Part shown: positions 1-32,000 of the stretch, one piece after another
How positions within the stretch are numbered: position 1 is the first letter of the stretch
Layout: each line of letters begins with the position of its first letter
Source of the DNA: Wallemia ichthyophaga EXF-994
Lineage: Eukaryota > Fungi > Basidiomycota
Direction: 5' to 3'
NCBI RefSeq assembly: GCF_000400465.1
Contig: NW_008806280.1
Coordinates: 30,001 to 62,000, forward strand
DNA length: 32,000 nucleotides
Translations under genes and position numbers: made by a program
Notes under the pieces: model-generated
Databases searched by the model: none
Told to the model about the DNA's origin: nothing
What the model saw: the letters and a program-made list of their open reading frames with translations, nothing else

Positions 1-645
1 TCCCGCGAGAGCAGATGGCTGCCAACTCTGTTAGGCAAGGCGCGCAACAAGGTGGGTTGGAATTGGAGCGTAGTTTGGAAAACACCCTAACACGCACCAC
101 AGACGGTCATAAACGCCGCACTGGGATTCGACAGCTATCTCGTAATGCGTCATGGCACACCGGTCAACAAACTCGGTTGCTACTACTGTAACGATATAGT
201 CGCACCAACAGACTCACTAAGTGATCGGACACTAGACCAGATGTGCACGGTCACCAGACCGGGTGTGGCGCCTATAGCTGCTGCTACTGCCGTCGAGATG
301 CTGACATCACTCCTGCAACATCCACAGCAGAAGCATGTGGGGAGTACTCGTGCTGGTGGTGATCATGTGCACACCGATGAATCACTCCTCGGCGTTACTC
401 CTCATCAAATTCGCGGCCAGCTCGGTCGGTTTGATAACGTGCAAATCACTGGCATGGCTTTCGACCGCTGCACGGCCTGCTCGGATGTCATCCAGGATGC
501 ATACCACACCCAAGGGATGGAGATGATCAGCAGGGCTATCAACGATAGTGACTACCTCGTCAATATCAGTGGTCTGTCAGATTTATATAAAGCTTCAGAA
601 GATGCAATCAAGGATATAACAATAGAGAGTGAGGATGAGTTTTGA
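1..645 (+). CDS. ATG7: Autophagy E1-like enzyme Atg7, 3' part (gene starts before the window); intron 52..102
   Basis: Spliced frame SRESRWLPTLLGKARNK|TVINAALGFDSYLVMRHG followed by LGCYYCND..PTDSLSDRTLDQMCTVTRPG, which are the Atg7 adenylation-domain and catalytic-Cys motifs. The GT..CTAAC..CAG intron restores the frame. Confidence 0.95.
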
Positions 646-660
646 TCAATCCACCCAAAA

Positions 661-1231
661 TCACTCCAATCTTAATATCAAGTGGACACCAGAATCAGTA
701 TCGATGATGTCAGATAACTGTAAGACACCAATGTTAAACGAGGCATCTTCGAATGGTTTCTGCATCTGACCACGGCTGAATCTACCCAAGTCACCGCCTT
801 TAGCGTGAGAGGAGCAGTCAGAGTGTTCGTGTGCGAGTTTCGAGAAGACGGCGGCGAGTTCATGAGCGTGGTACTGCGAGAGGGTTGATTGCAGCTCTCT
901 CAGCTGAGCGAGGGCTTCTTCCTTTGAGCGAGTAATGTTAGCCTGTGGGTGGTGTTAGCGTGCGTGCTGCTGATACTTCCTACACTCTCACCTCCTTCCA
1001 GCTCGAAGGCCTTCTTGACTTGTTGTGCTTGATGAGAAGGTGCGACGCGCGTACTTTTTGTGGCGCTTCACCTGCGCCACCCGCACCACCCGCCAACAAC
1101 TCATATCCAGCCAGCGACTTGATTTCTTCCTGAGTTAGATTCCCCGGTGCCTCCCAGACGCTCTCCCTCGTCTCCGAATTAAAGAAATATGGCTGCTGGC
1201 GTGAGTTTGAGAATTTAATCGTCCACGTCAT
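661..1231 (-). CDS. ESS1: Parvulin peptidyl-prolyl isomerase (WW + PPIase), Ess1/Pin1; intron 943..991
   Basis: N-terminal WW domain (WTIKFSNSRQQPYFFN..SVWEAP), then VRASHLLIKHNKSRRPSSWKE|ANITRSKEEA...SDCSSHAKGGDLGRFSRGQMQKPFEDASF...DTDSGVHLILRLE*. Confidence 0.95.
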
Positions 1232-1321
1232 TTTGCAATGATGTCACGAGCCAAGGCAACTAGGCAACATTTGTTTCATTTAGGATAAAAAATTAAATTA
1301 TTACAAATTTCACTTATTCTC

Positions 1322-2713
1322 TTAGGACGTCATGTAAGTTGAGGCTTCAAGAGTCTCTGGGAGCTCTGGAATTGCAACCTCGAATCTGGACTGGATTGCT
1401 TTGAGTACATTGTCATCGTCCTCAGTAGAAACGAAAGTGATTGCTAGACCCTTTGTACCGAATCTACCTGCTCTACCTACTCTGTGAAGGTATGAGTCGG
1501 CATCTGTTGGTGTATCGTAGTTGACGACAATGTTTACTCTCTCAACATCGATACCTCTACCAAAGATATCAGTTGCAACCAAGATTCTAGACTCAAACTG
1601 CTTGAATTTGGTGTACCTCGCAATTCTCTCGTCTTGGCTCATTCTAGAGTGTATGCAAATTGATGGGAAGTTGCACTCTCTAAGTAATTTGTCTAGTTCG
1701 TTAGCTCTGAGTGTTGATTTAACAAAGATGACGACTTGGTTGAAGTCGAGGCTATCGAGGAGATCGTTCAGCTTGCGATTCTTTGTTGATTCAGATAACT
1801 TCACATAGTGCTGTTGTAAGCCGTGCAATGTAAGTTTAGTTTCATCGTCGACGTAGATTTCCAGTGGAGATTGCATGAATTTTTTGCAGACTGGTCTAAT
1901 TTCTTTCGAGAGGGTGGCACTAAACATCATGACCTGCTTGTGATGTGGTGTAGCTTTGAATATTTCCTGTACATCCCTTCTCATATCCAATTGATCGAGC
2001 ATTTTATCACACTCATCGAGAACAAAGTGTTTTATAGCCTTACCATTCAAGCTACCATCTCTAACTAAAGCGTTAATTCTACCAGGTGTACCAACGATAA
2101 CATGAGGACATTTTTCCTTGTTTTTGAGTATTTCTTGATCGGCTGCGACTGGAGTACCACCAAAGAAGACGGAGGTTCTGACGTTTGGCACGTACTTTGA
2201 GAATCTGCCGTACTCATTTTTGATTTGATAAGCGAGTTCTCTAGTGTGGCAGAGGACGATGACAGAGACTTCACCGTCAACTGGCTCCAATTGCTGCAAA
2301 GACGCCAAAACGAAGACAGCAGTCTTACCCATACCAGATTTTGCCTGGCATACAACATCCATACCGAGAATAGCCTGTGGAATACACTCTTGTTGAACTG
2401 GTTGTTGTGGCTGTGAGTTGAGTGGTTGCGTGACTTGACCAACTAACCTTCTGAAGGATGCTCAAAACCCAAATCTGAGATTGCTCGCAGCAATTCAGGC
2501 TTTAAGAGGAAATCTCTGAATCCAGTGGAGTGTATGCCAACGTAAGAGCCCTTCTTATCCTTTCCTTCTTCTGTAGGCTGCGCGGGTTGCTGCTCCTGCT
2601 GCTGCTGTGGTGCGACTTCCTCCTCCTCGTAATCAATAAGGTCTTCGTTATCAGCCCTGGAAAACGCGTATTAATATTCTCATTGCCCTATTTAACACCA
2701 ATTTATCTCACAT
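1322..2713 (-). CDS. SUB2: DECD-box RNA helicase Sub2/UAP56; introns 2657..2711 (splits the ATG) and 2398..2447
   Basis: Motifs [17 protein letters not shown] and HRVGRAGR. The reconstructed N-terminus is [14 protein letters not shown]...[34 protein letters not shown]|[12 protein letters not shown]. Confidence 0.95.
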
Positions 2714-2829
2714 TTTTTATTCACTCTGGGTGTATTCAACTAACACTCGATTCGGCGCATAGAAATTGAAAAATTATCTGAAAAGCGTGATTTATATTGA
2801 GTTTTTATATTTTCTTTTATTTTCTTATC

Positions 2830-3987
2830 TCACTTTCTAAGGCTGTCGTAATTCCTAACAAACCAATCCACGCTCTCCTCCAAAGCCTTTTCAAATGGGG
2901 TGAATTGAAAGTTACCGATGCACCTCATCAGCTTGTCGTTAGACGCAGGCTTCCTATACTGTCCATCTGGTTTGCTGGTGTCAAGGACATACTCTCCTTG
3001 GAATCCAACAGCCTTAACGACAGCATCAGCCACCTCTTTTATACTCACCTCCTCATTCTCCCCTACAGAGAGAATGACAGGTTCGATAGAATGATACTCG
3101 CGCAGCTGCCATATGAATAGCCTAGCGAGATCCAACGAGTAGATAAACTGCCGTAACGGCTTACCCGAACCCATCACCACGAATGGCTTCTTCTCCTTGT
3201 TTGCGAGGTAGCACTTGTGTATCAGGGCGGGTATAACGTGCGCGTATTCCAAGCTGTAGTTGTCATTAGGACCAAAGATATTCGTTGGAATTGCCGATGT
3301 GAACTGATTACCGAACTGGTCGTTGTACGCGTGGTTCTGTACATCTATCATACGCTTACCATATGCATAACCAAAGTTAGATGAATGTGGTGGTCCTAGG
3401 TGCACGCTCTCCTCGCGCAGCGGATAGGATACTTGGTCAGGGAAGACGCAAGTGGACAGGCAAGATATAAGTTTGTGTACCTGTGAAGGCTATGTTGAGA
3501 CTTGTAGTTGTATATGTGCTGCAAGCCACCCACCTTAAATTCATGGCTCAAGTGGAGGACATTGTCGTTAATGAGCATGTTCTCGCGCAGGAAGTCTAAC
3601 TGTGAGCGTGCGTAAGTGTGATTTACACCGCCCCATACAATATCGTACCTTGTATTTCATGTTGGCGAACAGTCCACCGACTTTCGCAGCGAGGTGTATG
3701 ACGTGCGTCGGGGAGTATTTAGCGAATACCGCACGCGCTTCTGCGTAGTTGCTAAGTGTTCATCACGTGCGCCGTAAGCACTGTTCAGGTCATTCAACCC
3801 ACACTCACCGCAGATCGCCATCAGTCGATTTGAGGAAGACCCAGGATTCGTTCGGCTGTCTCCCAAATCTACTTCCAATAGCCTCCTCATTGATCACTTT
3901 GTTTATTGCACTCCCAACTAATCCTGTTCCACCCGTAACGAGTACGACAGATGTGTTCTCTTGGCCGCTGCTACTGCTGTTGGTCAT
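2830..3987 (-). CDS. GDP-L-fucose synthase (GDP-4-keto-6-deoxymannose epimerase/reductase, GMER/TSTA3 family); introns 3752..3808, 3600..3648, 3481..3533
   Basis: [11 protein letters not shown] Rossmann motif, [28 protein letters not shown], catalytic NFGYAYGKR (YxxxK), [25 protein letters not shown] and [12 protein letters not shown]. Three GT-AG introns join the ORF fragments in frame. Confidence 0.92.
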
Positions 3988-4059
3988 TTCGGTCTAAGGA
4001 ATAAGGAATAAATATTCATCGTGCTTATAATCATATTTATTACGTTGATTGATTACGTT

Positions 4060-5841
4060 TTACAAAAATCCTGCTTCTGGTATGGACCCTTTCACCGCTT
4101 CGAAATTGTTCAGCGCTTGCTCCAAGTTCCAATTATTCGATTGAAGGCACTCTATAGAAAAGTCGTAATTGAGACGCGTCCTCACTGCCAGCTCACAAAC
4201 AATACCATGTTGCTCTTTGGAAATGTGGTCTGGTGGGTTTTTCGGCAGCTTGAGTAGTATCCCTTTACTTCCCTCCACCGTGTCGATTGTGCTGCCCTCC
4301 CTCCACGCTTCAGATTTGGATAGTGCGCGTAGTGTGAGGCTGTCCGAAACCACCGCACACGGCCATCCACTCTCGGCGGCGAGCGTTGATACCGAAGAAG
4401 GAGCAAGAATAAAAGTACGGTCAAATGACCTGAACCCCTTATTGCCATTCTCTATAAACTCACCATGCACCGAACAGAATATTACAGCTGTTGAAGGTAT
4501 CACTCCAGGCATGGTCCAGCAATCAAAAACGAAATTGTTGATATCGCTGATATTATGCGTTGTGCGTGGCAGTAGTTTTTGAGCTTCAATTATCATCTTA
4601 TTTCCAACCGACAACTTCTGGTTCCTCGTTTCGTTGTTGTAGATCTTGGAACAATTTCTAGATGTCGCTGTTGGTTTATTGTCAATGTAAGGCTTCCACA
4701 TTATTTTTGGTTTGCCGTCGTATAAATTTTGCCTTCTTGCGCGTGGAGGGGTGTTGGTGTTGACGGAGATACTGAATGTGGCTGTATCAGTGTAGGCAGG
4801 GAGTAAAGCACCTCTGTCATTATCAAAGAGACTAAAAAATCTAGTAAGAAATTCGGCAACCAATGGACCAACTTCAGCGTTATCTCTACCGAAACTACCG
4901 AGAATGGCAACAGGGAATTGAGATGGCAGGGATTTAGTTGCATCTGATTGAATGCGTTGTTTCTTTGGATCCAATTTGACACCATCACCCAAATCAAATG
5001 TTACGGAACGTTGAACAGGTTTCATATCGAGGAGTTCCAATGTAGGGAACTTCTTTATGACTCTCGCTCTCCACGTATCACCAAAGCGGGAAATGGGATT
5101 ATTTGATAGAATGAGTTCTTTGAGGTTGCGTAGTCTGCGTGAGGAGCATAAAGCGTATAGGTCTTCTACGTGTCTGAAATCGTTATCGCTGAGGCTCAAG
5201 TTTTCGAGATTTGGGATGAATTCTGGGAGAGATTTGTAAGAATGTAAATTGCGCAAGTGATTCGAGGCCAGTGAGATAGTCTTGACATCAGGGAAGAGCT
5301 CAGCAATGAGTTTAAAGAGGGAGGGACCTGCGAGTGATTTCTGTTTGGAATAACCGGGTGGAATGAAATTTGCAGATTTAAGGATATCGTCGTCGCCCAT
5401 TTTCTGGTTATTAGAGTTAGATAGGTGAAAAAACGCGTAAAACGGCCGACAAACCTCCAAATTTAGAAAATTGAGATTAGAATCGAAGCGAGTGTTTAAG
5501 AAGCGAGTCAATGCGTCGATAACGTTTCTGTCCGACGTGGGTTTTGTCGGAGGGTTATTGAGAGACACCTTCTTAGGGCGTGTGGGGGTGTTCGGACGTG
5601 AAGGAGCGCCACTCAGGCGAGATGAAGTAGATGGGCGTGCGAGAGGATTAGATTTGTTACGTATTTGAGATCTTCTTGATGAGGAATCAGCGTCTGACAT
5701 GGAAGAATCCTCATTTGTGGAACCAACGCCTCTACCGCGTTTACCCTTGTGCTTTAATAAACCGGCAGATTTTAGGAGATTGTTTCCGACGCCGGGAGCA
5801 TTTGAATTTGAATTTGAATTTTCAACACGATCGGCATACAT
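4060..5841 (-). CDS. MEX67: mRNA export receptor Mex67/NXF1 (LRR + NTF2-like + TAP-C/UBA); probable in-frame intron 5404..5454
   Basis: LRR repeats (ISLASNHL, LENLSLSDNDF, LKELILSNNPI), NTF2-like VHGEF..RSFDRTFILAP and the C-terminal RTRLNYDFSIECLQSNNWNLEQALNNF..IPEAGF. I set the start at ATG 5841 (CCACCACC-ATG context) because the longer ORF-track start overlaps PRP43 exon 1. Confidence 0.9.
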   Translation of the reverse strand: MYADRVENSNSNSNAPGVGNNLLKSAGLLKHKGKRGRGVGSTNEDSSMSDADSSSRRSQIRNKSNPLARPSTSSRLSGAPSRPNTPTRPKKVSLNNPPTKPTSDRNVIDALTRFLNTRFDSNLNFLNLEVCRPFYAFFHLSNSNNQKMGDDDILKSANFIPPGYSKQKSLAGPSLFKLIAELFPDVKTISLASNHLRNLHSYKSLPEFIPNLENLSLSDNDFRHVEDLYALCSSRRLRNLKELILSNNPISRFGDTWRARVIKKFPTLELLDMKPVQRSVTFDLGDGVKLDPKKQRIQSDATKSLPSQFPVAILGSFGRDNAEVGPLVAEFLTRFFSLFDNDRGALLPAYTDTATFSISVNTNTPPRARRQNLYDGKPKIMWKPYIDNKPTATSRNCSKIYNNETRNQKLSVGNKMIIEAQKLLPRTTHNISDINNFVFDCWTMPGVIPSTAVIFCSVHGEFIENGNKGFRSFDRTFILAPSSVSTLAAESGWPCAVVSDSLTLRALSKSEAWREGSTIDTVEGSKGILLKLPKNPPDHISKEQHGIVCELAVRTRLNYDFSIECLQSNNWNLEQALNNFEAVKGSIPEAGFL

Positions 5842-5905
5842 GGTGGTGGATTGGGGGCAACAAGCACCTTGATTAGAAACGACCAACTTTAAATTAAAAT
5901 TAAAA
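5842..5905. promoter_or_regulatory. 64-bp divergent spacer between the MEX67 and PRP43 start codons (bidirectional promoter / overlapping 5' UTRs)
   Basis: Lies between the inferred ATGs at 5841 (-) and 5906 (+), with an AT-rich 3' half. TSS not known. Confidence 0.55.
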
Positions 5906-8138
<2,233 letters not shown>

Positions 8139-8267
8139 GAGGGTGTGTGATGAGTGAGGAATAGGATTTGTATATGCAGTTATGCAGCTATACAGCTATA
8201 ATATAATCTATTTATCGTTGTTTTACCAATTTACACTTTATATTTTACCAAACTATCATGTCACCAC

Positions 8268-8933
8268 CTAGAAATCCAAACCCTTGTCGAGATCCTTGCG
8301 AATATGATCGAGCATCCCTGGTGCCATCAGGGGTTTCCCTGTACCATCGTTGAGATACCTGTAGGGCATATCGACTGACTCCTGCGGGGTAAAGACGATA
8401 GTAGGGTCGTCAACGAAATCCATCTTCTCCATAGGAATATTATCCACAACGACGCGCTTGGTAGTACCTAGAGCTGTATCGGTGGACATCTGGCGAGGAC
8501 CAAGGTGTCTACCCGGGAAACCAAATTTGCGAAGTTCCTTGGTACGATCGCGTGGAGGATCGTCACCGAGAATACCACCGAAGAGGAAATGGGAGAAGGT
8601 TTCCAAATCCTGTGGTTGGATGGGCTGCTCAGCTTTAGGGTCGAGAAGACAGACTTTCTCATGAGGGATGCCCTCGCGCGTGATTATATCCATAATGCCC
8701 TCCTTGTAGCACTCCGTGGTTGCCGCTTTGCCTTGGGATGGCGCCAGTGCCTGGTTGAGACTGTCGTAGGATGTCGACGATAGGTTCGTGTATATCACAC
8801 GGGCATTCTCACCCGCATGCGTAGACGCTGCCATATTGCGATACTCTCTTAAACTCCATTCCGGTATCTTGTAGCCTTCTGGCTCTTCTTCTTCGACGTG
8901 CTCAATTACGTAGGTTGGGTACGCGGCTGGCAT
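8268..8933 (-). CDS. SFM1: Sfm1-like SPOUT methyltransferase
   Basis: YVIEH..E...EWSLREY, LLDPKAEQPIQPQD..FSHFLFGGILGDDPPRDRTKELR..GFPGRHLGPRQMSTDTA and ESVDMPYRY match the fungal Sfm1 family. First ATG at 8933. Confidence 0.85.
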   Translation of the reverse strand: MPAAYPTYVIEHVEEEEPEGYKIPEWSLREYRNMAASTHAGENARVIYTNLSSTSYDSLNQALAPSQGKAATTECYKEGIMDIITREGIPHEKVCLLDPKAEQPIQPQDLETFSHFLFGGILGDDPPRDRTKELRKFGFPGRHLGPRQMSTDTALGTTKRVVVDNIPMEKMDFVDDPTIVFTPQESVDMPYRYLNDGTGKPLMAPGMLDHIRKDLDKGLDF

Positions 8934-9124
8934 GGCTGTGGTGGTGGTGGTATGAAGAAGGTGCGGCGAGTTGTTGGCGCTGGCAGCACTCAACACTCAA
9001 CACTAAGCACTCACCCACTCACCCACTTAAGATTCTTATATTTACTAGGAATATTTAAATATTACTTTGACATGATATCATGCTTGCGAAAATCTGCATA
9101 CTTTACAAACACTACACATTCCCT

Positions 9125-10745
9125 CTACACGCACTCCCTCCGCACATCTACAGTGCACTGCGTTCCAGCGGCAGCGAAATGCGCGCGGATGAGCTGAGAC
9201 GCGGACAGGGTGAGGTTGAAGATATCCACGTCGGAGGTCTCCTTCCCGACGAGCACTTTGAGCGAGACAAAGGAGGAGCCGAGTGAGTGTGCATTTGAGA
9301 TTCCAGTAGCCGACGAGAAAGAGGAAGAGCACGAGGAATTGCGAGCGAGATCCACACAACTCGCATCATCATCGAGCAGTGTCGTGCTAGCAGCGCCTGG
9401 TGTTATCTGGAAGATGCGCGGGAGGTCCAAGTGCTTGACTAGTGGGTGAGTCTCGATCTGTGCGAGTTTGTGAGTGTGCGCCCGCAAATGATAATCAACT
9501 CACCTCGCGCAACGCTTCACGCAGTATCGGGATCGTCGTAGACGTCGGCGCCGTCTGCAATAGGATTCGCGAGAGGGTGATCAGAGATGGGTATATCAGG
9601 TATCCGATGCATACTGCCATACAGCCCGCTATCACTTGGTCACAGATATGGTGGTGGGGGGGTGGTATGAGCGCGGCTGTGAGCCACATCGCACTTCCGA
9701 ACAGACTAATTAGGCAGCTATATGGATTGTTGATAAAGCTGGACATCTTGGGAGCGTTGTATAGCAGCGTGCCTGTGATGAGCGCTAGTGAGTGGTGGTT
9801 GTGGTAGTACTTGTTGGCAATATATGGTAGTATCGCAGAGAGCAGGATTAGATGAGTGGGGAAGGGAATACCATACTTGTGGTCATATTCATTGTATTCT
9901 CGGTAGTCATCTTCAGTGGAAGATATCAGCGCGTGTTCTACCGACTCCTTAGCAAGATAGGTCACGGCAAAGACTAAATAAATGACTTGCGTAAACAATG
10001 ATAGAGTTTCTAGCCTGCGTATCCCGAACGGCTTCTTGTACGTAGGAGACACCGTCCTGTACCAGTCGAACAGGTTGATGGAGATGAGCGATATGCTGTC
10101 GAATGTAATCAAGTAACCCATTCCAGTGGTCGATAGACTCTCAATTCGTTGTCCTGCAAGCCATAACCAGGCGCCGAGGAGTAATTCAACACCAGTGAAT
10201 GCAAATTTTCTCAAACTAAACGCTCTTCTTTCGAAAGTGGGTGGTGGGGCAGGTTTGCTGTCCTTTGTTTTGGCAAAGTTGGAGGATAACTTGGAAGACA
10301 CAGCGCTGTTCACAGTCACGGTGGGGTCGTTGAAGCTAAAAAAAGCATGAGATAGTGAACGCTTATGGTGGTGCTTGCGTCGATTAGGCTTATCTGAAGA
10401 AGGAGTAGTGTTAAGAGAGGGAGTGAGAATTTGATTGGGTGGAGTGAAATTCAAGCTGTTTGAGCTTGTCTTTGTATTCAACTGTGTGTCTGGGTGCGGA
10501 TCCTCAAGTAAAGTGCCCATTGAGCCGACAGCGCCGACAGAACTGAACATTCTCTTATGTGAAGGCAGTAAGGGTATTATATTCACATCCTCATTCTCTA
10601 CGTCGTCTGTGCTGTTCGCAACGGTTGCGCCATCCAAAGGCTCCCAGATTGAATGCTTCTTGATATGGTTAGAATTAGTAGAGCCAGGCTGCCTTGGAGA
10701 GCCACTGCCAACATTCCCCTTGTACTCCTGCAATGGCGAATTCAT
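9125..10745 (-). CDS. Cation diffusion facilitator (Zrg17-like ER zinc transporter subunit); intron 9458..9503
   Basis: Long Ser-rich N-terminus with a His cluster (KHHHKRSLSH), TM segments, PFGIRRLETLSLFTQVIYLVFAVTYLAKESVEH and SRILLQTAP. The cytosolic C-terminal domain joins after a GTGAGT..CACAG intron. Confidence 0.75.
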
Positions 10746-10824
10746 TTAATCAATTTGACAGTGACGGTACACGGTTCAAGTTGCACACCCAGGATATCGT
10801 AATTGATAAGAAATTAAATTTAAA

Positions 10825-11591
10825 ATGAGCGCATCAGTGTTATCGCAGCAGGCGCGTGATGAGCGTGATTTACGTGTTCCATCCAGCACACCGCCTCCAC
10901 TGCCAGAAGAAGAAGAGCCTCCATTGCCAGACGAGGAGGAGCCCGTGTTGGAACAATCAGAGAGCGCAGGGAGCTCAGAAAATCCCCAGCAATCCCACCA
11001 ACCCCATCCTCAAATCTTACACGGAAAGAACGGCTGGTCAGCCATCTACGAGCCAAATTCATCGCAATACTACTACTACAATCAATCTACGGGCGCAACG
11101 ACCTGGCAAAATCCATTCTCTAATATAAATCCACAACATGACTCAATCAATACAAACAAACGCGAATTCTATCATGAAGAAGATGACGCGATTGATCCCG
11201 AGTTGGCCCATTTGATGCCCTCATCCAGTACTGATCCTGCTGGGTTTGTCCAGGCAAAGTTCAACGCTCGCACCGGTCAGTTCAACAGCAAAAGTTGGCA
11301 GACACCCGAGCACGTCTCCGCAATCAACAAGTCCAGGCGGCAACAAGGTGTGTAGACTATATATCAAATCTACCACCCCTTACCCACCTCACAGCTGCTT
11401 TCTTTGATCTCGATGCTTTCGAGAGGCAGAGAAACGACGACCATATGGCGAAAAAGGCTAAAATTGATGAGTTGGGTAAGGACAGTGTCAAGCCTAAGCT
11501 CTCAAAGGATCAAGTCAAGATGTATAAGGAACAGAAAGCAGCCAAGAGGTACAAAACCAAAACCGACTGGCTTGTGAATGACGATAAGTAG
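10825..11591 (+). CDS. Fungal WW-domain protein of unknown function; intron 11348..11394
   Basis: Repeated PPLP motifs, a WW domain (GWSAIYEPNSSQYYYYNQSTGATTWQNP), AKFNARTGQF and a Lys-rich C-terminus. Splicing joins ORFs 10825 and 11295 (RRQQ|AAFFDLDAFE). Confidence 0.75.
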
Positions 11592-11613
11592 TATAACTAG
11601 CTGATTACTTCAA

Positions 11614-12979
11614 TTAGTGGCCAATCTGGTACACCTTGTAGCCTATCAACTCGAGCTGCTTCACATCCACAATCAAATGACCATCTAATACCCATCCCGG
11701 GGGGTTTATTTTTTGGTAAATCGCATTCCAATCGATTTGGGTATAAAATTCATCCCAGTTTGTTAGTAAGAGGATGCAATGTGTATTGATTGCTGCTTCA
11801 TCTATCGACTGACACGGTTCTACTTTTTCACTGGCATCAAACTCATTAATAATTTGCCAAGATGTGACAACGGGGTCGTAGACTGAGAAGTGTATATCGG
11901 GAAGCTGTCTGAGCAGCTCCTTAATAACTCTGATAGAAGGACTAAGTCGGAGATCGCCTGTATCTTTTTTGAAAGCGAGTCTGGCGTGGGTGTGAGGTGC
12001 AAAAAATAAAGAGTGAAAATCTGGACACCCACCCTAACACAGTGATTTTGACAGATTCGATACCCACCACGATTTCTTTGACGCGTTGTATGAATCTGTG
12101 CAACTGATAGTCATTCATCTCAATCACACTGTTCCAGTAGCGAGCTACGTGGTGGAGGTTGAGAGATTCGCAGAGATAGACGAGCATACGCAGGTCCTTC
12201 TCCAAACACGAGCCACCGAAGGCGAGGGAGGGAGAGAGGTACTCGCCTCGAATTCTTCGGTCTGTGGATAGCGAGTGGGTGAGTTGAGATATGTTTGCCC
12301 CGCTAGCATCGCAAATGGCAGTGAAGGAATTGATAGACGATATTCGCTGCGCTAGGAGAGCGTTGCTTGCCAATTTAGACAGCTCCGTTGAGTAGATGGA
12401 CTGAGTGAGAATTTTCTCGCGCGGCACCCAGTTGGCATACAGGCCGATAAGAGTGTCGCGCGCCCGCAGGCCACTCTCGCTCCCATCGCAGCCAACAAGC
12501 ACTCTATCGGGGCAAAGGGCGTCTCGAATGGCACTCCCTTGGCTGAGGAATTCGGGGATGGAGAGGATATCGAAGTGAGTGGGGTGGGCGAGAAGGGCGT
12601 GTGTGATTTGCGTGCACGTGTTTAATGGGAATGTGGACTTTTCGACTATTATTTTGCGCTGAGGGGAGCCGCATGTGTTGTGGAACATATCCAGAGTATC
12701 CGCGAGGAGAGAGGAGTGACTGAAATTGATGCAGAGGATAATGATGTCTGCAGTGTCTAAGCAGCGTGGCGAGGCTGTGAAGTGCACGTTGCTTTCCCTC
12801 AGCAATCCCTCCAAGCCCGGCTCAAAGAACGGTGGATCATGCCGAATCCAGCGATCGACTTTGACCAATTCCTTATCGTAGATGACGACATTTGCGTATT
12901 TCGATAAAACCGATCCAACGACCACACCGACCAATCCACTGCCCACGACAACCACGCTGAGCACATGACCGTTCTTCAT
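11614..12979 (-). CDS. Divergent UDP-glucose 6-dehydrogenase family protein; intron 11981..12032
   Basis: GSGLVG, FEPGL, EKSTFP, PEFLSQGSAIRD..PDRVLVG, ELSKLASNALLAQRISSINS, FGGSCLEKD, then LG|LAFKKDTGDLR...WVLDGH..GYKVYQIGH* after splicing. Confidence 0.85.
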
Positions 12980-12987
12980 AAACAGCC

Positions 12988-13689
12988 ATGGCCGCTATCT
13001 CAGATGATGAGCAGACGGAGAGCGAGCCACCGCCATACGCGGCTGTGACCGCGGCAGCGACGGCGCCGGCGTACACGAGACACAGAAACAGACAGCGGCA
13101 GCCTCAGCCAGCCACCGCCACCAGAAGCAGCACAAACACACCGATTTCACTCACACTCATCTATCAGCTACTCCAGCTAACGTCTCTTCTGCCCGCTCTC
13201 ACGGGCGTCCTCTACCTTCTCATTAGATTCTCGCTGCACACGCTCCCAGCTCCTAATCCTTCGCGCATCGAGTACCTCGCTTCAACCCCATGGGCGGTGC
13301 TTACGGCCGTTTACAGCTTCCAGATTATCAGCAGCATGCTACACAGGTGGAAGCAGTACTACCACCCCATTTCCGTCATTATCCGCCTCCTCTCGATACA
13401 GGCTGCGTCGTTTCCGTGGATCAGAGTCACCCTGTGGCTGTGCTCTACGCCTGAGAAACCCCTGCTGGCGTGGATGGTCGTCGCTATCACCACCGCCGTC
13501 TCCAGCTCCATCGCCCGGTGGTACATCAGCAATCTCAGCAGCACACAGTCTGCGCGTCATATCGATGTTGCTCGGCTGGTTACTAGGACCATTCTCCCCA
13601 TCTCCACGCTCTCCCTTTTCAGCCTCTTCCTGCTTCTTTACGATCTCTACTATACCAGAGTCTCGCTTCAAGTGGCAATGGCGCTTTAG
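12988..13689 (+). CDS. EOS1: EOS1-family ER membrane / N-glycosylation protein
   Basis: Pattern LLQLTSLLPA..RIEYLAS.WAVLTA..SF....LHRWKQYY.P..VIIRLLSIQA..PLLAW.VVAITT..WYISNL with several TM helices. Family recognised from memory. N-terminal PPPY motif. Confidence 0.7.
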   Translation: MAAISDDEQTESEPPPYAAVTAAATAPAYTRHRNRQRQPQPATATRSSTNTPISLTLIYQLLQLTSLLPALTGVLYLLIRFSLHTLPAPNPSRIEYLASTPWAVLTAVYSFQIISSMLHRWKQYYHPISVIIRLLSIQAASFPWIRVTLWLCSTPEKPLLAWMVVAITTAVSSSIARWYISNLSSTQSARHIDVARLVTRTILPISTLSLFSLFLLLYDLYYTRVSLQVAMAL

Positions 13690-13735
13690 CACTGGCAATG
13701 GCGCTTTAACACACTGGCAATGGCATTTACTACAC
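13673..13735 (+). repeat. Three imperfect tandem copies of a 20-22 bp unit (TGGCAATGGCGCTTTAGCAC) spanning the EOS1 stop codon
   Basis: tggcaatggcgctttagcac / tggcaatggcgctttaacacac / tggcaatggcatttactacac read directly from the sequence. Confidence 0.9.
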
Positions 13736-13834
13736 GAAAATCCTAATACACTAATCTTTATACTCACCTTTACTTCTCTACTCATACCTTTGCGTTCATA
13801 TGTCGTCTTTTTTTTTCACTCATGCATTCTCTAT

Positions 13835-16800
13835 TTATACATTGCTAAATAAACTACTGCGCACGCTGCCAACGAGATCCTTAAGCACGGCACTGCTCAC
13901 TGTCTTCTTCTTGGGCGACGGTGACGGCGACGGCGACCTCACCAACTCGTCCTCCCTCTTGCGCTGTCTGCTGGATTGTTCGTGAGCAACTCTGACGCCC
14001 TCGGCCATTCTTTCGAGCTGCAACACCACGCGACGCGTCCTCTTCACTATATCTGTCTGCTCCACCAGCTCTTCTTGGTTGAGGGATACCCCATCGCGCA
14101 CGACAAACGTTTCGTCTGCCGGGTGGCCAGAGAAGACTATGTCGAGTATGCGAGTCATCACATACACAGTATCGGCGTGGCTGCCATCCCACCCGGCTAT
14201 CTCTGCGCGCAAGAGGAGCACATCGGGCTCAAAGTCGAAGCGTTCGTCGTCGAGCCACTCAATCAGTGTGGTGGGGAGGGGGATGCTTGTGTGGGTCAGG
14301 GTGGTTCTCCAGATGTTAAAAGCGAATAGCTCTTACCTCTCTTTCACGTTCGCATTCAATTTCACACCCACACTCTCCTTGAGCAGAGGTAGTGTGCGTG
14401 TCTCCGTCGGCGCCTCATCGCCATCCGCACCCGCACACAGCATCTGCACCGCCTCGTTCGTTGCCCGTATCGCCTCGTTGAGTATCGCGATCGACGAGTC
14501 CACCAAGGCGATCGCTATGTGGTGCGCATAGGGCATGTGATGGATGGCAAGTACACTAGCCAACGCGACTGGCGAGAACACCGCCGATACACGCCTAGGT
14601 GTGGTTGTTTGGTAGTGTCGCACCCCCACATCCACACTCTCCAAGAGAGTGTGCAGTTGGGAATCGAACGAGTGCGGGGCGATCTGGAGGTATTTCAAAT
14701 GTAGTGCGGGTGTGTTCAAATTCGAGCTCAAGCACTGCAAAAACCAAGTGAGCTATGGTTTCACTCATCATGGTAGCTTCACTCACCTCGACAGCCTCGC
14801 TCTCACACCACGATAGCACCACGATAGTGGGTATAAAGGTGCCGTACGCTAAACGCCCCGCTACACGCTCCATCCTCCTTTTATCATTATTGAGTGTTCG
14901 CGCTCTCTCTTTTTCCGACTGCTGTCTCGCCAGCTCGCGCGAGCATTCAAAGAAAACAATAGCGGTAGAGGCGGGTGGCTGGAGTGCGAGTGCGAGTGTG
15001 AGTGTGAGTGTGGTTGTGAGTGTTAATCACCCCTTCAATCAGCTACTACCCACCTTCTCGCTATTCGCATACAACGAAAGCTGCGAGTTGGCTTGATTAA
15101 AGTCGCCAACATCTGCACCGAAACGCGTGCGCAGCCATGAGCTGGAGGAGGAAGAGTCGTCGTGGGTGTACAGCCCCACATCCACACTCGCAAAGTGTTT
15201 CAGGAGTGGGTTGCTGTGTATAAACCCAGCCACGACAGTCAACGCACCACCTCGATTCCACAACTCGCTTCTCTGCTGTACGTGCTGAAGAAGGGAACTC
15301 TCTGTCAGAGTTATCGACAAGATAAATAAGCCGCTCACCTGCTGCAACGTGTGCTCCATCTCTGAATCGCTCAGTCTGAGTCTGAGTTGATGGAGAGGTG
15401 AATGGTGAAAAGCCACCTCTTCATCCTCGTGATCGAAAAGCTCCTCTGCATCTTGTTTGTCTTCCTCATCCTCTTCATCCGGCAGGGTGAAAGCCGGGGT
15501 CGTGCCACCCCTCCCAAAGGAAAGACCCTCGACAGCCATTCTAAACTGCTTGAGACGCTCCTGGTCAACATCGCGCGCAATGACGCGTGCCACTGCAGCC
15601 GTCTTCCACAGACGCAGACAACGCAAAATCAGCCTGCGTCGCCTGTACATGGCTGCTACCTCTCGCAGCACGCACGACCGCACAGCCGCAGCCACCGTCT
15701 CGTCGAGAATGCGGTCGGTGAGTTTTGTGCATGTCGTGTGAGTGAGCTCGAGCCGTTCTCGTTCTCTACCTCGCTCTTCCTCCCTCGTTTTCTTGCGCTC
15801 CTCTTCTTCAGCTCGCAAACGCCCTTGTAGCTTGCGGTTTTCTGATAAACGCCTCCGCGATTGTGCTGCACGTGCTAATTGAGCTGCTTCCGTCGCTTCT
15901 GCCGCTTCTGCTGCTTTTTGTTTCTTCTGCCTCTCCCGCTCCTCTTGCTGCTGCTGGCGGTGTTTCTCGTCGAGGTCATTATCAGGTTGAACATCAGGTT
16001 GGGCACCTTGTCCTTGTCCCTGTGTGCTGGGTGGGGTGAATGCATTAGCAAACGCACCTGCAGTTTCAGTACCAGTGCCAGTGCCACTCCAGCTGAACGC
16101 GTTGGAAGACGGAGCGCCCTGTGTGTGCTGCGTAGTCTGTCTAGGTTGGAAGGAGAAGGCTGTTGCGATGGGTTTGGGAGGAGGGGGCATGAGGGAGGTC
16201 GGAGAGCTGTTAGAGTGATTGTGACTGCTAGTGCCCGTATCAGTACCCGCACTAGTTCCATAACCATAGCCTCCACCGCCACTGTCAATATTCGCATTTG
16301 TTTTGGTCGATGGCATTGTGAAAACTGGCGCAGATGGTCTAAGCGAGGACAAAGACGCTGGTTGGCTCTTTGGGATATCACCAGCCACAACATCGACACC
16401 GATATCAAAATCAATGGCTAGAGGGGTATCTATAACATCCCGCGCACTGAGCCTGCCTCTCTTGGCAGATACGAGACGAGACTTGCAGTGAGGGATAGTC
16501 GGACCCGAGTCGTTGACCTGCGACTGTTTGTTTACTCTAACGGCTGTGGGCGGGGCTTCGTCATTTCCATTATCATTATCTTTCTCATTCTCGCCGCCCC
16601 TCTCCACATCCAGCCCGAGGTTCTCCGCCTCGCGCGCGACATGCAAACCGTCGTCGCATCCGAGCACACTGACGAGGTCAGCGACGGGATAAGCGCGGTA
16701 TTTGCTCGGGTAAGCGACGCGCATAGCCTTGAGGGCGCCTCTGCGCACGCTGCTGAAGGAGGGTTCGAGAAGGCACGCCATAAGGAAAGGGGTGCTACTC

Positions 16801-17748
16801 GAGCGGATAAGTTTGAAGAAGCGCGAGTATCCATTAGGGCTAGACACCGTATTATGGGGGCGTCCTCGTACGTCAGCCTCGTTCGAGCGGCGGGCGAGAG
16901 CGTGAAATTTGAGTGCGAGTTGAATGGGCTGCGAGAGGTAGAGTGAGGTGGGGAGGCGTTCTGCAGCAGCAGCAGTGCTAGAGTCGCGCAGATGAATGAG
17001 GAGGTGGTAGGCTCTGAACTCTGCTTCGTTCGGGAGTGTTTCGCCCGTGCTGGCCCGCCAGTCGTCGTAGAACTCCGTCAAGCTCAGCAACACCTTGCTC
17101 AGCTGCTCCAGCTCCTGCTGGTCAGACCACCCAGTGCGCTCGCATAGCTCGTGCAGGCAGAGGATGTGGTAGCGGGCTATGCGCTCGTGGCACTCGACGG
17201 CAACGCGGTCGCGGATGTGCTGCAGAGTGAAATCCTGTCGTATAGAGCGCGTCCTGTCGCGAAGGAAGTGGTGGCTGTCGTGCAGGTCTGCGTCTTCTGC
17301 GAGGATCGTGTGGAAGAGATAGTCGAGTGTTTGCTTGAGCACCGGCGCTGGGCGTACATCTGACGGCAGGCTGGCTTCGTCGCCGGCAGCTGGCCTGTGG
17401 AATGTCTTCACGGTGCGCGCGGGATTCGCCTGGCGCGGGTGCTCTGCGTATACCTCCCACTTATCCAGATTGAGCTGGTACTCGCGCTCGACGCGTTCAA
17501 ACAGTGGACACATGGTGGTACACGTTCCTCGCAGCGTTATCGCATCGCTCAGACTCATTCCCCCTTGGCTCGGATCGGGGATTTGGCCATCTCTAATGGC
17601 TTCGAGTCGCTCGACTTCTCGGTGCGCGCGCAGCTGGGTAAGCGGGTCAGACGGGATTCGAACGCAGAGCCCTGCACACCTGCTGGTATTGCGTCTTGTC
17701 GGCGGTGAATCTGCTGCCTCTGTCGGTGGTGAGATGACCGTCAGCCAT
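13835..17748 (-). CDS. SAC3: Sac3/GANP (TREX-2 scaffold); introns 17634..17679, 15285..15338, 14979..15053, 14735..14786, 14286..14336
   Basis: RLEAIRDGQIPDP..LSDAITLRGTCTTMCPLFERVERE, KTFHRPAAG..LPSDVRPAPVL..TLDYL, FLRDRTRSIRQDFT.Q, ECHERIARYH, QELEQL.K.L.SL.EFY and NEAEFRAYHLL. Five GT-AG introns link four ORF-track fragments into one frame. Confidence 0.85.
14982..15023 (+). repeat. Hexamer microsatellite (GAGTGC/GAGTGT)n inside a SAC3 intron
   Basis: gagtgcgagtgcgagtgtgagtgtgagtgtggttgtgagtgt. It accounts for this intron being 75 nt rather than about 50 nt. Confidence 0.8.
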
Positions 17749-17758
17749 TAAGATAACA

Positions 17759-18378
17759 TCAACGACGTAAAAACCTCTTTATTGGCTCAAATACAAATAC
17801 ACTGAATCTTGGGCTGTAGTATAAGCAAGCGAGTATTCTAACTGGGAGAAGTACCTGTGATAGGTCGGGAGTGAGAATTTTCACCTTTTGTGACGACACA
17901 CACTAACCTTGGTTATCGTGTATGCTGCTATGGCTTCAGAGATGTGTGCTGTGTATCTGCCACTGCCGTCCCACTTGTTCTCCTCATCTTGCCAGAGATT
18001 GTAGCGCTGTCTGAATCTGTCGAGACGACGCTCACCCTCCTCGCAAGCAGCACGAGTCCAGCTTCTTATGTCATTGGTGTTATCGCAGCTATCTGCTCCC
18101 CACAACCACTCTAGACTACGCTCGCCTACGCCGAACCAGTGCAACCCCCCAAAGATAGCAATCACGGGAAAAATAGCTGTCAGCTCGTGGAGAATGGCGA
18201 ATGAGGCGCTGAGGCTGATTGGGTCTGTGCCTGTGCGTTGACTGAGGTGTTGCAGGCGTTGAGTGTAGGTGTGAGTGCTCTTGTGGCGTACTTGGTTTGA
18301 TTTCGGTACTCTGGGTGCTCTAAGTACTCGAGATAGTCCAGATACTCCAAATCCCCGGAATCCAGTCCAAATCAGCAT
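17759..18378 (-). CDS. MRX11: Mitochondrial FLILHELTA-family protein (Mrx11-like); intron 17855..17907
   Basis: Basic presequence-like N-terminus (MLIWTGFRGF..SRVLRAPRVPK), signature SFAILHELTAIFP, and the spliced C-terminus AYTITK|VLLPVRILACLYYSPRF...KRFLRR*. Confidence 0.8.
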
Positions 18379-18607
18379 CACTAACGCCGTGAAAGAGAGA
18401 GGGAGGAGAGGTAAGGAATTGAATGATCTAATATCCCAAGCATCTTTTATATACGCTCCATATTTTATATTCGATTAAATTAGAAAAATTTCGCCTTCAA
18501 ATTTAATAGTCTTCCTAACTTCCCTCTTAGCGACCGACGACTCAAATCACGAGTGAGGGAGGGTTTAAATAGCGTTGGGCGTTACTCACACTGCACTCAC
18601 AGCCAGG

Positions 18608-19148
18608 ATGTCTTCTGCAGCCCACGCCAACCCAGCATTCTCCAAGAAGAACAAAGGTTCCGAAGGTATCAACTCAAAGCTTCAGCTCGTTGTCAAGTCG
18701 GGCAAGTACACGCTCGGCTACAAGTCTGCATTGAAGCAATTGAGATCTGGCAAGGGTGAGTTTTGATTATTATAAGAATACTCAGTCGATTATCTGGCAT
18801 CGCACAGCGTGACTCAAGGTCGCTGCTAGAACTGGAGCCTCTGTTAATCACATTTGGCTGAGAAGGTTCTCTCTTACTCCCCACTAACACTCTCTCTCAG
18901 CCAAGCTCGTCCTCATCGCAGGCAACTGCCCACCTTTGCGCAAGTCTGAGCTCGAGTACTTTGCCATGCTTTCAAAGACAGCTGTTCACCACTACTCGGG
19001 CTCAAACGTCGCCCTCGGTACCGCTGCTGGTAAGCTTTTCCGCGTCGGTGTCCTCACCATCCAAGACCAAGGTGACTCTGACATTGTGAGTTGAAAATTT
19101 TACCCCTTTCTATGTCTTACACACCAACAGCTCTCATCATTCGAATAA
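18608..19148 (+). CDS. RPL30: 60S ribosomal protein eL30; introns 18756..18900 and 19086..19130; probable 5'-UTR intron 18553..18602
   Basis: [37 protein letters not shown]|[62 protein letters not shown]|LSSFE*. Confidence 0.97.
18828..18870 (+). promoter_or_regulatory. Kink-turn RNA element in the RPL30 intron (putative eL30 binding site)
   Basis: 5'-AGAACUGGAGCC-3' (18828-39) pairs with 5'-GGCUGAGAAGGUUCU-3' (18856-70). This gives a GCC/GGC C-helix, a 3-nt UGA bulge, G.A, A.G and A.G pairs, one G.U pair and 5 Watson-Crick pairs. Confidence 0.75.
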
Positions 19149-19280
19149 GTTTGTTGATTGATTTGTAACTGGAGTCATTTATTGGATTGAGTCGAATACG
19201 AAGAGGTGTGTTTTGAGTGTTTATACTCCCGAGTGCCATGTCTTTTAGCTATAATGTCGAATAAATAAATACAAGTGCTT

Positions 19281-20211
19281 CTAAGAAAACTTCCATCTGT
19301 TGTTACACACCGTGCACGTAACAAACGTAGTCATTGGCTCATCCGCCGATCGCGTCTGCATTTGATAGTAGGTACACTTCCTCTGCTTGCATCTACCGCA
19401 TTTGAATGAATCTGTCTCAGCTTGCTGTGGACCAGCGCCTCTAGCCTTGAATAAGTTATTCAACTCCAAAGCTCTATCCTGCTGTTTACGCTCCTCGGAA
19501 GCCATATCGCCTGAGGACATTCTACAGAAGATATCTGCAGGAGTATCACCGGAAATAACTGCAGCTCTAAGGGTAGGATTCTTCTTGTCTTTGAGGTTGA
19601 GCATCAGTGAGCGAATCTTTTTTTTATAGTCTTCTGCAGTGGAACCATTGTTATCATCGAGGACAGTGACTTCAATTGCGAGAGCTCTGTCCATAATAAG
19701 CTCAGAAGGTGCAGACGAGTCGAACACCATAGCATTGTAAAGCAAAGAGAGACAGGTATCGCGTGTTTTGTCGTTAAGTTTCTCGAAATCGACGTTATCA
19801 GTTTTACCTGAGCGTGGTTTGTCGTTTGTGGTGGTATTGGCTGTGGGACTAGACTCAGAAACTTCCTTGGGCTTCTTGGTAACATCATTCTTCCATTTCT
19901 TAACAATTTCCTTGGCTAAGTCGCTAATCTGCCTATTTTCATGGGAGCGCAGCTTACCCACAGCCAAACCAACTTTAGTTTCCTGGGATTGGATATAATG
20001 AGAACAAGGCGATTGAATACATCAAAACACACCCTTATGATATCCTCTGTAGCCGTTAATTCCTCTTTCAACGCCTTGAGTATCTCTATCATCACCTGCA
20101 ATTCCATTAGAGGGTACAACAACAACAACGGCCAATACACACGTCACTCTTCCCAGACGCCTGAGAAGCCTGCAATTCAGTTCTCAGCTTGTTCACCGTT
20201 TTCACGTCCAT
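19281..20211 (-). CDS. DST1: Transcription elongation factor TFIIS; introns 20096..20142, 19983..20032
   Basis: Domain I MDVKTVNKL..|VMIEILKAL..|ETKVGLAVGKLR..AKEIVKKWK, central YKKKIRSL..NLKDKKNP.LR, and the zinc ribbon CGRCKQRKCTYYQMQTRSADEPMTTFVTCTVCNNRWKFS. Confidence 0.96.
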
Positions 20212-20263
20212 TTTCGTGGTGGTGGAAGTCAACGACTCCTCTCTACCTTCACCAAGAAGCCCA
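20212..20263. promoter_or_regulatory. 52-bp divergent spacer between the DST1 and MRPL24 start codons
   Basis: Lies between ATG 20211 (-) and ATG 20264 (+), and includes the pyrimidine tract ctcctctctaccttc. Confidence 0.5.
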
Positions 20264-20669
20264 ATGAGATTAGAAAAATTAGCAAAATTATCTTTCAGGT
20301 TTCCAACCAACGTACAGCCATTAGAGAGGCGTTTCCAATCAGGTCTTCTTGACGGCCGTAATCGTCAAAGTGGTTATAACGTTTCATTTTCAGAGGTGTG
20401 TTTGGGTTTATAAAGGGTTTAGCACCTCTAATACACCCTAGCGACACACCAGAAGAAGCTGGTATCCAAATATTCAAAATAAGCGTCTATTCTCAGATAC
20501 TCTACAGGACTTTGTGAAGATGAAAGTATCTACAAAGGCCTTACGTAGTATTGATAGATTTGGTGGTTTAGACAATTACCTCCTCAAAACAAGCGATGAC
20601 AAACTCGGTTTATATGGTAGAGCATTGCGGAGGTCTATCCTCGACAAGCAGCTTGTTGGAAAACAATAA
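20264..20669 (+). CDS. MRPL24: Mitochondrial ribosomal protein bL28m (Mrpl24-like); intron 20396..20441
   Basis: Missed as a whole gene by the ORF track. Spliced product is RRFQSGLLDGRNRQSGYNVSFSE|RHTRRSWYPNIQNKRLFSDTL..VKMKVSTKALRSIDRFGGLDNYLL, the L28 signature. Confidence 0.9.
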
Positions 20670-20702
20670 AAATTATGCATAAAATCATTTCATCTACTTT
20701 AT

Positions 20703-21662
20703 CTACTTTACTTGTGCCCTTCTCTTTCCAATTTGCGCTTGGAATCCTGATTTGATTGCTGCAACTGATCTACGCGATCCACAAGACTCACATGTCATGA
20801 AGTAGAGTCTATTCTCCTTTGTTAGGTTAGTTTCTGGTGATTTGCATGTCTTGCAAGTGACATATTCAATGATATATCTTCTTAGCACATTCTCAATCTG
20901 CTTCTGTTGAAATCTACCTCTAATAACCAATCTTTGTGATCCATCGACGGAACCAGATGTACCCAACTCCGCAAATAGGAATTGTATCAAATGTTCTGGT
21001 TGTCTGTGCATCTTTTTACAGATATCTGCTATGTTAGCAAATGCTGTCTTCTTATTACCATCTTTAACAACCTGAGGTGGTGCAATGGTGTATCTCTTTG
21101 CACCGGTGACTAAGGCTGGGTTTTGAGAGTGAAGAAGTTTAAAAGTACGTGAAAGGAGTTCTTTGTACGTGTAGTCTCTTTCAGTACCCAACCAAGGTTC
21201 ACCATTGTCATTTGATGATTCTGAGAGTGGGTCTAAACCATTTCCAGCGGTATCACCAGCTGTTTCACCACTCTCACCTTGGATCTGGGCATTTGAAGAG
21301 CTTCCTTGGTCTAATTCCTTATCGAAAGCATCCAAATCAAAAGCTTTCTTCTTGCTGCTGCTCTTCTTTTTCTTTTTCAAGTCTGAGAATTCATCTGGTT
21401 GATCTTCTTCTTGAACTGGGGAATGCTCTGGCTGCTCAGATTTCTCAGATATCTCACCCTTTTCACTCTTATCAGACTTCTTTTTAGATTTCTTTTTTAA
21501 TCCAGAGAATAAATCTGATTCTTCTGCACCTTCTGGGGTGTCTGCTTGTCCAGCCTGAGCGTCTAAATCATCAAAATTTACAGCTTTCTTTTTCTTCTTC
21601 TTCAAAGCTGGATCAATTGAAAGATCTTGGTCTTGTTTGGTTGGAACGTGTGCGTCTGTCAT
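20703..21662 (-). CDS. SUI3: Translation initiation factor eIF2 beta
   Basis: Three poly-Lys boxes, [45 protein letters not shown] and the C2C2 finger [15 protein letters not shown]. Confidence 0.97.
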
Positions 21663-21846
21663 GAGGTGGCTTAAAAACAGTGTTGGTCGCTGTGAGCTAA
21701 GGAGGGGAGAACGAATAAATTAATATTAACAAATTACTAGAATTAACCAAAATAACAGTACAAATCAATTTAATTTATTTTCATATTTCCATTTTATCGA
21801 TTTTACAAGTTGGTACAAGTTGTACTCCGACGACGACGACGACACG

Positions 21847-22749
21847 ATGCTTAGAGCGGCAACGACAATCAGACCAGCTTTAAAAACTTCAGTTCAGCCT
21901 GCAATGGCAGCGAGAACCTTCTCTTCCACCTCCCCTGCCGCTGAAACTCTCCGTGAAATTGAGCAACGTCTTAAATCCGTAAAGAACATTGAAAAGATCA
22001 CAAAGTCTATGAAAATGATTGCCTCTACAAAGCTCACAAAGGCTCAAAGGGCTATGAACACTGCCATTCAATACGGCAAGACTAACAGTGAAATATTCGA
22101 CCAATCACAAGTCCAAGCTCCTGAAAACGCAAAGTCTTTATGGATTGTTGTTTCCTCTGACTCTGGTTTGTGTGGTGGTATCCACTCCTCCGTTTCCAAG
22201 TACACAAAGCGTGGTATTATTGAGGAAGGTAGTGAAGAACACCCAATCGTTATCCTTGGTGACAGAGCACGTAACCAACTTCAGCGTTCAAACCCAAGCG
22301 ACGTCAAACTCTCTTTCAACCAAATTGGTAAACAAATTCCAACTTTCACTGACGCTGCTGCCATCGCAGACACTATCCTCACTTCAGACATTGAATTTGA
22401 TCAAGTAAACCTCGTCTACAACCAATACACTTCTCAAATTGGTTACGACGCTAACACCATCAAAGCCTACACTGAGAAAATTCTCAGTCAATCTCAAGGT
22501 TTCAAGTCTTATGAGCAAGAAGAGGAGGCAACCAAAGACCTCGCTCAATTCTCATTCGCCAACGCTATCTACGCTGCACTCGTTGAAGGTCACGCCTCTG
22601 AAATCAACGCCCGTAGAAACGCAATGGACAACGCCTCAAAGAACGCAGGTGAAATGATCAACAACCTCAACCTCAAGTACAACCGTGGTCGTCAAGCCCA
22701 AATCACCAACGAGCTTATCGAAGTTATCACTGGTGCTTCTTCACTTTAG
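21847..22749 (+). CDS. ATP3: Mitochondrial ATP synthase F1 gamma subunit
   Basis: Presequence MLRAATTIRPA..RTFS, TLREIEQRLKSVKNIEKITKSMKMIASTKL, SSDSGLCGGIHS and ARRNAMDNASKNA..YNRGRQAQITNELIEVITGA. Confidence 0.97.
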   Translation: MLRAATTIRPALKTSVQPAMAARTFSSTSPAAETLREIEQRLKSVKNIEKITKSMKMIASTKLTKAQRAMNTAIQYGKTNSEIFDQSQVQAPENAKSLWIVVSSDSGLCGGIHSSVSKYTKRGIIEEGSEEHPIVILGDRARNQLQRSNPSDVKLSFNQIGKQIPTFTDAAAIADTILTSDIEFDQVNLVYNQYTSQIGYDANTIKAYTEKILSQSQGFKSYEQEEEATKDLAQFSFANAIYAALVEGHASEINARRNAMDNASKNAGEMINNLNLKYNRGRQAQITNELIEVITGASSL

Positions 22750-22983
22750 ACTTGATCACTTTATAGTACTTGTAGAGCGTGTCTATCTAAAATATCTTTC
22801 TTCAAATGAATTTAAACTAAATTTCAAATTAAATGGGATTGATTGAAAATTGGCATTTCATTGGCATAACCACGCTGTCTTCCCTCTTACCCACCCAAAT
22901 ACAAAATTCTTATACGCACAGCGTTACGAGCAGCGAGCATAAGAAGAAGAATTTCAATACCACCAATTAGATTTATAGGCAGA

Positions 22984-25236
22984 ATGAATCACCCAGAGCA
23001 ATCCAATAACTTGGAAGCACAAGTGCAAGCGCAACCACAGCCACAAGCAAACACCCAAAAACAATCTAAAAAGGATAAAAAGGCTTCAAATACCTCAAAG
23101 AATCCTATTGAAATGACCCCTCCTCCTGCTTACCTCAAAGAGCGTCTCGATATCTGGGACAGGCTTAAAGAAGCTGCAGACGCTGAATTAGCTTCAAAGC
23201 CAAGAGGCCCTATCACTATTACTCTTCCAGATGGCAAGCAGCAGCAAGGAACTTCATATGAAACAACTCCAATGGAACTCGTTAAAGCTATTGCTTCCTC
23301 ACTTGCAGATAGAACCGTTATTTCTAAGGTGAACGGTGCTCTCTGGGATCTAGAAAGACCTTTCGAACAAGACAGCAACGTTGAATTTTTAGATTTCAAC
23401 ACAGAGGAAGGTCAACAAGTTTTCTGGCACTCCTCAGCTCACGTTCTCGGTGAGGCTTGTGAGAGGCACTATGGCAGTCACTTAGCTGTCGGTCCTCCAA
23501 CTGACGACGGTTTCTTCTACGAAATGGCCATCCAAGACCGTATGGTGTATCAGGAGGACTACCAGCCACTTGAGCAAATTGCAAATAGCGCAATCAAGGA
23601 GAAACAGCCATTTGAAAGACTTATGGTATCTAAGGAGAAGCTCTTGGAGTTGTTTGCTTACAACAAGTACAAGCAGTACATCATCTCTTCAAAAATCCCT
23701 GACGGCACCTCCACTACCGTCTACAGATGCGGTCCAATGATCGATTTGTGTAGAGGTCCACACATCCCCCACACTGGAAAGATCAAAGCTTTCAATGTCA
23801 ACAAGCACTCTGCGTCTTACTTCCTCGGTGATGCTAAGAATGACTCGTTGCAGCGTGTCTATGGTATCGCCTTCCCTGACAAAAAGCAGATGGTTGAATA
23901 CAAGCACTTTATAGCTGAAGCTTCAAAGCGTGACCACAGAAAGATTGGCAAAGAACAAGAACTTTTCTTCTTCCATGAACTATCTCCAGGTAGTTGCTTC
24001 TTCTTGCCAAATGGTACGAGAATCTACAACACCCTGCTCGACTTTTTGAAAAAGGAGTACCATGCGCGCGGATACCAAGAAGTTATCACCCCCAACATGT
24101 TCAACACCAAGGTTTGGGAGACTTCCGGTCACTGGCAGAACTATGCCGAAAACATGTTTTCATTAGACATTGAAAAGGAGAAGTTCGCATTGAAGCCTAT
24201 GAACTGTCCAGGTCATTGTTTATTATTCGACATGCGCGACCGTTCTTACAAAGAACTACCGTTCCGCGTTGCGGACTTTGGTGTCCTCCACCGCAACGAG
24301 GCGTCTGGCGCGTTGACTGGGTTGACTAGGGTGAGAAGATTCCAGCAAGACGATGCGCATATATTCTGTCGCAAGGATCAAATAGAGAATGAGTTCTCCG
24401 ATCTGTTCGATTTCCTCGAGAAAGTCTATGGGATTTGTGGGTTCGACTTCAAGTTGAAATTGTCCACTAGACCCGAGAAGTATCTCGGTAAGGTAGAGGA
24501 CTGGGATCAGGCCGAAAAGAACCTCTCCAACGCACTTGAGAAGTTTGTACCTGGTAAATGGGAACTCAACCCTGGCGATGGAGCATTCTACGGTCCAAAG
24601 ATCGATATTACGATCAGTGATGCACTCAGACGTAACCACCAGTGTGCTACTATCCAACTAGACTTCCAACTCCCAGAGAGATTCAAGCTGCGGTACCGCA
24701 CCGGCAACGACGAAGACTTTATCCAGAACGATGATGGGTCTATTGAGAAGGGCTTTGACAGACCGGTTATTATCCACAGGGCTATTCTCGGCTCGCTAGA
24801 GCGTTTCATAGCGATTGTCACTGAACACTTTGGCGGCAAGTGGTGAGTTGTTGACGGCGTGATGGTGTTCACTACCTCTAACAGTTCCAACAGGCCATTC
24901 TGGCTGTCGCCAAGACAAGCCATCATTATCCCCGTTGCGCACAAGTACGACGACTACGCTCATTCCCTCCAGAAACAGCTGTGGGATAATGAAATTATTT
25001 CCGAGGTGGATGCTGGAGAGAACACGCTGCCCAAGAAGATACGTAATGCTGAAATGGCTCAGCATAACTTCATTTTCGTCGTAGGTCAGGAGGAGGTAGA
25101 CGGCAAGTCGGTCAACGTTCGCAATCGCGATGATGCTGGCTCTAAAGCTAAAACTCCTACTGTGCCTTTCGCCGAGGTGCTCCAGCAGATGGTGCGTCTT
25201 AAGGATGAGAAAAGACTTGAGAATAGGTTGTTTTAG
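22984..25236 (+). CDS. THS1: Threonyl-tRNA synthetase (cytosolic type, TGS + editing + catalytic + anticodon domains); intron 24843..24893
   Basis: [83 protein letters not shown] and [17 protein letters not shown]|WPFWLSPRQ. Confidence 0.97.
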
Positions 25237-25351
25237 GTGGTGGTAGTAGTATTTTAATTTCATTCATTTCATTTCACTTTATACAATTTACACTTGACAA
25301 TTTCAATTTCACTTTCGCTTTCTGCGCTACTGATATTGCTATCAGTCACAC

Positions 25352-25594
25352 TTAAACATTGTTCTGTCGCCCCAGCTGGTCACTGTCGAGGCGTGGGTCC
25401 GCGGCGATATCGTGCGGGTGTTTGTGGTATTTCTTTCCATCACGACCGAGTGCGTCTTCCATGCGCGCGTCCGTGTGGCGATGTCCCGCTGCTTGTCCCT
25501 TGTTTGCGAGGTCATGTTCGAGGGAGTGCATCGCATCGCGAGGTGCCCTGGTCTCATTCAGTGGTGGTCCCTGCTTGATGAGGTCGTCGGCCAT
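25352..25594 (-). CDS. Small hydrophilic hypothetical protein (about 80 aa)
   Basis: ATG in ACAACATGG context and an Asp/His/Arg-rich frame in otherwise unassigned space. No recognisable domain. The start could instead be a further-upstream in-frame ATG. Confidence 0.45.
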   Translation of the reverse strand: MADDLIKQGPPLNETRAPRDAMHSLEHDLANKGQAAGHRHTDARMEDALGRDGKKYHKHPHDIAADPRLDSDQLGRQNNV

Positions 25595-25991
25595 GTTGTG
25601 CTCTGTCGTTGCTGGCTTGCTTACGACTTGCGATGTTTTTTTGAATTTGTTCTGGTCGTTGGTTGTCGTGTGCATCTGCGGTGTTAGATTGGAAGAAACA
25701 GTAAACCAGCGGGCGGAATAGACAAGCCCTCTGTTCTCACGTAACATCATAAATAAACTAACTGACGTAATTAATTGTTCCATCAAATTTTCACCCTTTA
25801 TCATCCATTCATATATCTTAGGCGCTTTGATTGTCCTGTTGTTTTGTATTAGCATATTCGTGAGCCATCTAGCTAAGGTGACTATCCCTCACGCTGAGAC
25901 ATCTGCACACACCACACCTTGAAAAAACCTCGTAAATCTAAATCTAAATGCAAAAGTATAGTACATAATCAGCAATCCGTGTTGAGTTACA

Positions 25992-27664
25992 TTACGCATG
26001 ACGCTTTTCACCAGGCTCCTCAAATGCCTGCTCCCTTCTAAACTCATCCTCTTCTTGTTCGCGTGTGATCTGCTTGCATACCCTAGATCTAGCTCTTAGC
26101 CAGCCACCAAAAACCAACAAAGTGAATGGGATGGAAGACAGTGCGAGCGCAATGAAACCGATTGTCGATGACGCCCATGGGAAAGACAGGTTATCGAACA
26201 TAGCGGTTGCGAAGAAAGGAAAAGTTGCACCAAGAAGATTTCTCAGTAATGCTTGTGCAGCTTGTGCAGATGAACTGTATTGCTCGTATGCGTCACCAAT
26301 GTAGGTGTAGACACCAGCGTAAATAGGGAAAATACCAAAGTTGACACCAATAACTGCAATCATCGATACCCATGGAGTGATCCATGGACGCGCTGTCCAC
26401 CCGAACATGAACTCGAACGCTCCGAATAACACAGCTCCGAGAGCTGCTTGGTATAGACGTGCTTCAGGTGGTGCAATATGCGTGACTGGATCTTTGCTTC
26501 TTTTGTAAAGTGCATTTTGACCAAAGTTGAGAAGCCATGCAAGGAATGCACCGATGAATCCACAAATCAACACGGTCCCGGACTCGCCTGTTGATCAGGT
26601 TAGACAGGGAATTTAAGGTAATCCAAACTAAAAAACCCACCCTGGTTGAAACCGTAGTTGACTTCGTATACATGTGGGGTAGCACCTGTGAAAAGGAAAA
26701 CCATGCCCCAGGCGAAACCAACCCACAGCGCCAAAGCCATAACGATTGGCTCGGTCAAAAGGTAAACAATAGGTCTAGCCAACGACTTTGACATTGCTCC
26801 TTTGAATGAATGTGCGGCATCTGTTTTGATCTTGAGGTCTGTACCATATGTCTTGTTGTAGTTGCGAACTTTCTTGTCGAGAATGACGTCATGGCGTGTT
26901 TCATCGAGGAGGAACATACACAAGAGGAAGACTGCGCCGTTCATCGCCATCTGCATCCAGTAAATGTTAGGCCAGTCGGTTTTGAATGCCAACCAGTTGC
27001 AACACAACGGACCGAGCGCGTTTGCAGTAAAGACGATGAGCGTGAATGTAGCCATGGCAACACCACGACCGTGATCACGATGGAAGAGATCAGTGATAAT
27101 ACCTGCGACGTGAGGACCCTCAATACTTGCAGCCAAACCCTGGAAAAGACGTGTGATGGATAGGGACTCGATGTTAGGAGCGAGCGCTTGCGGAAGGAAG
27201 AGGATAACGATGAGAAGAAGCAGACCGACAATCATTGGCCGTCTACCGTAGGACTCGGATAGAGGAGCGAGGAAAAGAGGTCCGAGACCCAAAGCAGCAT
27301 TGTAGGTGAAACTGGATGTGAGGAAGACGCTGCCGCTGATACCGAACTCTGCTGTGACACCTGCTTTGGCTGCTGAGTTACCTATAGAGAATGTGAGTAT
27401 GTAAAATAACCTCAACATAGCACATGGACCCACCTGAGAAAAATTTAGCTTTGAAGAATAAGCATGAGTGAAGCGTTACCCACCTGTTGCATTGAAGGCA
27501 GAAACAAAGTTGAGAAGAAGTGCCATGATATAACTCTTGGACTTCTTAGGCATTGACCATTCCCAAGGGAGCTCCTGCCCCACAAGCTCCAAGTCGATAG
27601 GCGGAGGATCGTCGTGGTTCTTGACTTCAGACATTTGGTCCTTCTTGAACTTGTCGAAAAGCAT
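25992..27664 (-). CDS. MFS drug:H+ antiporter (DHA1 family); compound intron 27382..27483 and an intron at about 26586..26636
   Basis: P.EWSMPKK, GPLFLAPLSESYGRRP, ITRLFQGLAASI..GIITDLF, ALGPL, DWPNIYW, ETRHDVILDKK, PIVYLLTEPIV, PPEARL, WTARPW and ALLRNLLGATFPFF are characteristic fungal DHA1 motifs. Confidence 0.9.
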
Positions 27665-28387
27665 AACAGCCGATTTAGAAGAGAAGAGTGTAACTGGCGG
27701 TATGAATGCGTGGGGATGACGAACAACCTAAATTTGGAAGGTTGTTTGTGGTGATTGTTCAGTGAAAACTTGTAACCGAGAATATATTTGTCTTTATCAG
27801 TGCCGCTCACGTGGTTATCATTTTTAGCTGGGCCGTACTCCGAGGACCTTGGCGAATAAGAATTTTTGTGTTGATAAATTATTATGTGCAAAAGTAGCAG
27901 TGTTTGACAATAGACAAAGAAATACCAAGACTAATGTTGCCAAGCAGCCAAGCAAACCCAAGCCTTACCCAATTCCATCTACGAAGAATTCGAAGATTTT
28001 CCGGACTTCTGAAATCTCTGATCGAGGTGGCGGCGGAAATCGCGGAGTTGCAGGGGCGTATTCATAGCTTTACATGGTAGGCTTTGAGCAGATTTTATCC
28101 ACCAAGTTCCCTATTACGTGTGCTACCCGCTTAGCCGAAGCGAGGGTATGCGAAGGTGCAGAGAATTGGAGCAACTGTCAGAGGATACAAAAATATCTTC
28201 TATAGCAAATCACATGCTTATTGTAGGATTTTGAGTGCAATAGATTTTACACCGCTTGTTCAGGTCTGTCGGGGGCAGTGAACGTGTACCAGACTGTACG
28301 AGCGTTACATGATCGACTAAGGCCTCAGGTCGATGAGCACTCCCTAAACATCCATCCAATGCCCGTAATATATCTTAGACCTTGACT

Positions 28388-29682
28388 ATGATCACAGCCG
28401 TCGTTTCAACGGCCGTATCTCAGCTATTGGACATAATTCTCAGCGCATATGTCTACAATGGCGAATTTCGGTATCCATTTTTCATCACTTTCACTGAATT
28501 TGCTATCTTGGCAGTATTTGCGAGGATTTACACCTCGATTCGCACGAGTAAATGTGCTGGGCGGGAAGCCAAGAACGACGACACACTCTCAGCCTCTCAA
28601 TATCCTCGAGTGCCCAAAGTTTCGTACCTCTTTACGCTCCTCTTGGCTGTTTCCTGGTTTCTTATGAGGATCTTGTTCAATCTGAGCCACGTCCAGGTCC
28701 GAATCGGGCGGGCATCTGAGGTGGGGGTGATGCTGTCAATAGTATTCTACTAACGTAAAAAGGCTGCCATCCCTTTTTTGCTACTACCCGCATGCTCTTA
28801 TTTTAATTTGATCCACATCGACGCACCGACCGCCGCTGTAAGCAGTACCACGTGAGCATTATTAATTCTAACACCCCTACAGCTTACTATAGCAAGCTCC
28901 TTGACTCTTATTGTTAATGGCGCTGTCAACGCTGAATCTATATCTGCCCCTGCCGTGCTCCTCCAAGTTGCTAGAGTTGTCGTACGTCATTGCCCTTATC
29001 ATCGCGAGGGTGTCTAACGATTCGTTGCAGTCGCAAGCTATATTCTTAACCTGCCTCAATAAAACAATCAAGGACCATCACAGGAATCCTATCTTTGCCC
29101 TCAATGCTTATGCTCCCTATGCTGCACTTATCTCTTTGATTGGCTCGGTGGCTTTCGAGGGTGCGCGTTATCTGCGCTTTCTATTCTGTCCGCTGACACT
29201 CATTACGTATTTTAGGAATTGTCCCCCTCCACGACCTGCCGATAATTGGTTTGGTGATTCTCTTGGAGAATGTGCTCTTCTTCTTAGCCAACCAGATATC
29301 AGTAGCCTTTTTGTTACACGTAAGTTTAGTCCAGTATATTGAAGACATATCTCAAACGACACAGAAATCAAATGTTATTGCCTGGTCTAGCGTTTCTCAT
29401 CTAATTACGGTGAGCTTAGTTTTAATATCGATGTTCGTAACAAAGCAAGCACTGCCGCTTGGACAAGCAGTCGTTACGACCTGCTCAGCCTTCTTATCTA
29501 TGTTGCTCCTCCGCACACAATTTCTGAAGCATGAGAAGGCGACTCCACCAACAACAAAGATTCACCTCCACAATCTTGCACCTCATTTGGACATTTCACA
29601 TGTCACTGGAATCCAACCGCTTAAAACACCACCAAATCTTAGTCGTACAAACAGCTCACAGCGTCTACAACATCCTCAATGA
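28388..29682 (+). CDS. Highly divergent TPT/SLC35-type (DMT fold) membrane transporter, multi-exon; 5' end uncertain
   Basis: FRYPFFITF, alternating hydrophobic segments and FALNAYAPYAALISL..AFEG. About six short GT-AG introns can be placed to keep one frame (e.g. 28697..28762). Family assignment is from residual motifs only. Confidence 0.5.
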
Positions 29683-29761
29683 GGAATAATTGATAACTTG
29701 TATTTTACACTGTATAACAATTTTAATGGACATATGTTTTTTGCTTCGATCGCTTACGCTG

Positions 29762-30927
29762 ATGAGGGAGGATAAGAAGACAGTGACAGCGACGACAGCG
29801 GCAACAGCGGCAACAGCGACGCCAACAGGGTATTGGTACTACGTTGGATTGTATTTGATGTTCAATCTTGCTTTGACGCTGTTCAATAAAGCCGTTCTCG
29901 ATGACTTACCGTATCCATACACGCTCACTGCCGTACACGCTGCATCTAACGTAATTGGGTGTACGATTGCCAGGCTGTATGGACTATACGTGGGTGTCTG
30001 TTTGCAATTTAGACCCGCTGCTCATCCAGCACCTAGACGCCAGCGAAACTCTCAACAACGGAAATTGTGATTTTGATCTTCTTTGTGAGTTGGGGATAGT
30101 TTATAGTGCCCAATCTCAACCGCTGAAAGTCCACGCTGTACACCATCAACATTGCTGTGTCCAATCTGTCACTCAGTCTTGTCACAGTACCTGTTCACCA
30201 GGTGGGCATTTGATTGTTTATCGGGGTTAATCTTACGTTAGCTCAGATTATAAGGTCACTAGGACCTCTCTTCACCATGGCACTAGCTGTGCCTATCCTC
30301 GGATCTAAATTCTCAATACCCAAACTAGTGTCTTTGTTACCAGTAATCGCCGGTATCGCTCTGACGACATATGGCGAGATTAGCTTTACAGCACTCGGTC
30401 TGTTCCTCACATTCGCGGGTACAATCTTAGCAGCTTTCAAGACAGTCGTCACCAACTTGATGCAAACTGGTCAGCGATTCCAAATGCATCCTCTCGACTT
30501 ACTCCATTGGCTGTCTCCATTGGCGTTGGCGCAGTGTATCGCTTATGCCGTCTACACAGGCGAGTACTTTGAAGTATACAAGGATCTCTGGCCGATGCAT
30601 AACGTCTACAAGACTATCTTGGTGATTGCACTAAATGGTGCCCTTGCTTTCGGATTGAATGTTGTATCTTTCGTGTCGAATAAGAAGGTCGGACCACTTA
30701 CCATCTCAGTCGCTGCGAATATCAAGCAGGTACTCACTGTTGTTCTGTCTTTCTTCTTTTTTGAGTTGAGCGTTAGTCAAGTGGGCTTTGTGGGCATAGT
30801 TTTAGCTTTGCTGGGAGGTGTGTGATGATCGTTTCAGGTGGTTTGCTTACTTGATTAACCTCCAACTACAGGTCTTTGGTATGGCAGAGTGGAGTATAAT
30901 GACAAAAAACGCGCATTAACTTTGTAG
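29762..30927 (+). CDS. Triose-phosphate-transporter-family nucleotide-sugar transporter (4 introns)
   Basis: YLMFNLALTLFNKAVL..LPYPYTLTAVH, STLYTINIAVSNLSLSLVTVPVHQ|IIRSLGPLFT, AAFKTVVTN, HPLDLL..LSPLA and NVVSFVSNKKVGPLTISVAANIKQVLT. Substrate cannot be assigned from sequence alone. Confidence 0.85.
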
Positions 30928-30995
30928 ACCGCTTCTTACGCTCATGTACTATTAGTCTGTAGAATACAATAATTTATGTCTATGCTAAGGTGTGG

Positions 30996-31963
30996 CTACT
31001 GTTGAGCCAGCAACCAAGGTCTTTCATTCCAGAAGACGTCTTTGATAATGTCTACGTGCAATGTCTGTATGTCTCCGCGCGTGCCATCTATACCATCCTT
31101 GCGTATTTTTTCAATTCTTTTTTTTTCCTTGTAGGCACCATCCGATGGCACTTGAGGCAGTGAAGGAGGATCGCGCACCAGGACAGAACCTTTCTTGTAC
31201 ATTTCATTCAGCTGATTGTAGTTTATGCCGTAATCTTTGAACAGAATGTCATGCTTTTGAGATGAGACAGTGCCTTTCAACAGATTGTGTGCTTCCCTCT
31301 CTGTCTTCTTACCCTGCTGGACAATAGCCCAGAAGCAGGTGTTGTATAGGTTGTTTATATGTGCTGGGAGCGCTTTTAGTTTGAATATGTCAATAAACGC
31401 GCTTTAAAACCCACTATCGACTTGCCTCCAAGCGAAATAGTCGCGAACGTGTATAGTGAGGGGGTAAGTGATAATTCTACCGTCAAAAATGGGTGGATAA
31501 GCGAGTGGAATACTAAAGTGTCTGCTCCAATTGTACATAAAAGCTGAAGAAAACGCAGAAACAACCTGAGTCACTATCTTTGCTTTACGGCGATCATAGA
31601 TATGTGATTGAGGGCGCAAAAGGAAGCTTTTCGAGTGTGATTGTGAGTTTGGGTGCGAGGATTACTGGCATATTGACCCACCTATATTCATCACTCTCCC
31701 CGAAAGCCAAAATTACATCGTGGAGCTGCTGCATAACGAATTGAGCAGCGTCATTCATGCATTCTAAGGCTCGGCTATCATTTGGTTTCCTGAAATTATG
31801 TATATCGCTGAATCTAATTGCATTTTAGAGCGAATTGGAGTGCAAGATTGCTGTCACACCTGTGGAAGCTGTGACCATCTATTCTCACAACTGAGAAAGT
31901 ACTCGGGATCAATCTGTCGTGTTCCTCGAACTCCCGTACGTATCCGAATCTTGAGTTGGCCAT
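30996..31963 (-). CDS. THG1: tRNA(His) guanylyltransferase Thg1 (multi-exon)
   Basis: MANSRFGYVREFE..VVRIDGHSFHR|FSD.HNFRKPNDSRAL..FGESDEYS|FLLR..YDRRKAKI, PPIFDGRII.YP..VRDYFAWRQVD, NNLYNTCFW and QKHDILF..GINYN....KKGSVL. Confidence 0.95.
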
Positions 31964-32000
31964 GTTGGTTGAAATAAGAAGAACATCCGAGTGGGTTAAC

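Follow-up and report, generated by a model that had tools for sequence, protein, structure and literature searches.

The window analysed here, a 32,000-nt stretch of the Wallemia ichthyophaga EXF-994 genome, contains RPL30, the gene for ribosomal protein eL30, at positions 18608-19148 of the forward (+) strand, to which all coordinates below refer. Three exons encode a protein of 116 residues: exon 1 (18608-18755), assigned from the spliced-exon translation and PF01248, supplies codons 1-49 and the first base of codon 50, exon 2 occupies 18901-19085, and exon 3 (19131-19148), placed by protein match, encodes LSSFE and the stop codon. Protein matching gives 100% identity between the spliced product and W. 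ichthyophaga eL30 (P0001), and the same protein is found on 16 contigs of W. ichthyophaga assemblies. It can be aligned with yeast L30 as present in the 1T0K RNA complex (E 3.5e-39) and keeps the segment GKLFRVGV, including an aromatic residue matching yeast F85; the aromatic residue of the KLFRV segment is the main RNA contact of yeast L30 (PMC3706390). By these comparisons, Wallemia eL30 is a clear orthologue of the 1T0K protein, with its predicted RNA-contact side intact.

Intron 1 (18756-18900; phase 1) splits codon 50 after codon 49 and runs for 145 nt from the 5' splice site GUGAGU (18756-18761) to the 3' splice site CAG (18898-18900), coordinates and a length that the sequence and spliced translation reproduce exactly as the initial annotation of this DNA had given them. 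Read-through translation indicates that its retention would bring an in-frame UGA (18764-18766) into the message three codons into the intron, ending the protein as ..SGKGEF-stop. Intron 2 (19086-19130) is 45 nt long and holds no structured element, and in the TFIIS gene next door introns could take up about 97 nt altogether.

Within intron 1 lies a 43-nt element (18828-18870), AGAACU-GGA-GCC-[16-nt loop]-GGC-UGA-GAA-GGUUCU, which lies 72 nt past the 5' splice site and 220 nt past the AUG, and which combines a C helix of three G-C pairs with a 3-nt bulge, G.A/A.G/A.G pairs, a U.G pair and five Watson-Crick pairs. The 5' strand of its NC helix (AGAACU, positions 9n-4n; 18828-18833) pairs with the 3' strand GGUUCU (18865-18870; placed by alignment and covariation), and all six pairs covary in relatives. 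Between the two helices, the non-bulged strand contributes GGA (18834-18836; positions 3n, 2n and 1n), the partners of the sheared G.A/A.G pairs and invariant in 22 of 22 aligned elements, the yeast-type site included. The C helix is formed by GCC (18837-18839) and GGC (18856-18858; alignment and covariation), its first two pairs covary (GC/UA and CG/UG/AU), and it is closed by an unconserved 16-nt hairpin loop (18840-18855) that is swapped in relatives. On the opposite strand, the bulge UGA (L1-L3; 18859-18861) has an invariant G at L2 and A at L3, with U, A or C at L1. It is followed by G(1b), A(2b) and A(3b) (18862-18864), the first two in tandem sheared pairs with A18836 and G18835 and the third in an A.G pair with G18834; here GA is invariant, and 3b is A or U. 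Further downstream, a predicted branch-site motif matching the consensus, CUAAC (18884-18888, branch A at 18887), lies 13 nt past the element helix and 12 nt before the AG of the 3' splice site.

The window letters thus agree with the initial annotation, which had described a K-turn of this sequence and pairing at 18828-18870 and the CUAAC motif 13 nt after it. The secondary-structure features by which kink-turns are recognised (Klein 2001; Lilley) are present, namely GCC/GGC, the UGA bulge, the pairs G18862.A18836 and A18863.G18835, and a Watson-Crick -1b.-1n pair, C18858-G18837. The same layout recurs in 22 of 22 aligned elements and in the RNAalifold consensus, and six of the six W. ichthyophaga loci read carry an identical K-turn. 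Judged by its letters and pairing, the element adopts the K-turn secondary-structure layout.

Within a single genome this layout is not distinctive. Generic K-turn hairpins, defined by a C helix of at least 3 bp, an NC helix of at least 5 bp and a loop of at most 20 nt, number 4 on the two strands of the window together versus 2.5 +/- 1.6 in 200 dinucleotide shuffles, and K-turn geometry by itself is not significant. Adding eL30-type letters (GGA / NGA-GA[A/U]), which are those found conserved later in the comparison with relatives, leaves one match versus 0.04 expected, with any match at all in 8 of 200 shuffles. A looser descriptor, allowing loops of up to 150 nt, gave about 44 matches per strand of the window and was dropped as evidence. 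In folding, the whole of intron 1 was no more stable than its shuffles (z = +0.46). The minimum-free-energy structure of the W. ichthyophaga element is a competing hairpin at -11.1 kcal/mol versus -10.3 for the K-turn layout, 0.8 kcal/mol apart, and pair probabilities are 0.22-0.36, all from nearest-neighbour folding, which is unable to score sheared pairs; in the elements of relatives, the 2+5 layout is the minimum-free-energy structure. A helix between CUCAGUC (18782-18788) and GGCUGAG (18856-18862), seen in the minimum-free-energy fold, is unconserved in W. mellicola and was set aside. The commonness of generic K-turn hairpins in shuffles and the missing thermodynamic signal in W. ichthyophaga are what a chance resemblance without function would have in its favour. 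Since geometry and folding energy are uninformative, the case rests on comparison with other species.

In W. mellicola, the stretches CUGGAGCC..GGCUGAGAAGG are unchanged, only 4 nt (AUAU) are left of the 16-nt loop, and a compensatory change has turned one A-U pair of the NC helix into G-C; the intron is otherwise nearly unalignable, with 54% identity upstream of the element versus 63% at third codon positions of exon 1. An intron at the same position (after ..R.GK), in both codon and phase, was also identified in Cryptococcus, Pisolithus, Tulasnella, Mucorales and fungi known from metagenomes. The element-bearing intron measures 211 nt in Cryptococcus gattii, 97 nt in Pisolithus and 79 nt in Tulasnella, and the C-helix loop is GGCG in Cryptococcus and GUAA in Tulasnella. 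The element is present too in two Mucorales whose eL30 is that of Phycomyces; their introns measure 134 and 188 nt, and the loop holds an insertion of 44-93 nt. A further 80 RPL30 loci from soil and other metagenomes were collected by protein similarity, independently of the RNA, and the roughly 30 among them that are agaricomycete genes with this intron all carry the element. Overall, it is present in 46 of the 50 loci with an intron at this position, the exceptions being two Rhodotorula copies and two loci with introns of 45-48 nt. The host intron is the largest of the gene in every named species except Sporormia, where it is the second largest, and the element itself is 29-47 nt long in most species. 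Across these introns the element has a pairwise identity of 0.93, the intron on either side of it 0.55 and 0.60, and the exons next to the intron 0.80-0.82, such that the putative operator is more conserved than the surrounding coding sequence. This pattern indicates an element under purifying selection.

An alignment of 22 distinct elements shows GGA, L2-L3 = GA and 1b-2b = GA to be invariant (columns G9, G10, A11, G23, A24, G25 and A26), and RNAalifold, run without constraint, returns two helices parted by a 3+6 internal loop. Double-sided changes occur in 8 of 8 canonical pairs, and 98% of cells are paired. That percentage is inflated by the pairing-requiring scan with which the sequences were located, an effect that does not extend to the diversity of pair types seen at fixed columns. 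None of 500 shuffles equalled these values, and a shift of the partner by one column lowers pairing to 60-66%. The covariance model R1, built from this alignment, has a single match in the 32-kb window (35.7 bits, E 4e-8; next best 11 bits), and over 209 kb of loci its matches fall essentially only in or just upstream of RPL30. The comparison with relatives proposed in the initial annotation thus came out in favour of the element, which is kept across Agaricomycotina, Wallemiomycetes and Mucorales and covaries there. Its occupation of one intron position across phyla, its conservation above that of exons and its covariation refute chance resemblance for practical purposes, leaving that explanation a negligible probability, and the element is almost certainly a selected RNA structure.

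The element was not found in every lineage. In Rhodotorula the intron is present and the element was not found in it; the N-terminus of the gene model looks wrong there, so that an upstream site is still possible. At the RPL30 loci of Acaromyces and Spizellomyces, the intron is missing and model R1 detected no element, and none was found in RPL30 of Hydractinia. Intron 2 of Spizellomyces does contain UGAGAUGG, for which neither K-turn pairing nor an R1 match was found, and it was rejected as a candidate. Across these four lineages, the element is evidently dispensable.

The closest known counterpart is the operator in yeast RPL30, formerly RPL32, which is established by experiment (Eng & Warner 1991; Vilardell & Warner 1994; Mao 1999; Chao & Williamson 2004, PDB 1T0K; Macias 2008; as summarised in PMC11585973 and PMC3706390). 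Yeast L30 bound to this site allows U1 to bind and blocks U2 (PMC11585973), and through the same structure it also represses translation of the spliced mRNA (PMC3706390). At the 5' end of Zygosaccharomyces bailii RPL30 the sequence reads AGACCGGA-GUGU-(11 nt)-ACGC-AGA-GAUGGUCAGUAU, giving the site ACCGGA-GUGU..ACGC-AGA-GAUGGU (also written ACCGGA-GUGU..ACGC-AGA-GAUGGUCAGU), with the AUG at 2b-4b and the 5' splice site GUCAGU beginning at 5b; the yeast letters that the initial annotation had quoted were borne out on this orthologue. The Z. bailii and Wallemia sites share strand order, the 2+5 purine loop, GGA, G at L2, A at L3, and GA. More generally, the Saccharomyces-type K-turn, like that of Wallemia, lies in the gene's own transcript, has a C helix capped by a variable loop, carries a splicing signal just 3' of the bulged strand, and would have failed U2 recruitment as its expected outcome. 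The two differ in placement, in that the Saccharomyces-type NC helix holds the AUG and the first 5' splice-site bases of the intron after the start codon, whereas the Wallemia element is wholly intronic. Of the defining features of the yeast operator, the Wallemia element thus shows location within the RPL30 transcript, the 2+5 purine loop GGA / NGA-GA(U/A) and a hairpin-closed C helix, but does not include the start codon and first-intron 5' splice site. The Saccharomyces-type structure also stays in the mRNA, where it controls translation, while the Wallemia element is absent from mRNA, which would confine its control to pre-mRNA splicing or decay. As protein-RNA pair and logic are probably those of yeast, we file the element as a variant of the yeast operator; position, adjoining splicing signal and the missing translational arm are what is new.

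A second candidate for comparison is the "rpl30 motif" of Li & Breaker 2017 (BMC Genomics 18:785; PMC5640933), described from 47 examples in Pezizomycotina and S. pombe. It too was proposed by comparative genomics as a candidate eL30 autoregulatory RNA by RPL30, comprises a hairpin with a conserved purine-rich internal loop, and, in the consensus taken from the authors' Stockholm file, has a 3' strand (..UGAUAAGG..) resembling that of Wallemia (..UGAGAAGG..). However, the motif is about 180 nt long, with conserved 5' blocks CUAUCUAAC and GCUAGCGAAA ahead of a long hairpin, its loop letters (AAUGA / GAUAAGGA) misfit the GGA / NGA-GAA K-turn in the same register, and it was described in the 5' UTR, upstream of the RPL30 coding region, whereas the Wallemia element lies in a coding-region intron. 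Its species list consists of ascomycetes only, with no basidiomycete or mucoralean. A search around RPL30 on the + strand of the window turned up none of its conserved blocks, and no register tried redraws the motif cleanly as the same K-turn, so membership was rejected; a loose regular-expression match in Sporormia (L105:208) fell inside the ATG9 coding region and was attributed to chance. The Li & Breaker alignment opens with a 5' splice-site-like GUAYGC and includes an S. pombe member on chromosome record NC_003423.3, conceivably rpl30-2, the gene whose splicing Rpl30-1 represses. The motif may itself be intronic, and an intronic eL30 site is perhaps not unique to the Wallemia-type element.

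Searches of Rfam 15 identified nothing relevant in the window at gathering or permissive thresholds, nor any match at the gathering threshold in nine RPL30 loci, the yeast-type locus included; the database holds no family for any eL30 operator, nor for the Li & Breaker motif. The initial annotation had advised checking Rfam and published structured-RNA motifs before novelty was claimed, and this check yielded no matching Rfam 15 family and, in the ascomycete rpl30 motif, a different structure. An alignment of the present element would fill that gap in the database. Full-text searches of the open literature yielded no account of an eL30 K-turn that is intronic or that comes from a basidiomycete or mucoralean. 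The suggestion of a new position for the operator thus holds relative to Saccharomycetaceae, Rfam and the open literature, with the qualification that the ascomycete motif with its GUAYGC start is possibly intronic.

K-turns are generic sites of the L7Ae family, and a real K-turn might accordingly be bound by another member, such as Snu13/15.5K, Nhp2, eL8 or eS12, perhaps in a small K-loop or C/D-like RNP derived from the intron, which would make excision of that intron less efficient, as has been proposed for human klRNAs. The 3' strand of the Wallemia element contains a D-box-like CUGA, and a 2026 preprint reports that human intronic K-loop RNAs bound by 15.5K lower excision of their host introns (bioRxiv 10.64898/2026.08.03.742641). 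Those RNAs, though, have terminal C/D motifs, bind another protein, derive from thousands of host genes and are stable processed products, while the Wallemia element is gene-specific and has eL30-type letters (L2 = G, L3 = A, GGA) in place of a C box (RUGAUGA) or the AAU loop of U4 type. Wherever found, be it an internal intron, the AUG or the 5' UTR, the element tracks RPL30. Its strands come in the opposite order to those of a C/D terminal K-turn, with the bulged strand as the 3' strand, a snoRNA-like RNA would not fit into host introns of 79-87 nt, and no Rfam snoRNA matched, the best snoRNA-like scores (12-19 bits) lying elsewhere in the gene. Identity as a box C/D snoRNA or 15.5K K-loop RNA was rejected outright, given the absent C box and a length of 29-47 nt in most species versus at least 60 nt plus a guide region, and another L7Ae-family ligand in general seems to us quite unlikely.

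The proposal of an eL30-type site made in the initial annotation thus gains from specificity to RPL30, from retention of yeast-operator letters and strand order, from presence in 46 of 50 introns at the same position, and from covariation. On these grounds the element is likely to be an eL30-type K-turn that acts as the autoregulatory operator of RPL30 from an internal coding intron and not from the 5' end of the transcript. That eL30 is the ligand, giving negative feedback, we regard as a slightly safer claim and highly probable. A related logic is known from archaea, where the mRNA for L7Ae has a K-turn in its 5' leader to which L7Ae itself binds (PMC5539422, PMC6298567). There also, an L7Ae-family ribosomal protein regulates how much of it is made by way of a K-turn whose folding probably depends on that protein; the archaeal case differs in being translational and in involving another protein in another domain of life.

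The location of the element relative to splicing signals was compared across orthologous introns. The 3' end of its helix lies 1-17 nt from the CURAY motif (13 nt in W. ichthyophaga, 17 in W. mellicola, 1 in both Cryptococcus and Tulasnella, 3 in Pisolithus, 6 and 9 in the Mucorales, and 4 in 25 metagenome loci), and the 5' splice site lies 22 to 72 nt from the helix. Surplus intron length is found upstream of the element or within its loop, never between element and branch motif. In C. gattii, about 105-112 nt separate the element from the 3' splice site, without any AG among them (p about 0.02), which fits use of the predicted branch motif beside the K-turn. Introns of 80-90 nt offer little room, and nearness to the branch site is in part forced there.

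A distinct arrangement was identified in the dothideomycete Sporormia, where RPL30 carries two copies. The first, at the AUG, is yeast-like (UACCGGA-GCGC..GCGC-AGA-GAUGG), and the second, in intron 4, keeps the same letters in circularly permuted strand order (GCCC-UGA-GAAGGAGUC..GACUUC-GGA-GGGC) and lies 12 nt before GACUAAC in a different oversized intron. Its occurrence in another intron, again beside a branch motif, suggests that branch-proximal placement arose in two different introns.

Since the 5' splice site and the branch site flank it, the element could be conceived of as a protein-independent hairpin that shortens the effective distance between the two in an over-long intron, in the manner of the zipper stems that aid splicing of yeast ribosomal-protein introns such as that of RPL7B. 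A zipper, however, needs pairing alone, and it is the loop letters GGA, NGA and GA that are invariant here while the helices vary; in introns of 79-87 nt, moreover, the hairpin is the cause of the extra length and not its remedy. We consider such a role very improbable.

For the operator reading, we infer a circuit that extends from eL30 as ligand, through repression of splicing at a particular step, to the fate of the unspliced RNA. Free eL30, unused by its K-turn in helix 58 of 25S rRNA, would bind the nascent intronic K-turn. Between the end of the bound hairpin and the branch-site sequence downstream there would be 13 nt, and mostly 4 nt in relatives. SF1/BBP and the SF3a/b proteins of U2 snRNP need this stretch for binding, and stable U2 recruitment would be hindered. 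U2 snRNP is reported, from work by Gozani, Feld and Reed in 1996, to need sequence-independent SF3a/b contacts with roughly 20 nt upstream of the branch site, where a complex of eL30 and K-turn would be located. The intron would then be retained, the UGA after three codons would stop translation, and the unproductive transcript would probably be removed by NMD or by decay in the nucleus. With little eL30 available, the C helix, weak at 2-3 bp, would not be held kinked, and the intron would be spliced. The position beside the branch motif fits the branch-point control suggested in the initial annotation, and recognition of the branch site by U2 is, with moderate confidence, our favoured candidate for the blocked step.

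Other consequences of eL30 binding are conceivable: the element might direct the pre-mRNA to nuclear decay, serve free eL30 as a sink or chaperone, or delay the second step of splicing catalysis. Precedents exist on both the decay and the translational side. In S. pombe, splicing of rpl30-2 is repressed by the paralogue protein Rpl30-1 (Lemieux 2011, in the account given by PMC4695336), which resembles the Wallemia case in that an eL30 protein controls RPL30 pre-mRNA splicing outside budding yeast; as cited there, it differs in being cross-regulation between paralogues, with Pab2/Mmi1-exosome decay as a further route of control. The yeast L30 structure, for its part, serves translational repression as well. 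An action without occlusion would account neither for the close spacing to the branch motif, which holds across lineages, nor for the independent recurrence of this placement in a second intron in Sporormia, and a wholly intronic element cannot act on mature mRNA. This group of explanations appears unlikely, if a shade less so than a different L7Ae-family ligand, and we retain block of U2 recruitment at the branch site as the working model.

Yeast L30 autoregulation is a textbook example of splicing self-control that has been treated as the story of one organism. Protein-RNA pair and operator logic are probably as known from yeast, and their occurrence across at least three fungal phyla suggests a circuit that is old and strongly selected. 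Known and putative operator positions so far comprise the AUG and 5' splice site in Saccharomycetaceae, the AUG and intron 4 in the dothideomycete, and a place next to the predicted branch site of the codon-49 intron in Basidiomycota and Mucorales. We regard it as evenly balanced whether the eL30 K-turn operator is an ancient module across fungi, and possibly opisthokonts, that has moved repeatedly within RPL30, with the branch-proximal form as a distinct veto on U2 snRNP that arose at least twice, in two introns. An operator beside the other splicing signal would provide a natural experiment on the block exerted by a small RNP at the branch site versus the 5' splice site. At about 30 nt, it may also offer a compact, protein-responsive, branch-point-proximal splicing switch that could be reused in short-intron fungi. 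Beyond fungi, the element was also identified in the 5' UTR of copepod-like animal mRNAs.

Two eL30-type kink-turns (K-turns) were identified in the RPL30 locus of Sporormia fimetaria (L105:1141-1207 and L105:1757-1791), one of which embeds the AUG in a yeast-like manner. The other, with its strand order permuted, lies inside intron 4 (146 nt), 12 nt before the predicted branch motif. Intron 2 of the same gene is likewise oversized, at 153 nt. For the K-turn intron of Cryptococcus gattii (L008:1334-1544), a tract of 112 nt devoid of AG extends from the element to the 3' splice site, which implies, from the intron sequence, that the predicted branch point is distant from the 3' splice site and sits beside the K-turn.

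Elements located 5' of the RPL30 coding region were also found in two further eukaryotes. One of these (L035:1365-1393, also L036 and L038) has the element 19 nt ahead of its AUG and a 5' splice site 15 nt beyond that codon. In the other (L097:1249-1287), the element comes after a probable 3' splice site, and its helix extends into the start codon (AUG) of the reading frame.

Marine metatranscriptome contigs were found to encode eL30 proteins that cluster at at least 90% identity with those of copepods (Calanus, Eurytemora, Acartia), annelids and insects. The 5' UTRs of these animal-like RPL30 contigs contain a K-turn bearing the eL30 letters, GGA on one strand and NGA-GA(A/U) on the bulged strand (..CUGGA-UUCC..GGGA-AGA-GAAGG..). 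Such K-turns occur at L053:40-76, L056:42-83 and L087:248-302, in L075 and L062, and in L067, where the ATG at position 259 follows some 50 nt later. Given the presence of the eL30 letters together with covariation among the C helices of these 5' UTR K-turns, sequence comparison suggests that some animals may autoregulate eL30 through a 5' UTR K-turn. A further animal-like 5' UTR (L085:77-152) presents a single helix bearing two nested K-turns, the outer reading GGA...AGA-GAAGG and the inner, of opposite topology, UGA-GAAGG...GGA.

A loose K-turn scan of the window also returned a match directly 3' of the RPL30 stop codon (19149-19197; GUUUGUUGA-UUGAU..AUUGG-AUU-GAGUCGAAU). As this match lacks the eL30 letters and receives no score from R1, the covariance model built from 22 distinct elements, it probably arose by chance.

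In Hydractinia, the 683-nt intron 1 of RPL30 (L103:2516-3198) contains two copies of an element of approximately 75 nt with the pattern CCUUUCUGAAUCGCACUU...GAACCAAGRAAGGAGA...ACACUCC. This repeated element had no match in Rfam, and the two copies may represent a pair of intronic small RNAs.

Finally, two public RPL30 gene models appear to be wrong. In that of W. mellicola (L001:1501-2099; protein P0002, 154 aa), intron 2 is translated rather than spliced out, and that of Rhodotorula (L014:1201-1905; protein P0111) has an implausible N-terminus assembled from GC-AG "introns".

Follow-up and report, generated by a model that had tools for sequence, protein, structure and literature searches.

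Autoregulation of ribosomal proteins at the level of splicing has been documented mainly in Saccharomyces, and its age and generality are poorly known. The first intron of RPL30 in the salt-loving fungus Wallemia ichthyophaga EXF-994 raises the question of whether eL30 senses its own abundance through an RNA structure in that intron and, if so, by which route binding would alter splicing. An earlier note on this DNA had proposed a two-state RNA switch: a 9-bp helix with G.U pairs masks an upstream branch region, while excess eL30 stabilizes a kink-turn (K-turn) that cannot coexist with the helix; the upstream region is thereby exposed, the normal branch point becomes crowded, and the outcome is use of a "poison" acceptor or intron retention. 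The locus was analyzed within a 32,000-nt stretch of the EXF-994 genome (the window), and all coordinates below are positions in it unless a locus is named.

The gene is indeed RPL30: its spliced ORF encodes an eL30 of 116 aa and matches the W. ichthyophaga protein (P0001) at 100% identity, the annotated gene spans 541 nt (Table 1), and locus L003 (KE007230.1, strain EXF-994) matches the window base for base. Retention of intron 1 brings in an in-frame UGA at intron nt 9-11, the read-through ORF (P0123) ending in ...GKGEF. Among the members of the cluster no spliced or alternatively spliced Wallemia RPL30 transcript was found; the Logan contig L137 is collinear with genomic DNA and keeps both introns.

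Table 1. Features of RPL30 and of its first intron, in window coordinates.
Feature	Position	Strand	Remark
Exon 1, codons 1-49 plus 1 nt	18608..18755	+	spliced translation is P0001
Intron 1, 145 nt, GUGAGU...CAG	18756..18900	+	follows codon 49
Upstream "anti-K-turn" strand, AGAAU-A-CUCAGUC-GAUUA	18775..18792	+	pairs with the K-turn hairpin in the MFE structure; contains 18781-18789
Middle hairpin, AGC-GUGACU-CAA-GGUCGC-U-GCU	18806..18827	+	in MFE and centroid structures
UAG, probable "poison acceptor" of the earlier note	18827..18829	+	use would give a stop after 10 codons
K-turn hairpin, 43 nt, intron nt 73-115	18828-18870	+	from sequence
K-turn non-bulged strand: NC stem AGAACU, G(3n) G(2n) A(1n), C-stem GCC	18828..18839	+	
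Loop capping the K-turn C-stem, 16 nt	18840..18855	+	
K-turn bulged strand: C-stem GGC, bulge UGA, G(1b) A(2b) A(3b), NC stem GGUUCU	18856..18870	+	
Branch-like CUUAC, A at 18876	18873..18877	+	6 nt after the K-turn; near the +7 to +9 of other fungi
Consensus branch site ACUAAC, A at 18887	18883..18888	+	13 nt before the 3' splice site
Intron 1 3' splice site AG	18899..18900	+	
Exon 2	18901-19085	+	
Intron 2	19086-19130	+	
Exon 3, including the stop codon	19131-19148	+	

At the sequence level, the intron 1 hairpin is a kink-turn, and the bulged strand GGC-UGA-GA that had been described for it is there with all its elements: i) a C helix of 3 bp, GCC (18837-39) with GGC (18856-58), followed by a 3-nt bulge, UGA (18859-61), in a layout that is the same in all orthologues; ii) the tandem pairs G18862.A18836 and A18863.G18835, with A18864.G18834 as a third; and iii) an NC helix that carries on in Watson-Crick pairs and shows covariation.

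The K-turn was found to be nearly invariant across the three Wallemia lineages, ~20 metagenomic basidiomycete RPL30 introns, Cryptococcus (L134:1200-1245) and two Mucoromycota. Its core is identical in W. ichthyophaga, W. hederae (L008) and W. mellicola (L007 and relatives), while the 5' half of the intron can barely be aligned among them and the loop is 16, 8 and 4 nt long respectively; across lineages the cap ranges from a 3-nt loop up to an insertion of ~100 nt. The NC stem holds a compensatory pair (GAACU/GGUUC in W. ichthyophaga versus GGACU/GGUCC elsewhere, i.e., A-U versus G-C), a G.U in Cryptococcus and a change of G.U to C.A in Mucoromycota, the independent changes being few overall. 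Moreover, a pattern scan of metagenome contigs returned ~45 matches with a 5-nt gap, of the form GGGGACUGGAGC-N5-GCUGAGAAGGUCCC, and ~40 of these lie within RPL30 genes, with the intron at the same codon-49 position. Since the G.A/A.G positions were set by the scan pattern, their invariance among the matches is by construction; the same pairs were seen independently in W. hederae and W. mellicola and also in Mucoromycota, except for the third pair (U.G there). The two Mucoromycota variants (L141:~960-1090 and L142:~950-1030) read GGGGGAC-AGGA-GCC…GGC-UGA-GA-UC-GUCCCCC with loops of 47 to 100 nt. In Rhodotorula the intron is present and no K-turn motif is recognizable in it, and in Acaromyces and Schizosaccharomyces cryophilus the codon-49 intron of RPL30 is absent. 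These sequence comparisons suggest that the K-turn module in the codon-49 intron is ancient, reaching from Mucoromycota to Basidiomycota.

The position of the K-turn relative to the branch site is also conserved. The branch adenosine (in CUGAC, CUGAU or CUUAC) lies +7 to +9 nt past the last NC pair in all but one of the 19 introns examined from basidiomycetes outside Wallemia, and in Mucoromycota the branch motif comes 10-14 nt after the K-turn helix. The hairpin begins 20-31 nt past the 5' splice site in the non-Wallemia basidiomycetes and at intron nt 73-87 in Wallemia, where the consensus branch site is 17-21 nt from the hairpin. The eL30 of Saccharomyces cerevisiae recognizes a structure formed by its own pre-mRNA and keeps U2 from binding (Vilardell & Warner 1997 and Macias et al. 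2008, as summarized in PMC8047918). Given this eL30/U2 precedent together with the conserved branch-adjacent placement, an eL30 operator that would occlude the branch point is the best-supported function, and the intron 1 K-turn is most likely the predicted feedback sensor of eL30 itself.

The 9-bp helix on which the proposed switch turns is present as had been described: CTCAGTCGA at 18781-18789 and TTGGCTGAG at 18854-18862 can form nine consecutive pairs (C-G, U-A, C-G, A-U, G-C, U.G, C-G, G.U and A-U), two of them G.U. Its 3' strand spans two loop U, the C-stem GGC, the UGA bulge and the 1b G at 18862; because 18856-62 are shared with the K-turn, the RNA can form the helix or the K-turn but not both, as the earlier note had held. 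When the intron was folded alone, an interrupted duplex of 17 bp was predicted (18775-79/18866-70, 18781-87/18856-62 and 18788-92/18845-49), and the MFE and centroid structures both held seven of the nine helix pairs (P = 0.55), with the last two at P ~0.1 and the K-turn pairs at P = 0.02-0.07. With exon context, however, P(helix) fell to 0.06 or 0; thus partition-function folding, which had been suggested as a check, bore out most of the helix in the isolated intron and hardly any of it between exons. Ensembles forced into the helix or into the K-turn were only 1.3 kcal/mol apart. The intron showed no excess stability over shuffles (z = +0.46), and the K-turn cost (constrained minus free ensemble energy) in W. 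ichthyophaga was uninformative, at 2.8 versus 3.1 ± 1.5 for shuffled upstream sequence.

The chance level of the helix was estimated against several targets. With the 9-mer as a fixed target, picked post hoc, the best duplex with the upstream intron had -11.9 kcal/mol, which was reached by 0.2% of 1000 dinucleotide shuffles; with the 17-nt bulged strand as target p was 0.05, and with the whole 43-nt hairpin it was 0.11-0.19 under shuffles and 0.22 under genomic segments. Of 2000 shuffles, 15% gave a contiguous helix of at least 9 bp against any part of the K-turn hairpin, with G.U allowed. Taken on its own, the W. ichthyophaga helix is within chance.

Pairing of upstream intron with the K-turn hairpin nevertheless recurs in the genus. 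The upstream-versus-hairpin duplex of W. mellicola had -30.1 kcal/mol (z = -3.7; p <= 0.002 under shuffles and 0.01 under the genomic null), that of W. hederae -26.1 kcal/mol (z = -2.3; p = 0.02 and 0.07 respectively) and that of W. ichthyophaga -22.6 kcal/mol (z = -0.8), while ~20 non-Wallemia introns (z ~0) and Cryptococcus showed no excess of upstream complementarity over shuffles. The two-state proposal is partly supported by this recurrence of some anti-K-turn pairing; the helix itself recurs only loosely in the sister species, with nothing comparable in other fungi. The strongest competing segment is not the same from species to species. All three independently predicted Wallemia duplexes place GUC opposite the C-stem GGC: W. 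ichthyophaga sets CUC-AGUC opposite GGCUGAG, W. mellicola sets UUUC(U)AGUC opposite GGCUGAGA, and W. hederae forms UCGAGGUC with a tandem G.A mismatch. Moreover, the 3' extension of the strand fits the loop of its own lineage each time (GAUUA:UAAUC; AGA:UUU with UGGAG:CUCUA; UAUGGCUCU:GGAGCCAUA). MAFFT found no reliable alignment for the upstream halves of four Wallemia introns, and the "same register" of the strands therefore rests on the per-species predictions.

As the K-turn strand is invariant, two-sided covariation cannot test the competitor helix. Two observations are compatible with a role for the upstream region. Compared with its close relative L011, W. mellicola shows just one indel over the 102 nt at the start of intron 1, against a neutral divergence of 16-18% in the flanks, in intron 2 and in the 3' portion of intron 1. 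Eight W. ichthyophaga strains agree over the initial 135 nt of this intron save for an A>G at 18777 in strain L137, within the upstream strand, which preserves the pair as G.U. A decayed duplicate of the hairpin arm could yield the same complementarity without selection; by eye, the likeness of the W. mellicola anti-strand to the hairpin is limited to UGGA and UAUGGCU, and that strand may have arisen by duplication. Complementarity of the downstream polypyrimidine sequence to the K-turn was significant in L122 (p = 0.002) and L033 (p = 0.016) and was not general. With moderate confidence, we take the 9-bp helix to be the putative core of a competitor ("anti-K-turn") strand of the Wallemia lineage.

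The explanation that we consider best, at close to even confidence, is an eL30 K-turn operator that occludes the branch point, to which a competitor strand may have been added in Wallemia. The recurrence of upstream complements in W. mellicola and W. hederae, the fixed 9-mer test (p = 0.002), the 73 nt of upstream intron that are frozen within the W. mellicola clade, and a Fisher combination of the three lineages' p-values (~0.0005-0.007, from Wallemia lineages that are few and not independent) speak against the simpler alternative that the K-turn works alone, i.e., that bound eL30 blocks branch-point recognition and the 9-bp helix is fortuitous or neutral and has no regulatory role. Yet that alternative, which we regard as a serious one with somewhat less than an even chance of being right, agrees with much else: the 15% of shuffles that yield a helix of at least 9 bp, the p of 0.11-0.22 for the whole-hairpin duplex, the ~20 other introns and Cryptococcus that lack an upstream excess, the P(helix) of at most 0.06 in exon context, and the readiness with which a purine-rich K-turn strand pairs with a pyrimidine-rich intron.

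The acceptor choice that the earlier note had built on the helix fares worse when the sister species are compared. The "poison acceptor" UAG is missing in W. hederae (UUUGGAC) and W. mellicola (AUCUGGAC), the upstream branch region was found in neither, and the 9-bp strand has no convincing branch motif, its CUCAGUC being a poor branch consensus that is not conserved. In W. ichthyophaga itself, use of the UAG acceptor at 18829 would cause a frameshift, a GUGAC lies ~15 nt upstream of it, and the helix and the K-turn do exclude each other; but this candidate GUGAC sits in the middle hairpin, outside the 9-bp helix. In other fungi, moreover, the 20-30 nt from the 5' splice site to the K-turn leave no room for a branch/acceptor pair, and in ~20 of them the same K-turn abuts the branch point without an upstream competitor, which points to direct occlusion. 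We therefore consider the full model, in which masking and unmasking of an upstream branch decides the acceptor, very unlikely. Least probable of all is that the K-turn forms part of a small RNA hosted by the intron, or that its ligand is a different protein of the L7Ae family (Snu13/15.5K) and not eL30: mammalian intronic K-loop RNAs bound by 15.5K do repress splicing of their host introns (bioRxiv 10.64898/2026.08.03.742641) and the bulged strand contains CUGA, but box C (RUGAUGA) is absent, neither a snoRNA nor any other Rfam family matched, and the motif keeps specifically to this one RPL30 intron all the way from Mucoromycota to Basidiomycota. The Rfam search of the window gave 0 matches at the gathering score and chance-level ones only at E <= 10 (SNORD113, ZFAT-AS1 and similar), and a snoRNA identity was rejected on these searches.

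From the operator reading, with its possible competitor, we infer binding of eL30, occlusion of U2 and whatever role the competitor may have. Once eL30 exceeds the demand of ribosome assembly it would bind the intron 1 K-turn, and the rigid eL30-RNA complex would cover the region that the U2 snRNP needs beside the branch site. Intron 1 would then be retained, and the transcript would be read no further than the UGA that lies 9 nt into it. Without eL30, the upstream strand (18775-92) would hold the K-turn open by pairing with the 3' half of the hairpin, a pairing that would also draw the 5' splice site toward the branch region, and binding of eL30 would displace this strand. The output would be retention versus splicing, not a choice between two acceptors. 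That an ancient fungal eL30 operator clamped on the branch region was turned in Wallemia into a protein-sensing two-state intron switch (zipper/competitor helix versus eL30-bound K-turn) is a tentative extension, which we hold to be possible rather than probable.

Among known systems, yeast RPL30 is the closest in function and RPL7B the closest in logic. As summarized in PMC8047918, yeast RPL30 shares with the Wallemia gene the gene and protein family, a purine-rich K-turn internal loop in its own transcript and an expected block at U2 recruitment that leaves less spliced mRNA. The yeast structure, in the same summary, is made of exon 1 and the 5' splice site, in an intron right after the start codon, whereas the Wallemia K-turn is wholly intronic, lies in a codon-49 intron, adjoins the branch point and involves neither the 5' splice site nor exon 1. 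The yeast model as that summary gives it has no competitor helix. RPL7B (Granas et al. 2025, PMC12311795) exemplifies mutually exclusive intron structures, an established mode of ribosomal-protein autoregulation: its "zipper stem" places the 5' splice site in proximity to the branch point, and binding of the encoded protein to the alternative fold removes the stem and represses splicing (PMC12311795). The Wallemia intron resembles it in that two of its structures exclude each other and one of them is a predicted protein-binding site. The protein and the RNA motif of RPL7B are others, and both of its structures are conserved across yeasts and were tested by mutagenesis (PMC12311795), whereas the Wallemia competitor is a putative one and only statistically suggestive.

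Three further systems share single aspects. The rpl30 motif of Pezizomycotina, found mostly in 5' UTRs, is a proposed eL30 autoregulatory site (Li & Breaker 2017, PMC5640933); like the Wallemia element it is an eL30-associated hairpin with a conserved purine-rich internal loop (PMC5640933), but, compared by eye with the published Stockholm alignment, it differs in sequence (…CAAUUGAUGAUAAGGAU…), in location and in having no relation to a branch point. In the archaeal L7Ae 5'-UTR K-turn (Huang, Ashraf & Lilley 2019, PMC6298567), the protein folds an otherwise unfolded K-turn of its own gene, which is likewise autoregulation by the L7Ae family through an RNA conformation switched by protein binding; there it is translation that is controlled, by occlusion of the ribosome-binding site and not through splicing, and there is no defined competitor helix (PMC6298567). 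The "allosteric switch" of the yeast RPL22 intron also uses alternative folds that control splicing in response to protein, but with another protein and a non-K-turn element, and it is known only from Saccharomyces paralogues (PMC13630204).

In the literature searched, the coverage of which was incomplete, no description of a branch-point-adjacent RPL30 K-turn was found. The presence of the same K-turn in the same RPL30 intron of Phycomyces-like Mucoromycota, Cryptococcus, mushroom-forming lineages and Wallemia suggests an ancient origin of eL30 feedback and a shift, in the course of evolution, of the place where it acts on the spliceosome (the branch point versus the 5' splice site in yeast). 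Should the Wallemia competitor prove functional, nature would here have endowed a simple protein-RNA roadblock with riboswitch-like two-state behavior.

Several observations on the intron and its surroundings are recorded here. W. ichthyophaga has two branch-like motifs 3' of the K-turn (Table 1); in W. hederae and W. mellicola the K-turn-adjacent one has decayed and the distal one is left. In Cryptococcus (L134:1233-1343), a K-turn-adjacent GUGCUGAC lies ~100 nt upstream of the 3' splice site and further branch-like motifs (CGCUAAUC and ACCGACACAG) lie nearer to it, so that this intron may have two alternative branch points, with the K-turn occluding just one. In one metagenomic clade (L023, L078 and relatives), the nucleotides that directly follow the 5' splice site (intron nt 5-15; GUCCAGUUCCC or GUCAGUUCC) are able to pair with GGGACUGGA, the 5' strand of the K-turn; the predicted cost of forming the K-turn thereby climbs to 8-11 kcal/mol, which is not significant versus shuffles. 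The middle hairpin, which immediately precedes the K-turn and can be written GC-GUGAC-UCAAG-GUCGC-U-GC, has a counterpart in W. hederae (L008:1709-1731; GCC-UUGAC-UUAAG-GUCAA-U-GGC), where by eye the changes are G-C>U-A and U.G>U-A; the loop and the bulged U are kept, with two pair-preserving changes, and W. mellicola has another hairpin (GAAGAAA…UUUCUU) in that place. W. ichthyophaga strain L002 carries a T>A at 18891, in the pyrimidine tract. A sub-threshold SNORD113 match (19 bits, E = 0.8; 19099-19148, minus strand) overlaps intron 2 and exon 3 and was judged to be chance. The gene neighbors of RPL30 (19281-20400 and upstream of 18380, both on the minus strand) are kept throughout the genus: convergent with RPL30 is a TFIIS-like gene with Med26, TFIIS_M and Zn-ribbon domains, upstream of it lies a SAC3/GANP-domain gene, and farther downstream comes a gene for a bacterial-type L28 (Ribosomal_L28, PF00830).

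Follow-up and report, generated by a model that had tools for sequence, protein, structure and literature searches.

A conserved AUG-less, arginine-rich extension points to probable AUU-initiated dual targeting of threonyl-tRNA synthetase in Wallemia

Mitochondrial isoforms of aminoacyl-tRNA synthetases (aaRS) that start at near-cognate codons are already well documented in fungi, including a case of AUU in a basidiomycete. The DualNCC genes of Cryptococcus include those for ArgRS (CNAG_03457, AUU start) and LeuRS (CNAG_06123, ACG/AUU start), AUU being the mitochondrial start of ArgRS (PMC7049704). The threonyl-tRNA synthetase (ThrRS) gene of the same genus, CNAG_06755, is single-copy and classified as DualAUG (MLRRLIPHAARF...RT, followed by MSAEAHP), and leaky scanning has been proposed for the dual localisation of its product (PMC7049704). 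Wallace et al. (2020, PMC7049704) conclude that near-cognate codons and weak AUGs have replaced one another many times in fungi. Here, we analyzed a ThrRS gene of the halophilic Wallemia ichthyophaga whose reading frame continues upstream of the annotated AUG. Literature searches on Wallemia aaRS work and on basidiomycete MST1 found nothing relevant.

The window, a 32,000-nucleotide stretch of W. ichthyophaga DNA, encodes a spliced ThrRS product identical to the EXF-994 protein EOR01350.1 (also P0122). The features of the locus are as follows.

22833..22970, + strand: out-of-frame upstream ORF of 45 codons (frame 1 translation MGLIENWHF...), from ATG 22833 to TAG 22968-22970, overlapping the extension
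22876..22897, + strand: pyrimidine-rich tract ctgtcttccctcttacccaccc in the sequence adjoining ATT on its 5' side, possibly a core promoter or transcription start region
22902..22909, + strand: initiation context CAAA-ATT-C, with ATT 22906-22908 as the proposed near-cognate (AUU) start and the -3 A at 22903, recognized by invariant bases and the onset of similarity
22906..22983, + strand: AUG-less N-terminal extension of 26 codons, a proposed mitochondrial targeting presequence (open frame, Arg-rich, conserved in frame)
22984..22986, + strand: annotated AUG, at which the cytosolic ThrRS isoform (MNHPEQ...) begins in all public Wallemia models, context ggcagaATGa
22984..24842, + strand: ThrRS exon 1, with a Q/K-rich N-terminal tail, TGS, editing domain (tRNA_SAD) and class II catalytic core (Pfam scan)
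24843..24893, + strand: ThrRS intron of 51 nt (GTGAGT ... CTAAC ... AG), whose removal restores the protein identical to EOR01350.1
24894..25236, + strand: ThrRS exon 2, with the anticodon-binding domain (HGTP_anticodon, PF03129, found on the downstream ORF) and stop TAG 25234-25236

The spliced protein has 733 aa and is a complete eukaryote-type enzyme containing TGS, editing, class II core and anticodon-binding domains (Pfam scan: TGS at residues 77-136, tRNA_SAD at residues 245-293). Among the best 120 matches of a homologue search, it shows 63-68% full-length identity to basidiomycete ThrRS and is an orthologue of cytosolic THS1-type enzymes. The two N-terminal domains and this orthology show that the gene is not itself a dedicated mitochondrial ThrRS of the MST1 type. 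The protein collection searched did not contain the spliced protein as a Logan-derived, possibly transcript-based, entry.

The frame 5' of ATG 22984 is open back to an in-frame TAA (22867-22869), with no in-frame ATG between them in W. ichthyophaga, and the ATT at 22906 lies in the surroundings tacaaaATTc, with A at -3. Read from this ATT, the extension has 7 Arg and no Asp or Glu over its 26 codons. These positions and this composition had been given in a preliminary description made from the sequence alone, and both were reproduced when the sequence was re-read and translated. The likeness to a mitochondrial targeting peptide claimed there was also borne out by a physico-chemical test, in which the Arg-rich, acid-free extension has a hydrophobic moment (0.65) in the range of the presequences compared. 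Its properties match those of the presequence of ATP synthase gamma (ATP3, the neighboring gene) and of 11 AUG-initiated ThrRS N-termini from other basidiomycetes; the cytosolic ThrRS N-terminus has a net charge of -1 and a moment of 0.24. At least 7 basic and no acidic residues occur in just 1.7% of stop-free 26-codon windows (six frames, whole window), and of random sequences drawn with the local composition, about 2% for W. ichthyophaga and 0.7% for its most distant relative yield an open acid-free frame with at least 4 basic residues. Given these frequencies and the recurrence of the extension in six lineages, chance is a poor explanation.

The six Wallemia-type lineages compared were W. 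ichthyophaga (the window, L001 and L002), W. hederae (L007), W. mellicola (L003-L006), L012, L013 and L008-L011. All share the gene order eIF2beta/eIF5-domain gene, ATP3, ThrRS and MFS, and five keep MNHPEQ at the annotated ThrRS start. An in-frame ATT in the context CA(A/C)A-ATT-C is found in every one of them, and the alignment shows C22902, A22903, A22905, A22906, T22907, T22908 and C22909 to be invariant. The extensions measure 78, 78, 78, 90, 90 and 102 nt, each length divisible by three (26-34 codons), are free of stops and of ATG from ATT to AUG, and differ by frame-preserving indels of 12 nt and 24 nt, while the remaining two frames carry stops in nearly all lineages. Each encodes 4-7 Arg and no Asp or Glu, with a maximum hydrophobic moment of 0.61-0.75. 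Over the whole stretch from the in-frame stop to the annotated AUG, five of the six lineages lack an ATG; in L013 the only one is 70 codons upstream and is not conserved. With no conserved upstream ATG, the gene was rejected as a dual-AUG type with a weak-context upstream AUG.

For the 78 nt preceding the AUG, global alignment with gaps was uninformative, as permissive gapping raises even unrelated DNA to an identity of 0.45-0.6, and an ungapped comparison anchored on ATT was used instead. Between divergent Wallemia lineages, ungapped identity is 0.26-0.39 in the 66 nt before ATT versus 0.67-0.82 in the 66 nt from ATT, and similarity between species starts at ATT plus the four preceding bases. 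Synonymous sites of the main ThrRS CDS are saturated (dS 1.1-2.7), so that neutral DNA should not align, yet the extension does. In the extension, dN/dS is 0.24-0.6 and the minimum numbers of changes at codon positions 1, 2 and 3 are 7, 9 and 17, a third-position excess that is marginal (chi-square p = 0.08 on 22 codons). Synonymous turnover is seen at codon 2 (CTT/CTG/CTA) and codon 14 (AGA/CGA). The extension thus appears to evolve as coding sequence under purifying selection. The preliminary description had proposed looking in relatives for conservation of the open, Arg-rich frame; this frame is kept as coding sequence in all six lineages, and the conservation sets in exactly at ATT. Part of the conservation may act on nucleotides rather than on the peptide, given that the dS of the extension (0.3-1.1) is two- to four-fold below that of the main CDS; the first six codons are almost unchanging at the nucleotide level. 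In the most distant lineage (L008), nucleotide similarity is lost (0.29-0.39), but the frame is still open, encodes 6 Arg and no acidic residue, and retains the context of ATT. Upstream-frame statistics for the other ORFs in the window were of limited use, as several of their ATGs are not true gene starts. Of 119 loci matched by the conserved 17-mer AAAATTCTNATACGCAC in a scan of metagenome contigs, none leads into a ThrRS start, and all were set aside as chance matches.

Many basidiomycete ThrRS models begin with ML..R.. 22-41 residues before a second Met, and an AUG-started presequence of this "ML.R" type occupies the equivalent place in Cryptococcus, Coprinopsis, Rhodotorula, Microbotryum and many Agaricomycetes. 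In Coprinopsis and Rhodotorula, the models begin at the second AUG, and the genomic DNA contains an unannotated in-frame AUG plus presequence (MLILRFARR... and MLTRTLHPR...). Ustilaginomycotina ThrRS genes have no extension at all. The proposal of the preliminary description that one gene serves two compartments is supported at the sequence level, in that the Wallemia extension occupies the position of AUG-initiated presequences in other basidiomycetes and the single-copy Cryptococcus ThrRS is dual-localised (PMC7049704).

It is therefore probable, though short of assured, that a single Wallemia gene supplies ThrRS to both cytosol and mitochondria via leaky AUU initiation of a conserved Arg-rich presequence. 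Scanning ribosomes would reach AUU 22906 first, in the strong context CAAA-AUU-C with A at -3, and a minority would initiate there with the initiator Met-tRNA, adding the 26-residue amphipathic, Arg-rich, acid-free presequence to the enzyme. This presequence would direct mitochondrial import and probably then be removed in the organelle, and most ribosomes would bypass AUU and initiate at AUG 22984 to yield the cytosolic enzyme. AUU is usually among the weaker near-cognate codons. We infer that AUU is the codon used, that transcripts include it, that the product enters mitochondria, and that a dedicated mitochondrial ThrRS gene is absent.

The alternative that survives best, although we consider it unlikely, is that the extension is translated and mitochondrial but starts differently, either at a different near-cognate codon, namely the AUA of codon 3 or, in some species, a CUG at codon 2, or with the two isoforms arising mainly from two transcription start sites flanking AUU. 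Five lineages share the ATA of codon 3 and three have CTG at codon 2, but ATT is the sole near-cognate codon invariant in six of six lineages and the sole one with A at -3. Moreover, at codon 2 W. ichthyophaga has CTT and L008 has CAG, L008 carries TCA in place of the ATA, and the onset of conservation four bases before ATT is what a start context predicts. As for two transcripts, some Cryptococcus dual aaRS genes combine alternative start sites with start-codon choice (PMC7049704). The ATP3 stop lies only 156 nt from ATT, a spacing which means that the ThrRS leader must be short and which makes heterogeneous start sites around ATT plausible; transcription may also start downstream of 22906. 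C/T-rich tracts similar to that of W. ichthyophaga precede ATT in W. hederae and W. mellicola. The upstream ATG 22833, 84 nt past the ATP3 stop and not conserved at that position in other species, would compete with AUU only if transcripts begin upstream of 22833.

An improbable alternative is that the conserved 78 nt form an untranslated 5'-leader element, such as an RNA structure or protein-binding site regulating ThrRS translation, with the Arg-rich frame being incidental. The near-invariant nucleotides of the first six codons and the reduced dS of the extension are in line with such an element, and the W. ichthyophaga sequence has a hairpin at 22907-22945 that is more stable than its shuffled versions (z = -2.5). 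However, the consensus fold that RNAalifold derives from five species is weak, at -3.2 kcal/mol, with no supporting covariation or compensatory changes, leaving this hairpin unsupported as a conserved element, and an Rfam search of 22600-23200 matched no family. The indels in multiples of three and the lack of in-frame stops in six lineages also argue against a leader element, as do the frequency of synonymous and conservative substitutions (Leu CTT/CTG/CTA, Arg AGA/CGA, Ile/Val and Ile/Phe) and the case of L008, in which the open, acid-free frame and ATT context persist without nucleotide similarity.

We regard as very improbable the view that the extension is a decaying, untranslated relic of an ancestral AUG-initiated presequence, with a separate mitochondrial ThrRS in Wallemia. 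The upstream AUG of other basidiomycetes is indeed absent in Wallemia, and Ustilaginomycotina demonstrate that the dual arrangement can be lost; but the open, in-frame, acid-free, Arg-rich state has been kept in six lineages despite saturated synonymous sites, the flanking intergenic DNA is unalignable, and the chance expectation of this state is about 1-2% of trials per lineage. Finally, an ordinary AUG start on an upstream exon spliced onto the extension frame, raised in the preliminary description as a possible counter-explanation, would suit the intron-rich genes of basidiomycetes and the in-frame ATG of L013, but can practically be dismissed, since it is excluded in W. ichthyophaga by the lack of any AG acceptor from TAA 22867-22869 to ATT and by the synonymous turnover of codon 2, which is already coding-like, the distance from the ATP3 stop to the in-frame TAA is just 117 nt, and the L013 ATG is missing in its close relative W. 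mellicola and all other lineages and would add a peptide with acidic residues.

Within leaky AUU initiation, a tentative and rather doubtful idea is that the almost unchanging nucleotides of AUU, of the four bases before it and of the five codons after it could be the sign of a device, dependent on RNA or on an initiation factor, by which the mitochondrial to cytosolic ThrRS ratio is set and perhaps tuned; the tuning signal might be salt or water stress. This idea stems from the retention of AUU across the whole Wallemia radiation, in spite of saturated synonymous sites elsewhere in the gene, and from the lowered dS of the extension. If true, ThrRS partitioning would be a regulated mechanism, and not a passive leaky start, in these xerophilic and halophilic fungi. 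In any case, the proposed reading would correct how an essential enzyme is modelled in every public Wallemia annotation, as all of these models start at MNHPEQ and predict no means of charging mitochondrial tRNA-Thr unless a second gene exists. The models of Coprinopsis and Rhodotorula illustrate that annotation pipelines miss mitochondrial isoforms even with an upstream AUG start. The underlying biology is expected rather than surprising.

Among known systems, the MST1-type ThrRS (S. cerevisiae YKL194C, C. albicans C1_02930C_A and N. crassa NCU03129) would supply the same activity, the charging of mitochondrial tRNA-Thr, but these are separate genes with their own AUG presequence and without the TGS and editing N-terminal domains that are present in the Wallemia gene. 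In Arabidopsis thaliana, where ThrRS and ValRS each come in a mitochondrial and a cytosolic form started at separate in-frame AUGs (Souciet et al. 1999, as cited in PMC3105428), one ThrRS gene likewise serves two compartments by alternative in-frame initiation; both starts are AUG there, and the system is a plant one. S. cerevisiae ALA1 (ACG) and GRS1 (UUG) resemble the Wallemia gene in that, according to the passages of PMC7049704 and PMC3245939 dealing with them, a non-AUG presequence lies on an mRNA which also gives an AUG-initiated cytosolic enzyme. They differ as enzymes and in their near-cognate codons, and the mitochondrial ThrRS of this yeast is the product of a separate gene, MST1. 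Closer in mechanism are the ArgRS and LeuRS of Cryptococcus, single-copy basidiomycete aaRS in which a predicted mitochondrial presequence is preceded by a near-cognate start, one such start being an AUU whose surroundings are otherwise strong (cccaccAUU); they are different synthetases and are backed by ribosome profiling and start-site mapping, whereas the Wallemia case draws on comparative sequence only. Closest in identity is the ThrRS of Cryptococcus neoformans/deneoformans (CNAG_06755 / CNB00480, PMC7049704), an orthologous eukaryote-type basidiomycete enzyme with an Arg-rich, acid-free presequence of about 30 residues (MLRRLIPHAARFSHRTPTRYTYPLLQAVRT) directly before the Met of the cytosolic form, as in Wallemia. 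Unlike its weak-context upstream AUG (U at -3), the upstream start proposed for Wallemia is an AUU in a strong context (A at -3), with no upstream AUG. The Wallemia gene would thus have originated from a dual-AUG ThrRS gene like those of other Basidiomycota, its upstream AUG having been replaced by AUU in the Wallemia lineage, and the direction of this change can be read because sister lineages still show the ancestral dual-AUG state. For other synthetases, a swap from AUG to a near-cognate codon was inferred by Wallace et al. (2020); the Wallemia gene appears to be the first case in a ThrRS.

The gene downstream of the AUG-less extension encodes a complete ThrRS of the eukaryotic type. When 22984-24842 is spliced to 24894-25236, the resulting 733-aa protein is 100% identical to the annotated W. 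ichthyophaga EXF-994 ThrRS (P0122, EOR01350.1). The product of exon 1 contains the TGS, tRNA_SAD (editing) and class II core domains (Pfam), and exon 2 encodes the HGTP_anticodon domain. The protein shares 63-68% identity with its counterparts in other Basidiomycota and in Mucoromycota/Glomeromycota. The features of this locus are as follows:

20703-21662, minus strand: eIF-5_eIF-2B domain gene (domain match only)
21847-22749, plus strand: mitochondrial ATP synthase gamma gene (ATP3), directly upstream of ThrRS
22806-22820, plus strand: uORF of 4 codons (ATG 22806), between the ATP3 stop and the ATT
22833-22970, plus strand: out-of-frame uORF of 45 codons (ATG 22833, TAG 22968-22970), overlapping the extension
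22984-24846, plus strand: ThrRS ORF, whose 3' end enters the intron
24843-24893, plus strand: ThrRS intron of 51 nt (GTGAGT...CTAAC...AG)

The first of these genes, identified by its domain alone, is probably eIF2 beta. ThrRS belongs to a conserved block in which this gene is followed by ATP3 with a classical AUG presequence (MLRAATTIRPALK...), and the order eIF2beta/eIF5-domain gene, ATP3, ThrRS and MFS transporter is common to all compared loci. Between the ATP3 stop and the AUG of ThrRS, W. ichthyophaga has a very short spacer of 234 nt, compared with approximately 1.5 kb in W. mellicola. Because ATP3 ends just 156 nt upstream of ATT 22906, the ThrRS leader must be short. Elsewhere in the window, the region 13000-18000 has a GC content of 54-56% (40-48% in the remainder) and contains a SAC3/GANP-family gene (15039-17558, minus strand).

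As the preliminary description had reported, the frame above ATG 22984 is open back to TAA 22867-22869 with no ATG in between, ATT 22906 lies in the context tacaaaATTc, and the 26 codons of the extension encode seven Arg and no Asp or Glu, unlike the Gln-rich, slightly acidic residues after the ATG. Of all 26-codon windows free of stops, in any of the six frames of the window, 1.7% are as basic and acid-free; for random sequences matched to local composition, approximately 2% have an open, acid-free frame with at least four basic residues. By itself, the W. ichthyophaga extension is uncommon, not extraordinary. In two other W. ichthyophaga assemblies, 18 of 1860 exon-1 positions and none of the 78 extension positions differ from the window; the middle base of the in-frame TAA (22868) is changed in both, leaving a stop.

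Additional loci were taken from the 90%-identity cluster of the exon-1 product (W. mellicola, W. hederae, Wallemia-like genomes and metagenome bins), and six lineages were compared: W. ichthyophaga, W. hederae, the Wallemia-type lineage L012, W. mellicola, the W. mellicola relative L013 and the AT-rich metagenomic L008. The expectation that relatives would keep an open, Arg-rich frame held in all six, each showing CA(A/C)A-ATT-C around an in-frame ATT. In this order, the ATT-to-AUG distances are 78, 78, 78, 90, 90 and 102 nt, each divisible by three, and the extension peptides of the five relatives are ILIRTAFRAASVTRGFYIPVNRVFST, ILIRTAFRAASVRRGFSIPARRFIST, ILIRTSLQAARVRRAFPIPRIRFIRTTPLN, ILIRTSLQAARVRRAFPIPHIRFIRTTPLS and IQSLSRLLPRRIRIPNRFINFNNFYLNTLSFRTI. 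All six peptides lack acidic residues and contain 4-7 Arg; the two remaining frames contain stops in nearly every lineage. In L008, a 34-codon open frame, acid-free, with 6 Arg and the identical ATT context, is found in 19%-GC DNA where nucleotide similarity is lost (identity 0.29-0.39). The chance of such a frame is 0.7%, and L008 is an almost independent replicate.

The L008-L011 contigs (ENA/Logan metagenomes) represent a Wallemia-like lineage of very high AT content (intergenic GC 19%) present in at least 24 metagenome/run assemblies. In L008, ThrRS starts at 3418; the block order is unchanged, the cytosolic N-terminus differs (MSQPQEQPQQQP...), and the AUG-less extension is longer, at 34 codons.

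When divergent Wallemia lineages are anchored at the ATT, ungapped identity is 0.26-0.39 over the 66 nt upstream, the random level, and 0.67-0.82 over the 66 nt downstream. In the MAFFT alignment, the first invariant columns are C22902 and A22903, and A22905 to C22909 are also invariant. Since synonymous divergence in the main ThrRS CDS has reached saturation among these species (dS 1.1-2.7), unconstrained DNA is not expected to align, and the sequence upstream of the ATT indeed does not. Substitutions inside the extension follow the pattern of translated sequence: codon 2 is CTT/CTG/CTA (always Leu), codon 14 AGA/CGA (Arg), codon 12 ATA/GTG/GTT/GTA (Ile/Val) and codon 16 ATT/TTC/TTT (Ile/Phe). 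Minimum changes at codon positions 1, 2 and 3 are 7, 9 and 17, a bias that is marginal when taken alone (p = 0.08, 22 codons); the coding argument rests on this bias combined with frame-preserving indels, absent stops and constant physical chemistry. Pairwise dN/dS is 0.24-0.6 in the extension versus 0.02-0.05 in the mature enzyme, which points to relaxed but real constraint, as expected for a targeting peptide.

Presequence character was assessed by simple physico-chemical measures with Met set at position 1. The six extensions have a net charge of +4 to +7, 41-50% hydrophobic residues and a maximum 11-residue hydrophobic moment of 0.61-0.75. The corresponding charge and moment are +4 and 0.63 for the neighbouring ATP synthase gamma presequence, +5 to +9 and 0.43-0.78 for 11 AUG-initiated basidiomycete ThrRS N-termini, and -1 and 0.24 for the cytosolic N-terminus after AUG 22984. 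By these measures, the extension resembles a presequence and differs from the cytosolic N-terminus, as had been proposed.

Among the alternatives, it is possible that initiation uses a different near-cognate triplet (codon 3, AUA, or codon 2, CUG) or that there are two transcription start sites; the ATT is the sole candidate codon that is invariant in 6/6 lineages and the sole one with A at -3. An untranslated regulatory RNA element is disfavoured. Extension dS is lower than main-CDS dS, so that some constraint at the nucleotide level may act near the start, and a hairpin (22907-22945, plus strand) begins with the first T of the ATT, with outer stem UUCUUAU...AUAAGAA and inner CGC/GCG. The 100 nt at 22896-22995, which span both this hairpin and a smaller one around the AUG, fold at -13 kcal/mol (z = -2.5 versus shuffles). 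Against such an element, indels preserve the frame, synonymous sites turn over, covariation backing for the hairpin is absent in five species, Rfam gives no match, and L008 keeps the frame without nucleotide similarity. A dead relic does not fit an extension conserved across saturated divergence. An upstream ATG exon spliced onto the frame, named earlier as a refuting observation, is excluded in W. ichthyophaga, where no AG occurs from the in-frame TAA to the ATT and codon 2 of the extension is already coding. In L013 (2743-2952), an in-frame ATG 70 codons upstream is the gene caller's start (398-aa product), and the added peptide (MSIDIYKKPDSLYLNT...) has acidic residues; this ATG is probably fortuitous because it is absent from the close relative W. 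mellicola.

AUG-started counterparts were observed in other basidiomycetes. In a subset of the 120 best homologues, gene models are 30-45 residues longer N-terminally, with an Arg-rich, acid-free start up to a second Met that corresponds to the start of the shorter models (MLGLRLCRRPLPLPRCLSYRNRIAHRVPATTRALA before MTTPVASS; MLLRPLRWQQSLRYLRRSFHPS before MAQPLSS; Microbotryum, MQRLLLRSTAVFHRPV... before MSSSAPHP). Genomic DNA was inspected for four species with short-start models. In Coprinopsis cinerea (L014, ~899-1000), an in-frame ATG missing from the annotation lies 34 codons upstream (MLILRFARRSWIPPSSL...; MLILRFARRSWIPP...), and in Rhodotorula toruloides (L017, ~878-1000) one lies 41 codons upstream (MLTRTLHPRVLSPVLARPARAR...; MLTRTLHPRVLSPV...), both opening Arg-rich stretches. 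The public models of these two species begin at the second AUG, and the mitochondrial isoform has therefore been missed despite a normal AUG. Together with the long models, these AUGs place dual-start ThrRS in both Agaricomycotina and Pucciniomycotina. In Pseudozyma hubeiensis (L015) and Malassezia japonica (L016), upstream of position 1001, a stop lies 7-9 codons before the AUG and no presequence-like extension was found; in these two Ustilaginomycotina, mitochondrial ThrRS must be supplied in another way, by a gene of its own or via an exon further upstream. The Wallemia start I-L-I-R-T... aligns with M-L-x-R... presequence starts, the Met column being matched by construction (M written as residue 1).

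The available comparative tests all support the reading of a dual-targeted isoform begun at a near-cognate AUU. At the sequence level, a conserved, translated-looking, presequence-like extension begins at an invariant ATT, in a position homologous to AUG-initiated presequences; we infer that the AUU is used, that the product is imported and that a single gene is involved. The ancestor would have been a basidiomycete ThrRS gene with a presequence between two in-frame AUGs, and in the Wallemia lineage the first AUG would have become AUU by one third-position change, with the strong context CAAA-AUU-C retained. Scanning ribosomes would initiate at the AUU at low frequency, yielding presequence-ThrRS for mitochondrial import, and the remaining ones would proceed to AUG 22984 (context agaAUGa), from which the cytosolic enzyme would be produced. 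If present in the ThrRS mRNA, the upstream ATGs at 22806 and 22833 would influence the use of both starts; they may instead be part of the ATP3 3'UTR.

In Cryptococcus, eleven aaRS are single-copy, and ThrRS (CNAG_06755; N-terminus MLRRLIPHAARFSHRTPTRYTYPLLQAVRT before MSAEAHP) is among nine in which a weak-context AUG and a predicted mitochondrial presequence precede a second AUG in strong context; ribosome occupancy begins at the first start codon, and the mitochondrial form is initiated at AUU in ArgRS and at ACG in LeuRS (Wallace et al. 2020, PMC7049704). According to these authors, weak AUGs and near-cognate codons have replaced one another repeatedly in fungi. Separate genes of the MST1 type, without the N-terminal domains, occur in ascomycetes (C. 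albicans C1_02930C_A, N. crassa NCU03129; PMC7049704). Arabidopsis ThrRS is cited as having two in-frame AUGs (Souciet et al. 1999, cited in PMC3105428). In the literature searched, nothing was found on Wallemia aaRS and no non-AUG ThrRS isoform was reported. Wallemia ThrRS would apparently be the first ThrRS among dual-localised aaRS genes with an upstream near-cognate start, a case that is useful for annotation and a clean evolutionary example, of moderate interest and no surprise to specialists. The first start of Cryptococcus ThrRS is an AUG in weak context, whereas that of Wallemia would be an AUU in strong context.

Follow-up and report, generated by a model that had tools for sequence, protein, structure and literature searches.

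An MFS transporter gene on the minus strand of the DNA analysed here (the window, 32,000 nt from contig NW_008806280.1 of the salt-loving fungus Wallemia ichthyophaga EXF-994) is interrupted by 102 nt that fall into two stretches of 50 and 52 nt, each with the signals of a complete intron. This raises the question of whether the interruption is removed as one intron, as two introns that abut with no exon between them, or in some other way. A preliminary description of the locus had proposed two back-to-back introns and had left the choice between recursive splicing at a zero-length exon and a twin intron (stwintron). From the sequence comparisons set out below, the interruption is read here as two autonomous introns of ~50 nt around a zero-length exon that would be removed in two reactions, and a probability of about 0.6 is assigned to this reading.

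The spliced product of the gene is a protein of 505 aa that matches the Pfam profile MFS_1 (PF07690) with E = 1.9e-29 over residues 49-431, and its homologues carry the names MFS or multidrug transporter. The full-length profile match places the protein among the DHA1-like MFS transporters, as had been proposed. The features of the gene are collected in Table 1. On the minus strand, the site reads caacag/GTGGGTAACG..AAGCTAAATTTTTCTCAG/GTGGGTCCATG..ATACTCACATTCTCTATAG/gtaact (here and below, a slash marks a splice junction or the corresponding boundary), and the complete sequence from 27495 to 27370 is tcaatgcaacag/GTGGGTAACGCTTCACTCATGCTTATTCTTCAAAGCTAAATTTTTCTCAG/GTGGGTCCATGTGCTATGTTGAGGTTATTTTACATACTCACATTCTCTATAG/gtaactcagcag.

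Table 1. Features of the transporter gene and of its interruption, in positions of the 32,000-nt window.
Feature	Position	Strand	Description
MFS transporter exon 1	27484..27664	(-)	ATG at 27664-27662; 3' end ..AAT GCA ACA G, phase 1; from translation
Unit 1, 50-nt intron	27434..27483	(-)	Donor GTGGGT 27483-27478; branch motif GCTAAA 27449-27444; T-run; acceptor CAG 27436-27434
Internal junction CAG/GTGGGT	27428..27436	(-)	Acceptor abuts donor between 27434 and 27433; putative zero-length exon or ratchet point
CTAAATTTTTCTCAG, the '15-nt micro-exon' (AKFFS) of the EXF-994 reference annotation	27434..27448	(-)	Read here as branch site, pyrimidine tract and acceptor of unit 1
Unit 2, 52-nt intron	27382..27433	(-)	Donor GTGGGT 27433-27428; branch motif ACTCAC 27398-27393; acceptor TAG 27384-27382
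Exon 2	26641..27381	(-)	Opens GT AAC TCA = (G)ly Asn Ser; from translation
Ordinary 53-nt intron, for comparison of size and signals	26588..26640	(-)	GTGGGT..TCTAAC..AACAG
Exon 3	25992..26587	(-)	Runs to the stop codon TAA at 25994-25992

The unit boundaries given in the preliminary description (27483-27434, 50 nt, and 27433-27382, 52 nt) are exact, and a donor, a branch motif and an acceptor are present in each unit. A 3' splice site adjoins a 5' splice site within one annotated intron (GCTAAATTTTTCTCAG/GTGGGT at 27449-27428), and all six splice motifs of the two units are intact in the primary transcript. On translation, removal of both units gives ..SAFNATGNSAAKAGVTAEFG.. (FNAT/GNSAAK). Removal of unit 1 alone gives ..FNATGGSMCYVEVILHTHILYR followed directly by a stop, as had been stated, and a stop is reached at GG when unit 2 alone or neither unit is removed.

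The junction that results from removal of both units can be compared with homologous proteins and with cDNA. The 505-aa protein is 100% identical over its full length to annotated W. ichthyophaga proteins, with which exon 1 also matches at 100%, and the next relatives in the protein search are those of W. hederae (78%) and W. mellicola (76%). In an alignment of 13 sequences, FNAT/GNS is gap-free in 12 homologues, and the W. hederae model P0002 is the sole sequence with an insert, which consists of intron sequence read as coding. A relative with 66% identity from an ENA metagenome (L005) is intronless here and reads AAT GCC ACA GGG AAT AGT. The genes of Rhodotorula toruloides and Dioszegia are likewise contiguous at the FNAT/GNS position, and that of Meredithblackwellia is interrupted 12 nt upstream of the site by an unrelated phase-1 intron of 67 nt; hence, an ancestral intron at the site was not found in these three other basidiomycetes. 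The comparison of orthologues for a lost micro-exon, recommended in the preliminary description, revealed none, as the 12 sequences lack a gap at this point and L005 reads straight through.

A spliced transcript from a species close to W. mellicola (97% protein identity) bears on the same junction. L009, a Logan contig of 2,011 nt from run SRR23314750, contains an uninterrupted ORF of 510 aa, and its exons are 99.3-100% identical to the genomic counterparts from the same species (L010-L012). Four or five GT-AG units present in the genomic contigs are missing from it, the count depending on how the second composite stretch of the gene (see below) is divided, and it is therefore derived from spliced RNA. 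At the site, L009 reads ACAG/GTAAC. Since the homologue alignment, the intronless L005 and the cDNA agree, the junction predicted earlier from removal of both units is judged to be correct, for W. ichthyophaga by homology and with cDNA from a sister lineage.

In the deposited reference model, J056_004138 (510 aa), the interruption is divided differently. There, an exon of 15 nt (27448-27434) encoding AKFFS lies between an intron of 35 nt (27483-27449) and the 52-nt intron, and P0127 bears FNATAKFFSGNS. This exon is in frame both in W. ichthyophaga, where the product would read FNAT-AKFFS-GNS, and in its sister lineage L017. The earlier statement that no micro-exon restores the frame thus holds only on the assumption that an intron cannot be as short as 35 nt, but not as a statement on the frame itself, which the 15-nt exon does keep. 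A genuine exon at this position is nevertheless very improbable. The EXF-994 annotation is ab initio only (GeneMark-ES), and the residues of the exon appear neither in orthologues nor in cDNA: AKFFS has no counterpart in the 12 other aligned sequences, the equivalent segment is broken by an in-frame stop codon in W. hederae, and its inclusion in the W. mellicola lineage, whose cDNA L009 does not have it, would require an intron of 19-22 nt. A 35-nt intron would also be shorter than all other units (43-62 nt), and the 15 nt in question, CTAAATTTTTCTCAG, coincide exactly with the conserved branch site, T-run and acceptor of unit 1.

The two-unit layout was found in every Wallemia lineage fetched (six sequences, four to five lineages), which, together with the minus-strand reading, bears out the earlier view of two complete units without an exon between them. 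The units measure 49+47 nt in W. mellicola (GTGAGT..CCCCAG/GTGAGT..ACTAG), 49+48 nt in the W. mellicola relative (GTAAGT..CCCCAG/GTGAGT..ACCAG), 49+43 nt in W. hederae (GTGAGT..TTACAG/GTGGGT..AGTAG), 49+47 nt in L017, the sister lineage of W. ichthyophaga with 89.5% protein identity (GTGAGT..TCTTAG/GTGGGT..TGAAG), and 50+52 nt in a second W. ichthyophaga-like lineage. The internal donor of the last, GTTGGT, is weaker-looking; a GTTAGT candidate intron is present in the window. Orthologues of unit 2 range from 43 to 52 nt, with branch motifs CTCAC, CTTAA or CTAAC, and the exon 1 terminus ACAG is found in all lineages.

In the six-sequence alignment, the outer GT..GT, the AAATTT of branch region 1 and the internal AG/GT..GT are invariant, as are the CT of branch site 2, the outer AG and a few scattered singletons. 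The internal AG/GTnnGT is kept in all six sequences together with its own CTAAA branch site. Two changes occur in the internal donor, at +3 and +4 only, and the outer donor is variable at the same positions; the single change in the internal acceptor, C to T before AG, preserves a pyrimidine. As judged from this alignment, the variation at the internal sites is the pattern expected from selection on splice-site function and not on a specific sequence. Among three deep lineages, the interiors of the units are no more similar than shuffled sequence, and their transporter proteins are only 71-81% identical; neutral drift should therefore have erased a site that had arisen by chance. Of ~102 columns, 27 are invariant, and these include all six columns specified beforehand (p ~2e-4, by our own arithmetic from the column counts of the six-sequence alignment). 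Furthermore, the 12 differences between two close sequences of the W. mellicola group all lie (12/12) outside one 31-nt block, which has branch site 1 at one end and reaches 9 nt past the start of donor 2 at the other. The juxtaposed sites are thus conserved, as expected of a zero-length exon, and the retention of the internal AG/GT with its own branch site in all sampled lineages favours real use of the internal sites.

A shuffle test was used to estimate how readily such an arrangement arises by chance. The interior of a 92-102-nt stretch was shuffled, and an internal YAG/GTNNGT, an upstream CTNAH and halves of at least 40 nt were required. An internal site of this kind was obtained in 3.5-7.2e-4 of trials, and in 0.7-1.5e-4 with stricter motifs. 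The genome of W. ichthyophaga includes 11,786 annotated introns (PMC3849046), and a few chance cases per genome are therefore possible at these rates. A single species would not have been convincing, and the site exceeds chance because it is kept across the genus. The observation of abutting intron units is correct and non-random.

The lengths of the units, 43-52 nt throughout, match those of other introns. Introns and units verified by cDNA in the W. mellicola relative are 44-52 nt long, and putative introns in the window that have GTGNGT donors and bridge ORFs are 44-62 nt long. In the literature, introns average 61-68 nt in W. ichthyophaga and 55 nt in W. sebi, and longer single introns must exist in the genome, as the mean exceeds the mode. 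Read as one intron, the interruption is about twice the usual size in each lineage. It does not, however, subdivide an unusually long intron, since its total of 92-102 nt stands out only against the ~50-nt mode of Wallemia introns.

Single-step excision of one ordinary 102-nt intron (donor 27483, branch near 27394, acceptor 27382), with the internal AG/GT unused or serving a rare side path, would yield an identical mature mRNA. It is also what is drawn in the strain annotations of 2019 and in the models for W. mellicola, which like most public annotations give one intron, and one lineage has, in keeping with it, T in place of G at +3 of its internal donor. The half-spliced RNA lacking unit 1 was sought through its predicted ORF in the protein database, where only two genomic ORFs matched, a result that also fits single excision. 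One of these two genomic matches exposed the lineage L017. We nonetheless consider single excision unlikely, because it leaves unexplained the survival of AG/GTnnGT with a well-spaced CTAAA and a T-run amid randomised interiors, as well as a second stretch of ~99 nt in the same gene with a central CAG/GTAAGT.

This second stretch lies at an Ala-Leu site (..AAQALLRN..) that has no intron in W. ichthyophaga, one of 47 nt in W. hederae, and three in W. mellicola and its relative. In the latter two the arrangement is caagc/GTGAGT..(44-45 nt)..CACAG/AT/GTAAGT..(52-53 nt)..TTCAG/GTAAGT..(47 nt)..TTAAG/tgttaag, and the cDNA L009 reads caagc-AT-tgttaag. An exhaustive search for GT-AG solutions between L009 and the genomic L010 returned the 2-nt exon AT in every solution. 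Hence, 2 nt between an acceptor and a donor are enough for the Wallemia spliceosome to use both. As this exon is forced by the cDNA, the spliceosome pairs sites across units of ~50 nt whatever the length of the exon between them. The 99 nt after the AT exon can be taken as one piece or as 52+47 nt, dividing at the central CAG/GTAAGT, which would make this stretch of the W. mellicola lineage a candidate for a second zero-length exon. In L017, a 6-nt exon, CATGGG, between introns of 48 and 51 nt is needed for a full-length ORF. The zero-length exon therefore looks like the natural limit of a series of 6, 2 and 0 nt in this gene, and the sole member that is invisible in mature mRNA.

Ultra-short exons are known from other fungi. 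In Coprinopsis cinerea, 13 exons of one nucleotide, 57 of two and 27 of three have been recorded (PMC12230235), and Fusarium CYP621A has a 1-nt exon (PMC12940212). As in these cases, two short introns almost touch in the Wallemia gene, with exons of 6, 2 or 0 nt depending on the lineage; in contrast, an exon of 1-3 nt is traceable in mRNA and can be proved by cDNA, whereas one of 0 nt leaves no trace. It is conceivable, though doubtful, that the fungal micro-exon series in general ends, unseen, in exons of zero nucleotides, that Wallemia intervening sequences of more than ~90 nt are generally chains of autonomous introns of ~50 nt, and that new introns arise in tandem beside old ones, as the succession of 0, 1 and 3 introns at the Ala-Leu site may illustrate. 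If this were true, intron definition would seem to have a practical limit in size, and introns would seem to be gained by a local mechanism, for example reverse splicing or the repair of breaks at active splice junctions. The lineage series at this site (0, 1 and 3 introns) is a compact system in which to study adjacent intron gain.

Descent of the two units from a tandem duplication of one intron was considered and set aside, as no residual similarity was detected between the units in any lineage, or in the B/C and X/Y comparisons (z -1.0 to 1.1). An ancient duplication could still be their origin. Applied with ORF-flank filters to the 32-kb window and to the sequence around the orthologous loci, a search for further tandem arrays recovered this site alone. 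One other tandem candidate, at +11276-11394, looks like coding sequence that precedes an ordinary 47-nt intron. A metagenome scan with a degenerate exon-1 pattern gave zero matches.

The twin-intron route of the preliminary description requires an inner intron that begins at 27479 (GTAACG..CAG) and splits an outer donor as GTGG/GT, so that an outer intron of 56 nt would be removed second, after an intermediate with the junction 27480^27433 (GTGGGTGGGTCC). This corresponds to a [D4,5] stwintron. It is formally possible in W. ichthyophaga, where GTGG is repeated, and stwintrons of this type do exist in Lipomyces. However, the inner donor in the five lineage versions is GTAACG, GTTCAT, GTTCAT, GTGGGG and GTAGAG and never fits GTNNGT, whereas the outermost and the abutting donors are canonical in every lineage. 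A stwintron is defined by an inner intron that splits a splice motif of the outer intron. At this locus no motif is interrupted in the primary transcript; it is for this reason not a stwintron, and the [D4,5] reading has only the slightest chance of being right. Of the two interpretations offered previously, the zero-length exon is thus the likely one, given the conserved internal sites, and the stwintron is abandoned. The novelty claimed for a donor-4,5 type does not stand either, as stwintrons are known not only as [D1,2] but, 'sensu lato', also as [D4,5], [D6,7] and [D7,8] in Lipomyces (PMC7138796, PMC5587772, PMC5639578). The Wallemia interruption resembles them in being a complex fungal intervening sequence open to consecutive standard splicing reactions, and one stwintron host gene also encodes a DHA1-type MFS transporter. 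That stwintron, in Pezizomycotina, is located at WGPLSELY, whereas the Wallemia site is elsewhere, and, unlike the two reactions of a stwintron, those in Wallemia could begin with either unit.

Fungal spliceosomes pair splice sites across the intron. At this locus, donor 1, the branch site GCTAAA and the internal CAG would define unit 1, and the internal GTGGGT, the branch site ACTCAC and TAG would define unit 2. If unit 1 were removed first, the ..ACAG at the end of exon 1 would be joined to the second donor, so that a 5' splice site, CAG/GTGGGT, is recreated by sequence and unit 2 could then be removed. If unit 2 were removed first, the acceptor of unit 1 would be brought directly before exon 2. 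The two orders are equally possible by sequence, and the order of transcription would favour unit 1 first; either route would end in ACA G/GT AAC (Thr-Gly-Asn).

A different role for the internal sites is also conceivable, namely that they are used chiefly for unproductive transcripts whose early stop would tune expression of the transporter. Retention of either unit leads to a stop within 0-21 codons, and alternative splicing in W. ichthyophaga is reported to consist mainly of intron retention (PMC3849046). This explanation appears improbable, as any retained intron would act alike and abutting sites would be needless. The conserved juxtaposition is better accounted for by two-step removal around a zero-length exon.

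Zero-length exons have been described before, and the suggestion that one in a basidiomycete would be new is superseded by the gene BOT1 (CNAG_07884) of Cryptococcus neoformans, in which a zero-nucleotide exon and recursive splicing were revealed by spliceosome profiling (Burke et al., bioRxiv 10.1101/224170). The BOT1 intron differs in its 375 nt (210+165 nt) and in having junctions, branches and 3' ends determined by experiment, whereas the Wallemia interruption of 92-102 nt consists of two minimal units and is supported by conservation. A second precedent is SPNCRNA.445 of Schizosaccharomyces pombe, with a zero-length exon in a 336-nt intron (Chen et al., bioRxiv 10.1101/226894). There too, the 3' and 5' splice sites are immediate neighbours and have been conserved among sister species, but the host is an ascomycete, the transcript is a non-coding snoRNA host, the intron is three times longer, and the evidence is experimental, likewise from spliceosome profiling. 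The ratchet points of Drosophila (Duff et al., bioRxiv 10.1101/006163) and of vertebrates (Sibley et al. 2015) share the juxtaposition of a polypyrimidine-AG/GTRAGT and the regeneration of a 5' splice site after the first step. They differ in that they occur in introns of tens of kilobases and involve exon definition, whereas the Wallemia pieces of ~50 nt would be recognised by intron definition.

The locus is thus likely a case of recursive splicing on a small scale, a form of splicing that, with a zero-length exon, is already documented in other fungi. What is new is the scale and the conservation: two minimal introns, within ~100 nt of a coding region, kept genus-wide and accompanied in the same gene by micro-exons of 2 and 6 nt. 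The public models of this gene contain four kinds of error: the reference strain has been given the spurious 15-nt exon, 16 residues are inserted in the W. hederae model, 3 residues are lost from that of W. mellicola, in which the 2-nt exon was missed, and the gene is fused to its downstream neighbour. Tandem introns are poorly handled by gene finders whose training covered a narrow distribution of intron lengths. If the internal sites are used, stepwise splicing through a zero-length exon would not be confined to very long introns, and cases on the scale of ~100 nt in compact fungal genomes would be hidden from mature-mRNA data and annotated as one intron.

Public models of the major facilitator superfamily (MFS) transporter gene are discordant (proteins P0127, P0002, P0003 and P0001). 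The model for Wallemia ichthyophaga EXF-994 (P0127) includes an inserted AKFFS, which corresponds to a 15-nt exon at window 27434-27448 (minus strand), and the 16 extra residues of the W. hederae model (P0002) are intron sequence. In several W. ichthyophaga strains, the 682-aa models are fusions of the transporter gene and a separate downstream ORF, which encodes a hydrophilic product rich in His/Asp. The absence of LLR from one W. mellicola model is due to a missed 2-nt exon.

Features of the transporter gene, its relatives and the surrounding window
Feature	Location	Strand	Details
67-nt phase-1 intron, Meredithblackwellia eburnea orthologue	L007:797-863		12 nt 5' of the Wallemia interruption
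Internal donor GTTGGT in place of GTGGGT	L013-L016:1486-1491		in Logan assemblies resembling W. ichthyophaga, SRR25393947 among them
Putative 6-nt exon CATGGG	L017:1864-1869, within 1816-1920		between 48- and 51-nt introns
Three tandem introns, W. mellicola group	L010:3372-3516 and L001:4415-4561		44-45, 52-53 and 47 nt
Single intron, W. hederae	L002:4403-4449		same site; first of the three W. mellicola-group introns only
Candidate intron with GTTAGT donor	window 2447-2398	-
Separate 80-aa ORF, MADDLIKQGPPLNETRAP..GRQNNV	window 25352-25594	-	400 nt downstream of the transporter stop codon

Convincing short introns on both strands of the window nearly all have a length of 44-62 nt, and nearly all carry a GTGNGT donor (GTGGGT, GTGAGT, GTGTGT or GTGCGT). 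The variant donor opening the second of the two abutting intron units in the W. ichthyophaga-like assemblies may be a tolerated weaker donor; it is one of only two differences across the 102 nt, the other being G rather than A at nt 8 of the first unit. The M. eburnea intron is identical in phase to the Wallemia interruption, and its proximity could reflect either coincidence or an old, shifted position.

In the sister lineage represented by Logan assembly SRR25399871 (protein identity to W. ichthyophaga 89.5%), homology indicates that the CATGGG exon would be needed for an in-frame ..WVGFAWGCVFL.. in the transporter. W. ichthyophaga lacks any intron at this position.

At a second site in the gene, the tandem introns of the W. 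mellicola group are spaced first by a 2-nt exon, AT, which is present in the spliced cDNA contig L009, and then by another exon of zero length (CAG|GTAAGT), the second in this gene. W. ichthyophaga is intron-free at the equivalent point (window ~26263, minus strand). The presence of no intron in W. ichthyophaga, one in W. hederae and three in the W. mellicola group thus forms an intron-gain series.
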